From: a virus
Length of the DNA: 64,000 nt
Direction: 5' to 3' (one strand)
Virus record (IMG/VR): IMGVR_UViG_3300010354_000053
Location: 32,001 to 96,000 of that record
The position numbers were made by a program, and so were the translations under genes. Under the pieces are notes generated by a model, which saw only the letters and a list, made by a program, of their open reading frames with translations, was not told the origin of the DNA and searched no databases. Shown here one piece after another: positions 1 to 64,000 of this stretch; within the stretch, counting starts at the first letter, position 1, and each line of letters starts with the position of its first letter.

Positions 1-2840
1 GAAACGGAAGACGCTACCGCAGATACGGGTAGGTCGATATAGAAAGTATCCATAGTCGGAGCGGGCGATGCTTTAACAACAGCCGTAACCGGAAATGATA
101 ATCCAGGGAAAATAGATTGTGTTAATGCACTTGCATTTGTGATTTGAAATGAATCAAGCTGTAAAAACCCGTGGTTAGGCAACATGACTTTAATAGTGGG
201 AGAGCCAAGATTTGATTCAATCAATGTATTTGAAAAAACACCAAAAAATGCTTCGCGCTCGATTTTTGAAGTTTCAATGTCAATAAATGTATCTTTAGAA
301 ACAGAAAAATTAATAGTATTTGGTGTAAAAACTGTGGCAACGCCTGCAATTTGTTTTTTAAATTTAAAAACAGTGCTGCTATCTACCGCAGATACTATGT
401 GTGTGCCAACAATTTCCGAACTTAAAAAACTTGTACCGGCTGCTAAACTAGCCGCTGTGATTTCAAATGATTGCCCAACAACAAATCTATGATCCTCTGT
501 TGTTGTAACAGTAAATGTTACATAGCCATTTACATCGGTTGTTGAATATTCGGTTGGAACTAGATTAAAATTTTGATCTACAGTTCTTGTGCAAAGACCT
601 TTTTTAAGGACTTTCATTACACTATTAGTGCGTCCAGGTAGTCTGTTTGCGACTGAAGAGTTACTATTTAAATAGATGTAATCACCTAGTTGAATACTAG
701 AATATAACGCAATATCAGAACTGTGTAATCTAACTACTGTAGAGTTAGGCGACAAAATTTCTGGGGTGAGAGAGCTTGCGCCAGTAAGACCAAGAGTTCT
801 TAATTCAAACTCTCCATCAACACCAACAATAATTTTTGGAGTACCAAGGTTTGTACTACCGGCAGAAAATAAACCACTTGGCGCTGGTTTTGATTGAATT
901 TCTGCGCGGGTAAATTTCGACGAAACCGTCACATTGTCATTAAGTTGAGGTTCATTTAAAAGTTTAATTTCGCCGCTAATTCTATTTATCTCAAAATCTG
1001 GCGTTGCACCTTTACTTTCTAATACAGCCGAAGATTTAAATAACTTATTAACACCAATCCATGTTGCTGGAGCGCCTGTTGAAGTTGTAGGTTCAATTTT
1101 AACCGAACCGGTAGGACTCAAAGACTGCCATGAAGCAAAAGCTAGTTTTGAACCTACTTGATAAACATTTACACCCGCAACTTTTTTCTTAAAAACAGTA
1201 ATCCAGTCGGATAATTGTGCAGAGGCGATTGTACGACCGAGAGCCAACATGTCATTATTGTCGATTGTAAAAGTTTGTGTTACACCATCAACGGTCATTC
1301 TAACGTTTTGTAAGTCTAAGTCGGTTAATGATAACCATGGAAAATCTGAAGAGTAAACTACTGCAGATAAACCCTTAAAAGATAAAATTTTATTGTTTTT
1401 ATATACATAAATAGGTCTGATCTCATGAACAGGGAGACCTAAAATAGCTTGCAATTCGCTTGGTAAAATTTGCAAAGTTTCTGCTTGTCCAGAAATATCG
1501 AATACAGAAAATGTAGTTCCATCGTTAGCAGTTCTAAAACCTAATGCTGAAGATCCGCTAAGAATTACACCGTTGAATGCTCTGACAATTTCTGATGGAG
1601 AAACTGAAGAAAGATTTGTATATTCGGATTGATTGATTTCAAATCGTGTAGGTATACCATCAATAATAATGTCTAAATACATTCCGTCTTGCAAAGCGTA
1701 AGGCGCAGGCTCAACTCCTACAGCAATACAAGGAGAAATTGGTTTGTTTGAAGTTTTTAAGAAAATTTCTTGACCACTAGAATTTACTAACAATTGTTCA
1801 AAATCTTGACCACGGTACGATGGCTCTAACCCTGAACCATCATCTATGTATATTTTTGTTGAATCAGTTCTGTTTGTTGGCTCAACAATATTCAAAGATG
1901 TAATTGTTTTTCCACTAACCGGATCTCGCAATCCTTGTAAAGAACTAGAAATAGATTGTTTGGTTCCACGACTGAGTGATGCAATGTAATTTGCAATGCG
2001 GAGTCTCAACGCTTCGTCGCCTTCAGCACTAGCTCCGTTTGTGATTGTAGATGGATTAGAAACAATCGCTCCTGTGAACGGTGGTGTTAAAAATTGTTTA
2101 ATTGCACCAACTGAAACATTTCCGGTTTCTCCAAAAGAACTGCAAGTGACAGATACCCTGATAGTGTCTTCGCCGTCAGCAAGAGTAAATGATCCATCTA
2201 CGGTATACTGAACGGGAACATTTCCGCTAGAGCCAGGTGCAATTACAATAGCTCCTGCAGAAATTTGTCTTGTACCTCCCTGCGACAAAATAGCTGTTTC
2301 GCCATAAGAATGGTTGTTAACCAACGGGGTAGATGAGTTTAAATTTAAAGTCCAAAAAGTGTTGTTATTTTCAATACTTGTATATTGAATTGGCCCTTCT
2401 TCATTTGCGGTATTTCTTCCTAAATAAAACGCACCAGCAGAAGGCCACCCAGAGCAATCTTGAAGATAAACTTTAATACTGCCGGCGTAGGGTGTCGGTT
2501 TACCGATATATACCGATGTAGCCTTTTTAGTAAAGGGCGACGAAATTAAAACTTGTCCACTAGCTCTTTTAGCCGGAAAACGACCGAACCCACCAACACC
2601 ATTCGGTATTTGGGCCTCAATAGCTTTTTCATCCAGCTCACTACCAACTAAAGTTTGAAGATTAGAGCTTTCTAGTACTTTGAGGACGCCGATTTGATTT
2701 TGATAATCTTGAAGAGCGGCTGCTTCTAAAATTGTAGAAGTAATACTTCCTTCACTGACATCTGTAATATCAGTATTGGCAGTCAATTTCCGGATCATAT
2801 CAGCTAAAATCGATTGAACGCTTTTAACTGTAATTGCCAT
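1..2840 (-). CDS. Baseplate J-like / wedge protein, large, partial (runs off window start)
   Basis: ATG at 2840 with GGAG RBS; N-terminus MAITVKSVQSILADMIRKLTANTDITDVSEGSITSTILEAAA is typical of baseplate J; frame checked open at the window edge (>940 codons). Confidence 0.8.
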   Translation of the reverse strand, partial: MAITVKSVQSILADMIRKLTANTDITDVSEGSITSTILEAAALQDYQNQIGVLKVLESSNLQTLVGSELDEKAIEAQIPNGVGGFGRFPAKRASGQVLISSPFTKKATSVYIGKPTPYAGSIKVYLQDCSGWPSAGAFYLGRNTANEEGPIQYTSIENNNTFWTLNLNSSTPLVNNHSYGETAILSQGGTRQISAGAIVIAPGSSGNVPVQYTVDGSFTLADGEDTIRVSVTCSSFGETGNVSVGAIKQFLTPPFTGAIVSNPSTITNGASAEGDEALRLRIANYIASLSRGTKQSISSSLQGLRDPVSGKTITSLNIVEPTNRTDSTKIYIDDGSGLEPSYRGQDFEQLLVNSSGQEIFLKTSNKPISPCIAVGVEPAPYALQDGMYLDIIIDGIPTRFEINQSEYTNLSSVSPSEIVRAFNGVILSGSSALGFRTANDGTTFSVFDISGQAETLQILPSELQAILGLPVHEIRPIYVYKNNKILSFKGLSAVVYSSDFPWLSLTDLDLQNVRMTVDGVTQTFTIDNNDMLALGRTIASAQLSDWITVFKKKVAGVNVYQVGSKLAFASWQSLSPTGSVKIEPTTSTGAPATWIGVNKLFKSSAVLESKGATPDFEINRISGEIKLLNEPQLNDNVTVSSKFTRAEIQSKPAPSGLFSAGSTNLGTPKIIVGVDGEFELRTLGLTGASSLTPEILSPNSTVVRLHSSDIALYSSIQLGDYIYLNSNSSVANRLPGRTNSVMKVLKKGLCTRTVDQNFNLVPTEYSTTDVNGYVTFTVTTTEDHRFVVGQSFEITAASLAAGTSFLSSEIVGTHIVSAVDSSTVFKFKKQIAGVATVFTPNTINFSVSKDTFIDIETSKIEREAFFGVFSNTLIESNLGSPTIKVMLPNHGFLQLDSFQITNASALTQSIFPGLSFPVTAVVKASPAPTMDTFYIDLPVSAVASSV

Positions 2841-2852
2841 TATCGTTCTCCA

Positions 2853-4403
2853 TTATATAACAAAGGCTAATGGTATTAGCTGATTAGATCCCGCTATTGT
2901 AACTAATACAGTCATTCCGATTTTACCATCTGCCGATATCTGTATATCCTTTAGTGTAACAGAAGTAAAACGAGAATCTCGCTTTAAACTTTCTTCTACA
3001 ACCGTTGCTATTTTCGTGGAAGTTGTAGCTCCTTGCAAGGCAAAACCTAAATTATTAGAGATTCCATACTGTCTATGAAGGGGGAGTTGACCTTGTTCTG
3101 TTTTGAGAGTTGTTAAAATAGTCTGTCTAAGATTATTTATTCCAAATTGATACTTTAAATCACCATCGGTTCCGATTAAAAGATCACCAGTAACATCATC
3201 AGTAGCAACATCTACTCCAAATGATAACAAAGCTTTATCAATTTTCTTTAACTCTCCTTCGGAGGGCTCCGGGACATTTTGATTTGGGGCTATCATTGGT
3301 GTTGGTATTTTAACTAAAGAAAAGTCATTTAAGGTTTCTGGCTTGTATACTCTAATGTATGGAACATGATTAATTAATAATTTAGCTAGATCTTGTTTTC
3401 CGCTTAGATAAATAGTGGCTGAGCCATCCCTGTTATCATTGACCTGCTCAACTTTTCTGATTTCTTCGGGTACTAACCGACTACCAATTTTTACTGCTGC
3501 GTTAATTCGAAATTTTTCTTGTTGAGAAATTGGTACTCGTATTGTAGATGCACTGCCACTTTCTAGTAAAACAATTTTCTCGCCATACAAATCTACATAT
3601 GGTGCTTTTAAATTATTAACGGTTACAAGTTCATACCATTTTGCCGCGCTACCTAAATAATCTTGTGCCATTTGATGCAAACTTTTCTCAAACGGTACAA
3701 CCGTATAACTTTTATAAACGTCACTCACTCGTACTGTCGATTTTCCCTCGACTAATTTTTCATTTGCGAACTTTAATAAGTTTGGGCTGATATTTCTTCG
3801 ATATTTAAATTCTATAATTATGCCTTCAATATATTTTTCTAATTCAATTGTAGAATTTAATAAAACTAAATCAGAAATGAAATAGTCTCTTTGTTTTGGT
3901 GAACTTTTCCGTTGTTTAATCTGATCGTAAAATGAGTTACCCAAACCAATAAAATCAAAAGCAATTTCTCTTTGAGCTTTTAAAAAACTCAACATTCCTT
4001 TGAAATCTTCAACATCAAATTGAGTCACCCTTTGAATTTCTTCTTTGACAAACTGAGATTCTGGATCTGTTAAATCGATAGTAGCTATATCAATCAAACT
4101 CAACAGTTCGGACATCTCAGCGAAAGTATTCAAGTCTAAGAATGGGTTAACATTCGCTCCGTTTTCATAAGATTCAATATAATCGTGTAACCTGAGAATC
4201 TGCTGAGTTAAAAACTCGTCCCCATTCGCGTATTTTTCGAATTGAGGTATTACCCTAGACTTGTTTTTAACAAACCATGTCCATCTGTCTGCTGTTAATT
4301 TTGCGAATAGATTTAATCCCAGCTTTCCTCCTGCCTTACTCTGCACGTAAAGCATTAAGTCTGTTTGTATAGAAAAGCGGTCTGTATACTGTTTCGTCCC
4401 CAT
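2853..4403 (-). CDS. Baseplate protein with LysM-like segment and C-terminal gp25-like domain
   Basis: SLHQMAQDYLGSAAKWYELVTVNNLKAPY (LysM/tail X-like); C-terminal GINNLRQTILTTLKTEQGQLPLHRQYG...LKRDSRF (gp25-like); start refined to ATG 4403 after GAGGA. Confidence 0.65.
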   Translation of the reverse strand: MGTKQYTDRFSIQTDLMLYVQSKAGGKLGLNLFAKLTADRWTWFVKNKSRVIPQFEKYANGDEFLTQQILRLHDYIESYENGANVNPFLDLNTFAEMSELLSLIDIATIDLTDPESQFVKEEIQRVTQFDVEDFKGMLSFLKAQREIAFDFIGLGNSFYDQIKQRKSSPKQRDYFISDLVLLNSTIELEKYIEGIIIEFKYRRNISPNLLKFANEKLVEGKSTVRVSDVYKSYTVVPFEKSLHQMAQDYLGSAAKWYELVTVNNLKAPYVDLYGEKIVLLESGSASTIRVPISQQEKFRINAAVKIGSRLVPEEIRKVEQVNDNRDGSATIYLSGKQDLAKLLINHVPYIRVYKPETLNDFSLVKIPTPMIAPNQNVPEPSEGELKKIDKALLSFGVDVATDDVTGDLLIGTDGDLKYQFGINNLRQTILTTLKTEQGQLPLHRQYGISNNLGFALQGATTSTKIATVVEESLKRDSRFTSVTLKDIQISADGKIGMTVLVTIAGSNQLIPLAFVI

Positions 4404-4427
4404 GATTCTTCCTCGTTCTAATAATAT

Positions 4428-4454
4428 TACCCCATATTTACATAAAGCCAACTG
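4428..4454 (-). promoter_or_regulatory. Conserved upstream element / promoter CAGTTGGCTTTATGTAAATATGGGGTA
   Basis: 25/27 identical to 60477-60502; both lie just upstream of minus-strand virion genes. Confidence 0.55.
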
Positions 4455-4545
4455 CTTAAAATAAGGGGAAGAAATACATCCAAATAAAATACCTAACTCA
4501 GGGGAAAAGTTTAATGGTAACTTTTATAAGATTGGAGAACCTGCC

Positions 4546-4809
4546 ATGAAAAATCTCAACGGAGAGCTGATAGCCTTTCTTCAAGCAGTCACGGAGGAGG
4601 AAGACCTGATGGAAATAAGCCACCAGCTCTTAGCCAAAAACTACCGATCAATAAAGCTAATGGAAAACACTCAACCAAGGCGGAATTTTTATAACACAGA
4701 TTTTTTGTTCAATAATCAGCAATACAAAGTTGTAGTAACTAGAAAACTACCGTTATTTCATAACTCTGAAGATGAAATGGACGAAGAACTAGAGGAATAC
4801 GAAGAATGA
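4546..4809 (+). CDS. Hypothetical protein
   Basis: GGAG RBS, acidic tail, ATGA overlap with next ORF. Confidence 0.6.
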   Translation: MKNLNGELIAFLQAVTEEEDLMEISHQLLAKNYRSIKLMENTQPRRNFYNTDFLFNNQQYKVVVTRKLPLFHNSEDEMDEELEEYEE

Positions 4810-5072
4810 TTTACTTATACGAATTGATCAATCCGATGTATCGAGACATATCATTAGAAGATCACGGCCATCCATTTTTTATTATAAATGCACCCGTTTA
4901 TGAACCAGAATCTGTTATGCCATCTATCTCTCTTTCTACAAAAGTCAAGTTTCAACGTCTAGTTGAAAAGTTTGAAACAATGGACCAGCTGGCCGACTAT
5001 GTTATTTCTTGGGATACAAACAATGAGCCGTATAAAAACGCACTGTTAAATGAACTAACAAAAGAAGTATAA
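4806..5072 (+). CDS. Hypothetical protein
   Basis: Coupled to upstream ORF and abuts dnaE. Confidence 0.6.
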   Translation: MIYLYELINPMYRDISLEDHGHPFFIINAPVYEPESVMPSISLSTKVKFQRLVEKFETMDQLADYVISWDTNNEPYKNALLNELTKEV

Positions 5073-5073
5073 A

Positions 5074-8007
5074 ATGTCACATTTTAAGTTGTTTGATTTT
5101 ATTGATCAGCATCCAGAAGAAAAACGTCCGTGGAGTAACCGTTGGAAAAATAAAAAAATTTGCGCAAACCTTCATTGCCACTCTCATTTTTCTCTAGATG
5201 GGGGTTCGACTGTCCAAACTATGGTTGAACGGGCAGTAGAACTAGAATACACGCATTTTACACTTTCCGAACATGGAAACGTCAACAGCGCAGTAGCGTT
5301 ATACCGCGAGGCTGAAAAAATAAACAAAAAAGGGAATAAAATAAAGCTATTTCATTCGGTGGAAGCTTATATCCGACATCCTAAAGATGAAAAATCTACC
5401 CATATCACAATAGGATTTAAAACTAGCGCAGCGTTCCAAAAATACTGCGAGCTAACGCACATACTGTATGACGAGAAGCACATGGAGGTTAAATGGGGTG
5501 ATGTTAAACCCGTTATGACTACCGAGCATCTTGAAGAACTAGCTCCCCTTGGGATTGTCATAGGAACGGGCTGCATCGGTTCGTTCTTTAACTACCCCAT
5601 TTATAAACACGGTAATGTTAAGGAGTCACGTGAGCGCCTTGAGTGGGTTATGAGTTTAGTTGGAAGAGATAACATTTACGACGAGTGGATTGTAGATGAC
5701 CTTAGTAAATATTACGCGCCCGCTAAAGTTGAAGAAGGCAAAATTATCAAAGAAGCAGCGCTTGAGCTTAACGAGTGCTCACCTCACCTCCTGCAGTATG
5801 GGCAGAATACCCCAAACATTGGCAAAGCTGTAAACAATGTGCGCCGTGATCATGTTACAGGCCCATTAAATATTAAGCCGATTGTTTCGCTGGATTCTCA
5901 TTACGCTCGCAAGAAAGATAAAGTAATTCAAGACTCTAAGAATTACGGTTCGGATTGGATTATGTCTAACTTCCAACATATGCGCGGGGCTGAAGAATAT
6001 GCATACGAGGCTAAAAAATACGGTGGGCTGGAAGATAAATTTATTGAAGAACTGCTAGATAATACCGAAGATTATGCAGAACAGTTTAATGGTTACGAAT
6101 TTGGACCTTCCAAAGAATGGATTATGCCAAATTACGAAGATTCAAATTTAAAGTGGATTGTTAATAAGATTAAATCAGAAAAACGTATTAATCTAGATGA
6201 AAAAGATTACGCAGACCGTCTTAATTATGAAATTAAAGTCCTTGGCAACAATGGTGTATTTGATGGCTTGGCATATTTAAGAACAGTTAGTGAGATTTGC
6301 GACGAGGCAGAAAAACGAAATATTCTTGTTAATACCCGTGGTTCGGCTGGTGGTAGTCTTTCTTATTTTGCCGTAGGCGCATCTGTTACAGATCCAATTA
6401 AATATGACTTACAATTTGAGCGGCACATCACACTAGGCCGTATTAAATCTGGTTCCTTGCCGGACTGCGATTTGGATTTCGATGTTAAAGACGAAGCTCT
6501 AGCTATGATTTACGAAATGTATCCAAACAGAGTATTACCTATCTCAGTAAACCAAAACCTTAAACCACGATCTGCTATTAAAGATGCTGAACGATTTATT
6601 CTTGGCGCCGTGCGGCAAGAAACAGAAATCTTGACAAAGTCAATGCCAATTGTTCCACAAGGAAAAGATGAAACTGAATGGCTGTTTGGCTATGAAGACA
6701 TTGAAACTGGTGAGCATATTCAAGGATATTTTGAAACTTCTCAAGAACTGCAAGCATATGCTGCAAAAAATCCAGAAATTTGGATGATGGTTGAACAAAT
6801 GTGCGGAGTTATGCGGCAAAAATCTTCACATCCATGTGGGCTTATTGTTACACCTACCGAAAGTAAATACTGGCTTCCAGTGTGCCGCGTTGGAGGAAAA
6901 AATGGTGCGCTTGTAACTGCATGGTGCCCAAAAGATTTGGAATGGTACAAAGCAGTAAAGTTTGATGTTCTTGGTGTTAAAAAAATGCAAACAATCAAAA
7001 AAACATTTGAACTAATTAAGCAACGCCATGGGATTGATTTAAAATGGGGTGAGTTTGATCACAATGATCAAGTATTTGAAAATATTTACCATACCGGTAA
7101 AACTGATGCGACGTTTCAAACAAATACTTCCGGCATTCGTTCTCTGTGCGTAAGAACTAAGCCAAAAAATATTGTGGATATTTCCAACTTAATTGCTTTG
7201 TATCGTCCATCGACAATTGACTGGCAGATGCATTTGCAGCCATCGGAAGAGCGGCCAAGTGGATTCCATGGCAATGCCATGGAATTTTATGTGCAATGTT
7301 CTGCAGGCAATCAGAGACCTTATTACATTCACCCCTCGCTCGAACCAATTTTTGGTTCTACGTTTGGTGTGCCACTGTTTCAGGAGCAGATTCTAAAACT
7401 AGCTCGAGAAGTTGGTGGTTATTCATTTGAAGAAGCTGAAAACTTACGACGAGGTATTGGTAAAAAAGATAAAAAACTGATTAACGAGATTTTGGACGAT
7501 ATGGAAAAACGTATTATTACAAAAGATTCTTCTTGGGCTGAAAACCAATTGCACGAATTACGCGAGATGGTTATTGCGTCCGCACGTTATGGGTTCAATT
7601 GTGCCCATAGTACATCTTATGGAATTGTTTCTTATGCTACAGCGTGGCTAAAAAATAACTACCCTCTAGAGTTTTGGACTGCAGAACTTAGTGTTGAATA
7701 TGGAGACGAAGACAAATTGAGAGAATATTCTCAACTTATTTCTGACAAACTTTTGCAGCCTTCAGTCCTTCATTCCGATACAACAGATTTTGTCATTGAA
7801 GGGGACAAGATTCGCGTACCTTTGTGTGTTTTAAAAGGAGTTGGGGAAGAAGCCGCAAAAGCCGTCAAAAAACTTATGCATAATAGTTTAGAGGAGATTG
7901 GTTTAACCAAAAAGCCACAAGTGGTCAAAAACTCAAGAGAATCAACTAAACGTGCAAAAGTACTTAGTGACCAAAAATCGGATGATAATTTGTTGTCGCT
8001 CGGGTAA
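5074..8007 (+). CDS. dnaE: DNA polymerase III alpha, N-terminal part (PHP + palm/thumb/fingers + start of HhH)
   Basis: PHP HCHSHFSLDG, EHG, VEAY, DSHY; RGSAGGSL; catalytic PDCDLD; KFDVLG; YGFNCAHS; LKGVG; lacks the rest of HhH and the OB fold. Confidence 0.95.
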   Translation: MSHFKLFDFIDQHPEEKRPWSNRWKNKKICANLHCHSHFSLDGGSTVQTMVERAVELEYTHFTLSEHGNVNSAVALYREAEKINKKGNKIKLFHSVEAYIRHPKDEKSTHITIGFKTSAAFQKYCELTHILYDEKHMEVKWGDVKPVMTTEHLEELAPLGIVIGTGCIGSFFNYPIYKHGNVKESRERLEWVMSLVGRDNIYDEWIVDDLSKYYAPAKVEEGKIIKEAALELNECSPHLLQYGQNTPNIGKAVNNVRRDHVTGPLNIKPIVSLDSHYARKKDKVIQDSKNYGSDWIMSNFQHMRGAEEYAYEAKKYGGLEDKFIEELLDNTEDYAEQFNGYEFGPSKEWIMPNYEDSNLKWIVNKIKSEKRINLDEKDYADRLNYEIKVLGNNGVFDGLAYLRTVSEICDEAEKRNILVNTRGSAGGSLSYFAVGASVTDPIKYDLQFERHITLGRIKSGSLPDCDLDFDVKDEALAMIYEMYPNRVLPISVNQNLKPRSAIKDAERFILGAVRQETEILTKSMPIVPQGKDETEWLFGYEDIETGEHIQGYFETSQELQAYAAKNPEIWMMVEQMCGVMRQKSSHPCGLIVTPTESKYWLPVCRVGGKNGALVTAWCPKDLEWYKAVKFDVLGVKKMQTIKKTFELIKQRHGIDLKWGEFDHNDQVFENIYHTGKTDATFQTNTSGIRSLCVRTKPKNIVDISNLIALYRPSTIDWQMHLQPSEERPSGFHGNAMEFYVQCSAGNQRPYYIHPSLEPIFGSTFGVPLFQEQILKLAREVGGYSFEEAENLRRGIGKKDKKLINEILDDMEKRIITKDSSWAENQLHELREMVIASARYGFNCAHSTSYGIVSYATAWLKNNYPLEFWTAELSVEYGDEDKLREYSQLISDKLLQPSVLHSDTTDFVIEGDKIRVPLCVLKGVGEEAAKAVKKLMHNSLEEIGLTKKPQVVKNSRESTKRAKVLSDQKSDDNLLSLG

Positions 8008-8118
8008 GGGCAGGAAACCTAAGTCATACTTTTTATGGTGGCGTTCAAATTTTCCTAGTTGGAATAATATCAAAAAGTATAAAATGCCAACCCGAATAAA
8101 TAAAAAAAATTTACATCA

Positions 8119-8147
8119 CGGCAACCTTGGGTTGCCGCGGTTTTTTT
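8119..8147 (+). terminator. Rho-independent terminator
   Basis: CGGCAACC-ttg-GGTTGCCG followed by T7. Confidence 0.75.
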
Positions 8148-8293
8148 GGGTGATGTTAACAGATTCTAAAGGACAAATTATTTCGTATGAAGAAATAAAA
8201 AAAGAATCTATCTTCGAAACAAATTCAAAGATAGATCTTTTAGAATTCTTAGCGGATAATAAATTTCCGTCACAAATTTTAGATGTTTTTATG

Positions 8294-8848
8294 TCAAAAC
8301 TCTAATTTTAGACCCAGCCCTAAACTTTTATCTTTAAATCCATATCCAGTTTCTAGCCAGAGCGGGCCATATACTCGAAGGCCGAGATTTAACTGAAGGT
8401 TTAATTCTTCGGCTGGTTTTGTTGTTAATAATTTATCAATAGGCTTTTCAGCCATTAATCCAGCAGAATATTTAGATAAATTTTGTTTTTGAATTACTTC
8501 AGTTTCTTTCTTTGTGCTTTCTTTTTCTTTGGTTTCTTTTGATTCTTTTTTATTTTTGTCTGTAGTTTCTTTTTGTTTTTCTTTTGTTTTTGATTCTTCT
8601 TCTGTTATTTCTACAACTTCTCCGTTTGGTTTTGTGACTTTCTTAGTTTTTTTCTTTTCCCATTTTTTTGATTCGTATTCTTTTTTGAGTCGTTCGCGCT
8701 CTTCCGCAATCACCTTTTCTGTTTTTTCTTTATCAACAACTATAACTTCTTTAATTTGAATATCTGGTGCCGGTCGTCGGCCATAACCGATTGCATAGCC
8801 ACCGACTAAACACAAAACTGCTGCAACGATATATTTTTTTTCAAACAT
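8294..8848 (-). CDS. Spanin-like membrane protein (N-terminal TM, charged stalk, C-terminal beta strands ending in Phe)
   Basis: Directly downstream of endolysin; hydrophobic YIVAAVLCLVGGYAIGY; C-terminus SLGLGLKLEF. Confidence 0.5.
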   Translation of the reverse strand: MFEKKYIVAAVLCLVGGYAIGYGRRPAPDIQIKEVIVVDKEKTEKVIAEERERLKKEYESKKWEKKKTKKVTKPNGEVVEITEEESKTKEKQKETTDKNKKESKETKEKESTKKETEVIQKQNLSKYSAGLMAEKPIDKLLTTKPAEELNLQLNLGLRVYGPLWLETGYGFKDKSLGLGLKLEF

Positions 8849-9293
8849 ACGGGTTCTTCTTTTGTAGATCTTTCCATGTTAGATTTTGAGGATTATATTC
8901 AAAATGGGCGGTTTCTTTAAATTTCTTCCAATTACCAGCCCACCTTAGACCCTTTGATTCAAGTATAGGCTTTACAAGACTCCAAACTTTACGATAAAGC
9001 TTTTCATCCCAAATAATCGCCCCCTTTTTGTCAACAAAATGAAAATCGCCGGCTAAACGATAATTGTGCGTAGACTGACCGCCTTTTGCATTTGTAACAA
9101 TTTTTCCTGGCTCGGTTCGACCTAGTGCATAAAGCTTGTCTTGATCTTCAGGCGCTCTATAGCCAGAATGACACTGCATGTTTAGCCCATTAGCATATGC
9201 AGTTTCTAGCATTCGAGACATAACTTCTTGGGCGGGCGGAATCAACTCAGCTAGAAGTTTTTTTGTTCTTTTGTCCATTTCCAGCATACTCAA
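8841..9293 (-). CDS. Endolysin, M15 family (L-Ala-D-Glu peptidase-like)
   Basis: SGYRAPEDQDKLYALGRT, VTNAKGGQSTHNYRLAGD, WAGNWKKFKETAHFE. Confidence 0.92.
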   Translation of the reverse strand: MSMLEMDKRTKKLLAELIPPAQEVMSRMLETAYANGLNMQCHSGYRAPEDQDKLYALGRTEPGKIVTNAKGGQSTHNYRLAGDFHFVDKKGAIIWDEKLYRKVWSLVKPILESKGLRWAGNWKKFKETAHFEYNPQNLTWKDLQKKNPYV

Positions 9294-9486
9294 TATCCTC
9301 TTTCTGGTTCATGCGAGGTTCTTTGTATGCTTTTTCTACACCATTCACAGCAGCCAATGCAATGGCTACAGACGCAATCGAGTTTGCAACATCCACATCA
9401 TTAACAAATCCTAGAATTGCTAAAATTGTGATTGTATAAAACGCAATTGCAGTCCGCCTGCAACCATTAAATGGTGTTAATAACAT
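9247..9486 (-). CDS. Putative holin
   Basis: 79 aa, two hydrophobic segments, charged C-tail, overlaps endolysin start. Confidence 0.6.
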   Translation of the reverse strand: MLLTPFNGCRRTAIAFYTITILAILGFVNDVDVANSIASVAIALAAVNGVEKAYKEPRMNQKEDIEYAGNGQKNKKTSS

Positions 9487-10028
9487 TACTTATATTTCTT
9501 CTTTAATAAAGAATGAGCCTTTTTAAGAGCTTCTGCACTTCCAAACCCTTGTTTTTTAACTGGTTTGTCGTTTACAGATTTTTCTTCGCCCATTCTTTCA
9601 GAATAATCACCTATCACATCAGACTCTGGAATTTCTCCGGCGACGGCGCCTTCTTTTGGTTTTTTTGGCAAAGCTGGATTTTTTGTTTGCTCTGCAGATT
9701 TTTCCATATCTTCTGTTTTTGCCATTGCAGTTTGTGATGACGTTTGCACCAAGGCGGGATTAGGTTCCATGCCTGGCATTGAACCGCCGGCTGGCATAGC
9801 CTGTTTTTGTAATTCTGTAGCTTTTTCCATACGTAGTTTATTAAAAACCTGAGCACGATCTTCAGCATCAACTTTTGGGATAACTTCATTAACTTTAGCA
9901 GGGCCTTTAATTTCTTCTACCGCTTGATCAACCGACAATCCTTTGCACATTTTGTGCATTTTTTTAAGATGTTGAACGCTCATTTTTTTCTCCAAAAAAA
10001 CCTTGACTTTTAATGAAATTAATGCCAT
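9486..10028 (-). CDS. Hypothetical protein, possibly head-packaged (MEKA/MEKS/LKKA motifs)
   Basis: Low-complexity; alternative start ATG 9983 with GGAG; GTGTATAATT upstream. Confidence 0.55.
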   Translation of the reverse strand: MALISLKVKVFLEKKMSVQHLKKMHKMCKGLSVDQAVEEIKGPAKVNEVIPKVDAEDRAQVFNKLRMEKATELQKQAMPAGGSMPGMEPNPALVQTSSQTAMAKTEDMEKSAEQTKNPALPKKPKEGAVAGEIPESDVIGDYSERMGEEKSVNDKPVKKQGFGSAEALKKAHSLLKKKYK

Positions 10029-10056
10029 TGTCTTATATTAGCAAATCGCTAGTATA

Positions 10057-10066
10057 AATTATACAC
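10057..10066 (-). promoter_or_regulatory. Candidate late promoter GTGTATAATT
   Basis: Same 10-mer upstream of major capsid and the 31386 operon. Confidence 0.5.
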
Positions 10067-10078
10067 TTGGAGTCGCCT

Positions 10079-11002
10079 ATGGCAATTGATTTAAGCAAAA
10101 TGACGTTTGGCGCTGAACTAGAACTTGGCGATGTTGATACAAAAATTATTCTGCCGCTAGGTAATAGATGGTGTGATAAAGATGGATCTATTTGTAATTC
10201 CAATGGAACTGCAAACGATCCGAAAAAAGTTTTTAATCGGTATGGTGGTGAGATTCAAATGAAGCCTGAAAACTCTCCGGAAGAGTTGCTTCGAGCCACT
10301 AAAGAAATCTACGACCTTCTGCCTAAAAAACACTTTAACTTTACCACTAATTTGCATGTTCATATTCGTATTCCCGGACTTAAGGATGACTTAGAGGCCC
10401 TAAAGAAAATTGCTGCGTATCTTCGTAAATATGACGAAGAAATTTATGAACTTATAGACCCAAATCCATTCCCAGAACGACAACTTAAATTTTCCAATCC
10501 TGACTTTTACAACGGCGCAGTCTCGAGATGGCGTCGTCGTAATAAGTCACATAGGTATCGGGTGACAGAAAAAGTTCATAAATTAATGATGAACGCAAAA
10601 TCACCACGCGAGTTCTACGAGGCTCACGCCCCTAAAAATCGTTTTGGACAACCAATGTGGCATGTTGTGGTCAGAGCCGGTGTGAATCTCAAACAAGTAT
10701 TTGAAGATACTGAAACTATTGAGTTTCGGCATTTTACAATGTCACCAGATCTAAATAAGATGTTGTCGGCATATAAGTGGCCTAGGCTTCTTATGGAAGC
10801 AATTTTTGTCACGGGGCACACACCGAAGCAGATTTTAGAAAACAATCCAGACTTGGTATTCCAAAATTTTCATCCGTATGATCACGAACTAGATAAAATC
10901 TTTAGGCAAACCAATGTTTACCATAACAAACGTTCCGAAGTGCGGGAAAACTATAAACGTTTAATTGAGCAGGGCCTAGTTGACGAACAGACTCTTTATT
11001 GA
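10079..11002 (+). CDS. Putative amidoligase (COOH-NH2 ligase, glutamine synthetase-like fold)
   Basis: TFGAELEL, GGEIQMKP, NLHVHI, TIEFRHF motifs. Confidence 0.85.
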   Translation: MAIDLSKMTFGAELELGDVDTKIILPLGNRWCDKDGSICNSNGTANDPKKVFNRYGGEIQMKPENSPEELLRATKEIYDLLPKKHFNFTTNLHVHIRIPGLKDDLEALKKIAAYLRKYDEEIYELIDPNPFPERQLKFSNPDFYNGAVSRWRRRNKSHRYRVTEKVHKLMMNAKSPREFYEAHAPKNRFGQPMWHVVVRAGVNLKQVFEDTETIEFRHFTMSPDLNKMLSAYKWPRLLMEAIFVTGHTPKQILENNPDLVFQNFHPYDHELDKIFRQTNVYHNKRSEVRENYKRLIEQGLVDEQTLY

Positions 11003-11009
11003 GGATTGC

Positions 11010-11462
11010 ATGAAAGTTTTATTTATTTGTACGGGTAACAAGTTTCGTAGTCCAACTGCGGAACATATTATGAAATGCCTAGCCCCGCATTTAGAAGTTA
11101 AATCGGCTGGAACAGCGGAAGGCGCTCATAAAAACTATTTAATGGCCAAAAAAATGCGTCGTTGTTTAATTGAATTAGGTTATCCTGAGCCCGCAATACG
11201 TTCTCAGCATCTGACGGCGGAATTAATGGAGTGGGCAGATATTGTTTTATATATGGCCCCTACACATTTCAACTATATGTACAAAAATCATGTCCAATTT
11301 ATACATAAATGCAGGCCGCTCTACACCGTCCTGCCAGACCTTGATTTAAAACGAATTGAAGACCCTGCTTTTATTAAAAAGCATGAAGATGTTATGGAAG
11401 TAACTAAAATTATTGAAGATTCGATTAAAAAAATACTAAACGATGAAGCAAAACTAATTTAA
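11010..11462 (+). CDS. Low-molecular-weight phosphatase (LMW-PTP/ArsC fold)
   Basis: VLFICTGNKFRSPTAE (CX5R), SAGT, WADIVLYM, IEDP. Confidence 0.9.
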   Translation: MKVLFICTGNKFRSPTAEHIMKCLAPHLEVKSAGTAEGAHKNYLMAKKMRRCLIELGYPEPAIRSQHLTAELMEWADIVLYMAPTHFNYMYKNHVQFIHKCRPLYTVLPDLDLKRIEDPAFIKKHEDVMEVTKIIEDSIKKILNDEAKLI

Positions 11463-11692
11463 ACTTCGGAATTACCGATCTTATTCTTTTGACGAGAACC
11501 TGTTGGAATAGATGTACCCGGAAGTTTAGGAGCTTCTGGCATTTTTATTTCTGAAGTTTTAACTGTAGTTTTTTTAGAAGTAGAAGATACAGAACCGTCA
11601 AGAATTTTGTACATTCTGTCTTGTACAGTTTCTGCAGGTGTGGATTTAGTCATTTTCTTGCACAGTTCGACTATTTCTAACAGTTTGTTCAA
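11459..11692 (-). CDS. Hypothetical protein (MTKS motif)
   Basis: Overlap-coupled small ORF in minus-strand operon. Confidence 0.5.
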   Translation of the reverse strand: MNKLLEIVELCKKMTKSTPAETVQDRMYKILDGSVSSTSKKTTVKTSEIKMPEAPKLPGTSIPTGSRQKNKIGNSEV

Positions 11693-12182
11693 GTTCGGCC
11701 TCTGTTACAATCCAAGGTGGTACGCAAACCATTTTATGCTCTATTTTACCATATTGGATATTAGATAAAAAAGGCTTCATGAGTTCTTGTTCATCTTGAT
11801 GGCGATTTTCTTTAATATAACCAATGTTATCGATATTTTTATCCAGTAATTTAGACATACAAGCCATACAAGGCTGAACACTCACAATAAATTGGTATTT
11901 ATGGATATTGATTGTTTGAATCATCTTTTCCAGAAGATCTGTCTCCGCATGGCGAATTAAGAATTTTTTAGCAGGATTTTTATCAATATTTAACTCGGCA
12001 AGAGCTTTTGAATTTTTTTCAAAAGCAGAAATTATCTTGTTAACGCCATAAGCAATAACAGAATTTGTGGATGTATCTACAGCAATTGCGACTACCTGAA
12101 CTAGAGGATCACTACTTCGTTTTTTAAGAACGTCAAATAGGATCTCGGTACTAACTACAGGGAAGGAGCCGTAGACAAACAT
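11646..12182 (-). CDS. Zn-dependent deaminase, dCMP/cytidine deaminase-like
   Basis: HAE and PCMAC motifs. Confidence 0.8.
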   Translation of the reverse strand: MFVYGSFPVVSTEILFDVLKKRSSDPLVQVVAIAVDTSTNSVIAYGVNKIISAFEKNSKALAELNIDKNPAKKFLIRHAETDLLEKMIQTINIHKYQFIVSVQPCMACMSKLLDKNIDNIGYIKENRHQDEQELMKPFLSNIQYGKIEHKMVCVPPWIVTEAELEQTVRNSRTVQEND

Positions 12183-12793
12183 TCTTTAATTCCTTGTTGT
12201 AGTTTTTGTACTACTTGTTCGGGTGAATCTTCAAAATCTACTTTTACGAGAGTAACAGGAGCGCGACATAAATCCAAGAAATAACCTACGCACATCTTTG
12301 CCCTATCCATAAACACTTGAACATTATTGAATGTCAAGTCAGGAAGTCTTTCTTCAACAATACCAGCATTTTTTCTTCGCAAAGAAAGACGTTCTCTAAT
12401 CTTTTCTACAGTAAAATCGTAGTGTACAACAACGACTTTAATGTCTTCTTTATGGCGATATTCATTAACCATTTCTACCCAACGAGACGTAGACATAACG
12501 CCATCGATAATAACTGTATCTGACAGCTCGAGAGCATCAAAGAAACCTGTTCTAACTAGCGATGGTGTAGTTATGGAATCTGTGCCAGAATTTTTATTAC
12601 CAACCAAAACACAATTATCATATTGAACAATACTATATTTCTGCTCAATTGTAGCTCCCCTGTTGGGCATACGTTTTTTAATAAATTTACCCATTTTAGA
12701 AATTTCTTTGCCATCTCCTTGGCAAAAAGTATTTCTGGTGGTGGTTTTGCCGGTTGCACCTGCGCCCATTAGAAAAATTGCTACTTTAGTCAT
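12155..12793 (-). CDS. P-loop kinase, probable 5-hmdU DNA kinase type
   Basis: GAGATGKTT Walker A, SGTDSI, VIIDG, lid RLSLRR; near amino acid:DNA transferase. Confidence 0.7.
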   Translation of the reverse strand: MTKVAIFLMGAGATGKTTTRNTFCQGDGKEISKMGKFIKKRMPNRGATIEQKYSIVQYDNCVLVGNKNSGTDSITTPSLVRTGFFDALELSDTVIIDGVMSTSRWVEMVNEYRHKEDIKVVVVHYDFTVEKIRERLSLRRKNAGIVEERLPDLTFNNVQVFMDRAKMCVGYFLDLCRAPVTLVKVDFEDSPEQVVQKLQQGIKECLSTAPSL

Positions 12794-13160
12794 GAAAGCC
12801 CTCAATATACTCTTGATTTGTTTTATGGCATTTAAAACAAATTCTGTTTCCGTTTGGTGAAAAGAAAACATTGTTGCATTTTAAACAATTTCTATTTTTT
12901 GCAATGGCAGAACCGTGTTCTGAAAAAAACTTCTCGTCCGCTTTTCGTAGTTCTTCCATAAGCTGTTTGTGTCGCTCTTTACGTCTATTTGACGTTCGCT
13001 CTTTATTCTTTTTTATTTTTTCTGTTAAATCAATCCAGTTTAAATTATGTTGAATAACATAATTTTGCATGAATGATTCATGATTATCAATGGATGGTAC
13101 TGGAATATTGAGAGTTTTGCAAAACATTTTTAATGTAATTTTAGTTTCATTAACAATCAT
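12786..13160 (-). CDS. Hypothetical protein with C-terminal Zn finger
   Basis: CLKC...RICFKC. Confidence 0.6.
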   Translation of the reverse strand: MIVNETKITLKMFCKTLNIPVPSIDNHESFMQNYVIQHNLNWIDLTEKIKKNKERTSNRRKERHKQLMEELRKADEKFFSEHGSAIAKNRNCLKCNNVFFSPNGNRICFKCHKTNQEYIEGFHD

Positions 13161-13170
13161 TACTCTGCCC

Positions 13171-13500
13171 TTATTCTAATTCAGCACCCATGTCTACGAT
13201 ACCTTCTTTCTGCAACAACGAAAGGGCTAACACTCGTTTAGAATCTGCAAAATTTCTTGTTTCATTGAAGGCACTGCGAAAAGTTTGCAGAACTTCTTGA
13301 GCAGCTTTAAATTCCGAATTAGCTTCCATTTCTTTCTTTGCCTTCAAAACATGCGCATTCTGTTCTGCAATGATCTGTTTTAGTTTATCGACGTTATAAG
13401 TTTTTAGCATTTGCAATTCATCGTAAGAATAATTCTTTACAAACGCTTTTTCAATATCACTCAGATGGCTGTACTTATTTGACTTACTCTTCTTTCTCAT
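13171..13500 (-). CDS. Hypothetical coiled-coil protein
   Basis: GGAGG RBS, overlap with upstream gene. Confidence 0.6.
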   Translation of the reverse strand: MRKKSKSNKYSHLSDIEKAFVKNYSYDELQMLKTYNVDKLKQIIAEQNAHVLKAKKEMEANSEFKAAQEVLQTFRSAFNETRNFADSKRVLALSLLQKEGIVDMGAELE

Positions 13501-14360
13501 TTAACATCCTCCACAAAAAGTAATTGTTTCGTTTTAATGTATGCAGTTTTTTCTTTTACTGAAAAATGGTGTTGTAAAAACTTATGATCAAATTCACATT
13601 CATCTATTAAATTCCAAAATACGTTATCTGAATACAATTCTGGTTTTTTAAGAACTAAAAATTCATTAATGTCATGTCCAACTACATAACTCCCCTTGTG
13701 CAGTATTTTAGGCACTTTACACAAACAGCTTTCTACTTGACCAATCGGCGCGTTCCAAATTTTTGATAAATTCCAACCCAAAGCTTCCCATTCTGGGATT
13801 ATGTCTTTAGTAAATTTTTGATTAATACCATATAGGTAACGAAGTCCAAATACTGGTCCAGTATTTTTGTTAGGATCAGAGCTTTCGATTCCTAACCCAT
13901 TAATACGAAAGCTTTTATATCCAAGCGTTTGATCCATGAGTTCACAAGTTTTATAGCAGGCCCAATCACCAAAATATGGAATAGTCTTGAATAACTCTCT
14001 TCCGCTGTTAAAATCTAACTGCTCTGTTTTAAGCGTTGATTCAACTGTTAACCATCTATCAAAAGCTTTTTCAAAATTTTCAGTTCGTCGCACTTGTGGT
14101 GTTCGACCACGTTCCATTCCAAACTTACTGATTTTTTCAAACATCTGAATGGGTGTTTTACCTTCAGCAATTCCCCGCATGAATAAAACCATGCTTTCGA
14201 TAGAATAGTAATATACGTACATGAAAATTGCGGTTTCGGGGTCAAATTTTTCGTGATTAATAATTGATTTTAGAAAAGGATAAACAGGGTCAACATCTTG
14301 TGTGCGAATTAAAGCTAAGCTAGCCTTCTCGAAATCAGAAAAGTTAAATAGATGTTGCAT
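13497..14360 (-). CDS. Amino acid:DNA transferase (aGPT-Pplase2 / HhH-glycosylase-like family)
   Basis: QDVDPVY, GMERG, PYFGDWACYKTCE, QVESCLCK, GSYVVGHDI. Confidence 0.8.
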   Translation of the reverse strand: MQHLFNFSDFEKASLALIRTQDVDPVYPFLKSIINHEKFDPETAIFMYVYYYSIESMVLFMRGIAEGKTPIQMFEKISKFGMERGRTPQVRRTENFEKAFDRWLTVESTLKTEQLDFNSGRELFKTIPYFGDWACYKTCELMDQTLGYKSFRINGLGIESSDPNKNTGPVFGLRYLYGINQKFTKDIIPEWEALGWNLSKIWNAPIGQVESCLCKVPKILHKGSYVVGHDINEFLVLKKPELYSDNVFWNLIDECEFDHKFLQHHFSVKEKTAYIKTKQLLFVEDVK

Positions 14361-15249
14361 ATAAATACTCTTGAACGCCGTCAGCAAGTTCTTTAATGTA
14401 TGTTGGAGCATGGCGTAAGCCGTTTGCAGATTTTGGAGTTACATACATACAATTACCTTCTTGAATAAACGCATGTAAATAGTCTTCCATATAAGCTGGC
14501 CTCCAGCCTGTTTTTGGCTCTCCCGTTATTTCAATACTTACCTGGCCATTGGTTACTTTAGAAATATGCTCAATAATTTTTTGAATTTTATCTTTAATTT
14601 CTAAATCTTTTTGTTCTTTTTGATAAATAAAATGAGTACCAAGATAATAGGCATCGGTAGTGGGTTTTGGATATAGATACGCATTAATAAAACGACCTTC
14701 TTTTGCATTTAAACAAAATCTTGGATAACGATCAAATACTTCTCCGCTTGGCTTGCACTCTACCGACCATCCCCAACGATAATCGGTAGGTTTATATTTA
14801 TGAAAACCATTAGCGTGAATAATAAGGCGATTTGTTGGAGTTTTATTTATGCGAGAAGAAAAGAAAAAATCTTGGGTAAACTGCACAAACGCTTGTACAT
14901 TAACATGCATTGATTGTTTGTTTAAAACTTTAATATTACCTATAGTTTGCACGTACCTGAGTTCTTTAGAATTATTATGATGCGGAATGCTTTTTTGGGT
15001 ATATCCGTAAGGGACAGCTTCTGAAAAAAGAATAATTGGTCTGCGGTCTGTTTGGCTGAACGATTGTAGCCAAAGGTTATAATTAATTGCATCTAGCTCT
15101 TCACCTGATGGGTAAATACACCCAGTACTTGCCTTCCATGCACCGGGTGAATCGTCGTCTTCCCACGAAAACATAATTTTTCTACTAGTAAGCTCCCAAG
15201 CAAGAAGTGAACCAATCAATCCAAAGCCTTTAATATGTACTGTAGACAT
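14344..15249 (-). CDS. FAD-dependent oxidoreductase (DAO/glycine-oxidase-like)
   Basis: IKGFGLIGSLLAWEL (GxGxxG), GAWKASTG, GWRP, NGLRHAP. Confidence 0.8.
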   Translation of the reverse strand: MSTVHIKGFGLIGSLLAWELTSRKIMFSWEDDDSPGAWKASTGCIYPSGEELDAINYNLWLQSFSQTDRRPIILFSEAVPYGYTQKSIPHHNNSKELRYVQTIGNIKVLNKQSMHVNVQAFVQFTQDFFFSSRINKTPTNRLIIHANGFHKYKPTDYRWGWSVECKPSGEVFDRYPRFCLNAKEGRFINAYLYPKPTTDAYYLGTHFIYQKEQKDLEIKDKIQKIIEHISKVTNGQVSIEITGEPKTGWRPAYMEDYLHAFIQEGNCMYVTPKSANGLRHAPTYIKELADGVQEYLYATSI

Positions 15250-15265
15250 TTTTTAATTCCCGATT

Positions 15266-15736
15266 TTAGTACGGACCAAATGCTCCTCCGCCTCCGCGGC
15301 GCCGCGATGGCACTGCATTCTGGCGTTGTTGTTCTTCCCACTCCCTCTGCAACTCCTCTTGTGTTGCCGTTAGTACTGGCGACGGCGTGCGTTGATTCGC
15401 CGCCGTTGTCCCGTTTCCCACAGGTTGCTGCTGTTTTGGTGTAGGAGAAGAAAGATTTTGGTTAATTCGTTGCAATACTTCCACTACAGGATTGCTAGAA
15501 ATTTCTTTAAACAGAGCCGCTAGCTTTACTGCCTTTTCTTCTACTTCGGATATTGCTTTAGCCGTTTCTGGATTGTTATTTTCTAGTAATTGCTCCAGCA
15601 CAATGTTTAGGCTTTTTTGAATATGCCCCCAAAGAAATTCTCCGCTAGGAAGGGTCAAAATGCCCTCTTTAAGAGCTTCATTCTCGAGAGCCGATTGAAC
15701 ATCGCTCAGTAATTTAATTTTTTCTTTCTTGTCCAT
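15266..15736 (-). CDS. Hypothetical protein
   Basis: GAGGG RBS; follows recA. Confidence 0.6.
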   Translation of the reverse strand: MDKKEKIKLLSDVQSALENEALKEGILTLPSGEFLWGHIQKSLNIVLEQLLENNNPETAKAISEVEEKAVKLAALFKEISSNPVVEVLQRINQNLSSPTPKQQQPVGNGTTAANQRTPSPVLTATQEELQREWEEQQRQNAVPSRRRGGGGAFGPY

Positions 15737-15737
15737 A

Positions 15738-16826
15738 TCATCCCTCGTAAATATCAGCATTCATAGCAATACCCATGTTTTTTGAAGTAAATACTTCTTG
15801 CTTGATTTTGGCGTATAGGTTTTCATCCATTTTGACCAAATCTACAAACTTAGACATATTTCCCCCCTTGATTCCAAGCTCCTCCGGGCCAAAATAAATT
15901 GTGTTTCCTGTTTCTTTTTTATAGAGAACACCGAGATTAAGAGCTAGCTCAACAAGTTCTTCGTATTGGTTAGCTAGTTCGCCACTTTCCATATTTAACC
16001 AGAATTCAGCAGCTTTGCCCTCGACAGTAAGGCGCGTTTTATTAACTTTGCAGCGAACCTTAGAACCGACTGCAATATTCTTGCCTTGGCCGTCTTTGGA
16101 TTCGGAGACCAGCTTGTCCTTCATGCCAGTTGCCTTTTCCAAAAAAATAATAGTCGAGCATAGGTGTTTTAGCCGTTGACCGCCAGTAAGCACCCATGGA
16201 TAGTACTTAGCCATACGGGTATCGAGGTTTGCCATAGCATGGTTAGTAAGCACGACCAACACTTCGCACTCGTTAGCAATACGGTTTAATACGTTTAAGG
16301 CTGGATTGATGCTTTTAGAAATACCACCGTATCCATTAGCAGCACCGCTAACATCGCCTTCTTCCATTGCCCCCTGTTCGCCAAGTGCAGTAAGAGCTTT
16401 AACGGAATCAAGGACAATTGCGCAACAATCCTTGTTTTTTTTGATTTCCTCTTCTGCCTTAGCTAGAGGCTTAATAGCACCTTCAAACGTGTTTGATTGA
16501 ATAACTACCAGACGGTCGAGATCAACACCTAAACTGGCTGCACGTTCGGGGTTAAACGCATATTCTGTGTCGATAAATATGCCGTATTTAGTTGGATTCA
16601 TCCGCTGTTCTTGTGCAAGCAGCTTTAGAGCCATAAGACTTTTACCCGAGCCGGGTGAACCCCACAGCATAACTAGTTCACCGACCGGAATACCACCGCC
16701 TACGGCCCAGTCAAATGAAACCGAACCGGTAGAGCGAACTTGTTTTTGTTTATTAGAAAATTCTTTGGCTACGGCTACTCGCTCCATTTTTAACATTGAC
16801 GATAAATAACTTGGTAGTTTTGACAT
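15738..16826 (-). CDS. recA: RecA/UvsX recombinase
   Basis: STGSVSFDWAVGGGIPVG, GSPGSGKS, FIDTEYA, IVLDSV, TGGQRLKH. Confidence 0.93.
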   Translation of the reverse strand: MSKLPSYLSSMLKMERVAVAKEFSNKQKQVRSTGSVSFDWAVGGGIPVGELVMLWGSPGSGKSLMALKLLAQEQRMNPTKYGIFIDTEYAFNPERAASLGVDLDRLVVIQSNTFEGAIKPLAKAEEEIKKNKDCCAIVLDSVKALTALGEQGAMEEGDVSGAANGYGGISKSINPALNVLNRIANECEVLVVLTNHAMANLDTRMAKYYPWVLTGGQRLKHLCSTIIFLEKATGMKDKLVSESKDGQGKNIAVGSKVRCKVNKTRLTVEGKAAEFWLNMESGELANQYEELVELALNLGVLYKKETGNTIYFGPEELGIKGGNMSKFVDLVKMDENLYAKIKQEVFTSKNMGIAMNADIYEG

Positions 16827-16834
16827 TTATTACC

Positions 16835-17305
16835 TCATGCACGGATGCTGATATTGTTAAAGTTAGTACGGCCATAAATATTTTTCTTAACATCATCTAT
16901 GGAAATTGATAGCACTGAACGGACTGAAGATAAATAAGAATAAACGCTCTCCCAATATGCTTCATCCTCTTGTGCCATTTGATATTCTGGTTGAATACAA
17001 ATAAATGCCTGTTTATCTTTTTCTGTGGGTTTTTGTAGATTTTTTTCAGCCGCCCATTCGGGGAATTTTTCAATTCGTAATACCGATTCAATTCGTTCCT
17101 TTTCAATCTTTGATTTAGACAAAGAGTATTGTGCTTTAGTCATTAGCTCAGAAATGGCAAGCAGTCCTTCACGCATTGACTGTAAAAACACAGGAGCGTC
17201 GTGTTCGCTAACTTGCACAGATTGTTTGCTCTTTGCAATAAAAGGAGCAAGTTGATTAGCGATCATGTTCATTTGATCGCGCTTAGAAACAACTTCTGAT
17301 GCCAT
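16835..17305 (-). CDS. UvsY-like recombination mediator
   Basis: Helical, KPTEKDKQAFI...PEYQ pattern; between SSB and RecA. Confidence 0.5.
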   Translation of the reverse strand: MASEVVSKRDQMNMIANQLAPFIAKSKQSVQVSEHDAPVFLQSMREGLLAISELMTKAQYSLSKSKIEKERIESVLRIEKFPEWAAEKNLQKPTEKDKQAFICIQPEYQMAQEDEAYWESVYSYLSSVRSVLSISIDDVKKNIYGRTNFNNISIRA

Positions 17306-17322
17306 ATGTCCACCTAATATAT

Positions 17323-17350
17323 AAAAAAACCGACCAAATGCATGGTCGGT
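17323..17350 (-). terminator. Rho-independent terminator after SSB
   Basis: ACCGACCA/TGGTCGGT stem with T run on the minus strand. Confidence 0.75.
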
Positions 17351-17373
17351 CAAAAACAAATTATTGAGTACTA

Positions 17374-18291
17374 TTAGAAGGGATTCCAGTTCTCATCATC
17401 TGTGCTGTCAAAATCAACAGATGCAGAACTTGCAGCCGGCTTACTACTACCTTCTTCTCCACTGTTAGCAGATTTGCGGAGTAAACGTTCAGGAAGTTCT
17501 GTGCCACCAGACGCAACAAATGCAGCCATTTCATCTTCACTCCAAAGGCGAGAAGCAAACATTTGCACTAAATCGATCATCTTTTCTGGATCTTTGAGGC
17601 GATCTTTAACAGAATTAGGGAGTGTTTGCTCATAAAGCATTTCGGTTTTTTGGCGACCAACCATCTTTGATTCAACGCAAAGATCTGCGGAATAACGAGT
17701 GTCGAGCTTTTCTCCAGTTTTATTTAATACCATCCAACCAGTAGGCTCAGAAGGATTGTAAACTTGTGCGTTATAATCTTTAAATTTATGCACAACACCA
17801 CTGATTTTTTTGCCGGCGTCACCAAAGATAGACTTGATCAACGAAGTTTTAGCATCAAGTACCGAAATCTTGTCGTCGCCGCGAAGAACAACAAGAACAG
17901 AGAATCTACGTTTTTGCTCAAAGGATTTAGCAAGCGTAGAGTGGTTCAAGTATTTTTCATGCATCTTATGACCAGGGGCTTTAGCACCCATTTCTTCGAG
18001 CTTGACGGCTTCATCGCGGTGCTTCCAATGAGCATCGCAGATAGAACACGTTTTGCCAACAGAGCGAGGGCATGGAATACGCATGTATTCACCATTCAAA
18101 GTGTATTCATGGAAATGGTTTTCTGCGTATGGACGAGGTTTACCAACATGTTGATTAACAACTACACGCAACGTAAGTGGCCAAGTAGTGTTTTTAGCAC
18201 CGCCAACATAGTTGATTTTTTCGCGTTGTTCTTTTTGTTTACCAACAGAGAAGTCTTCATTTTCAAGAAGTGAATAATCAAAATTTTCCAT
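17374..18291 (-). CDS. Single-stranded DNA-binding protein, T4 gp32-like
   Basis: H...CPRSVGKTCSICD Zn site, KTGEKLDTRY, acidic tail DFDSTDDENWNPF. Confidence 0.75.
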   Translation of the reverse strand: MENFDYSLLENEDFSVGKQKEQREKINYVGGAKNTTWPLTLRVVVNQHVGKPRPYAENHFHEYTLNGEYMRIPCPRSVGKTCSICDAHWKHRDEAVKLEEMGAKAPGHKMHEKYLNHSTLAKSFEQKRRFSVLVVLRGDDKISVLDAKTSLIKSIFGDAGKKISGVVHKFKDYNAQVYNPSEPTGWMVLNKTGEKLDTRYSADLCVESKMVGRQKTEMLYEQTLPNSVKDRLKDPEKMIDLVQMFASRLWSEDEMAAFVASGGTELPERLLRKSANSGEEGSSKPAASSASVDFDSTDDENWNPF

Positions 18292-18304
18292 TTTACGGCT
18301 CCTT

Positions 18305-18931
18305 TTAACGGTATTGAAATTTAGCTAGCGACGGATTCATTGAATTATTAGCAGCAGCGGTTACTCTTGATAACTCGATGCCTTCTTCGATTGTTTTGAT
18401 CACGGTTGCAATTTTTTCTTCTTGCGACTTTTTACCACCCCCTTTTGGTACGGCAATTACGGTTCTTGACAAACGACTATTAAGTGGTGTGCGTCGAAAT
18501 GTGTAAAATACGTTTGATTGTAGCTCACCAGTTCTAAAAATTTGAGAAACGCTAATGTTATCTTGTTGCAAAGTTAGATCTTCTACGATTCGCATAAAAT
18601 CACGATTGCTTTCAATTTTTTTAGAAACTCGACTCGTATCAGGGGTTCTGCGAAGAGCTGTCGTGCCGGAAAATAATTTAAGGCAATTAGCAAAAAGGAC
18701 GTTCGCTTCAGTTGCAGAAATTTCAAATGGCATCTCTCTACTTAGAGATGCCGCGTATCCTTTTGTTTTCATTTCTTCCGCCATTTGAATTGCGTAATCA
18801 GAAACGTATCCAAGTTGGATGGGTGAATATTTTTCAACACCTTGAATAATAACTTGAGCTTCATCTTCTTTAAGATCTGATAAATCTATGATTACTGGAA
18901 TTGAATAAGAACGGTCGTACATAACGGTCAT
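18305..18931 (-). CDS. Hypothetical protein
   Basis: AGGAG RBS, ATGA overlap. Confidence 0.65.
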   Translation of the reverse strand: MTVMYDRSYSIPVIIDLSDLKEDEAQVIIQGVEKYSPIQLGYVSDYAIQMAEEMKTKGYAASLSREMPFEISATEANVLFANCLKLFSGTTALRRTPDTSRVSKKIESNRDFMRIVEDLTLQQDNISVSQIFRTGELQSNVFYTFRRTPLNSRLSRTVIAVPKGGGKKSQEEKIATVIKTIEEGIELSRVTAAANNSMNPSLAKFQYR

Positions 18932-19383
18932 TTTTTTCTCCTAGACGGTTTCTTTGGTTTTCGCCTTGCTTTATTTTCAACAATACTTTTTTGTTTATGA
19001 CAAGGAATACATTTTACGGTTAGTCTTGATAATATGTGTTGTTTGGTTTCATCAGTTATGTTTTCCTCATCAAAAAAATCTATGCCAACAAACATTCGAT
19101 CAACATATGTATTCCAATCTTTCCATCCAGAAATCTCAATTACTGGATCTTCATGATCTACCTGTATTTCTTTATAATCGAAAATTTTATTACAGGAGCA
19201 ACACTTATACTTAACTCTTTTTGCCTTGCTCTCTGTTCCGTCTTTTTTAGATGCTTTATATGGAATTTTGGCATTTTCTAAAACAAGTTTTTTGATTGGA
19301 CTAATAGAAAATAAACGCCGAATTGCAGAAATTAACGACGCTCTTAATACCCACTTACGTTTCTTTTTAGATTTCTTTGCCAT
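18928..19383 (-). CDS. HNH endonuclease
   Basis: KCCSC...IQVDHEDPV...CIPCHKQKS. Confidence 0.85.
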   Translation of the reverse strand: MAKKSKKKRKWVLRASLISAIRRLFSISPIKKLVLENAKIPYKASKKDGTESKAKRVKYKCCSCNKIFDYKEIQVDHEDPVIEISGWKDWNTYVDRMFVGIDFFDEENITDETKQHILSRLTVKCIPCHKQKSIVENKARRKPKKPSRRKK

Positions 19384-19401
19384 CTATTGATGGTAATAAA
19401 T

Positions 19402-20205
19402 TTAAATTGAAAAGTCGATGATATCTTGTAGATTAAAATATGGTTTTTTCGTAAAACTACTTACGCCAACTTTTCCCACAAATAAACAAAGTTTATGGCG
19501 ATAAGAACCTAGCTTTTTACTTATTTTAGGATCGTATTCAAATACTTTCTTTTTTATACCAGAAACTGGATCATCGACTAGCCGATCTTTTGGCCACATA
19601 CGCACTCGAACATCATCGCTGCCATCAAAGATAGAAACTTCAATAAATTCTTTACCATCATACTTTTTAGTGGCATATCCATTAAAATAACCAAAAAATG
19701 CTTTACGCCACATGCCAGTTTTTACCGAAAATTCAGATATTGTCCCCTTGTAGTTTTTAGCTATTGCTACACGGTCTTCTACTTTCTGGCCATTTTGATC
19801 AATAGTAAATTGGCGAGCGAATGGAAACACTTCGGCAAATTCTTCTTTAGTAGGTTTAAAGCCCAGTTGCTGTAGCGCAGATTGATATACATTACAAAAG
19901 TTAATGGAAAAAATTGGATTAAAATCAGCCAACCACAGCTGACGATCAAAGTCAGACGTGATTTTTTCCATAGGAATGCGTTGGTCTTTGATCTTTGGAA
20001 AACCGGCGGTAGACTTACACGCCTTTTTAAGTTGCTCAACAGCCGCAAATCTCTGGTCTACTGTAAGTGGTTCTGGAAAGCAGTCGTCAAATGCACCACT
20101 CATGATCATAGTTATAATTGGCGAAACCATAATTTTAATTTCGCCGGTTTCATAATTCTGTTTTACGTCCTTAACTTTCGCTAAAAAGTCTTCCCATTTA
20201 CTCAA
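19402..20205 (-). CDS. dnaE: DNA polymerase III alpha, C-terminal part (rest of HhH + OB fold)
   Basis: SKWEDFLAKV...MIMSGAFD (E. coli DnaE LIMSGAFD); OB-like FFGYFNGYATKKYDGKEFIEVSIFDGSDDVRVRMW; TTG start 8 nt after GAGGT. Confidence 0.8.
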   Translation of the reverse strand: MSKWEDFLAKVKDVKQNYETGEIKIMVSPIITMIMSGAFDDCFPEPLTVDQRFAAVEQLKKACKSTAGFPKIKDQRIPMEKITSDFDRQLWLADFNPIFSINFCNVYQSALQQLGFKPTKEEFAEVFPFARQFTIDQNGQKVEDRVAIAKNYKGTISEFSVKTGMWRKAFFGYFNGYATKKYDGKEFIEVSIFDGSDDVRVRMWPKDRLVDDPVSGIKKKVFEYDPKISKKLGSYRHKLCLFVGKVGVSSFTKKPYFNLQDIIDFSI

Positions 20206-22195
20206 TGTAAACAACCTCATCAAAGTAGTAATCTTGCGTATGATGCTCAATCATCAGCACAAGCTTACGATCTGAAATTTCTTTAATCGCGCTGATGCAG
20301 ATTTCCTGTGTAGCAAGATCGCAACCTTGCAGGCTTTCATCAAGCATCAAAATCGGGCTATTATACATATCTGATAAAGCTAATTGAAACGCTAAAACCA
20401 AACGGCTAAATTGACCACCAGATAAATCATCTTCATTGAGTGTTTCTAATACTTGTCCATCACATGTTAGCTCTAAATTAATTGCGGAAATTTCTTTATC
20501 TTTAGACTTTAGCTTTCTAGTAGTTTTTAATTCGGCTTTAACTCGACCGTCTAACAGTAGATCTAGCCAATATGTAGCACGGAAATTAATTTCATCGATA
20601 ATACTTTCTAGCGATTCCAACATTGACTTCTGCCAAACTTCGCCAATTTCACTGCAGCCAGAATATAGTTCTTTAGCGTCTTGCTTCTGTTTTGCAATCT
20701 CTACTAAAGATTCTGTTAACGCATTTAATTTTTGCTCGTACTCATTAATTTTATTGCTAATTTCTGCATTTTTATTAATCTGATCAAGCTTTGCTTGCAA
20801 AGCATTCTTCTTAGAAGTTTCTTTGCTTAGTTCATTTGAATATGTTTCTATTTTCATAAACGCAGATTGAATTTTGCTTTCTAGTTCAGCCATTGGAATC
20901 AAATTAGCGTTTGTGTTAATAATTTGGTCAGCTTTTTGTTTCTTTTTCTGTAGTCCCAAAATGTTATTTTCAACATCATCTGATAAAACTTTGTACTTTC
21001 GCATTTCTTTTAAATGATCACCCAATTGGCTTGCGGCCAACTCAAATTTTTGAATATTGTTTTTATGTTTAAGAATTTTTGTATTAATTTCAGATTCAAA
21101 ATTAGTGACTGAAATTGATTCTACAGCATCGTGATGGCTAAGAAACTCTTCACAAATTATTTTTAAATCTAAAATTCTGTCTACAATCTCTGGTTCGCCG
21201 TATAGCTCAATATTCTGTGTGAGATTAAATATTTTGCCCAAAGACAACTGTTTTTGTTCTTGATATCTTTCTAGGTTTTGCATCTGCGAAAGCAGCCATT
21301 CCATTTTGTTTAATTCTTGCTTCAGTTTTTTGGCTTGCTCTAAATATTCGTTTATTTGTTTGCTAACATAATCTTCTTTGAAATCAAGCAGCTTTTCTTT
21401 ATATTCGGCTTGTTTTACTGTTAATTCTTGAAGGTTTTCTTCATATTTAAATAAAAAATCGGAGGCCGATTGAAATACGTTACGTGCTGGATGATTTTTG
21501 TTTTCATTAAATTCATCTCGAGCTTTTTTGAGTTCATCAATCTTACGAGTTAACGTATAAATGTGACCTTCTGTCGCAGTAATTTTTTTCTGTAAATCTT
21601 TTGGCGCACCTTGTACATCAAACATAGTTTCCGACAGAGAGCTGATTGTGTTTTTAGCTTCTTTTATTTTGTCTTGGATGTTTTGTTCTTTGTGTTCTAA
21701 TTGGCTAAGTAAATTACCCACTTCCTTAGTTTTTTCGGTAATTTCTTCTTTTTGTTTAAATGGATCAGAGCCTTTAAACGCAAGCTCGTTAATTAATTCC
21801 ATTTGCTCTGAAGGAGACAAATTAATCAAACTATTCTTTTGATTTTGAGCAACATATGAACAAATATCAAATTCGGTTTTATTCATACGCAAAATATTTT
21901 CAATTTCATTCTGCGCGGTAGATGAACTAAGCCCGTTTACCTTGAGTATGTTTGGGCCACGACCTCTAGTTATTGAGAGATCAAAACCGTCGAATTGTAC
22001 CGATGTAGTTTCTTCATTCCATGTCGTAATCTTATTCTGTTTACCATAAAAAGCGTAGCTAATAGCTTTAAAAACAGACGACTTTCCCACACCGCTGCGC
22101 CCATGAATACGCACCATGCCAGTTTCGGGTAGAGAAAAAGATACGTCGTTATGATTACGGAAGTTTGTCAAAGATAAATTGATACGATTTTTCAA
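20198..22195 (-). CDS. SbcC/Rad50/gp46-like ATPase
   Basis: GRSGVGKS, long coiled coil, LSGGQ, LMLDE, IEH. Confidence 0.9.
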   Translation of the reverse strand: MKNRINLSLTNFRNHNDVSFSLPETGMVRIHGRSGVGKSSVFKAISYAFYGKQNKITTWNEETTSVQFDGFDLSITRGRGPNILKVNGLSSSTAQNEIENILRMNKTEFDICSYVAQNQKNSLINLSPSEQMELINELAFKGSDPFKQKEEITEKTKEVGNLLSQLEHKEQNIQDKIKEAKNTISSLSETMFDVQGAPKDLQKKITATEGHIYTLTRKIDELKKARDEFNENKNHPARNVFQSASDFLFKYEENLQELTVKQAEYKEKLLDFKEDYVSKQINEYLEQAKKLKQELNKMEWLLSQMQNLERYQEQKQLSLGKIFNLTQNIELYGEPEIVDRILDLKIICEEFLSHHDAVESISVTNFESEINTKILKHKNNIQKFELAASQLGDHLKEMRKYKVLSDDVENNILGLQKKKQKADQIINTNANLIPMAELESKIQSAFMKIETYSNELSKETSKKNALQAKLDQINKNAEISNKINEYEQKLNALTESLVEIAKQKQDAKELYSGCSEIGEVWQKSMLESLESIIDEINFRATYWLDLLLDGRVKAELKTTRKLKSKDKEISAINLELTCDGQVLETLNEDDLSGGQFSRLVLAFQLALSDMYNSPILMLDESLQGCDLATQEICISAIKEISDRKLVLMIEHHTQDYYFDEVVYIE

Positions 22196-23132
22196 GTTTA
22201 CGTTCCTTCACATAGTCAGAAAAACGTTCGGTAAAACTTTTTGTATTTGCCTGTAACTTGCGCTGTGTTTTTTCTTGATGATCTTCCGCAATGAATTTAA
22301 ACTTAACTTGCTTAGCCAATTTTTTATATTCTTTTGTTTTCTTAAACGCAATAATGTTAAACGATGTATCCTTGATAACAATGCGATATTCGTTTACAGG
22401 ATCAATCTGGAATTTATTGACGTCTTCAATTTTTATTTCACGTGTAACAAACTTTGGCATTTGTAAGTCAATAGCCTGAATAACTTTATAATTTTCATTT
22501 TTAATGTCAATTAAAAAAACAAACTTTTCTTCATCTTCACTAAATCGATGTTGGCATGGAGTTCCGGGGTACCAAATTAAATTTCCTACGGTGTGTTCAC
22601 CATGGATGTGTCCACTAATCACCTTGCACGATGGAAGCTCATCGCCATGTTCACTTTTTAACCCAGCTTCCATCAAACAGCCTTTGAATTCTTGATGAGC
22701 AAACAATAAAGTTTCTCTTCCTGATAACATCTCCATGGCTTTATGGAATGCTCCGGGAGGGCAATAAGGAATAAAACCGACGTGTGTATCATCAATACAA
22801 TCATATATAGGATGATCAACCACAACGTAATTTGGAGTGTTTTTAAATGGCGCAAGAGCATGAAATCTAGGTAAGAAAGTCTTGCTATCGTTCATTTCAT
22901 GGTTGCCAAGAATATGGACAATCTTTACATGGCTGTTTGCGCTTAAAAACTCAGAAAAAATAGTGAGGCAATCATTACGAACAATATCGTGCTCGTCAAA
23001 CACGTCACCTAGTAAAACTACCATCTCAGGGTTAACTGAAGATATAGTTTCAGTTAACCGAGATAACAGCAACTCTGAACGCTTTAATCTGCGGTGTGTT
23101 AGATGGATGTCCCCGACTACTAAACAATTCAT
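22155..23132 (-). CDS. SbcD/Mre11/gp47-like metallophosphoesterase nuclease
   Basis: GDIH, LGDVFD, GNHE, AHQE, SGHIH, YPGTP. Confidence 0.9.
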   Translation of the reverse strand: MNCLVVGDIHLTHRRLKRSELLLSRLTETISSVNPEMVVLLGDVFDEHDIVRNDCLTIFSEFLSANSHVKIVHILGNHEMNDSKTFLPRFHALAPFKNTPNYVVVDHPIYDCIDDTHVGFIPYCPPGAFHKAMEMLSGRETLLFAHQEFKGCLMEAGLKSEHGDELPSCKVISGHIHGEHTVGNLIWYPGTPCQHRFSEDEEKFVFLIDIKNENYKVIQAIDLQMPKFVTREIKIEDVNKFQIDPVNEYRIVIKDTSFNIIAFKKTKEYKKLAKQVKFKFIAEDHQEKTQRKLQANTKSFTERFSDYVKERKLEKSYQFIFDKLP

Positions 23133-23267
23133 AGCACCTCACTTTAAAGCTAGCGTACCAAAATTAATAAAATTGAAAACAAAAAAGTTCAGTTGTCATC
23201 CGATAGGTGTTTTCTTATTTCTACGATTGTGGTTTTATTTAAAAACAAACCCAAAAAAGAAGACGCT

Positions 23268-25193
23268 ATGGCAAAAGCGCAAAATATATATTTTCCATTC
23301 TTTGTCAGAAGACGATGGGAAAAAGATACACAAATCATTCCATACTTTAAAATCAATAATCTTTTTCTTGATCAAAACAAAGATAAAGATAAAAAATATC
23401 TAGTTTTTTATAATAAGAAAAACATTGAAAAAATCAAACAGATAAAAACTAATCGATACATACCGTTTGTGCAGCCGACGAATGACTTTTTGCCACAAAC
23501 TACATTTGTGATTGATTTCGATTTAAAAGAACATTTGCCAGAAATCACGCAAAAAATTGTGAATGGTTTTTCTAAACTTAATTCAATTTTAAACGGTAAA
23601 TGTCTGTTAGTCAACAGCTCTAGTGGTGTCGGCTGGCATATTATTTTTGTAGCGAACGGAAATATAGAACCTAAAAACTATCAACAGTTACAAAAAGATA
23701 TAATACAAAGTTTATTTAACGATATTCAAGATTATATTGATTTCAACGCATCGTTATCTAAAAAACAAGGTTTTTATCATCTTGCGTATTTTCCAGAGTG
23801 GATTGAGAATGGATATATTAATATCACTAAACGAGAGCAGGGAAGAAATAGAAACTTTTGGACTTCGAAGATTGCGCTTGATTCTTTTGAAATCCATTCT
23901 TTGCAAGATAATTTAATCCCATTTGAAAAACGCGATTTCTATAGATTAGATAATGATCTGAAAAAAACTATAGAATTTATAGAACGAGCATCAACATTTA
24001 ATAATCAAACTGTAAAAAACCAATATGCGAGTAGATTTATTAATATTATTGGTTGTATTTCTCAGTCTTCAAATTTTCAAATTAGATCTTTGCTTAGTAA
24101 GCATAATGTTTCAAATATTCGAAAAACCCATCCACTAAGTGCAGATTTTTTATCGAAGGCTGCTCTATCTATTTCTAGATACACTCAATATTATAGAGAG
24201 TTTGATAGTTTTCTAAATCCAGAAGAACAAATTGAACCCGTTGAAGACTTCAGCCGGTTAATACTCTTATCTAAAGAGATCAATTTTAATAAATCGGTAA
24301 ACAAATATTTTGGGACTGGGAAAATAGATAAGGCGTTTTATTTTGAATCGGAAATCAAATTCTTAGATAATCTTTTTATTGATTGTCTACAAATTTCATT
24401 AATCAAAAATCCAGAAAAATGCCTACAGATTTTAGAAAAAAACATTCAACTTATTGATGAAAAACAGATTGTTGTTGAGGCTCAAACAATTAAGCGATTC
24501 ATTAAATTTGTGTTTGAAATAAAACAACTTGAGAAAAAAATTCATACTCAAAAAAATAATTTTATTCTGAATGATGAATTGGTTGAAGATTTTCTGAAAA
24601 AAGTTTTTGAAAATGATTACAAAAACCTTTCTATTTCTAAACAAAACGAACAAACTTTAAAAAAAATCTGGCGTGTAGAAAAAGAATGGCTAATGAAAGG
24701 TTTTAAACAACTTTTAGCGTTTATTTTACATTTAAAAATGGCCGAAAATAATCTTTTTATTGATATTGGTCTAGAAGATTTTAAACAATTTTGGAATACA
24801 CATGAAAGAAAAGCCACTGCGTTACGCCAATTGCTTATGCCTAGCCTATCAAAAGATATTAATGAGTATAAAGCACACTGGAAACGCCGGGGTTTCATGA
24901 TTGATTGGAAGTTGATAGAAAATTTCTGCTCTACGGGATTTGTTTTTACACCGCAATATCTAGCAACAAGATTAGGCAATGGTAACACGTGGAGTATCAT
25001 TCGCGTTTATGCTAAACCCTTAGTTATCAATCACGGTTTACATGAAGCTTGCAAAATATTTAATGAGGCTTTATGGTTATCAGAGGCAAAGAATAAAAAA
25101 CAGCGGATCAGAGAATTTGCTCTTTTCGCTAGAAAAATATCTAGGCAATTACAGGAACAGCGATGCAAATCACAAGTGCAGACGGCAGAATAG
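23268..25193 (+). CDS. AEP (primase-polymerase) superfamily protein, possible replication initiator
   Basis: FVIDFD and SSSGVGWHIIF motifs; long helical C-terminal part. Confidence 0.55.
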   Translation: MAKAQNIYFPFFVRRRWEKDTQIIPYFKINNLFLDQNKDKDKKYLVFYNKKNIEKIKQIKTNRYIPFVQPTNDFLPQTTFVIDFDLKEHLPEITQKIVNGFSKLNSILNGKCLLVNSSSGVGWHIIFVANGNIEPKNYQQLQKDIIQSLFNDIQDYIDFNASLSKKQGFYHLAYFPEWIENGYINITKREQGRNRNFWTSKIALDSFEIHSLQDNLIPFEKRDFYRLDNDLKKTIEFIERASTFNNQTVKNQYASRFINIIGCISQSSNFQIRSLLSKHNVSNIRKTHPLSADFLSKAALSISRYTQYYREFDSFLNPEEQIEPVEDFSRLILLSKEINFNKSVNKYFGTGKIDKAFYFESEIKFLDNLFIDCLQISLIKNPEKCLQILEKNIQLIDEKQIVVEAQTIKRFIKFVFEIKQLEKKIHTQKNNFILNDELVEDFLKKVFENDYKNLSISKQNEQTLKKIWRVEKEWLMKGFKQLLAFILHLKMAENNLFIDIGLEDFKQFWNTHERKATALRQLLMPSLSKDINEYKAHWKRRGFMIDWKLIENFCSTGFVFTPQYLATRLGNGNTWSIIRVYAKPLVINHGLHEACKIFNEALWLSEAKNKKQRIREFALFARKISRQLQEQRCKSQVQTAE

Positions 25194-25861
25194 TGATAAT
25201 GATCACGGACGATATTTATAATAAAAGCATTTATCCGCAGTGCGATTTTAGCATCATTGAATTGCCCCTTGAGTCCAAAGACGCTAAAAAAATGTACCAG
25301 CAGCTGTATAAAACTCAAAAAAATAACCATATTTCCCTTCAATACAGCAGACTTCCAAAAAAACTGCGCCTCAAAGCTATGAGCAATGTTTATTTGGGCG
25401 ATGAAATTGGTTTTAAATTTTATGATTATATAACAATTGTTTCGCAGCAGCCGTGTAGGCAGCCTCCTAATCATTTATCCCCACTTGGAGAAGTCGGCAT
25501 CTTATTTACTAAGAACGAAGAGCCGAATACTAAAACAACCAACTGGTTTAATCCCGAAATTGGCGATTGCACAAACGTTTGGGATGTTAGTTTTCAGCCA
25601 AAAGAGGGAAGCGGGCAGACTGTATCAAAAAAATTTGCGTGGGAGATAGGTTATCTTTTAGCAAATTTAGCGAGTCCGCTCATTTGTAGAAAATTTTTAA
25701 TACTGGGTCTGCCTGAGTTGTCAATGGCAAGGTTTGCATTACATTCAAACTTGCAAATGTATGCAATAACTTCAGATGAGTTTACGGCTAATAAAATTAT
25801 CAAAGATTATGATAAGGCGTGTAAAAGCGAGGTACAGGATAAATCATGGCAAAAGAAATAA
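25163..25861 (+). CDS. Degenerate beta-class N4/N6 DNA methyltransferase homolog
   Basis: Motif order kept (GFKFYDYITI, EVGILFTK, TNVWDV, KFAWEIGYLL) but DPPY and FxGxG are lost. Confidence 0.5.
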   Translation: MQITSADGRIVIMITDDIYNKSIYPQCDFSIIELPLESKDAKKMYQQLYKTQKNNHISLQYSRLPKKLRLKAMSNVYLGDEIGFKFYDYITIVSQQPCRQPPNHLSPLGEVGILFTKNEEPNTKTTNWFNPEIGDCTNVWDVSFQPKEGSGQTVSKKFAWEIGYLLANLASPLICRKFLILGLPELSMARFALHSNLQMYAITSDEFTANKIIKDYDKACKSEVQDKSWQKK

Positions 25862-27456
25862 AATATGGACACGAGGCAAGAAATAAAGCCGTTCAAGCAT
25901 TGGAAGAAATTTCCTATATTGTTGGCAGTACTCTTGGGCCTGGTGGTAAAACTGTTCTTTTAAGTCGTCGTAATTCTGCCGATGAAATTTCTGTTTCTCA
26001 TACTAAAGACGGGTTTAATGTATTAAACAGTTTGCGTTATACCGATCCGGTATTTGACGCCGTGCATAAACTTTGCCTACAGGCTAGTGCAAACTCGGTT
26101 GTGTCATCCGGAGACGGCACAACTTCAACTATTGTAATGGCTGCAGCTTTTGCTAAGGCTCTGGTCAATAGTGGAAATAATCCACAGGCGGCAGCTCGAA
26201 AGTTTCGCAAAGAAATTCAAAATGCTATAGAGGCTATTAAAAGCGAAGCTGTGGCTAGTGATGAAGCAGTTTATAAAGTGGCGCTTACTAGTGCTAACGG
26301 AGATGAGGAGCTTACTAAGTTTGTAATGGATGCAGTATCTCAAAGCTCAGCTTATGGAACTGTAATTGTAGAAAAGAACCCTATGTCTAAAGATCCTTAT
26401 AGGATTGATAAGGAATACGGTTACCAAGCTGGCACAGGATACAGCTATTATCTGCCATTTGCGCAAAGCATTCGACCAAACTTAGCAAATAATGCCGAGT
26501 TTACTCTTAAAAAATGCCATGTATTGCCATATAACGGCGACCTAATGATGATGTCTCAAGTTAAGCCAATGCTGGAGTCTTTAGCAAGAAATGCAACCGG
26601 TGGATGGAACTTATTGATTATTTGTCATCAGATTGCTGAAGATTTGGCTGCAAATTTGGCATTTTTTAATCGACAAAACCCTAATGCAAAAGTGTTTGTT
26701 GTAAGAACCACGCCCTCGGCAGAGCTGAATGGGCAGGTCCAACAACTTAATGATATTGCCTCGTATACTGGGGCAAAAGTTATGGATGGGGGCAGTTTAA
26801 CTCACTTGGTGATAGAAGATTTTGGCGACTGCCAGTCAGTTCGGATTGGACCACATAAAACTTTCATCTTAGGCAAATCTGAACGTAATTGGATTATTGA
26901 GCGAGCAGAACAAAATGAAGAATCGGCTCGCCTAGCACCAAGCCAAATGGATCGTGACATCATTCATTCCCGTAATGCATCGCTGACTGGTGGTTGTGTC
27001 AAGCTTATTATTGGCGGTTCGTTAATGAGTGATCTACAAGAACGAGCCGACCGTGCTGATGACGCTATTAAAGCTTCGCAAGCTTGTTCACGCTCAGGAG
27101 CTCTGCCGGGCTGCGGTGCATCGTACATGCGAGCGGGGCAGCAAGCTAAGGTTTCTGAATCCGTACAGACAGCGCTTGCGAGCATTCATAATGTGATTAT
27201 GACAAATTTTGGCGAAACGCCTATGAAGCATTTTGATAAAAATCAAACATATTATATTACCGACAATGATATCCAAAAGGTCGAAAACTTTTTAGACCAT
27301 GGAGTTGCTGATAGTTTTGAAACTATTCGGTCAGTTATCACAAACGCCTTTGAACTAGGTTTGTTGGTGACAAATTTAGGTGGATATAGCCTTGAAGCAG
27401 ATTTAGATCAAATGGAGCAGGCGGCAAGGGCTAAAGAAATTTTAAGAGGCGTATAG
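25846..27456 (+). CDS. groEL: Phage chaperonin, GroEL-like
   Basis: MAKEIKYG, TLGPGG, TKDG, GDGTTS, ERADRADDA, GALPGCG. Confidence 0.93.
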   Translation: MAKEIKYGHEARNKAVQALEEISYIVGSTLGPGGKTVLLSRRNSADEISVSHTKDGFNVLNSLRYTDPVFDAVHKLCLQASANSVVSSGDGTTSTIVMAAAFAKALVNSGNNPQAAARKFRKEIQNAIEAIKSEAVASDEAVYKVALTSANGDEELTKFVMDAVSQSSAYGTVIVEKNPMSKDPYRIDKEYGYQAGTGYSYYLPFAQSIRPNLANNAEFTLKKCHVLPYNGDLMMMSQVKPMLESLARNATGGWNLLIICHQIAEDLAANLAFFNRQNPNAKVFVVRTTPSAELNGQVQQLNDIASYTGAKVMDGGSLTHLVIEDFGDCQSVRIGPHKTFILGKSERNWIIERAEQNEESARLAPSQMDRDIIHSRNASLTGGCVKLIIGGSLMSDLQERADRADDAIKASQACSRSGALPGCGASYMRAGQQAKVSESVQTALASIHNVIMTNFGETPMKHFDKNQTYYITDNDIQKVENFLDHGVADSFETIRSVITNAFELGLLVTNLGGYSLEADLDQMEQAARAKEILRGV

Positions 27457-27463
27457 TATTATA

Positions 27464-27715
27464 ATGAAAAAGAAATTTTCTGCAAAAATTGAGTTTTTGT
27501 TACCAGATGATTTTGAAGGCTCGTACCTTGAAGCGTTGAGAGAATATGTTGGGTATTTAGAGAAGAACGGATCGGAGGAAACAAACATTCCACAGTTTCT
27601 GCCAGAAGATTGGCACTTTGCGTTTTCATTAGGGCAGGGAAAGAAATCCTGCCATAGCTATTCAATAGAATTATTCGGAGTAGATGTTCAGGAATTAGAA
27701 GAATATCTCGATTAA
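27464..27715 (+). CDS. Hypothetical protein
   Basis: Small acidic ORF; no GroES motifs. Confidence 0.5.
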   Translation: MKKKFSAKIEFLLPDDFEGSYLEALREYVGYLEKNGSEETNIPQFLPEDWHFAFSLGQGKKSCHSYSIELFGVDVQELEEYLD

Positions 27716-27778
27716 TTAATAAAAAGATGTGATATACTTTTATAGTGTTTTTTCACACACACAAAGGAGTATTTTGTT

Positions 27779-29626
27779 ATGCAGATTAAAAAGAAGTTTA
27801 TTAAGAATAATGCAGTTGATGGTGCGAAACTGCTTCTTCTTAACGATCAATCCGTTCGCGCCCTAGACGCTAGCGATAACGTTGTTGAGCTCATGAAGCT
27901 AGATGCTTCTGGCGATCTTCGTATGCTAGTTCTTCCAAAGGCATCCGTTGACCCTTCAGATGCAGAGCATCTAGCTCGTAAAGGCTATGTTGATACCGAA
28001 GTTTCTGGTGCGTTAAGCTCCGCAAACAGCTATACAGATGCACAGATTGCAGCAACTGTTGGTGCAGCTCCTGATCTTCTAAATACATTGCAAGAACTTT
28101 CAGCAGCTCTTGGCGATGATGAAAACTTTGCTTCAACAATCGCAAGCCAAATTAGTGCTCTTGATGGCAGACTAGATACACTAGAAGGCGACGAAAGCGT
28201 TGCTGACTCTGTTGAGCAACGAATTTCTGAGCGTCTTAACCCATCTGATTCACGCAGATTCCTCTATGTAGACCTTACTGCTCCCGGCGGTTGGCATAAA
28301 GAATCTGAAAGTCTTTCATATACGCCAGATGGTACTGTTTTTAAGCCATTCAATACCATCCAAGCCGCTATTAACCATGGCTATACTCAACTAGATGACA
28401 TGACTTACGGAAATAGTGATGCAAATCATGACTTCGTAGTCGTTATTCGTGCGCTTGCTGCTGGAGATAGCACTGGTGCAAACGTAAGTATGCAAACTGG
28501 TAATAACGCTAGACCTCTTAGTATTAGTATTGACCCAGATGCAATTCGTACTGCGGCTGGCCTGAATGCTCTTTCTGCTGCTGGCGGCGGAAAATGTACA
28601 ATCATGGTCGAAGATGGTTTAATTAACGGTATTATTCCAATTAAACTAGTTGGTACAATCACAATTGCTGGTGCAAATACTACTCGTATTAAAATGAAGA
28701 ATATCTTCATTGAAGCTCCGGGCGGTGTTAATAATACAGTGCTAACTATCAACGGTACTGCTGGTCGCCACTATTTCGAAAATTGCGGTTTTTCTGGTAC
28801 CGTCCAATTTTCTGGTGCATGGCGCCGTTGGCATGATTTCACAAATGGCTACCACTATGGTCTAAAAATGCAAGGTACTCCTGCAGCAGACCAGAGTGTT
28901 TCGTTGAATCAAGAACAAGCTCTTGCTCAACAGCTTGTAGACTGCGGTACTCTTGTAGTTAATAACTGTGAAAGAATCCACTCTGTTGTTCATAATGCGG
29001 GTATTGTTTCTATTGCAAAATCTGCATTTACAAACGTTGCTGGTTTGGTGTCTTCGGCTGCAAGCCCTGGTGCTCTCTACCTAAGAGACGTTATGTTACA
29101 TAACGGAGCTGCTTATTGTGCATTAACAAAAACCGGTTCTGCTCCTTATTTGTTCACCAACGTCACAAGATCAGCCGCTGCAGAAAATGTTGCCGCTGGT
29201 ACGCGAATGGCTCTTGGTGCATCTGCAGGCGACTTTAAATTCGTTCCAGCTTCTGTTGGCGATTGGACAGTTGCAGCGGGCGGAGAAGCTTCTGTTAAGT
29301 CTGCACTTGATGAGCTAAAATCCCAAGTTGTTTCTTCGTTGAATCAATTGGCAGATATTACGTGGGTTTCAGGAAGCTTTGAAATCACTGCACAAATGAT
29401 TGCTGATGGATATGTTGATTTAGGATTTGGCGCAGAATATGCAGAGGGCTCTCTAGTAGCGTTTATAGACAGACTAGCTATCCATGAAGGCGATGATTTT
29501 TCTTTGATCAATCTTGGCGACAATTGGAGAATGGCGTTTGATGGAAGTTTACTACCCGGTGGCGAGGAAGCACTTGCTGAGGGCGATAAAATTCGCATTA
29601 AATACCAGACCAGATCTGTTATCTAA
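27779..29626 (+). CDS. Virion fibre / receptor-binding-like protein
   Basis: APDLLNTLQELSAALGDDENFASTI fibre motif; DGTVFKPFNTIQAAI beta-helix entry motif. Confidence 0.7.
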   Translation: MQIKKKFIKNNAVDGAKLLLLNDQSVRALDASDNVVELMKLDASGDLRMLVLPKASVDPSDAEHLARKGYVDTEVSGALSSANSYTDAQIAATVGAAPDLLNTLQELSAALGDDENFASTIASQISALDGRLDTLEGDESVADSVEQRISERLNPSDSRRFLYVDLTAPGGWHKESESLSYTPDGTVFKPFNTIQAAINHGYTQLDDMTYGNSDANHDFVVVIRALAAGDSTGANVSMQTGNNARPLSISIDPDAIRTAAGLNALSAAGGGKCTIMVEDGLINGIIPIKLVGTITIAGANTTRIKMKNIFIEAPGGVNNTVLTINGTAGRHYFENCGFSGTVQFSGAWRRWHDFTNGYHYGLKMQGTPAADQSVSLNQEQALAQQLVDCGTLVVNNCERIHSVVHNAGIVSIAKSAFTNVAGLVSSAASPGALYLRDVMLHNGAAYCALTKTGSAPYLFTNVTRSAAAENVAAGTRMALGASAGDFKFVPASVGDWTVAAGGEASVKSALDELKSQVVSSLNQLADITWVSGSFEITAQMIADGYVDLGFGAEYAEGSLVAFIDRLAIHEGDDFSLINLGDNWRMAFDGSLLPGGEEALAEGDKIRIKYQTRSVI

Positions 29627-29637
29627 TTCGGTATAGT

Positions 29638-29675
29638 AAAAAAAAACCCCACCAAGAAATTGGTGGGGTTTTTTT
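29638..29675. terminator. Bidirectional terminator
   Basis: A9-CCCCACCAA-gaaa-TTGGTGGGG-T7 between convergent genes. Confidence 0.9.
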
Positions 29676-29694
29676 GTTTATGAAACACTTCAAA

Positions 29695-30849
29695 TTAGCT
29701 GGCTGAAATCAAGTCAATCGAAAAACAAGAATCCGGCATCATTTTAATAAGATGCGCCCCTTCCGATCTCATTTGAATCGAAATCGTCCCGGCGGATGTT
29801 ATTCTAAAAACACCATCGCCTATAACCAAAAAATTTGTGTTTGCAGCTGGCGCTGATTGAGAAACAACGTTTGTTGTTAAACCTGTTTGGTCATAAGAAA
29901 ATGTACTATTTGTTCCGTCGGCAGCTTGTGAAATATTCCAGAACGCGAAGCAGGTAGAAATACCCGCATCTGTTCCGTCAATACGCACACCAACGCCATT
30001 TGTTGCTGTGCTGCTCTGCATCAATCCCCAGAATTTAAATTTATACAGACCTATTGGCAAACTAGCAGAAGTCAATTCGCTGATCGAGCTGTAAGATGTT
30101 GAAGATGTAGTAATTTCGGTATTCAAAAAATAATTATAACGTTGCCCGAATCCAGTACCACCAACTTTGTTATCTACATAGGCTTTAATGGCATCAACAG
30201 ATGGAGACTGATCTGTTTCGTTACCAGAAGTTGAATTCACAACAACCGCTTCGGTTGCCCTGGTAGCAGAGAAGTACAAATTAGTATCGCCTTCTGAAAT
30301 ATTATCTGTATTAATAGATACGTTATTACTTACCGGCAATACGTTATTTACACTTTTTACTACATCGACATCATTAGCTTTTAAAGCTAGAGCGTCAAAG
30401 ACTGCGTTTTGCGACGGGGCAATATTAGTTACGCCGTCAGTGATACTATCTGATATTGCGGTATCTCCGGTGGCAATTATTACATCTCCGGTCAGTCCGT
30501 TTACAGAAGTTACTGGTGCGGATGGATATGGAGGAAGTTGTTCTACGGGTACAAAGCCTGTTGAATCCAGTGTAGCTACACCATTTGCAACTCCCTTTTC
30601 ACTTGCTTGAACTGTTCCGTCAGCAGTATTTAGGCGCTGCCACTCTGTTCCACTAAAAATAATCCAATCCCCAACCTCCCAATTTGATTCATTATCTATA
30701 GAGGTTGAGCCGGCTTGAGAAACTATGTAATAATTTCCTTTTTTCCCAATTCCCGATGTTAACTCTGGATTATTAGATGAGGCGTCCCAAGTCCCTTTAA
30801 AATCAAAAACTCCAAGTTTATTTGCTCCAAATTTTTGAATAAAACTCAT
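29695..30849 (-). CDS. Virion fibre-like structural protein
   Basis: FKGTWDASSNNPEL...GDWIIFSGTEWQ, KGVANGVATLD, VTSVNGLTGDV, TDNISEGDTNLYF. Confidence 0.7.
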   Translation of the reverse strand: MSFIQKFGANKLGVFDFKGTWDASSNNPELTSGIGKKGNYYIVSQAGSTSIDNESNWEVGDWIIFSGTEWQRLNTADGTVQASEKGVANGVATLDSTGFVPVEQLPPYPSAPVTSVNGLTGDVIIATGDTAISDSITDGVTNIAPSQNAVFDALALKANDVDVVKSVNNVLPVSNNVSINTDNISEGDTNLYFSATRATEAVVVNSTSGNETDQSPSVDAIKAYVDNKVGGTGFGQRYNYFLNTEITTSSTSYSSISELTSASLPIGLYKFKFWGLMQSSTATNGVGVRIDGTDAGISTCFAFWNISQAADGTNSTFSYDQTGLTTNVVSQSAPAANTNFLVIGDGVFRITSAGTISIQMRSEGAHLIKMMPDSCFSIDLISAS

Positions 30850-30930
30850 TTTTTGCCTCTTATCATGTTACTAAAATATAAATATCATAAATATGATATC
30901 ATTAAATAATAAAAAAAAGGATTTACTGAA

Positions 30931-31335
30931 ATGTTTGGAATCCAACCAATTGAGTATTTTAGCAACATAAATGATTTTACTTTCATAAAAAGTTGGGAAG
31001 TATCTAGTGGTAGTCCGACCACTTTATACTTCATTTTAACAAAAACCGACGGTTTAGGGAATAGAAGATTTATTATAGACAATTCAACGACAGTCAACGT
31101 TGCGTTTTTACGATCTAGGCCGGCAAAAAGCGGGGAAACCGCTAAAACTATTTCAAAAACTGCAACCGTAGTATCACCTAATGATAAATCGTTATTTCAA
31201 ATAACTTTATCTGCAGATGACGCGGCTACTATTCTTTCGGGTTCTGTACAGTTAATTGTGACAATCGGTGGCGCTCAAAACAAGAGTAGTGTGCCGTATA
31301 TTGTGAAAAAGAGCATTTCTTCCCCAGGATTTTAG
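30931..31335 (+). CDS. Putative structural protein (beta-rich, BppU-like)
   Basis: Beta-strand pattern; located in structural region. Confidence 0.45.
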   Translation: MFGIQPIEYFSNINDFTFIKSWEVSSGSPTTLYFILTKTDGLGNRRFIIDNSTTVNVAFLRSRPAKSGETAKTISKTATVVSPNDKSLFQITLSADDAATILSGSVQLIVTIGGAQNKSSVPYIVKKSISSPGF

Positions 31336-31344
31336 TGTATAATT
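31335..31344 (+). promoter_or_regulatory. Candidate late promoter GTGTATAATT
   Basis: Identical 10-mer at 10057 and 40108. Confidence 0.5.
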
Positions 31345-31385
31345 TTTTGTAGTTTAACACTCTTTCTTTACAGAGGTATTTTAAT

Positions 31386-31913
31386 ATGGCTAGTCCACGT
31401 TTTTCCAAAGTTGCTAAACAGCTCGAAGACAATCTAAAAAACCTTGGCTATTCAAAAGCTAAGGCTAAAGTTGTTTCTCTTGATTCTGATGGCAATGTTA
31501 TTGCTTGGTTGAATCTTTCTTCTGCAGGTTCAGCGGCTGGTGATCTTCAATGCTTCCTCCGTTTCAAGGCTTGGGAAGTTGCTGGTCTTCAATGGCCGGA
31601 TTCAATGAAAACTCAACTCCATGCTGCTGGCCAATTTGCTGAAGGTGCTGCTTTAGTTGAACTCATCGTTGAATCTCCAGCGGCAACGCCTGCTGCTGGT
31701 GGACTTCATAAGTTCCTTCCAGATGTACTTCATGTTCTTCGCGGCCAAAACGGCGCTGCAGTTAAGTTAAAACAAACTGCTGCCGGAACTGCTCCTGCTC
31801 TTGCTCCAAGTGGAGCCCTTGCAACTGCTGCCGCAACATGGGATGCTGCAGGTGTTGAAGTCGGTGTGCTTATGCCTTATGGCCGCGGCACTGCTCCTGG
31901 TTCTTTGGCCTAA
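31386..31913 (+). CDS. Putative virion (head decoration-like) protein
   Basis: Ala/Gly-rich, codon usage like the capsid gene, GAGGT RBS, own terminator. Confidence 0.5.
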   Translation: MASPRFSKVAKQLEDNLKNLGYSKAKAKVVSLDSDGNVIAWLNLSSAGSAAGDLQCFLRFKAWEVAGLQWPDSMKTQLHAAGQFAEGAALVELIVESPAATPAAGGLHKFLPDVLHVLRGQNGAAVKLKQTAAGTAPALAPSGALATAAATWDAAGVEVGVLMPYGRGTAPGSLA

Positions 31914-31917
31914 TTTA

Positions 31918-31943
31918 GTGGGCCGAAAGGCCCATTTATTTTT
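31918..31943 (+). terminator. Terminator-like hairpin
   Basis: TGGGCC-gaaa-GGCCCA then TTTATTTTT. Confidence 0.65.
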
Positions 31944-31963
31944 AAAACATGAGGTAGATAAGC

Positions 31964-32251
31964 ATGGCTCTTTTAACCCCTGAAGTAAAAAAACTTCTAA
32001 ATGATTTTTCAAAATCACAGCCTGCGCTAAACCTTCCCGGCCTTCCTGCGGATCAATCTGGTATCAAACTAGGTGATCTAATTGAAGCGGCTGCGGCTGG
32101 CGAAGTGGCAGATCAATCCGCAGCAATTGCAGCTCTTCAAGCAGCAGTTCTTGCTCTTCAAGGCGCTGTTACTACGCTACAGGGCCAAGTCAGCACTTTA
32201 GAATCAACCGCTGCTGATCACGAAGCTCGCATTACAGCTCTTGAACCGTAA
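31964..32251 (+). CDS. Small coiled-coil virion protein
   Basis: Heptad repeats ending DHEARITALE. Confidence 0.6.
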   Translation: MALLTPEVKKLLNDFSKSQPALNLPGLPADQSGIKLGDLIEAAAAGEVADQSAAIAALQAAVLALQGAVTTLQGQVSTLESTAADHEARITALEP

Positions 32252-32264
32252 GAAGAGGTGGTAG

Positions 32265-33224
32265 ATGAAAAAAAGTGAACTGTTTCAGAACATCGATACA
32301 CTGATGACTGAAGTTTTAGATCTCAAAAAATCTTGGGATTCTAAAATGGAAAAAGCGGAAGATGAGCCTAGTGATGCGCAAGAAGACGCAGTTCATATGG
32401 CAGATCATGGAGAAGACGAAGAAAGCCTTGCTGGATATGCAAAAAAACTTTCTGACGAAGAACTCCATGAATTAATTTCTTCTTTAGTCGAAGAAGCTGA
32501 AGGTCGTGGTAGCGATGAAGGCGGCGAAGAGCCATCCGAAGAGCCAGAAATGGAAAAGGCCGAAGATGAATCTTCCGAAGAAGAAATGAGTGATGAGGAA
32601 GAAGAAGACAAGGAAGATTCTGAATCCGAAGAAGCCGAAAAATCAGAAGACGGAGACCTCGATTCCAAAGTAGCGGAACTTTCTGACGAAGAAATTAAAA
32701 CGCTTATGTCTGCTGTTCAGGCTGAACTTGCTAAGCGAGGCGGAGACGCTGCTGAAAAATCTATGGACCCGTCAAAAATTAAGGCCGATCCTAAAGCCCC
32801 TTCCGAAGAGCAAAATAAGAAACACGAAGAGTGGCTTGCTAGTAGAAAGAAAGAAGAAGATGAGTCTTCTGAGAAAATGGAAAAAAGCTTAAAGGCAGCT
32901 CTTAAAAAGATTGATGACCTAACTGCACAAGTTGCTGCTCTTAAAAAGAGCAGTGCAAAAAAAGTCGAGCAAGGTTCTGTTGTTCCTGCTCAAAAATATG
33001 CAGATCCAAAAATTACTGTTCTTGAAAAATCATCATCTGATTCTTCAAAAGAAGTAATGACTGGTGCAACTTTGGCGAACTGGCTCATCAGCGAGCAGGC
33101 TGCTGGTAACAAGAAAGTTAATTCTGACCTAGTTACTAAAGCCAACCTATCCAAGTCTGTTGAAGACGCTAGCGAGTTCTATAAAGAACTTGAAAGAATT
33201 GGTATTAAAGCTCCTCGTTCATAA
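32265..33224 (+). CDS. Capsid scaffold protein
   Basis: Highly acidic, helical, about 10 K-S/K-A protease-type sites, internal repeat LSDEE(L/I). Confidence 0.7.
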   Translation: MKKSELFQNIDTLMTEVLDLKKSWDSKMEKAEDEPSDAQEDAVHMADHGEDEESLAGYAKKLSDEELHELISSLVEEAEGRGSDEGGEEPSEEPEMEKAEDESSEEEMSDEEEEDKEDSESEEAEKSEDGDLDSKVAELSDEEIKTLMSAVQAELAKRGGDAAEKSMDPSKIKADPKAPSEEQNKKHEEWLASRKKEEDESSEKMEKSLKAALKKIDDLTAQVAALKKSSAKKVEQGSVVPAQKYADPKITVLEKSSSDSSKEVMTGATLANWLISEQAAGNKKVNSDLVTKANLSKSVEDASEFYKELERIGIKAPRS

Positions 33225-33256
33225 TCCTATCCCTCCCCTATGAACTAGGAATTTCG

Positions 33257-33290
33257 CCCCTAAGATTTTTTCTTAGGGGTTTTCTTTTTT
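33257..33290 (+). terminator. Rho-independent terminator
   Basis: CCCCTAAGA/TCTTAGGGG stem followed by T-rich tail. Confidence 0.8.
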
Positions 33291-33319
33291 GTTAATTATG
33301 CGTAACATTATCGGCAGAG

Positions 33320-33598
33320 GTGGATATGGAACCGAAACTTATACGTTTATTGTGCAAATCTTGTAGGCATTCGTTATTATGTTGGGAAGACAAAAAACCT
33401 ACTAATTGCCCAGAGTGTAATGCTGCCGAATTAAAACCTGTAATTTCTGCGGCAACAGTTCCGGTTACAACTGGACATATGGTGGAATACCTGTACGACA
33501 ATGTAGATACAATAGACTCATTTGTTTCCGAGCAAGCTAGTATCGAAGAGCAAGAGCGAGATTTGGATAAATTAGGGAAGGGACGAAGAAACGTATGA
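33320..33598 (+). CDS. Zn-ribbon protein
   Basis: CKSC...CPEC; ATGA overlap with helicase. Confidence 0.65.
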   Translation: MDMEPKLIRLLCKSCRHSLLCWEDKKPTNCPECNAAELKPVISAATVPVTTGHMVEYLYDNVDTIDSFVSEQASIEEQERDLDKLGKGRRNV

Positions 33599-34959
33599 GC
33601 TCCGAAATTAAAGATAATATTGTTAATTTTGATGCTAGGTTTCTCAAAGGGGCAATTCTTCGTTTAGTGTTGCAGCCAGCAATGATTGACAAATACCGTG
33701 AATATTTATATCCGGAAATGTTTGATATTGGCGACGAAAATCAGTCATTATTTCGTATTGCAAAAGTACTGCTAGATCGCTCTAAGAATGAACCTGTATC
33801 TATGGAAGCACTATTAGGCTGGCTAAACCTACAGCCTTCGGGAGATGGGCGCGATGCAAGTATGCAGCTGGCCGAAAAAATGCGATTAGATGCAGATTTG
33901 TATAAGTTTGCACAAAACGACGGCTATTTTGCTGAATTCTTGCGATACCTCAAGGCACAAACTTTTATTAATTCACACAAATCGGTTACTAAAAAATTTA
34001 AAAATACTGATTTTGATTCCGCTTATCGAGATCTTGAAGTAACACTTAGCAAAATCAAGTCGATTGGTACCGAAGAAGAAGAAACTGTAAATTGGGAGAC
34101 TGCCCATAAATTTTTAGAAGAAAACTCACAAAAACGGTATAAACGATTTAAAATTGGTATTACTGATTTTGATACTATGGCTGGCTTTGAAGAACAGTCT
34201 ATGAATTTGTTTATCTCTACTTCTGGTGGGGGCAAGAGCATGATGTCCATCCACCTAATTGTTCAAGCTGTTCGACAGCAAAAACACGTGCACGCAATCT
34301 TTGTAGAAGATCGCCAACCAACTATTTTGCGTCGTTTATATGCAAACATGACTGGCATTCCTATTAATGAATTATCTAAATATACTGATCTATCTCAAGA
34401 CAAAAAGAATGCTATTCGTGCAGCATCTGTTGAGTTACAAAAATATGTAACGATTGATTTTGTATATCAAAATCCACCATCTTCTATTTTGCAAAAAATA
34501 TCTGAAAAAAATCGTGAACGCAGAAATCAAGGATTACCAGAAAATAAAGTTGTAATCATTGACTACATTCAACATATTGGACATATGGCCCCGGGCGATA
34601 GCATGCATGAAAAACTCCATCGTGCTATGGCAGATTTTAAGGATTTTTGTTTAAAACATCATATGATTGGGTTTACGCACTTCCAAGTAAATCGTTCTGG
34701 CGCTGCAATGCTGCGCAATAACGACGAAAATCAATTAATTGACATGAGTATGATTTCGGGTTCATATAATGCTTGCTTTGTGGCCGATAATATTATTTCT
34801 ATTAATAGAACCCCACAAATGCGTATCGATAATGAAGCAGTCCTGTACGTTATCAAAGGGCGGGAAGGATGTAATGAAAATAAATATAAAGTTAAAACAG
34901 ACTTTGCCTACGGTATTTATCGTATGGAAACTGCTGAAAAACTGGAAGATGTTCTCTGA
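33595..34959 (+). CDS. dnaB: Replicative helicase, DnaB/gp41 family
   Basis: STSGGGKS, VIIDYI, FQVNR, KGREG. Confidence 0.88.
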   Translation: MSSEIKDNIVNFDARFLKGAILRLVLQPAMIDKYREYLYPEMFDIGDENQSLFRIAKVLLDRSKNEPVSMEALLGWLNLQPSGDGRDASMQLAEKMRLDADLYKFAQNDGYFAEFLRYLKAQTFINSHKSVTKKFKNTDFDSAYRDLEVTLSKIKSIGTEEEETVNWETAHKFLEENSQKRYKRFKIGITDFDTMAGFEEQSMNLFISTSGGGKSMMSIHLIVQAVRQQKHVHAIFVEDRQPTILRRLYANMTGIPINELSKYTDLSQDKKNAIRAASVELQKYVTIDFVYQNPPSSILQKISEKNRERRNQGLPENKVVIIDYIQHIGHMAPGDSMHEKLHRAMADFKDFCLKHHMIGFTHFQVNRSGAAMLRNNDENQLIDMSMISGSYNACFVADNIISINRTPQMRIDNEAVLYVIKGREGCNENKYKVKTDFAYGIYRMETAEKLEDVL

Positions 34960-35069
34960 AGTGTATTTGCATAATCAAAACAATGTTTTAAATATTTTAG
35001 TATTAAATTTTTAAATACCCGAGCGACAATAGAACTCTAGTCTAGATTTCTAATGGGAGCATTTTTTCG

Positions 35070-36050
35070 ATGCAAGCTTTGCCAAAAATTTTGCAGAAGC
35101 GGACGAATTTTAGACCATTTATATACCCAACAGCCTTCGATATTTTTGAAAAACAGCAAAAAGCACATTGGAATCCTTCAGAAGTTGAAATGGATGCTGA
35201 TGTCCACCAGTACCACACTGAATTTTCTGAAAAAGAAAAACATGCAATTACAACTATCTTAAAAATTTTCACGCAAACAGAAAATATTGTAGCTGATTAT
35301 TGGACAAATGTTGTTGCCAAATGGTTTGTCCAGCCGGAAATTTGTATGATGGCAAACACATTTGCTTCATTCGAAGCAATTCATGCACAGGCATATGACA
35401 AGCTTAATACTGCTCTTGGTCTTGATACAAAAGAATTTTATTTGTCGTTTCTTGATGATGAAGATTTAAAACATAAAACAGAATTTATTGAATCTAAAAT
35501 GAAGATCAACGACGTAACTGACCTGCCGTTATCCCTTGCCGTTTTTTCCGGCTTTACTGAAGGCGTATCGTTATTTAGCTCATTTGCAATTCTATTAAAT
35601 TTTCAACGTTTTAATAAACTAAAAGACGTAGCAAATATTATTAGTTGGTCTATTCGAGATGAGAGCCTTCATTCTTCTGCCGGATGCTGGCTATTTAAAA
35701 CACTTGTCGCTGAAATCAACTATTCTAAAGAACAGATAGCTGTTCTTGAAGAAGAAGTAAAAACTGCAGCAGAGCATATTCACGATATGGAAATGATTTA
35801 TATCGATAAAATCTTCTTGGAAGACGAACTTGAAGGATTGAAAAAAGACGATATGAAAAACTTTATCAAACATCGTATCAATCAAAAAATGCGCGATCTT
35901 GGATTTAATGACATTTATACTAATCTTCCAACAGATAAAGTCGGTTCGTGGTTTAATCCTCTGAACCAAGCCGTAGAATTTGTAGACTTCTTTGAAGCTA
36001 GGTCTACAAATTATGTCAAAGGTTGGAATTTCGGCAACATTAGCTGGTAA
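35070..36050 (+). CDS. nrdB: Ribonucleotide reductase class Ia beta subunit
   Basis: HWNPSEV, EAIHAQAY, EGVSLFSSF, RDESLH, DFFEARSTNY. Confidence 0.95.
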   Translation: MQALPKILQKRTNFRPFIYPTAFDIFEKQQKAHWNPSEVEMDADVHQYHTEFSEKEKHAITTILKIFTQTENIVADYWTNVVAKWFVQPEICMMANTFASFEAIHAQAYDKLNTALGLDTKEFYLSFLDDEDLKHKTEFIESKMKINDVTDLPLSLAVFSGFTEGVSLFSSFAILLNFQRFNKLKDVANIISWSIRDESLHSSAGCWLFKTLVAEINYSKEQIAVLEEEVKTAAEHIHDMEMIYIDKIFLEDELEGLKKDDMKNFIKHRINQKMRDLGFNDIYTNLPTDKVGSWFNPLNQAVEFVDFFEARSTNYVKGWNFGNISW

Positions 36051-36080
36051 GCATCACCCTCCTACAAGAGAATATAAATT

Positions 36081-37748
36081 ATGAAACTAAAAGACCTAAA
36101 GTCTTCCCTCGAAGCTCCCCAATGGCTTACTGAAGAAGGATTCATTACTCTTTCTAAGGGATATTTACTACCAGAAGAAACGCCAAAGGGTATGTACAGG
36201 CGTGTTGCTAAGGCAGCTGCCTCTTATTTGCCGAATAATCAAAAAAAATGGGAAGAAGATTTCTTTAACGTTATTTGGAATAATTGGCTTTGCCTCGCCA
36301 CTCCGGTTGCATCTAACTTTGGCGCTGAGCGCGGACTACCAATCAGTTGTTTTGGTAGTTATGTTGACGACAGTATTTATTCTATCTTCGATAAAAATCT
36401 TGAAGTTGCAGTTCTTAGTAAGCATGGTGGTGGCACTTCTAGTTTTCTTGGTGACGTGCGTGGGCGCGGTTCTTTGATTAATGGCGGTGGTTCTAGTAAC
36501 GGAACCACTAGTTGGGTCGAAGTATTACGCACAACCGTTAACCAAGTATCACAAAACGGCATTCGCCGTGGTCAACATGCTACATACATTCCAATCGATC
36601 ATGATGATTTTGATGAATTTGTTGATGTAAGAAAACACTTAGATGGTATCCATCTTGGCGTAAGTATTACTGATGAATTTTTGCAAAAATGCGAAAACGG
36701 AGACCAAGAAGCGCTTCGTCGTTGGTTCAAACTATTAAAGGCAAGAATGGAAACTGGCGAGCCTTACATTCTTTTTATTGATCGTGTTAATAAACAAAAC
36801 CCCCCTATGTACGCAAAAAATAATCTAAGCGTCAAAGCAAGCAATCTTTGCTCAGAAATTGTTTTGCACTCCGATGCAGAACACTCTTTTGTTTGTTGTT
36901 TGTCTTCTATGAATCTAGCAAAATGGGATGAATGGAAAGATACCAATGCAGTGTTTGTGGCGACCGTATTTTTAGATTGTGTAATGGAAGAATTTATTCG
37001 AAAGGCTTCTAAAATTCGAGGAATCGAAGCGGCGGTGCGCTTTGCGCAAAAATCAAGAGCGCTTGGTTTGGGTGTATTGGGCTATCACACATATTTACAG
37101 CACAATATGATTTCGTTCGATAGCTTGCAGGCAAGAATATTCAACCACACTTGGGCTAAATATATCAAAACTGAAGCGCAAAAAGCTACTGAATGGATGG
37201 CGCAAGAACTTGGCGAACCAGAATGGTGTAAAGGGTTTGGAGTTCGCAACACACATTTGCTTGCAATTGCACCTACAACATCCAATGCAATTATTTCAGG
37301 AGGTGTTTCTCAAGGAATTGAGCCAATCGTGGCTAATGCGTATGTACAAAAAACCGCAAAAGGGACTTTCATTAGAAAAAACCCTACTCTGGTGCAATAT
37401 CTAGATAAATTAAGTCTAAACACTGATGATATTTGGGAAAAAATTATCGATAATAACGGTAGTATTTCAGATATCATTGGTATTAGCGAAGAAGCTAAAG
37501 AAGTATTTAAAACTGCTTATGAAATTAACCAAAAAGAAATTATTTTTCAGGCTAATCAAAGGCAGAAGTATATTTGCCAGGCACAGTCCTTAAATTTATT
37601 CTTTGATGCTAATGAAAGTCCTGAGTGGATTCATAAAATCCACAAAGAGGCTGCGTTAATGCCAAACATTAAATCTTTATATTACGTAAGATCGATGGCT
37701 GGTATTAAAGCTGAAAAAGCTGAGGCTTGCAAAAGCTGCGAGGGTTAG
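36081..37748 (+). CDS. nrdA: Ribonucleotide reductase class Ia alpha subunit (compact, no ATP cone)
   Basis: PISCF, SNLCSEI, APTTSN, SLYYVR, C-terminal CKSCEG. Confidence 0.95.
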   Translation: MKLKDLKSSLEAPQWLTEEGFITLSKGYLLPEETPKGMYRRVAKAAASYLPNNQKKWEEDFFNVIWNNWLCLATPVASNFGAERGLPISCFGSYVDDSIYSIFDKNLEVAVLSKHGGGTSSFLGDVRGRGSLINGGGSSNGTTSWVEVLRTTVNQVSQNGIRRGQHATYIPIDHDDFDEFVDVRKHLDGIHLGVSITDEFLQKCENGDQEALRRWFKLLKARMETGEPYILFIDRVNKQNPPMYAKNNLSVKASNLCSEIVLHSDAEHSFVCCLSSMNLAKWDEWKDTNAVFVATVFLDCVMEEFIRKASKIRGIEAAVRFAQKSRALGLGVLGYHTYLQHNMISFDSLQARIFNHTWAKYIKTEAQKATEWMAQELGEPEWCKGFGVRNTHLLAIAPTTSNAIISGGVSQGIEPIVANAYVQKTAKGTFIRKNPTLVQYLDKLSLNTDDIWEKIIDNNGSISDIIGISEEAKEVFKTAYEINQKEIIFQANQRQKYICQAQSLNLFFDANESPEWIHKIHKEAALMPNIKSLYYVRSMAGIKAEKAEACKSCEG

Positions 37749-37749
37749 T

Positions 37750-37793
37750 CATAATACCCTCGATTTGGCATTATTGTCGCGGAGGGTGTTATG
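37750..37793 (+). promoter_or_regulatory. RBS-sequestering hairpin
   Basis: CATAATACCCTC pairs with GAGGGTGTTATG, covering SD and ATG of the 37791 gene. Confidence 0.55.
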
Positions 37794-38318
37794 AATTTAT
37801 TTGTTATTGGGAACCAAAAAGAAAGCGCTCAAGCTCTTGATGACCGTCGTTTGGTAAAAATGACAGTTGAAACTTTACAGTTGTTTGCATACGCTATGAA
37901 CAACTTGGAAATTTCCGACTCGTTTTATCCAATTTCAAAAGAAACTGGCCTGCCATATAAGTCAAAAAACTCCCACACTAAACATCCGGTAACCTTGTGG
38001 CTACAAAAATCTGTTGGAAACTTTGACTGGATGTTTATTTATCTGCAAGAAATGATGGCAGAATACGAGCATCGCTTTAATAAGCCGTCATTCGTTGACC
38101 CAATTAACTTAGAGCGCATCCAATCTGCTAGAGGCTTGTGGCCAGTCGGTCAACTCACACCTTTTGCAAACTGTTCATTACACCAAGATATCGAAGATAC
38201 TCTAGTTGCCTATAAGAAAACACTAGTGGACAAGTGGAAAAAAGGAGAACTTTCTACTAAAACCATTCCACGGTGGACAAAGCGGGGGCGACCAAACTTT
38301 GAGCTCACATCATGCTGA
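37791..38318 (+). CDS. Pyrimidine-dimer DNA glycosylase / endonuclease V-like protein
   Basis: MNLF...SAQALDDRRLVKMTVETLQL, HPVTLW, EYEHRF, WTKRGRP. Confidence 0.75.
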   Translation: MNLFVIGNQKESAQALDDRRLVKMTVETLQLFAYAMNNLEISDSFYPISKETGLPYKSKNSHTKHPVTLWLQKSVGNFDWMFIYLQEMMAEYEHRFNKPSFVDPINLERIQSARGLWPVGQLTPFANCSLHQDIEDTLVAYKKTLVDKWKKGELSTKTIPRWTKRGRPNFELTSC

Positions 38319-39399
38319 AACAGCAATTATAAACATCCTAGATAAATATGCGATTGATTATAAAGCCAATCGCAGATCTTTGATTTTGAAGTTTTGTCCT
38401 AGCTGCGGCAAAAGTAAGTATTCTGTTTGGCTATTAAAACCTGAAGACGATGAAACTAAAGTATTTGGTCAATGCTGGGTTTGCGGTGCAAAGTTCTCAC
38501 TACTTAAATATCTTGTTGATTGCGGTGCCGATAGTTATAAAAAAATTCGTTCAGAGTTATTTGGACGACAAATATCTAAACCAAATGCGGGCATGTTTGA
38601 TCTTGATGAACCTATGCCGCATACACCGATTAATCAACCTCATGAAACTTTAAAACTGCAGCATTGTCCTATTCCTGGAACATTTCATAAAGTATATGAT
38701 TGGCCAAGTAATCCTGTATCTGTTTACGCAAGACGGCGCGGTGTTGTTGGTGATTTAACACATGAAGTATTTATTGATCCATTTGCAAGAGCTGTTGCAT
38801 TTCCTATTTACTGTTTTGATACTTTAGTTGGTTTTCAAAAACGTTTCATTTCACCAGACGCAAGAATAAAAGTTCATACTGACGCAAATCTGCCTAAAGC
38901 TCATGCATTTGTAAAATTTGGCGAAATACAAGATCCAATATGCGTAGTAGAGGGACCGTTCGATGCTATTTCAGCAGTATGGTTTGGGTATTATGGGATA
39001 GCTACAATGGGAGCGCAGATATCTGCATCTCAGGCAAGGCAAATTGCAATGATGGCCATGGAACAGAATCCAGATAACCCAAAGGTATATATAGGTCTAG
39101 ATCCTGATGAAGCCGGGGAAAATGGCTCTTGCAAACTCGCCAGGTTCTTAGATTTTTATGGTGTGAAGTATGAACGCGTTGTTCCTAGAATTGAGACCGA
39201 GGATTTCAACTCTATGCTAGTCAAATATTCAGGATTAGATCTTGAAACACAAGATAAATTGCTAAAAATTACAAATCTGGTAGAATCAAAATATTGGTGG
39301 ACTCCAAATGTATTAAGAATAGATGATATTTTTGAACAACAAAAAGTGCAGAAAATGAACAAAATGCTAAAAGACTTAGGAGAACAGAACAAAAAATGA
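38299..39399 (+). CDS. DNA primase (Zn finger + TOPRIM)
   Basis: CPSC...CWVC; VVEGPFDAIS; LDPDEAG; DFN. Confidence 0.88.
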   Translation: MSSHHAETAIINILDKYAIDYKANRRSLILKFCPSCGKSKYSVWLLKPEDDETKVFGQCWVCGAKFSLLKYLVDCGADSYKKIRSELFGRQISKPNAGMFDLDEPMPHTPINQPHETLKLQHCPIPGTFHKVYDWPSNPVSVYARRRGVVGDLTHEVFIDPFARAVAFPIYCFDTLVGFQKRFISPDARIKVHTDANLPKAHAFVKFGEIQDPICVVEGPFDAISAVWFGYYGIATMGAQISASQARQIAMMAMEQNPDNPKVYIGLDPDEAGENGSCKLARFLDFYGVKYERVVPRIETEDFNSMLVKYSGLDLETQDKLLKITNLVESKYWWTPNVLRIDDIFEQQKVQKMNKMLKDLGEQNKK

Positions 39400-39635
39400 A
39401 CCCACAACGTTTTATTTATCAAGTCCGTAAAAACGATACTGAACACTATATTGCAAGAATGGACTTAAATGCTAATTCTGAGCTACAAATGCGAAAAATT
39501 GGCGAATTAGAATGGTTTGTTGTGTCCCCTTGGGATGAACTATCAAATAAAACTAAGCCTATTAGCGACTGGCTTGGACAAAATGAAATAAAAAATTTTC
39601 TTTACAACAACGGGCTTTCAAACTCAATATTATGA
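39396..39635 (+). CDS. Hypothetical protein
   Basis: ATGA-coupled; resembles next ORF. Confidence 0.55.
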   Translation: MNPQRFIYQVRKNDTEHYIARMDLNANSELQMRKIGELEWFVVSPWDELSNKTKPISDWLGQNEIKNFLYNNGLSNSIL

Positions 39636-39925
39636 ATTATTTGTATAAAGTTTATCAAAAATTAAATTTTAACAAAAACACAAACGCCTATGAGGTAGAG
39701 TCTTGGGAGGTACATAGATTAAATCCCGAGACACTTGAAATTTTTTATTTATCAGGTTTAACAAGTACAATAGGTCGTTTTGACCTTTGGCTCCCTGTGT
39801 ATCCTTCCATGCTAATCAATCTAGCCGCTATGACGGAAGACTTTCTTTCAATAGAAGATACTATTTATTTTTTAGAGAAAAATGAGCAAAAAAAGCTGTC
39901 CGCTAAGCTCATGAATCATATTTAA
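39632..39925 (+). CDS. Hypothetical protein
   Basis: ATGA-coupled. Confidence 0.55.
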   Translation: MNYLYKVYQKLNFNKNTNAYEVESWEVHRLNPETLEIFYLSGLTSTIGRFDLWLPVYPSMLINLAAMTEDFLSIEDTIYFLEKNEQKKLSAKLMNHI

Positions 39926-40107
39926 AGCTTATCTATCAACAATAAATATTACTCATGAACCATTTGTTGTTAATGCAAAACAATCTCATTTTATAATATT
40001 GATATGAATAAAATCTAATTATATTAGATATTTAACTTTGAATGTCATTTTATTTAAAAAAACTGGACATTTAATTAAATTGTCACTTTTTTTGTTTATG
40101 AATCTGT

Positions 40108-40117
40108 GTGTATAATT
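40108..40117 (+). promoter_or_regulatory. Candidate late promoter GTGTATAATT
   Basis: About 80 nt upstream of major capsid gene. Confidence 0.55.
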
Positions 40118-40195
40118 ACTTTAACTCCATGAGTTTAAGCTTTTTGGTGTAGAATTGTATAAGAAATTTGTTTAACTCTTTAAGAGGTGTTATGT

Positions 40196-41701
40196 ATGTC
40201 AGGTTTTAGTCCACTTAATCAGCAAGAGCTTCAAATGATCGCTCAGAAGCTAGAAAGCCTCAACAAGTCTTTCGCTGCTGGCTTCCCTGGTCTCAACAAC
40301 GCAGGAAGAACTGGTACTTCTGCAATTGCTATTGATAGCCTTGAGCCTACCGTGCGTTCATTGACTCTTGAGGACGAAGACTTCCTCTTGACCAAAAACG
40401 TTCAAACTCTCAAAGCTACACAAACTACATATAGCTATGTAGTTAAGACAGCAGTTCGTAGCGGTATCGACACATGGGGCGTCGAAACATTCCTTCCACA
40501 AGAAGATGTTTCACAATACATGCGCGTTGCTGAAGTCCTTCGCGTTCAAGGTATTCGTAAAACAATTACTCACCTTGCACAAACCGTTAACTCTGCTGGC
40601 GGCTATATGCTTGACCTCGAAGCAGAGAACGACAAGAACGCAGCTATGTCAATGGCTGAAGGTCTTGAGCGTGCAATGTACATCGGTGGCGACATGTATC
40701 TTGACCAAAACGGTGAGATCGACAGCACTCTTGCTGCTAATCCCAACGCTCCTATGCGTATGCCACGCGGTATCCAAGCTCAAATCCGTGAAGGTAACAA
40801 GTCTGCTCGCGGTATCATCGGCGACTTCGTTGGCTACGGTAACAACCGTGTAACTTTCGCTGATGCTAAGGGCCAAGTTCTTACTAGGGGCCAAGTTGAC
40901 AAGCTTGTTTCTGCAGTTCGCGAAAACCGCGGTCGTATCGTAGAAGCTCACTGTACTGTTGACCAACTTGTTCACTTCCGTGCTACATTCTTCCCATTTG
41001 AGCGCGGTGATCTTGGCGCAGCTTACGCTATTCGTGGTGCAAACGTTGAAGCTGAAGCTAAGTCTGGTTTCCCACTTCAAACAGTTGTTGGTACAGTTGA
41101 TTTCATTCCTTCTGTATTCAAATATACTCGCGCTTATCCAGAGCCTGTCATGAGTTCCAGCGGAACAATTGCAACTCCTGTTATCTCAGGAACTGCTCAA
41201 GTTGCTGGTAATACATCATTCAAGGCTGGCGATGTTGTTAAATATGTTGTTCAAGCTGTTAACATCCACGGCATTTCAATGCCTTCAGCTGAAGTTTCTG
41301 TAACTATTGCTGCTGATGGTAACAAAGTTCAGCTTACAATCGGTGCTGTTCCTGGCGCTGAAGAGTTCGCTCTATTCCGCACTGCGGTTGGCGGCGCTTC
41401 TGGTACATGGAAAGCTTGCGGTCGTGTAATCGCTGCTCGCGCTGGTGCAACTACTGCGGTTGATGCACAAGCTATCCTTCCTGGCCTTGACAGCGTTGTG
41501 TTCCTACCAAAAGCTCAGTTCCGTGCTAAGCTTGCGGTTCTTGGCGAAATGCTTTCAAAGATGAAACTCGGCCTTCGCGGTCTTGTTGAAGAAACTCTTT
41601 ATGTAAGTTACCTCGCAGTTGTTCTTGAACATGTACGTCATCACGGCCTCCTTGATAACGTCTACCATGAGCTCAATGACGAGACCTACGGAAGCGTCTG
41701 A
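40196..41701 (+). CDS. Major capsid protein (SPO1/Twort type)
   Basis: LNKSFAAG cleavage site, AIAIDSLEPTVRSLT, LERAMYIGGD, Ig-like insertion KYVVQAVNIHGISMPS; strongly biased codons. Confidence 0.9.
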   Translation: MSGFSPLNQQELQMIAQKLESLNKSFAAGFPGLNNAGRTGTSAIAIDSLEPTVRSLTLEDEDFLLTKNVQTLKATQTTYSYVVKTAVRSGIDTWGVETFLPQEDVSQYMRVAEVLRVQGIRKTITHLAQTVNSAGGYMLDLEAENDKNAAMSMAEGLERAMYIGGDMYLDQNGEIDSTLAANPNAPMRMPRGIQAQIREGNKSARGIIGDFVGYGNNRVTFADAKGQVLTRGQVDKLVSAVRENRGRIVEAHCTVDQLVHFRATFFPFERGDLGAAYAIRGANVEAEAKSGFPLQTVVGTVDFIPSVFKYTRAYPEPVMSSSGTIATPVISGTAQVAGNTSFKAGDVVKYVVQAVNIHGISMPSAEVSVTIAADGNKVQLTIGAVPGAEEFALFRTAVGGASGTWKACGRVIAARAGATTAVDAQAILPGLDSVVFLPKAQFRAKLAVLGEMLSKMKLGLRGLVEETLYVSYLAVVLEHVRHHGLLDNVYHELNDETYGSV

Positions 41702-41710
41702 TAAGACGCT

Positions 41711-41748
41711 AAAAAGAAGAAGGCTGGGTTTCCCCAGCCTTTTTTTTT
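41711..41748. terminator. Bidirectional terminator
   Basis: AAGGCTGGG-tttc-CCCAGCCTT with T run. Confidence 0.85.
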
Positions 41749-42769
41749 ATTTCCTAAAATGTGATCCGTTTTCTTTTACGCCATTTGCAGTAACTAAAAC
41801 AAACTCAGCAATGCTATGGAATTGCTCTAAATTAGCCGCGCCGCAATAAGAAAATGCTGATCTAAGACCACCATTAATTTGTTGCAATATAGTTTGTGTT
41901 TCTGTAATTGAAGAAATTATATGAGAAGAGCCCTCTGGCGCTCTGTGACTAGCTTCTTTATTTTGGTCTTTATAAGAGCTGAGGCTTGCAGAACCTCTAA
42001 ATTCATTAGGACGCTCACAAGCTGTTGAGCCGGCTAACATTCCGCCAATCATAACTGCTTTTGCACCAGCTGCTAATGCCTTAGCAATATCTCCGCTTGT
42101 TTTACAACCACCATCGGCAATTAATGGATATTTATCTGGAGAATTATTCATTATGGCTGACAGCTGAGGAAATCCGCATCCGGTCACAGTTCGAGTTTCG
42201 CAGACAGAACCTGGGCCGATTCCAATTTTGTAACCAATAATATTACTTGGTTTTCTGTGTAAAACTGATCCATTGTCTGTTACCGATTTTAAAAATGGAA
42301 AAATATCAATAAAATTACCAATTACATAATCAATGTGAGGATGATCTTCTGCAATATCTGCAAGAAACTCTGCAACTTGCGATTGAGCGGCGTGTGCAAC
42401 ATCAATAACAAACGTTTTGACTCCTAATTTTTCTAGCTCATCGTGCCGCTCTCTACTTTTTTTATCAATACCGATAGATGCCCAAAAATTTATACCCTGT
42501 TTAAGTAAACTTTCGGCAATAATACAGTTTTCTTCGACACTCATAAATCGATGGAGACAGCCGATTCCACCCGCTTGGTGCATTGCTATACACATATTAT
42601 GGCCAGTAATTGTGTCCATGTTTGCAGAAATAACTGGGAGTGTAAGATTAGTATAACGGCCAATCTTGGTTGATAAATCAACTTCTGACCTAGAAGTAAT
42701 TGTCGAAAACTTTGGGACAATTAAAACATCATCAAACGTATATCCTATTTTTTGACTTAAAAATGCCAT
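41747..42769 (-). CDS. GMP reductase / IMP dehydrogenase family enzyme (no CBS domains)
   Basis: TFDDVLIVP, SANMDT, DVAH, GIGPGSVCETR, ADGG, MIGGMLAG, GGLRSAFSY; HRAPEG favours GuaC. Confidence 0.9.
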   Translation of the reverse strand: MAFLSQKIGYTFDDVLIVPKFSTITSRSEVDLSTKIGRYTNLTLPVISANMDTITGHNMCIAMHQAGGIGCLHRFMSVEENCIIAESLLKQGINFWASIGIDKKSRERHDELEKLGVKTFVIDVAHAAQSQVAEFLADIAEDHPHIDYVIGNFIDIFPFLKSVTDNGSVLHRKPSNIIGYKIGIGPGSVCETRTVTGCGFPQLSAIMNNSPDKYPLIADGGCKTSGDIAKALAAGAKAVMIGGMLAGSTACERPNEFRGSASLSSYKDQNKEASHRAPEGSSHIISSITETQTILQQINGGLRSAFSYCGAANLEQFHSIAEFVLVTANGVKENGSHFRK

Positions 42770-42791
42770 TTTGTCCTCGTTATGCACGCCA

Positions 42792-43136
42792 TCAAAGTTC
42801 TCCAATCAAATAATCAACAATAAACTTATACTTTTTTCTTTTATCTTTAGATGAAGACAATAATTTAATTAAATCATCGAGGCTATCAACAGTTTTTGTT
42901 CTATAGTAGCCGTTTGTTTCGGCTGCATGCATAACAACCCAGTTAGATATTTCCGCTTCGCTTAGAATGAAATCGTCCCAACGACATTTTTGTAAAAACT
43001 TATCGAAAGACAATGGTGCGTAATAGGTTTGTGTTGTGTGGAATTTTGGAATTACTTTCTTGTATATACGAATATCTCTGTCAAGAGATAACAATAAGTA
43101 ATTATTTTCGTTATTTTTTGTTTGTTGTGTTTCCAT
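42792..43136 (-). CDS. Hypothetical protein (paralog of 45684-46034)
   Basis: Shared P.S..KF / ISN / DLI..L / Y..I...L pattern. Confidence 0.55.
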   Translation of the reverse strand: METQQTKNNENNYLLLSLDRDIRIYKKVIPKFHTTQTYYAPLSFDKFLQKCRWDDFILSEAEISNWVVMHAAETNGYYRTKTVDSLDDLIKLLSSSKDKRKKYKFIVDYLIGEL

Positions 43137-43174
43137 AACAATGTTATATTTGCATTAAAAATGGTAGACAACGC

Positions 43175-43408
43175 ATGGAATTTCAGGGCAAAGAACATAA
43201 AAAAAGAGTTCGAACTGCATTGCGTAAGTATAATGAAGACGCACGAAAGCCTGTTTATTGTATAGATATGATTACCGGAGAGATTGAATCATTTGAAAGT
43301 AAATATGACGCAGAAAAGGCGGGCTATAAACGGTATCGTATAGATCGGTGTTTAAATGGGGAGCGACGTAGCTACAAGGGAAAAATGTGGTATGAGGGAA
43401 CGCTCTAA
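43175..43408 (+). CDS. Stand-alone NUMOD1-type DNA-binding protein
   Basis: KPVYCIDMITGEIESFESKYDA...IDRCLNGERRSYKGKMW. Confidence 0.7.
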   Translation: MEFQGKEHKKRVRTALRKYNEDARKPVYCIDMITGEIESFESKYDAEKAGYKRYRIDRCLNGERRSYKGKMWYEGTL

Positions 43409-44257
43409 TCACTGTTTTTGTTTTCGTTTCTCTTGAATAATACTGTCTAGATGATGAACATCTGGATTTTCTTGTAATATCTTTAAACCATATTTAATTC
43501 GATGTCCATAATCACTGTTTTCTTTATTTCCAGATCTTACTGCTTCCAAGCTACCATTAAATAATTGTGCGGCTAATAACCATTTTTCTTCTTCAGTATT
43601 TGCCATGCCAACTACTCTCGGATCGTTATTCTTTTTCCAATTATTAATACGATTAATATTATCTTTTAAATGAAGAGCTGTGGCGTGAATTGCGCTTTTT
43701 GTGTCTTTATATGCGTCAACTTTATCGCGTTTTAAAAACGCATTTCTGGTAGATTCTCTAAATTGATAGGGAGTTAATGTATTAAATTTAGACCTATCAT
43801 TCCAGTTAGACAGCTCTCCGGCAACTCGGATGGCCGTGATCATTCGGTGTGGAATACCAAACTTTTTCTCAGCGGCTTCTTCTTCGGGAATATGCCGCGG
43901 ATCTCGATAATTATGCAAAATCTGCCCTGGTTTAAGAGGGTGGTTTTCCATAATTTTTTTATCTTGAGGAGTCAATATTTTTAACGGTATGTTTTGTTCA
44001 AAGACAGAATAGGGGGAAGTCTCTGGAAATGCAAATTTTTGTTGTTGTGTTTCTGTTTTAGGCGCAATTTGTTCAGCTTTTGGAGCTGGGGTATTGGGCG
44101 CCTGTGGTCTGGGGGATTGATTGTTTAAAAGAGTAGACGCTCCAACCAGTCCAGCTTTTATTTTATCAGAAAAAGAACTTTTTTCTAACATTTCATTGAT
44201 AGATTTTTTTAAATCTATCAATTCTTTTTCTATTTTTTGAAATTTATTTGCATCCAT
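43409..44257 (-). CDS. Lytic transglycosylase-like protein, probably virion-packaged
   Basis: AEKKFGIPHRMITAI..GE.S, YQFREST, AAQLFNG; N-terminal LKKS/LEKS. Confidence 0.6.
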   Translation of the reverse strand: MDANKFQKIEKELIDLKKSINEMLEKSSFSDKIKAGLVGASTLLNNQSPRPQAPNTPAPKAEQIAPKTETQQQKFAFPETSPYSVFEQNIPLKILTPQDKKIMENHPLKPGQILHNYRDPRHIPEEEAAEKKFGIPHRMITAIRVAGELSNWNDRSKFNTLTPYQFRESTRNAFLKRDKVDAYKDTKSAIHATALHLKDNINRINNWKKNNDPRVVGMANTEEEKWLLAAQLFNGSLEAVRSGNKENSDYGHRIKYGLKILQENPDVHHLDSIIQEKRKQKQ

Positions 44258-44282
44258 AACATGAATTATACATGTTTTTTAT

Positions 44283-45626
44283 TCAAAAGAGCTTTTTATT
44301 TAAACTCGATTTAACGATTTCGCTTTCTGGTTTTTTAAGCCAGACCATATTTTTAACATCAATTGCTGCAACTCCTGGAAGTTGGAGCAAAGTTCGGAAA
44401 TCTACTCCATATCCCCTATTCGCAGTGATGTTTTTAGCGTTATGATAACCGTTACCATAATATCCTTTAGACAATGCTGATCTCAATTCTTCATTATCGG
44501 TATCAAGAATGAATAAATAGCTCGATTTATACCCATAAATCGCGTAAATTTCAGTGTTTTGATGTCCGGCCTGTCTAAATCCTCCTGCTTTGGACTGTCC
44601 ACTGGACGATGCCCCTTTATGCATTTCGATGAATACATTAGGAGAATCTGTCACTTTGCCTTCTTCGTTATAGACCTTATCTTGGCAAACTGCATTAAAA
44701 ATACCATCGCTTTTTATTTCTACACGACCACCATTTGGTAAACCAATGTCCATAGAAACCCTGCGCTCGTTTCCTCTTGCAAATGCACCGTCAGCAAAAA
44801 CTGGCAATAAAAGAGTTTCTAGTTTATTAGCCAATGCATATTTTTCTTTTTTCGATTCTGTTTTTTTAAGCTGTTCGGCAGTTTTATTAATTTCCACAAC
44901 GTTTAGTTTCAGTTTTTCTGCAGTTATTTTAATAACTTCTGTCTGAGAAAATGCTGCGGGCTTTTTAGAAATAACTGTGGTCTTTTTAGGTTCTGTCTTT
45001 TCAGCTGTTAGCTTAGCCGCGGGCAGGAGTTTGGCGGAAGAAAATTCTTTTTGATTTCTTTGTAGAGCAAAGGAAAACGTTCTAAGCATCAAAATATTAT
45101 CCTCATAGGCATTATGAGGAACGATCTCATTAATTCCGCTACGCTCGGCACATACTTGCATAGACGGAGTTCCGTATTTATCAGAAGGGGTCGAAAACAT
45201 GACCGCAGGGTCAACTACCTGAAAGGGGCTTACGCATAAAGCTTCTTTGATTTCACGGGGTATAAAATGCCAATCAAAAGAGGGGTTGCGAATTAAAAAC
45301 TTCCAATCTTTGGCAGTTTTTGTGTGATCTTTGATAAACGCAATACTATATTTAGTCCATTCATCTAACGATACGACTGGAAATTCTGCAGAACCGGAAC
45401 GTATTTTTTTAAGCAGCTCAATGGTCTGCAGTTTTTCCGTTAGAAGAGTATCTAACTCCACTAGATACTTATCCTGCTTAACATAAGCAGAATAATGAGG
45501 CAATTCTGAAATTGCCGCCGTAGGTTTTGCAGAATCAAAAACAACCCAAGATGCATTAATTAGAGCCTCAGGTGATCTGTGGTTGAGTGACGTAGTTTCA
45601 CAATCAAATGCTATGTAAATAGTCAT
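44283..45626 (-). CDS. DEDDh 3'-5' exonuclease fused to a PD-(D/E)xK-like domain
   Basis: FDCETT, NPSFD, HNAYED; C-terminal MDI...VEIKSD...NVFIE. Confidence 0.75.
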   Translation of the reverse strand: MTIYIAFDCETTSLNHRSPEALINASWVVFDSAKPTAAISELPHYSAYVKQDKYLVELDTLLTEKLQTIELLKKIRSGSAEFPVVSLDEWTKYSIAFIKDHTKTAKDWKFLIRNPSFDWHFIPREIKEALCVSPFQVVDPAVMFSTPSDKYGTPSMQVCAERSGINEIVPHNAYEDNILMLRTFSFALQRNQKEFSSAKLLPAAKLTAEKTEPKKTTVISKKPAAFSQTEVIKITAEKLKLNVVEINKTAEQLKKTESKKEKYALANKLETLLLPVFADGAFARGNERRVSMDIGLPNGGRVEIKSDGIFNAVCQDKVYNEEGKVTDSPNVFIEMHKGASSSGQSKAGGFRQAGHQNTEIYAIYGYKSSYLFILDTDNEELRSALSKGYYGNGYHNAKNITANRGYGVDFRTLLQLPGVAAIDVKNMVWLKKPESEIVKSSLNKKLF

Positions 45627-45683
45627 GTTTTATCCTCGATAAGTTTATTTACAATAAACAGTTTTATATTAATTGAATATAAT

Positions 45684-46034
45684 TCATATACGTTCTACTA
45701 AAGAATTGATAATTAAATCATATTCTTTATCTCTAAAACGAGTCGCATCTTTGCAGATAATTTTAAGAAATGGTATCAAGTCTGGTATATCGACGCTAGA
45801 CCACAATAATGCATAGTGTTTATATTCTGGATATCTTGTGTAATAATTTGAAATAAATTTAACGCTGTCTAAAAAAGACAGTTTTAATAACTTACATAGC
45901 TTGTACCGATCTCTAAATTTCAGATAGGAAATAGGCTCGCTAATAATAGTTTGCCTATTATACATAATAACAATATGATTCCGATAATTAGACCAATCGG
46001 AAAGTTGTGTTAAATGGAATATTTCGATTTTCAT
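45684..46034 (-). CDS. Hypothetical protein (paralog of 42792-43136)
   Basis: See paralog. Confidence 0.55.
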   Translation of the reverse strand: MKIEIFHLTQLSDWSNYRNHIVIMYNRQTIISEPISYLKFRDRYKLCKLLKLSFLDSVKFISNYYTRYPEYKHYALLWSSVDIPDLIPFLKIICKDATRFRDKEYDLIINSLVERI

Positions 46035-46104
46035 ATTGTCAACTATTGCTCAGTTAGCATAAACGATTATTATGTATTAAATACCTAAAGGAGGTCTGTT
46101 CGCA

Positions 46105-46614
46105 ATGGCAAAAAGTCTAGAATTACGCGCATCTGTGAAATCTTTTTTATCTTCTAATGCAAAAGAAAAATTAGCTTCTGGTGTTTCTGACGAAACTCTT
46201 GAAAAAGAACTATCTGCAGTGAGGGATTTTTTTAAGGTGAGGGAGGTGGACTCTGTCATCAGCCTAAAACTTTCTCTAGAGAATATGCTTTGGAAACTAT
46301 TTGAAAACGTAAAAGTACCAGAAAGCCCTCTTCGACTTAAAGCACACGAACGTTTTCTAGGAAGAGTCGCAGAAAGTTTGAAGGCAACTCTGGAAAGCGA
46401 AGAAATTCCAAAACTAGAAACTGCGGATTTAAAGCAAGTAATACATATGGTTGAAGATCCTGAAGAATTTTCTAAACTAGAAGTTCCGTTTGAGTACACA
46501 GCCGAGGATGGAACTGTACGAGTACTGCCTCTGCCTGCAACCAATATTCTTCAAAACGAAGGTTTTGTAAGTACTTTAGATGAAATTTTTCTTCCCTGCG
46601 TGGAGAGTAAATGA
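46105..46614 (+). CDS. Hypothetical protein
   Basis: AGGAGGT RBS. Confidence 0.7.
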   Translation: MAKSLELRASVKSFLSSNAKEKLASGVSDETLEKELSAVRDFFKVREVDSVISLKLSLENMLWKLFENVKVPESPLRLKAHERFLGRVAESLKATLESEEIPKLETADLKQVIHMVEDPEEFSKLEVPFEYTAEDGTVRVLPLPATNILQNEGFVSTLDEIFLPCVESK

Positions 46615-46967
46615 CGGTTATTGATTTTAATGAATATGTGAAGAATAAAAAATCTATTGCACACGCGCCTTTTGAAAAAAACGAAGAAATGTTTAGGTCG
46701 GCGCTGTGTTTTCAGATTGAATCTTTGCTCAGATTAAATGGCTATCCATTAGTACGTGTTTTGTATCACAAAACAATGTATGTGTTTGTACTAAATATTA
46801 GTATTTGGGCATACCTGAAAATAAAAATGGCAGAATTTTTGGGTATTTTTTCATGGAAAAAGTCAATTTTAAATACAATAAAAACGCTTGATACAAATGC
46901 TTCAGAAATCAAAGTATTTCGGACTTGGCCTACAAATTATAGTATACAAAAAATACTCAATCTTTAG
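46611..46967 (+). CDS. Hypothetical protein
   Basis: GGAG RBS, ATGA overlap. Confidence 0.6.
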   Translation: MTVIDFNEYVKNKKSIAHAPFEKNEEMFRSALCFQIESLLRLNGYPLVRVLYHKTMYVFVLNISIWAYLKIKMAEFLGIFSWKKSILNTIKTLDTNASEIKVFRTWPTNYSIQKILNL

Positions 46968-47527
46968 GGGTGCTTTTTCTTGCGCCCCTTTTTCTTTTTT
47001 GCAGTGATGCTGCTAATTAAATTTTCGTCAATTTCTTCTTCAGCCGTCGAGGGCATAAAACCTTCTGTTACAGAATTAATTGGAAAATAAATATAATCAT
47101 CGTCAACATCTTCTGTTAAGATTCCGCCTTGTTTTTTATGTATATCCATTATTTCTTGGATGTTTTTTTGTTTTCTAAGTTTTTCTAGGCCAGCCTCGTA
47201 GGCAGTTTTCACTTGTTCTTTAGTGATTCCAAGTCTTTTTGCAATATCATTTTCTGTAAACTGTTCATTTTCATGAATAGACATGAATTTAAAAAAACAA
47301 TAACTAGCTTCATCTTCAGAAATAATACCCCAAATACACCCACCAGAATTAATATCTTCTGACATCATATGCCCTGGGTTATCTTTGTACCATTGAGCTT
47401 TTTGTAGACCGAGATTACAAATGCTAGTGGGATAACCATCTAGCTTAAGCGGACAACATTTTTTAAATCGAGACTTATTATCATCCTCAGTCTGAGACTG
47501 GCATGATAATTTCTTGTTGTTGTCCAT
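46964..47527 (-). CDS. Sigma-70 region 4-like HTH protein with Cys-rich N-terminus
   Basis: FTENDIAKRLGITKEQVKTAYEAGLEKLRK. Confidence 0.65.
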   Translation of the reverse strand: MDNNKKLSCQSQTEDDNKSRFKKCCPLKLDGYPTSICNLGLQKAQWYKDNPGHMMSEDINSGGCIWGIISEDEASYCFFKFMSIHENEQFTENDIAKRLGITKEQVKTAYEAGLEKLRKQKNIQEIMDIHKKQGGILTEDVDDDYIYFPINSVTEGFMPSTAEEEIDENLISSITAKKKKGRKKKHP

Positions 47528-47753
47528 TTTCTCCTACCTTAGCTTCCTGTTGCGCTAAACTAGCATTAAACGCCGCCATCCACTCTTTATCTTTGGATAA
47601 AAGATAGGCAACAGCCTTCTCCAGTTCCTCCAATCGAGCAAACAGTTGGTATGAGTTTGCAATAAACTCATTTAACGTTTTTGCAAATTGTTCTGAAAGT
47701 TGTTCTTGTGTTTCTTGTGTTTGATCAGTCATTGTTTTCTCCTTTTTTATCAT
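47487..47753 (-). CDS. Hypothetical coiled-coil protein
   Basis: Likely start MTDQTQ after AGGAG. Confidence 0.55.
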   Translation of the reverse strand: MIKKEKTMTDQTQETQEQLSEQFAKTLNEFIANSYQLFARLEELEKAVAYLLSKDKEWMAAFNASLAQQEAKVGENGQQQEIIMPVSD

Positions 47754-48189
47754 CAGAAACGTTTTCTATATCAATTTTATCTAGATAATCTTGAATATCC
47801 ATACCAGCATACGTGGTAAGAAAAATATCTGCAATAATATCTTGTTTCATTGTTTCAAATTGTTCTAATTCAATATCTTGAAGAGAGCCTATAAATGATA
47901 TCTGGGAAACAAGAGATGCGGTTAATGCTTTTACTGCTAAAACACTGAATTTTTTATCATCTTCTGCTTTGTCAGTGTATTTTAATACAATCCCATCAAT
48001 TTCTCGAATCATATCCGAGAGCCAAACAATCCATTTAGCGGCTTGGGTCTTATCTATGCCTAGTTTATCAATATTTCCTGATAATTCTTTGTCAGATTGA
48101 ATCATTTGTTTTGCTAAACTTAATTCGTAGCTTGAGTCGTCTTCTTTTTTTGATTTATCTTTTTGTTTAAATTCAAAAATATTGGACAT
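47725..48189 (-). CDS. Hypothetical protein
   Basis: GAGGA RBS, downstream of portal. Confidence 0.6.
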   Translation of the reverse strand: MSNIFEFKQKDKSKKEDDSSYELSLAKQMIQSDKELSGNIDKLGIDKTQAAKWIVWLSDMIREIDGIVLKYTDKAEDDKKFSVLAVKALTASLVSQISFIGSLQDIELEQFETMKQDIIADIFLTTYAGMDIQDYLDKIDIENVSDDKKGENND

Positions 48190-48240
48190 GTTTTTTTTCC
48201 TCTTAAAAATTATTTATTTATAAAAGGAAATAAAGCAAGG

Positions 48241-50259
48241 TTATTTAGGCTTAGAAGCTTCTTCTAGTAATTGTTTTAAGGATTTACCCATTGATTTTTT
48301 ATTTTTTGATTCTAAACTAACGGCGTGTTTTTCTTCGGCATGTTTGAGTTTTTGCTCATGTTGCTCTTTTTTTATTTCCATCATCTGTTGATGCTTTTCT
48401 TGCATTTGTTTTAATTCTTCTTCATTCATGTTTTGTTCATTCTCAGCAAGATCTTGTTCTCCTTGCTGCTCGCCTTGCTGCTGCTGTTCAGCTTGTTGTT
48501 GTTGAGCCTGCATTTGTGATTCCATTTGATGCGCTTGTAGCTCTAGTTGTGCTGTTTGTAACTTCATTTGTTCTGCTTGCATTGCCGGGATTTTTCCCTT
48601 TTGCTTTTGATAAGCATCGTTGATGGCTGGATCGATAAAAAAATCGAGTGATTGGTTTTTTAATGCATCTTTTTCTTTAAAGAAATAATGCCTTATTTCG
48701 GACATCTTCATGTATTTAGCAACTGATTGATGAAAAATTGGAGATGTGGGGACGTCACCTCCGAACGGGAATACATCAAGTCTTTCGCTGTCAGACCAAA
48801 TTTTGCCAAATGTACCAGAAGTTTGTAATTCTTCCTTATAAATAGCTAAATCGGCTTCTTTTGTATTTTGCCCTAATCCAATAGGCTCAATTCTCAAAAT
48901 ATCTTTAGCTTGAGGAAATGAATCTGCTATTAGATCATTTAATAAATCAAATAATGTTTCGGTTAATTGTCGAAGCCCGCGTTCTTCGCCTTGTACAATT
49001 TGTTCTTGTTTACCTGTGTCTCCCATAGTTGGTTTAGCGGAATCTAAGGCACCAAAGCCAATTTCTTGGGGTGAAATCTGAAAAGCGCCACAAACAATCA
49101 TGAGAACGCGTTGGTATAAATTATTAAATTCTAGATCTTTTGCGGTAATGTTAAGAGGAACAAACTCTACATCAATTGGGCCTGCAACAATTGGAATTGT
49201 TGCGGAATTATCATTTCTAGCAACATAGTTGCTGAAAAGTTTTCTAAAAGCTTCTGCTTGTTCTGGACTTACCACACCAGTTTCTTGGGTTTTTAAATTA
49301 ATAATACCTTTGGTTGCCAAGCCTTTAGTAAATGAGTTTTGTAGATATTGTTGAGCATAAAAATGCATTGACACTGCATAAAACGCTTTTTCAATGGGGG
49401 CCATTGGATAGCCGTCTAAGTTTTCGTGAGCCTGTTTTTGAAGATAAGTCACGATTAAATCGTCTTCAGTGAAGAATGCAACATTTTTTCCGTCAATTCT
49501 TTGAACATATGCAATCGGACGACGACCTTTTTCAATATTTTTATAATCTTTTAAATCGTCTTCAGATTGATCTGCGACGTCTTTATCATTTCCAGATAAA
49601 GTTACATCTGCTTGGTCTAAAACTCTAAAAACTGTTTCTACGGGGACTGGTCTGAACAGAACGGGCACACCTTCTTTTGATCTAATTATTTGAGTTGCAC
49701 ATCTTCCATAAACTAAAAGATTTCTAGCCTGAGCCCCTAAAAATTCTGCTAAATTACATGTTTTAAACGTAGTATCTGAACCTTGAAACACATGATCAAG
49801 AATTGTGCGATTGGTGGTTCCACAATTCAAAATATATTTGAAAATAATATTAGAAAGTTCTGTGCGAAATTTAATTTCTTCAGCTTTTTCTGTTTCATTT
49901 ATTAAATTATCAATTTGTACTGGAATAACTTCTCTTAAAACAAACCCTCTATCATATTTATTGGCAGATTTTCTGCCAAATGCCATAGATTGATTGGCAC
50001 GAGTGTCGATAATTAAAGAAATAATTGAATCATAGTAGGCTAATTCCCGCAACTCTTTATCAGACATTCGCCCCTTTTTCTCAAAGAGGCTGTTAGAACT
50101 TGCATTTCTAGATTCAAGACTAAAAACAGCTTTACTCTGTTCAATTTTATCTTTAATCAATTCGTTATTTTCTAACGGTTTAACTGATTTGGATAAATCG
50201 TCTACGTAAAAAGAGACTTGTCCCTGTTTATCTTTTTTGAAGAAATCGAAAAGTCCCAT
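48241..50259 (-). CDS. Portal protein
   Basis: IIDTRANQ, RNLLVYG, GYPMAPIE, KDLEF, AFQISPQEIGF; Gln-rich C-tail. Confidence 0.9.
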   Translation of the reverse strand: MGLFDFFKKDKQGQVSFYVDDLSKSVKPLENNELIKDKIEQSKAVFSLESRNASSNSLFEKKGRMSDKELRELAYYDSIISLIIDTRANQSMAFGRKSANKYDRGFVLREVIPVQIDNLINETEKAEEIKFRTELSNIIFKYILNCGTTNRTILDHVFQGSDTTFKTCNLAEFLGAQARNLLVYGRCATQIIRSKEGVPVLFRPVPVETVFRVLDQADVTLSGNDKDVADQSEDDLKDYKNIEKGRRPIAYVQRIDGKNVAFFTEDDLIVTYLQKQAHENLDGYPMAPIEKAFYAVSMHFYAQQYLQNSFTKGLATKGIINLKTQETGVVSPEQAEAFRKLFSNYVARNDNSATIPIVAGPIDVEFVPLNITAKDLEFNNLYQRVLMIVCGAFQISPQEIGFGALDSAKPTMGDTGKQEQIVQGEERGLRQLTETLFDLLNDLIADSFPQAKDILRIEPIGLGQNTKEADLAIYKEELQTSGTFGKIWSDSERLDVFPFGGDVPTSPIFHQSVAKYMKMSEIRHYFFKEKDALKNQSLDFFIDPAINDAYQKQKGKIPAMQAEQMKLQTAQLELQAHQMESQMQAQQQQAEQQQQGEQQGEQDLAENEQNMNEEELKQMQEKHQQMMEIKKEQHEQKLKHAEEKHAVSLESKNKKSMGKSLKQLLEEASKPK

Positions 50260-50270
50260 TCAAACACCTA

Positions 50271-51257
50271 TCATTCAATAGTACAGCTTTGTACCGAGAC
50301 TGTAATTGGCTCAGAATTTTTATTCGTTGCGGCAACGCTAATTAAGTTAGTTGTTGCTGAAAACAATGCAGAACCCGTATTTCCATTAATAACTGGAAAT
50401 TGATTCCCTGATGCATCAAAATCTAAATATATCGTACTATCTGCCTCAATACAGACAAAATTTATTAATCTTGAATAGAACAAAAATGGCGTATTGACTC
50501 CGCTAATTTTTGTTTCTGGAATAACTTGTGGATTATAAAAAATAATATCTCTATCTGTAACATCAATTACCTGAAAATCCTTTGATTTATTTTCGGAGTT
50601 GAATGCAGAGTTTGCTGCAATTCGGATTTTATCGCCAATTTGTACGCCTTCAGAAGAAAAAAATCTAATTACTGAATCAAAATTAGATCCTAAAGAAATA
50701 TTAACTTCCTCAGAAATCATGCCATTATCACGAACTATTACCGAATTTCCTTCTATTGATAATACTGTATAGCCGTGACCAGTTGATGATGGATTAAGAG
50801 GAGATGCAAAGCTGGCGTCATTCTCTTGTAAATAAATAATATCTCCATTTAGAACAGAACTCAAATTTACGCCACCACCAGATAATGTAATTTTAATTGC
50901 CGTGGGGCTCATTCTTTGAGCGGAATACAGGGTTGTGGCAGAACACAAAATAGAACGGCCTATCCTAAAATTTGGAGGATTCCCAATACCAGTCCAACGC
51001 AGCCTACTAAGATCTACACCAATTTTTGGTAGAGAAATTTCAAATTCTGATGAATTCAAATTAGTGGCCACTGATCTAGCTGTTGATTGTAATAGAACAG
51101 TCTGGCCAGGTAAAATAGATCGTGTTTCACTAATCGGATTAGTAACAGAAAGTCCTTCCGACGAGGAAAGAAGATCAAAATTGCGTTGTTTTGGACTTTG
51201 TGACGCATTAGCGTCGTTATAACAAAGCCTTGAAATATAAAAGTTTAAAAGAGCCAT
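50271..51257 (-). CDS. Putative structural protein between terL and portal
   Basis: Beta-rich with two GD.I.I repeats. Confidence 0.5.
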   Translation of the reverse strand: MALLNFYISRLCYNDANASQSPKQRNFDLLSSSEGLSVTNPISETRSILPGQTVLLQSTARSVATNLNSSEFEISLPKIGVDLSRLRWTGIGNPPNFRIGRSILCSATTLYSAQRMSPTAIKITLSGGGVNLSSVLNGDIIYLQENDASFASPLNPSSTGHGYTVLSIEGNSVIVRDNGMISEEVNISLGSNFDSVIRFFSSEGVQIGDKIRIAANSAFNSENKSKDFQVIDVTDRDIIFYNPQVIPETKISGVNTPFLFYSRLINFVCIEADSTIYLDFDASGNQFPVINGNTGSALFSATTNLISVAATNKNSEPITVSVQSCTIE

Positions 51258-51265
51258 GATTGCCC

Positions 51266-53185
51266 CTAGAATAAAATAGTTGCACTACCCGATTTTAACA
51301 TTTTTTCTGCGTCTTCTTCGTTCTTTTTCTTAATATCTATATTGTATTCAGAAGCATAATGAATACGCAATGCTTCTTGCATGCCTTCTACTGTAGTAAA
51401 ACTAGGCTTTTTAGTATAATCAAACTGATCAGCCTGCGAAGCCTGAATTACCGATGCATTGCTGGTTATAAATGGATCGATTGCATATCGAAGAGCGTCA
51501 GGACCATGGGTGAAATCGTCATCAGCAAATCGCGAGTAATCATACCCCATTGCCCCCTTAGCGTATGTCCAGTTTTCCATGCATTTAATTAAAAACAAAT
51601 TTTTGGGGTCATCTAATATGATGAAATGCGCCTGTTGTCTCATTGCGTTCCATAATTTTGAACGAATCCATGATACGCCAGTATCAATAGTTAATGGTTT
51701 TTCTCCCCTAGCAGGCATATTCATGCTCCCCGCTACAGAAGTTGAAGATTTGTCGGCTGTGTCTGGACACAGGAGGTCAAATCCGTACTTAAGATAAATG
51801 TTTTCTTTCACAAAAGCAAGCCAGTCCGGATTTGCGTAACCGGTTGAATGTTCTGTATGGAGAACAAGCATTTTATCGTCTGATTTTTTATATGCTATCA
51901 AAATAGCTACTGCTGGGTCAATGAATCCAAAGTCAACACCACAATGCAATCGCCAGCCATTTGCTCTTAGTTCTCTAATTAATTCATCTTTTGAAATATC
52001 ACGTATGTTGCCAAATCGATCTGTAGGAAAGGTACTGAAGGCAAAGTTCCAACATTCTTGGACTGTCTTTACATGAATATTACGATTGAATTTATTGAAC
52101 ACAATACCCGAAGACTCAGGTTTTAAGTTAAGAATCTGTGCGTTAATCTTATCTGGATCGCCGGCATTGAGCAGAGTATTCTTAACAAAGCCTAAGTCGC
52201 GTAGCATTTTTGATTTAGATTGTTGTTTAACTGATTTTGTTCGACAAATAGAAAATACAGGACATGTTTTGCAGCCTTCATATGCCAATATAGATGAATA
52301 TACAGCCTTAGATTCCGGATTAAGAGCATTAAATGCATTATTTGGCAATACTTCTAGCGTCTCGGGATGGACATGGAGCATACTTTGCGGTAAATCGGGC
52401 TTATGGCGCTCGGGTGGACATGTTTGCATCCAATCTACAATAGACCATTTGTGTAGTCTGATGCCTGAATTTGGCATATCTGCTTCGTCAATTTTTTGCT
52501 GGATTGGTCCAGAACCAGATTTTCTGGACGACAAGTAAATAAAGATTGGCGGTTTACCAGAGCGGTCAGGGTCAGCAATGAAAGTTGCCTCAGAAAGAAT
52601 ATCTTTATCAATGAGGTCTAGCTCATCGAAAATGAGGCATGATGCACGTTGGGCGTTTGCAGACTTTTTAGTTGATACAACGACTTGTAGTTTGCTATAT
52701 CCAACGGGACGATGAGGTGATGGTGGTAATCTATTAAGCTCTTTTATTCGTTTACTATCAGTTTTTGCGAAATTAGAAATAATCGGCAAAGCGAGGTGCT
52801 TGTCCAAATAACGAATTGCGGCCAAAGATTGGTCTAAAATTGCTGCCATGTGGACTATATCTCTGGCAAAATGAACCATAAGTAAGAATTCAATAATAGA
52901 AGATGCTAATGTTTTTGCTGAGTTACGGCTTGCAGCTACAACGAACGTTGTTCTGTTGGGATCGCCGTCTTTAGCGGCAGAATAAACGTCCCAGATAAAA
53001 TCCATTGGATTAGAATTACTATTATCATCTACGGTGCAGTCCGGTAAATCAATATCTAAAAATGTCTTAATCCACTGCTTAAGCTGAGCTTTACTTTCAC
53101 AAACAGCAAAAAATTGCTCTTCATACAGCTGATTTAACGCTGCATTAAGCTGATTTTCATTTGTTAATTGCTGTTTTTTATTCAT
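51266..53185 (-). CDS. Terminase large subunit
   Basis: ASRNSAKT Walker A, LIFDELD, GVDFGFIDP, HGPDALRY. Confidence 0.92.
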   Translation of the reverse strand: MNKKQQLTNENQLNAALNQLYEEQFFAVCESKAQLKQWIKTFLDIDLPDCTVDDNSNSNPMDFIWDVYSAAKDGDPNRTTFVVAASRNSAKTLASSIIEFLLMVHFARDIVHMAAILDQSLAAIRYLDKHLALPIISNFAKTDSKRIKELNRLPPSPHRPVGYSKLQVVVSTKKSANAQRASCLIFDELDLIDKDILSEATFIADPDRSGKPPIFIYLSSRKSGSGPIQQKIDEADMPNSGIRLHKWSIVDWMQTCPPERHKPDLPQSMLHVHPETLEVLPNNAFNALNPESKAVYSSILAYEGCKTCPVFSICRTKSVKQQSKSKMLRDLGFVKNTLLNAGDPDKINAQILNLKPESSGIVFNKFNRNIHVKTVQECWNFAFSTFPTDRFGNIRDISKDELIRELRANGWRLHCGVDFGFIDPAVAILIAYKKSDDKMLVLHTEHSTGYANPDWLAFVKENIYLKYGFDLLCPDTADKSSTSVAGSMNMPARGEKPLTIDTGVSWIRSKLWNAMRQQAHFIILDDPKNLFLIKCMENWTYAKGAMGYDYSRFADDDFTHGPDALRYAIDPFITSNASVIQASQADQFDYTKKPSFTTVEGMQEALRIHYASEYNIDIKKKNEEDAEKMLKSGSATILF

Positions 53186-54105
53186 AGCCCATAATACTTG
53201 CGGTTTCTTCCTTTTCCTTCAAGGAGACTGCAATATTTTCTAAACTCGCAAGCAATTCCTTCAATATTACAAGTTGTGATTAGTATTTTTTTATCATCCT
53301 TAGCTAAATAAGGAAAACTATCAACTGGTTGGTGTTTCATCAGAGTGAAGGCAACGTCTTCAGGTTTAGCTTTAGGATTGAGTATCTTACAAGTAGGGGC
53401 TGCTCCGCGACCCATTTCTAAATATTTAAACTCATCAATATATTCGGGAAATTGATAACCAAAATCCATCATAATTTCTGTCATATGGAATGGATTTTTA
53501 AACCCTAGAATACTATGAATGCTATTTGTAAGATACTGTATGCTGTGTTTTTTGTTTGACATCAACAAATCATAAATAGGATGAACAAGTTCTGGTAATT
53601 TTTCATACAAAAATTCTTCGCGATTTTTAGCCCCAATAATTGACAATCCTGCTTGCGGAAACAAATAGGCTGTATTAAATTTAGGACCTTCTATTGAAGA
53701 AAACCTAGTTCTGGATTCTAAATTTTCAGATTTATCTAGGGAAATATTACCAGTAATTTGAAGAGTGCTAGGCATATTAATATATCTAGCAAACATTATA
53801 TTAAGTAATGCTAGTTTTTTATCGTGAAGGCACGGTTGTAGCCACTCGTGAATCCACAATGAAACCTTATCAAGTTCTCTATAACAATTAGTGAAATAAT
53901 TTCTGTTTAAAATTACATCTTCAGTCCATGGTCTAGGTTGTCCACTATCCTTAAGATGAAAGATTTTCATTCTTTCGATTGCAAAATCCCAGTACCTTTG
54001 CTCAATCGCTGAATCTATTGCAACTTCTCGACCGTTCATCCATCCAAATTCTTGGTATTGGTCAAAATGTTTATATAAATTTAAAGCTTTAGCTTTTGCA
54101 CTCAT
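53182..54105 (-). CDS. aGPT-Pplase1 / 5-hmdU DNA kinase helical-domain family protein
   Basis: ERMKIF...GQPRPWTEDVIL..YFTNCYRELDKVS, FARYIN, GRGA, NIEGIACEFRKY. Confidence 0.82.
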   Translation of the reverse strand: MSAKAKALNLYKHFDQYQEFGWMNGREVAIDSAIEQRYWDFAIERMKIFHLKDSGQPRPWTEDVILNRNYFTNCYRELDKVSLWIHEWLQPCLHDKKLALLNIMFARYINMPSTLQITGNISLDKSENLESRTRFSSIEGPKFNTAYLFPQAGLSIIGAKNREEFLYEKLPELVHPIYDLLMSNKKHSIQYLTNSIHSILGFKNPFHMTEIMMDFGYQFPEYIDEFKYLEMGRGAAPTCKILNPKAKPEDVAFTLMKHQPVDSFPYLAKDDKKILITTCNIEGIACEFRKYCSLLEGKGRNRKYYGL

Positions 54106-54806
54106 CTAGTTTTAACCTTTTCCAACAATTCTAACAGCTCTAATCTATCTTTATCAGATTTTTCTTCAATTAAAATGGGATCTATTGGTTGTGCTTCAAT
54201 CGTTTCAACTTTATTTTTTGCAGGATTATTTAAATTCGCAACGTTCACATTAACCACGGTGCCACTTGCCGACTTACCTTCAGCTTCTTTAGTTTGTAAA
54301 GATTGCAACATATCGAGTAGAGTCATAAAATCTCTATAGTTTTTTGGTATGAGCGGACAGTTTTTTGCCTGTGTTGGATCTTTAATAACTTCGGCTAGTT
54401 GCTGCTTGTATAGTGCGGCTGTTGCAACAATTGCGTCGGTCACCAAATCGATGGCGGCAGCGTCCGCCCTTGTAACCTTTTCGCCTGCACGAACACTCGT
54501 GACCAATTTTTTTCGATCTTGCCATTTATAAAAAATACCGGTGTATAGCAAAATCCCCAAGGGAATGTTTAGTTTGTTAGCAATTTCTTCCCAACTTGCT
54601 CCCATATAGTAAAAATAAAAAGCGGATTGCTCTACCTGCGAGGGTAATCGACTACCAATATTTTTAGCTGTTGTTTTTGCAAGTTCAAACTCCTCTACAG
54701 TCATATCTACTGGTCGTTCATCAAAACAACTTAATGGGTCTTCTCGTTTAATAAATGAAGATTCAGAATAGTTTGGTGTGATTGCATTTTTATTATTCTT
54801 TTTCAC
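54102..54806 (-). CDS. Probable terminase small subunit
   Basis: HTH GASWEEIANKLNIP...YKW, helical core, VNVNV tail; upstream of terL. Confidence 0.6.
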   Translation of the reverse strand: MKKNNKNAITPNYSESSFIKREDPLSCFDERPVDMTVEEFELAKTTAKNIGSRLPSQVEQSAFYFYYMGASWEEIANKLNIPLGILLYTGIFYKWQDRKKLVTSVRAGEKVTRADAAAIDLVTDAIVATAALYKQQLAEVIKDPTQAKNCPLIPKNYRDFMTLLDMLQSLQTKEAEGKSASGTVVNVNVANLNNPAKNKVETIEAQPIDPILIEEKSDKDRLELLELLEKVKTR

Positions 54807-54848
54807 GGCTGAACCTCGAATTTGTTTAAATATATAGTATTTTTAAAG

Positions 54849-54898
54849 AAAATAAAATGGCTCTGAAGACTTTTTGTCCCCAGAGCCATTGTTTTTTT
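54849..54898. terminator. Terminator after tail sheath
   Basis: AATGGCTCTG/CAGAGCCATT stem flanked by A and T runs. Confidence 0.7.
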
Positions 54899-54917
54899 CA
54901 ACAACTTACTAAAACAA

Positions 54918-57770
54918 TTAGGCAGTTACGCCGGTTGCTCGACGAGCGAGAACATCAACCGTAATAAATTCAACTGCTTCCACAGGAAATACGCTAATTG
55001 TAACTTTGTACGTATTGCCATCAAGAATAATTGAATCAACGCTGAACTGGCGCAATGCTCCTTGGCCAACAAAACTCAATAAGATATCTTGCACTGACTT
55101 AGATACTACAGAAGGAGAAACGTCTGTCGTTCTTTCGCCAATAAAATTATCTAGAGTTGAGCGTAGTGTTTTTACGACTTCATCGACTACAAACTGAACA
55201 TTTACACGTTCGTAGTACCATCCTTTTGGATCATTTTGCCTTGAACGGGTTGATAAATCTGGAGATTCCATACGAACACCAAAACCTGTAACTGATTTAA
55301 GAACAATCAGTCCAGCTTCGATTGCTTCGTCTAATTCTTTTGTATCTGCATCAAAGTCTGGCACAAATACGTCAGAATAGAGGCTTAGATCTCCAATATG
55401 TTTTACATTTGAAACTTGGAAACTTTTTCTAAGAAGGGAAGTTCCAAGGATTGCCTGAGCGCGGCCCGCAGCAAGAGCACAAGCAAGCATCCATGGTAAA
55501 AACCACTGAGCATCGCCATTAGAGTTAATTGAACGAACCTGTTGAAATGCCATTTGAACACGTTCGCTACTAAGTTCCGCGGCTTTTTGTTTAGCTACTG
55601 AAAATGAGCTATGGATACTGCACAACGCAAACCGTTCACGTTGAAATTGAATGCTGCTAGCAGTTTGAACATGGCCTCTAACGGCAGAATTAACTGCGTC
55701 GATTGAATATTGACTTGCTTGATCGGTTAAGCCATCTTCAATATCTTTAGTAGAATCACGACTAAAGAGAGGAATGACCTGTGATACATCAATTTTCAGC
55801 GCAGCGTCGAGTGCTGATTGAATAGAAACTCCGGATGTTGCGCCGATTGAACCCCCTTCCAAGAATTTAGGAGAAGAAGTCACATCTGGTAGGCCAACAA
55901 GAGATGGAGATGCTGAATTCTCAACAAAGCTAATAAGTCCAAAGTTATTATCAATCAAAGATTTAAAGTCAAAATAGTCTGATTTTAAAAGACCGGGAAA
56001 TGAATTAACTTCATGGCCGGTACAAATACCAACTGCCTCAACCTGATCAAGAACAGATGGGCTAAGACTGCGCCATCTCGCATCTGGAACTCTTGCTGAA
56101 TAACCAGTTTTTGTACTGATGAATGCAATCAAATCACCGATGGTGTTGTATTTTGATAACATTACATCAAGATTAACACCAGAACCACCTGTAACAGAAG
56201 TTTTGAGCTTTTTGTCTTTTGTGATAGTAACTGAAGCTGTTGTACCCGCATAACCTAGTTCAAGAACAATACGACCACCAACAGGTGTGTTAGGAAATTG
56301 CGCCCCATCTGACAAACGAGATGCTAAAATTCTTACTCGTTTTTCAGATGCAGATCGCAAGATTACTGGTCCTACAACAGAACTAATGCCGTTTTCTCTG
56401 ATATAAAAGGGCATAGTTTGACTATCAAGAGCAGTTGCTGCAACAGATACAGGATTATTTACTGAAGAACCGGTAATGCATTTTACGGCTTTGATAACCG
56501 CCGCGCCGGCAGAAGTCACAAGCCACGCACCGACGTTTTTAGAACCTGCGCCTTTTAAAACACTATCAGAAGGGACAACAAGCAATTCACCAATCTTTGG
56601 TGCTACCGCAAATGCACCACTGCTAAGAGCGAACGTTCCTTCAGATCCATCTACAGTTAATGAAACAGAAGCGGAGAGTGATACGTTGGAAGAAACGGCT
56701 GCCTTTTTAGCAGACGTCGCCATGAATTTAGAAGGAGCCCAAATTTCTCCGCCCGGAGCATAGATCTCTGCACACGCGGCTGCACCATTTTTTGTAGTTT
56801 CTGTAACTTCAAAAGAAACAGGGGCAAAAACCATCATTTCTGCGGTAGCTGTTGCAGATTGGTCTCCAGAAACCGCACCAGAAACTGCAACACACTCTTG
56901 AATTGTTCTTTGTCCCGCTGAAACGCAGGCGTCTAAACGATCTAGAACCATTGAAGAAGAAGTAATTGTTTGGATTTCGTAGTTACCACAATTTTCTTCG
57001 CCAGCGCCGGAAAGAACAGATGCTACTGGAATATAGACAATGTCTCCAGCAACAATAGAAGATGGGAAGGCTCCAGCAGATCTTGAAATTGTAATTTTTG
57101 TTGGGTGGTCTACGTCTGGAGAAAGGGACAAGGTTTGTCCGTCAACAAGAGCTAATGATTTTAATTCACCACCAGAAGCAGAAAACCCAACTGCGGAAGC
57201 ATTAAAAATTGCTACTACTTCTGCAACAGTCGCTTCTGGGGGAGCCAGAAATTCTTGCTCAGCGCCGCCGGATACACGAACTTTATATGCACCACCACTT
57301 GTACCCATTAGAGCTCTAGCGGTTGATTTAGGTTTAATCTCGGCAGAAGCTTGTTCGATTTTTGCAGAAATTGCATTGCCATCTTCACCGTATTCAGCGG
57401 CAGCAATCGTCGCATAAAGGCTAGCTCCACGCATGATATTCATAGAAGCTAGGCCGGATTCATTTGTTTTGTAAACAAAAAGGCTGTTAAGAGATCCGGT
57501 GAATGCTGGACTAGCTTGATTTGAAAACAGCATTCTTGCCGCATCAACAATTGGACCAGAACCGTAATAGTTTTTAACTGATTGATAATCCGTGAAAAAA
57601 GTACGGCCGAGGTCAAGAAGAGACCCAGGAACACCTTTTGAGGCTTCACCGATAATTAAAATATTGCGCGGGCCAGGAGCAACATTCGCTAGGTTATCTT
57701 CTACCTTTACAGAAGAATAAACACCAGGAACTACAACTCTGGTTCCGTTAATCACAGCAGATAAAGTCAT
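54918..57770 (-). CDS. Contractile tail sheath protein
   Basis: VPGVYS, ILIIGEASKG.P, YYGSGPIVDA; C-terminal FPVEAVEFITV. Confidence 0.9.
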   Translation of the reverse strand: MTLSAVINGTRVVVPGVYSSVKVEDNLANVAPGPRNILIIGEASKGVPGSLLDLGRTFFTDYQSVKNYYGSGPIVDAARMLFSNQASPAFTGSLNSLFVYKTNESGLASMNIMRGASLYATIAAAEYGEDGNAISAKIEQASAEIKPKSTARALMGTSGGAYKVRVSGGAEQEFLAPPEATVAEVVAIFNASAVGFSASGGELKSLALVDGQTLSLSPDVDHPTKITISRSAGAFPSSIVAGDIVYIPVASVLSGAGEENCGNYEIQTITSSSMVLDRLDACVSAGQRTIQECVAVSGAVSGDQSATATAEMMVFAPVSFEVTETTKNGAAACAEIYAPGGEIWAPSKFMATSAKKAAVSSNVSLSASVSLTVDGSEGTFALSSGAFAVAPKIGELLVVPSDSVLKGAGSKNVGAWLVTSAGAAVIKAVKCITGSSVNNPVSVAATALDSQTMPFYIRENGISSVVGPVILRSASEKRVRILASRLSDGAQFPNTPVGGRIVLELGYAGTTASVTITKDKKLKTSVTGGSGVNLDVMLSKYNTIGDLIAFISTKTGYSARVPDARWRSLSPSVLDQVEAVGICTGHEVNSFPGLLKSDYFDFKSLIDNNFGLISFVENSASPSLVGLPDVTSSPKFLEGGSIGATSGVSIQSALDAALKIDVSQVIPLFSRDSTKDIEDGLTDQASQYSIDAVNSAVRGHVQTASSIQFQRERFALCSIHSSFSVAKQKAAELSSERVQMAFQQVRSINSNGDAQWFLPWMLACALAAGRAQAILGTSLLRKSFQVSNVKHIGDLSLYSDVFVPDFDADTKELDEAIEAGLIVLKSVTGFGVRMESPDLSTRSRQNDPKGWYYERVNVQFVVDEVVKTLRSTLDNFIGERTTDVSPSVVSKSVQDILLSFVGQGALRQFSVDSIILDGNTYKVTISVFPVEAVEFITVDVLARRATGVTA

Positions 57771-57847
57771 TGAAAAAACCTCATTTAAGGTTAAGATTAG
57801 TATCTAAAATATTATATTCAATAATATAATGATGCTTTTATTCTTAA

Positions 57848-58114
57848 TTACTTAAGAATATATCCATACTGTTTCATAACATCAAGCATTTGTTCAGATG
57901 TTCCGCTTGTTGCATAACCCTTGTTATTACAAAATGCGATTAATCCGCTAAGATGACTTGGTTTATATTTAGGAACAAGTTTATCAGCAAACATACTAGC
58001 AACTTGCTCTAATGAAAGAAGTTGCGGCAGTGAGGCTTCTGCTTCACTGGCTTTATTTTCTGGTACCTCGACTAACTCCTCGGCAACTTTTTTAGATTTC
58101 TTTTCTTTAGCCAT
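57848..58114 (-). CDS. Hypothetical protein
   Basis: GAGGA RBS, start MAKEKK. Confidence 0.55.
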   Translation of the reverse strand: MAKEKKSKKVAEELVEVPENKASEAEASLPQLLSLEQVASMFADKLVPKYKPSHLSGLIAFCNNKGYATSGTSEQMLDVMKQYGYILK

Positions 58115-58679
58115 CGGTCTTTTCCTCGTAATAAAAAGGTTCAATAATACCAATTCGATTAACTATATTATAATCCACTGCTTTTTTAGCGTCAAAAAAC
58201 ATATCCACAGATCCATTCTTTTTAAAATCCTGAATAAATTTTTTATAATTTTTAACGCCAATGTATTTTTCAACGTATTTTAAAAATACTTTTTCTTCGT
58301 TTTCAAGATTTTGTATATCTTTTTTGACCTTTTCAAAATTAGCGTCTTCGTAACTCACAATGTAATTATGATGCATGAATTGAGCTTCGGGCCATGCAAC
58401 ACGCTCTTCGCCAATACAGGCGAGGACAAGGCCGTAACTTTGAGCAACTGACATAACTTGTGTTTTAATAGGCTTTTTGCTGCTGCTGAGCAAATGATAA
58501 ACAGGTTTGGCAAATTCTACGTTTGAAGATCCCGAACAATTAATGTTCATGAGTATCCATGGAATCTTTGGATCGTTTTGTAGCTCATAAAAACGATTAT
58601 AGACAGATTGAAGATCTTTATAAGTCTCAATATCTTCTGGAATCCAAAGTATGTTATTTTTTATAACCACTTTTGCCAT
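58107..58679 (-). CDS. ClpP-like serine protease
   Basis: INCSG, AQSYG (Ser), FMHH (His), DMFFDAKKAVDYNIV (Asp). Confidence 0.75.
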   Translation of the reverse strand: MAKVVIKNNILWIPEDIETYKDLQSVYNRFYELQNDPKIPWILMNINCSGSSNVEFAKPVYHLLSSSKKPIKTQVMSVAQSYGLVLACIGEERVAWPEAQFMHHNYIVSYEDANFEKVKKDIQNLENEEKVFLKYVEKYIGVKNYKKFIQDFKKNGSVDMFFDAKKAVDYNIVNRIGIIEPFYYEEKTDG

Positions 58680-59593
58680 TAGATAGTTTCCCGATTTAAA
58701 ACAAAAATGCTATCTGTATCGACTTTCTGTTCAGCTTTAACTGTTAATTCGACACAATCTACACCATTTGATTCTGTTATAATCCACTGTTCTTGTAAAG
58801 AACCATTTATAGAATGTTGTGTAATCCAAACGTTAGATTCAGGAAAATCTACACTGCGGCTTAATGCAGAATGAGAAAATGTAACTTCTTCCATGCCGTT
58901 ATTCATCAAATACATTCTACTTTGCTTTAATAAATATCTAAGAACACAGGAGATTGTTTCTGCAAGTTCTGGATCTCCCGCAATATTGAGGTAAACAGAA
59001 ATTTTTACTCGATCAAATGAAGACCCTATTAGCCGATTTTTTGATTTTAATGGACTTACAGCTTTCCAATTCGCCAAAGGTAGAGTTTTATCCGCTTTTA
59101 TACTCAAAACTAAAACTAAATCATCGTTTTCATCTGCTTGAAAATCGATTATTTGTGATTCAAACTTTTTATTTTTGACTAAAAGTCTTCTCCAAATTTT
59201 ATTTCTTAGATTTAAATCTTTGCTAACAACAATATTTCCGTCATTATTAATATTTTTAATGTCAAAAGACGCATAAGTTTTTGGATTTATGGCAACTTTT
59301 TCGATTCCTGCATAGTCTCCAATAAATTGCTGTTCCTCAGAACCGCCCTCATAGGTAACGCATATATTCGGCAATTTATCTAAATCAAGACGATAGCCTA
59401 AAACAAAATTAAAGTCGTTTTCTGAAAACCATTTGATAGCTTTATCAATATATTGCGCACCATATATATCTGTCATTTCGCTGTTAATATCAAATCCACC
59501 AAGAAGAAACTCTAAATGTTCTGGTTTTTCTCGTAAAAACGCGAATTGCTTTTTAAGATATTGAAGAACATATAGATGAGGAAGAAGAATCAT
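58679..59593 (-). CDS. Tail terminator / neck protein
   Basis: LPNICVTY..GSEEQQFIGD pattern; upstream of sheath. Confidence 0.55.
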   Translation of the reverse strand: MILLPHLYVLQYLKKQFAFLREKPEHLEFLLGGFDINSEMTDIYGAQYIDKAIKWFSENDFNFVLGYRLDLDKLPNICVTYEGGSEEQQFIGDYAGIEKVAINPKTYASFDIKNINNDGNIVVSKDLNLRNKIWRRLLVKNKKFESQIIDFQADENDDLVLVLSIKADKTLPLANWKAVSPLKSKNRLIGSSFDRVKISVYLNIAGDPELAETISCVLRYLLKQSRMYLMNNGMEEVTFSHSALSRSVDFPESNVWITQHSINGSLQEQWIITESNGVDCVELTVKAEQKVDTDSIFVLNRETI

Positions 59594-59602
59594 AGTGGTT
59601 TC

Positions 59603-60457
59603 CTATTCCGGCACGGCGCTAAACGCTCTTTCTAACAAATTTTCAAGAGTGCTTTCAAAAATAGCCTTTTCGTTTTCGTTCTGCCAATCTAAAACTTTAG
59701 AATAGATTTCTTTTCCTGAAAAGCCAGGGTGCATCCACTCAGATGTTCCTGGTTTTGCGCTCATAGTTCGAAAAATAACATACTTTGTTTTAACAACCTT
59801 AGTTTTTCGCCCAGTTGTTTCAAAAGTTTGTTCTCTTATTAGTGTCCCGACCTCGTCGCTTCTCGTTATAGATTTTTGTATGGTTCGACCTTCGGCGTCT
59901 CTTGCTTCTTTCAAGAAAGAAAATTTGGCTTCCTGCAAAACAGAATTTAATTTAGCTTGCACTTCAATTTCTTTAGACGTAAGAACTGTCTGCTGTGCAG
60001 AAAATGGCACAGCTCTTTTCTGTAGTGTCCTAAGAGTGTCTAGTTTTACATTTTTACCAGGCATTTCTCGTGACAATGGGATCGTTTTATACGGAAATCC
60101 TTTCTTAGAAATTTTTACATTTCCTGATCCAAGAATTTTTTCTTTCATATTAAAAGGCTTTGCTCCAGCTTCAATGATTCCAATAGCGGGAGAAGATGGA
60201 GAAAAATATATATTGTTTGTATTTCCGACGGGAAAAATTTTGAATGAGGTGATGTAAGCATCTATGACATCTGGATCATCAACGCTTTGTAGAACAATCG
60301 CAAAAACCGCCTGTTCTAGACGCGTTTTTACAATTTCTCTTGTAATTTTTTCTAGATTCTTTCGTATTTCTGCCTGCTCGAATGATTCGATATATTCAAT
60401 ATACTCGTCATAGAAAGACATGTCCTCGTAGAGCTCGTCTAGCTTATCCCTTCCCAT
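59603..60457 (-). CDS. Neck / tail-completion protein
   Basis: IEAGAKPFNMK, GFPYKTIP, YVIFRTMS...WMHPGF. Confidence 0.65.
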   Translation of the reverse strand: MGRDKLDELYEDMSFYDEYIEYIESFEQAEIRKNLEKITREIVKTRLEQAVFAIVLQSVDDPDVIDAYITSFKIFPVGNTNNIYFSPSSPAIGIIEAGAKPFNMKEKILGSGNVKISKKGFPYKTIPLSREMPGKNVKLDTLRTLQKRAVPFSAQQTVLTSKEIEVQAKLNSVLQEAKFSFLKEARDAEGRTIQKSITRSDEVGTLIREQTFETTGRKTKVVKTKYVIFRTMSAKPGTSEWMHPGFSGKEIYSKVLDWQNENEKAIFESTLENLLERAFSAVPE

Positions 60458-60476
60458 GTCCCTTTCCTTATATATA

Positions 60477-60502
60477 TACCCCATATTACTTAAAGCCAAC
60501 TG
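60477..60502 (-). promoter_or_regulatory. Conserved upstream element / promoter CAGTTGGCTTTAAGTAATATGGGGTA
   Basis: Near-identical to 4428-4454. Confidence 0.55.
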
Positions 60503-60532
60503 TGAAGAAAGACTAAAGAAAGGGAAAACTTA

Positions 60533-61132
60533 TCAAGACATACTCAAAAGATTGTTCTTAACTAGATCTAGAACTTGCTTCTCTTGGTCCGATAATCCAG
60601 AACAGCTGTCAATAATTTTTTGATAAATATTATCACCGGCATCAGCAGAAGCTTCGACTCCAATCATTGCTGAAACAGCCTCGAGAAGAGACTGTGGTTT
60701 TATTTCTTCTACGTTTTTTACCATTGGTTCAGCGGTCGTAGATTGTGCTAGCTCTTCCGGTTTTGGGGCTGAAATTTCAGCCATGGCTTGCTCGTGGGCC
60801 TTCTTTTCTTTAGACATCGTTCGCTTGAGCATATTAACTTCGCGTTTTAAATCTTGAATTTTATTGAAAAGAATTTCTAAATCTTTTGGCATCAGTTCGC
60901 TATCTCTTAATGCCTTGAAATCGTGATAATTTAGTTGATCGTGAAGGATTAAATCGCCTAAATCCTCTGGCATAACGTCACGAGATTGCAGCAAGTTGAA
61001 AAACATAGGAATTGGAACATGTTTCTTTTCTAAAAGACTGTAAAGGCCATCTTCGTTTTCGCCATGACCATAATAAACCGGCTTGTCGTGCATGGTGTAA
61101 ATTTTCATAGAAAGGATTTTAGGCTCTTTCAT
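60533..61132 (-). CDS. Hypothetical protein
   Basis: 199-aa ORF in neck operon. Confidence 0.6.
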   Translation of the reverse strand: MKEPKILSMKIYTMHDKPVYYGHGENEDGLYSLLEKKHVPIPMFFNLLQSRDVMPEDLGDLILHDQLNYHDFKALRDSELMPKDLEILFNKIQDLKREVNMLKRTMSKEKKAHEQAMAEISAPKPEELAQSTTAEPMVKNVEEIKPQSLLEAVSAMIGVEASADAGDNIYQKIIDSCSGLSDQEKQVLDLVKNNLLSMS

Positions 61133-61138
61133 TTTTTT

Positions 61139-62011
61139 TTAGCTCCTCGAATTCTTTGTTCTCTCAGGTTCTATGTTTTTTGGCCATTCGGGCAAATCAA
61201 TACCAGACGAATCTATCCATAACATTTTTAACACAGCTGATCCCGCAATGTAAGTAGGAAAGCTGGGTTTTGAGTCATTTCCTGTTTCATTTGAAAATAC
61301 AGTTCTGAAGACTCTGGGCGTAGATAACACAGAAAAATAAGGTTTGGTCCAATACACTATTGATAAAGTTTCACCGCGGCCTTTTCCGGAATCCCATAGC
61401 GGTCTTTTTCCGATCCATTCAATCATATGTTCTGTGATAATAAAATCAACGCCATTTTCATAACGATTATTGCGACCATCGACTAAATAATCAATATCTA
61501 AAATAGGAAATTTTAAACGTTGTAAACCATTTGGTTTATATTCAAACAGCTCTTGTGTTAAAACAGTAACGCCATTGTCGATAGTAACAATATCATTTTT
61601 TCTTAAATAGACGCGTTCTTTGTCAGAGCGATCTTCTTCATAATAAGAAGTGTAATTAACGGACGAAATGGCATGGGTTCCGTGAACGCCTTGAATAATG
61701 TATTGGTCTTGCCAGTTAAGTTGCTGGATGGCAATATAAAAAGGTTTAGGATCATAGAGGTTGTAGCCAGGAATGTCTGTTTTTTCATCCAAAAATACCC
61801 CGGCTGCGGGGGTTTCTCTACTGGCTACTAGCGCATGCCTCCAGTGCATAGCCTTGAATCCCTTAGATCTAACTAAGTTATCATGTGCTTCGTCACTGAA
61901 GATACCACCCGGAACTGCAGGGCCATATGGATGGATACCTCCCGGCAGACCTTTGTATTCACTCGAAGTCTTTGATCCAGTCAAAAAATTTGGCGGTTTT
62001 TTATCGACCAT
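61139..62011 (-). CDS. Head closure / neck protein
   Basis: LVRSKGFKAMHWRHA, RLKFPI, YENGVDF, SIVYWTKPYF. Confidence 0.55.
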   Translation of the reverse strand: MVDKKPPNFLTGSKTSSEYKGLPGGIHPYGPAVPGGIFSDEAHDNLVRSKGFKAMHWRHALVASRETPAAGVFLDEKTDIPGYNLYDPKPFYIAIQQLNWQDQYIIQGVHGTHAISSVNYTSYYEEDRSDKERVYLRKNDIVTIDNGVTVLTQELFEYKPNGLQRLKFPILDIDYLVDGRNNRYENGVDFIITEHMIEWIGKRPLWDSGKGRGETLSIVYWTKPYFSVLSTPRVFRTVFSNETGNDSKPSFPTYIAGSAVLKMLWIDSSGIDLPEWPKNIEPERTKNSRS

Positions 62012-62124
62012 GAATTACCTCTTATTTTCTATTATCACACACAATTTATCAGGGGGCCGGTATTTATTTTTGTTGAGAATGATACATACTATTAGAAATC
62101 AACTCTCTAACTGGGGGTACCGAA

Positions 62125-62682
62125 TTGTCCTCAAAGCCTTCTTTCGAAATTTATCTTATTCGCTCAAATCCACTCTATGAAAATTTACCGAGGGTTTTTA
62201 TCACAAAAACAAAAAACGAAAAAATAATATGGGCGTATGAAATTGACGAAATCCAAGAAGCTCTTTTTGATAATGAATTTTGTTTAGAAGAAGCTGAATT
62301 ATTAGGAACAATACAAAGTTTAAACCAAGAAACTGAATCTGTAAATCTATCTACACCAGAAAGAAAAGAACTTTTTTCAGTAGAGCTCACTAAGAAAATT
62401 CTATGGACAGTTGAGACACTTATGGGTGATCATCTAATTGCAAAGATGGGTAGTGTAGTTTATGCCGCAAGGCCAAAAAAAGCTCAAAGAACACCGGAAA
62501 TCGACCAAGCCGAACAAAATGAAATTAAATCAAAAATAGAAAAGCTGGAATTTAAGAACAAAACTAATAAAAAACAACGCCACGAAGATATGTTCATAGA
62601 TGAAGATGAGGTAGAAGAATATGTACTCAAAAATCGCAAAGGCAGTCGCGGCGTCTATAATTCAAAAAACGAAAGGCATTGA
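62125..62682 (+). CDS. Hypothetical protein
   Basis: GGGGG RBS, TTG start. Confidence 0.55.
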   Translation: MSSKPSFEIYLIRSNPLYENLPRVFITKTKNEKIIWAYEIDEIQEALFDNEFCLEEAELLGTIQSLNQETESVNLSTPERKELFSVELTKKILWTVETLMGDHLIAKMGSVVYAARPKKAQRTPEIDQAEQNEIKSKIEKLEFKNKTNKKQRHEDMFIDEDEVEEYVLKNRKGSRGVYNSKNERH

Positions 62683-63115
62683 TTCGGCACCTGTACTTGA
62701 AGAGTTGCAAGCATCCGGGGTGGATAACGATCTTTTGCAAGAAATTGTTCATCTTTTAGACAGATGCAATTTAATTTATGAATCGGGCGTTCCTGATTAT
62801 GCAACGGATATTGCAAAAAATAATATTTCTTCTCTAAAACGCAAAATTCTTCTCGGAAAAACCGATAAATGTATTGAAGAAGAATTAAGATTGTTGAATC
62901 AACCCGTAAAAATTTATTTAGGAATAAATTATAGTCGAAATACAGAAAACATGTATGTGAAATCTGATAATGGAGAAATTTTGACAATAAAAAAAATGAG
63001 TAACGTTGCCGATCTTAACAATCATATTGCAACGCATTCAGATAAAGTGGTATATTTTAATGATGAATTAGTATTTATTGATAAAAATACTTCAGGGCAT
63101 ATTAATCTGCAATAA
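62621..63115 (+). CDS. Hypothetical protein
   Basis: GAGGT RBS. Confidence 0.55.
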   Translation: MYSKIAKAVAASIIQKTKGIDSAPVLEELQASGVDNDLLQEIVHLLDRCNLIYESGVPDYATDIAKNNISSLKRKILLGKTDKCIEEELRLLNQPVKIYLGINYSRNTENMYVKSDNGEILTIKKMSNVADLNNHIATHSDKVVYFNDELVFIDKNTSGHINLQ

Positions 63116-63155
63116 TTCCTGATATAATATTATTGGGAATAATCAAGGAGAAGCC

Positions 63156-63917
63156 GTGCATATTTATGGTATTGCCGCCACTGAAACAAAAGATCGCACC
63201 GGTGAATCTATTGATTTGAATGGAATGGATATTTCAGACGTTCGTCTTTTAAACGATGAACATAGCTCTGATAGATTTTTTGAAATCCTAGGATATATTA
63301 GCGAATCAAAAAAGATTTTCTCAGAAAAAGATTGTGAAGATGAATATCAACTTAGATGTTGGAATTCATTAAAAAAACCTTTTTTGTATATTGCTGGTAA
63401 GCTCATGGACGACCACCCAAATGCTCAAAGCGCATCAGCGCTTATCAAATATAGCATTCAAAATCCTAATTATCCAGTCGGTTTATCGGTAGAAGGGATG
63501 ACGGTTGAAAGGCAAGGGAACAAGCTTTTAAAAACAAAAGTAAAAAATGTTTCTTTAACTATTAAGCCCGCAAATCCAGAGTGTAAAATCTTTGCTAAGA
63601 CCGATTTGACTAAAAATTTTGAAAAAATTGATCTTCCAGAAAAATATAAAAATGTTCATGATGGTCGTAAACAGTTCCGTGAATTGCCGTCTAAAGAAAA
63701 AAGACTATTGGCAAAAAGCGAGTTATTAAAAGAATTAACAGATCTCGCTAAATCAAATAATGAACCAGAAATTTTTGGTGCTACTGTAATGAAGTGTTGG
63801 AACTGTGGAGAAGGAAAGATGTTCATGAAAAGCAGACTCCCTAATAGGTGTTCTGCGTGTAATGAACGATTTACCATGTCTGATATTTATAAAGCTATGT
63901 GCCAAAAAGCTGATTAA
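63156..63917 (+). CDS. Prohead protease (HK97/herpes fold) with C-terminal Zn ribbon
   Basis: IYGIAATETKDRTGE, LNDEH, GLSVEG, VSLTIKPANP; CWNC...CSAC. Confidence 0.85.
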   Translation: MHIYGIAATETKDRTGESIDLNGMDISDVRLLNDEHSSDRFFEILGYISESKKIFSEKDCEDEYQLRCWNSLKKPFLYIAGKLMDDHPNAQSASALIKYSIQNPNYPVGLSVEGMTVERQGNKLLKTKVKNVSLTIKPANPECKIFAKTDLTKNFEKIDLPEKYKNVHDGRKQFRELPSKEKRLLAKSELLKELTDLAKSNNEPEIFGATVMKCWNCGEGKMFMKSRLPNRCSACNERFTMSDIYKAMCQKAD

Positions 63918-63930
63918 GAGGATTAAAAAA

Positions 63931-64000
63931 ATGTCTTCAGGATTATTTATTAAGGACAACTCGCAAATCAGAAGTGAATATGCAGAGTTATGGGCTCCAG
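63931..64000 (+). CDS. Start of next ORF, partial
   Basis: GAGGA RBS then ATG MSSGLFIKDNSQ... Confidence 0.5.
   Translation, partial: MSSGLFIKDNSQIRSEYAELWAP

Follow-up and report, generated by a model that had tools for sequence, protein, structure and literature searches.

The large, uncultured phage to which the analysed window belongs (64,000 nucleotides of a 104-kb virus record that is 64% complete) probably makes a DNA base that nobody has identified, since an uncharacterised amidoligase and a low molecular weight (LMW) phosphatase are encoded where a relative has an acetyltransferase. The locus encodes thymidine hypermodification of the M6/PaMx11 type, as the first-pass annotation had proposed from the sequence, and this would take place after replication. 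Analysis of open reading frames and protein families has confirmed the six genes that it had described between positions 10079 and 15249, with the amidoligase-phosphatase pair converging on minus-strand genes for a candidate 5-hmdU DNA kinase, an amino acid:DNA transferase (AADT), a D-amino-acid-oxidase-fold flavoenzyme and a zinc deaminase (Table 1), and a fold or family was assigned to each of the six proteins. The kinase follows the AADT, as annotated, with two small conserved ORFs intervening; the 124-aa ORF gave no match in Pfam and PHROG, and the 109-aa ORF no significant match in family searches. The earlier starts of kinase and AADT have been corrected to internal Met codons, and upstream of the Met27 of the kinase there is an in-frame stop in relatives L002 and L003. 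Locus synteny is kept in relatives L002-L005. A further hypermodification gene (HMUDK_hel), missed before, was also found.

Table 1. Features of the hypermodification locus and the distant HMUDK_hel gene (positions in the window).
Feature	Coordinates	Strand	Remarks
Amidoligase	10079..11002	+	ATP-dependent carboxylate-amine ligase, GS/GCL/YbdK fold; 307 aa from ATG at 10079
LMW phosphatase	11010..11462	+	150 aa from Met11; next after amidoligase; LMWPc 56.3 bits
Conserved 77-aa ORF	11459..11692	-	End of minus-strand operon; homologs at same position in L002, L003, L004, L005
Zinc deaminase, cytidine/dCMP deaminase superfamily	11646..12182	-	Candidate dCMP or 5-hm-dCMP deaminase
P-loop kinase, candidate 5-hmdU DNA kinase	12155..12793	-	212 aa from Met27
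Conserved 124-aa ORF	12786..13160	-	C-terminal CxxC...CxxC; homologs in L002-L005
Conserved 109-aa ORF	13171..13500	-	Homologs in L002-L005, 46-96% identity
AADT, aGPT-Pplase2 clade	13497..14360	-	287 aa from Met18
FAD-dependent amine oxidase, DAO/glycine oxidase/MnmC family	14344..15249	-	Candidate N-alpha-glycinyl-thymidine oxidase, giving 5-aminomethyl-dU
HMUDK_hel (5-hmdU DNA kinase helical domain, formerly aGPT-Pplase1)	53182..54105	-	PF18723; 38 kb from cluster

We observed enzyme folds or families, gene linkage, gene fusions and a slot replacement, and from these we infer all the chemical steps, the amino acid, the ligated acid and the phosphatase substrate. The P-loop kinase would phosphorylate 5-hmdU in the phage DNA, probably helped by the HMUDK_hel protein, and the AADT would swap the phosphate for an amino acid, most likely glycine. 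The flavoenzyme would then oxidise the N-C-alpha bond to give 5-aminomethyl-dU, whose amine is capped in PaMx11, and probably in L005, by a GNAT acetyltransferase. Here the amidoligase would instead use ATP to turn a free carboxylic acid into its acyl phosphate and ligate the acid to the base-borne amine, and the tightly coupled LMW phosphatase would act on the ligation product, most likely removing a phosphate of the ligated acid. This N-acylation, suggested already by the first-pass annotation and leading to an N-acyl-aminomethyl-dU of undescribed kind, best fits the comparative data because of the acetyltransferase in the equivalent slot of L005 and the mutually exclusive modules described below, and we give it somewhat better than an even chance.

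Pfam searches with AADT, kinase and flavoenzyme gave no direct match. PF18724 is matched by 14 of the 19 sequences aligned with the AADT, and the AADT family profile matches PDB entries 8z2m/25qc (E 8e-6), the former being PaMx11 gp46. The hhalign comparison with gp46 (92%) covered the phosphate pocket with its D/E residues as well as the motif E-V-E-(S/T)-x-L-C-K, catalytic and pocket residues being taken from PMC11472151. An actinophage 'aGPT-Pplase2 domain protein' is 26% identical to the AADT. The kinase has the Walker A motif GAGATGKT and aligns with a PF18748-type kinase cluster (hhalign 94.3%, E 1e-7); kinases of such pathways had been described in the first-pass annotation as pyrophosphorylating 5-hmdU, but the product of 5-hmdU DNA kinase is the monophosphate, 5-PmdU (PMC8989533). 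The HMUDK_hel gene matches PF18723 (77.2 bits, E 1.8e-21), and in M6-like loci (cluster 15) this family comes next after the kinase.

The flavoenzyme has an N-terminal GxGxxG at residues 8-13, and its model (pLDDT 94) matches D-amino acid oxidase (DAAO, Z 23.4), the FAD domain of MnmC and glycine oxidase (both Z 21.2-21.4). The gene adjoins the AADT gene in L002-L005 and L007-L009, with the kinase gene intervening in Gordonia phages. Members of the family are fused with a P-loop kinase (P0185) or with a GNAT (P0073), and the latter fusion argues for an amine as the probable substrate of the capping step. Sequence alignment with PaMx11 gp47 is limited to the Rossmann motif, which counts against N-acylation.

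The amidoligase scored 19.9 bits (E 7e-4) against Pfam Amidoligase_2, under the cut-off of 22. For its AlphaFold model (pLDDT 95) the top 19 PDB matches were all glutamine synthetase (GS), glutamate-cysteine ligase (GCL), YbdK, PafA or Dop (Z 5.6-10.5), and those thereafter had Z <=4.1; the best was YbdK-type 1tt4 (Z 10.5, VIA-align). Residues E17, E19, E62, H97, H99, R203, E219 and R221 are invariant in 38 homologs. PafA, also among the matches (Z 8.9), couples a carboxylate with an amine that a macromolecule carries, which speaks for an amine as substrate, and so does the 27%-identical amidoligase homolog of Vibrio phage 2.275.O (a genome without AADT match), which adjoins QueF/QueC/FolE, a pathway that makes aminomethyl-deazaguanine. 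Ligation by the GS/GCL fold does not require a phosphatase, and this counts against N-acylation. The LMW phosphatase is intact, with CxGNxxRS and DP invariant across the family, and an ArsC-type Cys pair was looked for in it and found absent.

The pair appears from genomic context to be a dedicated part of thymidine hypermodification, because of its co-occurrence with AADT, gene adjacency, fusions, the GNAT in the equivalent L005 slot and module exclusivity. Amidoligase homologs are present in 50 viral records, most of them fragments <25 kb, and 45 of these records also have an AADT Pfam match (PF18724), 43 over the curated cut-off; close relative G001 is a false negative, its AADT being found by tblastn (88% identity). 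Of 49 unique loci, 30 have the phosphatase gene directly after the amidoligase gene, with a 4-nt overlap in 26; the two are fused in L048 and L053, and homolog P0055 is an amidoligase fused to a 5-hmdU DNA kinase. The pair lies within the operon in most loci, the commonest layout being a single operon with, in this order, GATase, glycosyltransferase, amidoligase, phosphatase, AADT and kinase. In three unique loci a GNAT rather than the phosphatase comes after the amidoligase, so that ligase and acetyltransferase are not plain alternatives, a point against N-acylation.

The more distant relative L005 (AADT 48% identical) has kinase, deaminase, AADT and FAD genes as in the window, and in the slot of the pair it carries a convergent GNAT, which is 31% identical to PaMx11 gp48 (E 1e-9) and comes directly after the homolog of the 77-aa ORF. 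Acetyltransferase, PLP decarboxylase and radical SAM genes had not been seen at the locus in the first-pass annotation; neither GNAT nor radical SAM genes were found in the 104-kb record (G000) or the complete 169-kb relative G002, but a PLP enzyme (Alliinase_C/aminotransferase) is encoded in the genome, outside the window. Three modules occur around amidoligases and never together: GATase (30 loci), DAO (5) and PLP/radical SAM (6). The window has the DAO-type combination, rarer among amidoligase loci, and its cassette lacks both TET/JBP and GATase, which were recovered with the same amidoligase family in cassettes of TET/JBP, GATase, glycosyltransferase, amidoligase, phosphatase, AADT and kinase. 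DAO and PLP/radical SAM modules strip the carboxylate from the amino acid, so that a primary amine is left (PMC8989533), and the GATase might supply ammonia toward such an amine.

In the GATase-type cassettes, however, the ligase could just as well use ammonia from the GATase to amidate a carboxylate, which counts against N-acylation. The amidoligase would then activate the carboxylate of the AADT-installed amino acid (e.g. N-alpha-glycinyl-thymidine) and add ammonia or another amine, so that an amide results, for example a glycinamide side chain, and the amine of 5-aminomethyl-dU would not be its substrate. In 30 of 49-52 unique loci the amidoligase is preceded, at a distance of one or two genes, by a class II GATase, which agrees with this, as do the activation of carboxylates by GS/GCL-fold enzymes and the combination of GATase with an acyl-phosphate-forming ligase, the classic carboxamide route. 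We consider it unlikely: the window, G002 and all DAO or PLP/radical SAM loci lack a GATase, the oxidase or decarboxylase of the latter loci removes the very carboxylate needed, and the kind of GNAT seen in the L005 slot has an amine as its substrate in PaMx11 (PMC8989533). Among the neighbours of T-dioxygenases, PMC13229309 names GATases, kinases and AADTs and leaves amidoligases unmentioned, a hint that the GATase serves the transferase.

Plain 5-aminomethyl-dU might also be the end product, and the pair would then work beside the pathway, making or recycling a small-molecule substrate, or with the phosphatase resetting unreacted 5-phosphomethyl-dU to 5-hmdU, a chemically reasonable role for an enzyme that ligation does not need. 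Such an end product is suggested by the AADT-kinase-oxidase set of Gordonia phages, e.g. CaiB, whose block of ParB, a weak sub-threshold Tet_JBP match, AADT, kinase and FAD oxidase has no capping enzyme. We regard it as rather improbable, because the fusions of the ligase to phosphatase and to DNA kinase, the position of the pair inside the operon in most loci and its occupation of the slot of the gp48-like acetyltransferase argue that the ligase acts on a DNA-borne intermediate.

The precursor supply is probably unusual. A dUMP hydroxymethylase had been expected elsewhere in the genome, but the enzyme of close relatives appears to be cytosine-type: the sole thymidylate-synthase-family gene of G001 and complete G002 encodes, at the position of Asp179 in T4 dCMP hydroxymethylase, an Asp as well, and a SNYG motif, is T4-sized and looks dCMP-specific, whereas in the four proven 5-hmdU phages the residue is always Asn and the protein has 347-383 aa (PMC6400193). 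The deaminase (dCMP_cyt_deam_1, 30.5 bits; HAE and PCxxC motifs) has viral dCMP deaminase families as nearest Atlas clusters, no BLAST similarity to PaMx11 cd, and a place beside the kinase kept out to L005. Since these relatives have a cytosine-type hydroxymethylase only, the cluster deaminase may turn 5-hm-dCMP into 5-hm-dUMP, and 5-hmdU may arise in this way, its source in the partial window genome being taken from relatives. The same hydroxymethylase would fit 5-hmC in DNA, with kinase, AADT and later enzymes acting on 5-hmdC, but modification of cytosine is very improbable given that the AADT retains the Glu and Ser/Thr holding the thymine-O4-bound metal in PaMx11 gp46 (PMC11472151), that the conserved deaminase could provide 5-hm-dUMP, and that 5-hmdU is the substrate of all characterised AADTs and 5-HMUDKs (PMC8989533).

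Amidoligases have been noted in such clusters before (Lee et al. 2021, PMC8989533), and neither this work nor PMC13229309 gives the amidoligase a function; in the text searched, the LMW phosphatase partner is not described. The metavirome amidoligase/amidotransferase clusters of the former and the T-dioxygenase neighbourhoods of the latter share the toolkit with the window in other combinations. YbdK, GCL, GS and the Pup ligase PafA share with the amidoligase the fold (Z 8.4-10.5) and the conserved acidic, His and Arg set, but the phage-specific enzyme is far smaller, lacks a sequence-level PDB match, is linked to DNA-modifying enzymes and is paired with a phosphatase. In PaMx11, 5-acetylaminomethyl-dU is made by gp49 (5-hmdU DNA kinase), gp46 (glycine:DNA transferase), gp47 (FAD N-alpha-GlyT oxidase) and gp48 (acetyltransferase) (PMC8989533, PMC11472151). 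Kinase, AADT and DAO/GR2-fold flavoenzyme are common to both systems, the AADTs align at the catalytic residues (Glu, Ser/Thr, Cys, Lys) and at those of the phosphate pocket (Asp, Glu), and L005 even has the gp48-like GNAT. The window differs in its very divergent proteins, the deaminase inside its cluster, the cytosine-type hydroxymethylase of its relatives, a genome of ~169 kb with a DnaE-type polymerase and, in G000 and G002, the pair in the slot of the acetyltransferase. The proposed flavoenzyme reaction would be the DNA analogue of that of the MnmC FAD domain, which converts cmnm5U to nm5U in tRNA (PMC8989533); the two align across 284 residues in structure with undetectable sequence similarity, and the phage enzyme stands alone, without methyltransferase domain, with DNA instead of tRNA as proposed substrate.

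Two convergent gene groups were found at positions 10079-15249 of the window, which covers bases 32001-96000 of an IMG/VR viral record of 104,757 bp with a CheckV completeness of 64%. The first-pass annotation had described this region as a hypermodification locus with an amidoligase and a phosphatase, and this observation was confirmed, the six genes being identified by family or fold; its interpretation of them was supported in part. A direct Pfam match was obtained at the locus only for the phosphatase (LMWPc, PF01451, 56.3 bits) and the deaminase (dCMP_cyt_deam_1, 30.5 bits). No match to phage records was found with the locus by megablast, and the deaminase gave no BLAST alignment with PaMx11 cd. 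Full synteny was observed in the loci L002, L003 and L004 of viral relatives (AADT identities of 88% and 73%), and in the more distant locus L005 (AADT 48% identical) it was kept except for the plus-strand pair. In L003 and L004 (73% AADT identity) the amidoligase is separated from the counterpart of window ORF 9486-10028 by about 4.4 kb of extra DNA, at 14320-18702. A GroEL-like chaperonin is also encoded in the window at 25846-27456 on the plus strand (phrog_5725, E 1e-71).

Genes of the locus and other features of the viral record (window positions, unless another coordinate system is named).
Feature	Position	Strand	Identification
DnaE-type DNA polymerase III alpha-like, 977 aa	5074-8007	+	phrog_405, E 1e-151
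Amidoligase	10079-11002	+	GS/GCL fold
LMW phosphatase	11010-11462	+	LMWPc
77-aa ORF (last of minus-strand group)	11459-11692	-	
Zinc deaminase	11646-12182	-	dCMP_cyt_deam_1
P-loop kinase	12155-12793	-	Walker A, hhalign
Small conserved ORF	12786-13160	-	
Small conserved ORF	13171-13500	-	
AADT	13497-14360	-	family profile, hhalign to gp46
Flavoenzyme (first transcribed of minus-strand group)	14344-15249	-	DAO fold
UvsX/RecA recombinase, upstream of locus	15738-16826		
HMUDK_hel (5-hmdU DNA kinase helical domain), 38 kb from cluster	53182-54105	-	PF18723, 77 bits
PLP enzyme, 351 aa, outside window	L090:5534-6589 = genome 101534-102589		Alliinase_C, 105 bits, and Aminotran_1_2

At a threshold of E 0.01, Pfam gave no match for the window AADT itself. 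PF18724 (aGPT-Pplase2) was matched by 14 of 19 aligned AADT-family sequences, and the family profile found PDB entries 8z2m and 25qc (E 8e-6), the first of which is the solved glycinyltransferase gp46 of PaMx11. When the AADT was aligned to gp46 with hhalign (92%), residues E227, S228, C231, K232, D247 and E250 corresponded to E243, T244, C247, K248, D262 and E265, and E227, C231, K232, D247 and E250 were invariant in the AADT alignment. The gp46 residues form a metal/O4 site, a base-clamping residue and a phosphate pocket, the last with Asp262 and Glu265 (PMC11472151). Judged by its sequence, the protein is a candidate AADT, predicted to transfer an amino acid onto 5-phosphomethyl-dU in DNA. 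Its C-terminus (window 13497-13540) and those of the nine closest aligned homologs share a (Q/K/H/R/T)-L-L-F-(V/C/S) ending, mostly followed by acidic residues, which resembles a sliding-clamp-binding motif; this tail is absent from all other enzymes of the locus.

The kinase, whose gene is separated from that of the AADT by two small ORFs, contains a Walker A motif, and its start was placed at Met27 because an in-frame stop is present upstream of this codon in the relatives. No direct Pfam match and no tblastn match in phages were found for it, and pairwise BLAST with the kinase domain of the metagenome protein P0055 was not significant (E 0.13). At the family level, hhalign aligned it with a PF18748-matching cluster of 5-hmdU DNA kinases (M6 gp54-type) at 94.3%, with E 1e-7 over 126 columns.

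Profile searches of the PDB with the amidoligase and flavoenzyme alignments gave nothing useful, so fold comparison was needed for both proteins. About 220 representative clusters make up the distinct family of the flavoenzyme, whose model (pLDDT 94) revealed a two-domain DAO fold. The model matched D-amino acid oxidase (DAAO) with Z 23.4 over 283 residues; for glycine oxidase and the FAD domain of MnmC, Z was 21. The glycines of the N-terminal GxGxxG (G8, G10 and G13) are conserved. With PaMx11 gp47, hhalign aligned a 33-residue Rossmann motif alone, at 15% probability. The tie between this family and the pathway is supported by two metagenome proteins in which it is fused, once to a GNAT (P0073, 456 aa) and once to a P-loop kinase (P0185, 643 aa), and the same family is located beside AADT and kinase genes in Gordonia phages. 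In the cultured actinophage CaiB (Gordonia phage, ON108644; L012:1-3926) a five-gene block encodes ParB, an oxidoreductase-annotated protein whose Tet_JBP match is weak and below cut-off (19.6 bits), AADT, kinase and FAD oxidase. No capping enzyme is encoded in this block, which is a tractable system for asking whether 5-aminomethyl-dU is an end product.

The amidoligase scored 19.9 bits with Pfam Amidoligase_2, under the curated cut-off of 22 that a few homologs passed (metagenome protein P0056, 29 bits; viral locus L048, 23.6 bits). The best 19 PDB matches of its model (pLDDT 95) were all carboxylate-amine ligases (YbdK, GCL, glutamine synthetase, PafA, Dop), with Z 5.6-10.5 and then a sharp fall to 4.1. 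An alignment of 38 homologs showed no variation at E17, E19, E62, H97, H99, R203, E219 or R221. An arginine-kinase/phosphatase pair of the McsB-YwlE kind was considered as the main reading and rejected, since the Z values for phosphagen-kinase folds (3.6-4.0) were far below those for GS/GCL ligases (8-10.5). The phosphatase family retains the CxGNxxRS and DP motifs, the C, G, N, R, S and D being invariant in 27-35 homologs, with very little variation at the P of DP. An ArsC-type arsenate reductase was discarded for this protein, the family alignment containing no further conserved Cys that could complete a redox Cys pair.

The amidoligase-phosphatase pair is part of the hypermodification pathway. 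When 63 viral loci were collected with amidoligase peptide patterns alone and 50 records, mostly fragments under 25 kb, were tested for PF18724, this AADT family was found in 45 (43 above the curated cut-off), and one of the five misses was the genome of a relative (G001) in which the AADT was detected by tblastn only. Such genes are present in roughly 1 in 2000 phages (Lee et al. 2021, PMC8989533). The phosphatase is the next gene after the amidoligase in 30 of 49 unique loci, with a 4-nt overlap in 26. Both enzymes form a single polypeptide in the viral loci L048 and L053, and in metagenomic P0055 the amidoligase (35% identical, E 6e-52) is fused to a PF18748 kinase. No longer amidoligase fusions (546-2000 aa) were found, in a search that counts as weak evidence. 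Unbiased neighbour-gene clustering revealed a dominant operon with the order TET/JBP, GATase, glycosyltransferase, amidoligase, phosphatase, AADT and 5-hmdU kinase. Rarer layouts were M6-like (AADT, PLP enzyme, amidoligase, radical SAM, kinase) or PaMx11-like (AADT, DAO, amidoligase, phosphatase, kinase, HMUDK_hel, thymidylate-synthase-like gene and PolA).

Two observations point to a base-borne amine as the substrate of the ligase. In L005 the kinase, deaminase, AADT and flavoenzyme are kept, and the slot of the amidoligase-phosphatase pair is filled by a 184-aa GNAT, which immediately follows the homolog of the 77-aa ORF in convergent orientation. This GNAT shares 31% identity with gp48, the 5-aminomethyl-dU acetyltransferase of PaMx11. 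In addition, amidoligase loci contain a GATase (30), a DAO (5) or a PLP enzyme/radical SAM module (6), two of them never being found together. The DAO and PLP/radical SAM enzymes strip the carboxylate of the appended glycine to leave a primary amine, as in PaMx11 and M6 (PMC8989533), and a GATase could yield the same amine by supplying ammonia. A ligase needing the amino-acid carboxylate would compete with the DAO and PLP/radical SAM enzymes, whereas one requiring an amine fits all three contexts, so an amine is favoured. On the basis of the GNAT slot and the mutually exclusive modules, N-acylation of 5-aminomethyl-dU by the ligase was rated highest among the readings, and the balance of probability leans modestly towards it. 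Amidation of the appended amino acid, for which a carboxylate-amine ligase would need the very carboxylate that DAO and PLP/radical SAM remove, is unlikely, and a role of the ligase and phosphatase beside the DNA is slightly less likely still.

The first-pass annotation had seen no acetyltransferase, PLP decarboxylase or radical SAM gene. This held for GNAT (PF00583), without match in the record and in the relatives G001 and G002 and present in the genome of L005 (G004), and for radical SAM, which like GATase_6 had no match in family searches of the record and G002. It did not hold for PLP enzymes, as an Alliinase_C/aminotransferase protein, kept in the relatives G002 and G003, is encoded outside the window; it could serve in substrate supply or tailoring for the hypermodification. 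A further lead towards an amine substrate is an amidoligase homolog with 27% identity in Vibrio phage 2.275.O (MG592671; L013:5866-6978), directly upstream of genes for QueF-like, YhhQ, QueC, Ntn-hydrolase and FolE proteins, which form a 7-deazaguanine DNA modification cluster, in a genome with no PF18724 match. The QueF/QueC/FolE pathway leads to aminomethyl-deazaguanine, and from this gene context the amidoligase family may also decorate that base.

A phosphatase is not required for ligation through an acyl phosphate. The gene directly after the amidoligase encodes a GNAT in place of the phosphatase in three unique loci, and we infer that phosphatase and GNAT might both trim the ligated moiety, by phosphate removal from a phosphorylated acid or by acetylation of a new amine. 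Clearing of residual 5-phosphomethyl-dU by the phosphatase is possible, although it is a poorer explanation of the fusions.

The dUMP hydroxymethylase that the first-pass annotation expected elsewhere in the genome did not appear: no thymidylate-synthase family (PF00303) match was found in the 104-kb record (64% complete). TET/JBP was not detected above cut-off in the record or in G002, the sole match being one of 17.8 bits in the latter. One PF00303 gene of 235-244 aa is present in each of G001 (L010:1291-2025) and the complete, 169-kb G002 (L011:1306-2013), flanked by structural-looking genes. Its closest relatives are T4-type hydroxymethylases; it shares SNYG (Ser94/Tyr96) with T4 and has Asp at the position of T4 Asp179 (PYD versus RND in T4), the specificity residue of T4 dCMP hydroxymethylase (PMC6400193). 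The enzymes of M6, SPO1, ViI and PhiW-14 (347-383 aa) have Asn there (TS Asn177). In the simplest reconciliation, dCMP would be hydroxymethylated and the cluster deaminase would then convert 5-hm-dCMP to 5-hm-dUMP; if true, 5-hmdU nucleotides would be reached by a second route, through an Asp-type hydroxymethylase together with this deaminase. Hypermodification of cytosine instead of thymine would also agree with the Asp-type enzyme, but the thymine O4-holding residues of gp46 are retained in the AADT, and this points to a uracil-type substrate rather than 5-hmC. The cytosine alternative is rated very improbable.

A plausible if tentative reading is that a GS-fold ligase acting on DNA joins an amino-acid-like or phosphorylated carboxylic acid to the aminomethyl group of 5-aminomethyl-dU, whose 5-hmdU precursor would in this lineage come from dCMP hydroxymethylase and a dedicated 5-hm-dCMP deaminase, and that the coupled or fused LMW phosphatase trims the adduct to give a new amide-bearing, peptide-like base; the module would serve any primary-amine base (5-aminomethyl-dU, 5-aminoethyl-dU, perhaps preQ1-DNA). 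The end product of the locus is likely to be a DNA base not yet identified. Hypermodification protects phage DNA against restriction and other nucleases and has been a source of biotechnology enzymes. If the proposal of a ligase acting on a base-borne primary amine is right, ATP-dependent amide ligation would join the known DNA-acting chemistry, and a family of undescribed bases is predicted in many uncultured phages.

The association of amidoligases with such clusters is not new, since Lee et al. (2021, PMC8989533) reported them to be accompanied by amidoligase and amidotransferase genes of unknown function. That remark becomes a testable proposal, with a base-borne primary amine as likely substrate, an LMW phosphatase as obligate partner, a natural comparator in which an acetyltransferase occupies the slot of the pair, and a short list of genes for reconstitution. 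In the literature searched, which did not cover Iyer et al. (2009, 2013), no prior report was found of the phosphatase as an obligate and sometimes fused partner, of an acetyltransferase taking the slot of the pair, of the mutual exclusivity of GATase, DAO and PLP/radical SAM modules or of the cytosine-type hydroxymethylase. With respect to known systems, the locus differs from the PaMx11-type 5-AcNmdU pathway in the capping GNAT, a PaMx11 feature without PF00583 counterpart in the record, G001 or G002, and its core is a divergent member of the same kinase/AADT/flavin pathway described for PaMx11 (PMC8989533, PMC11472151).
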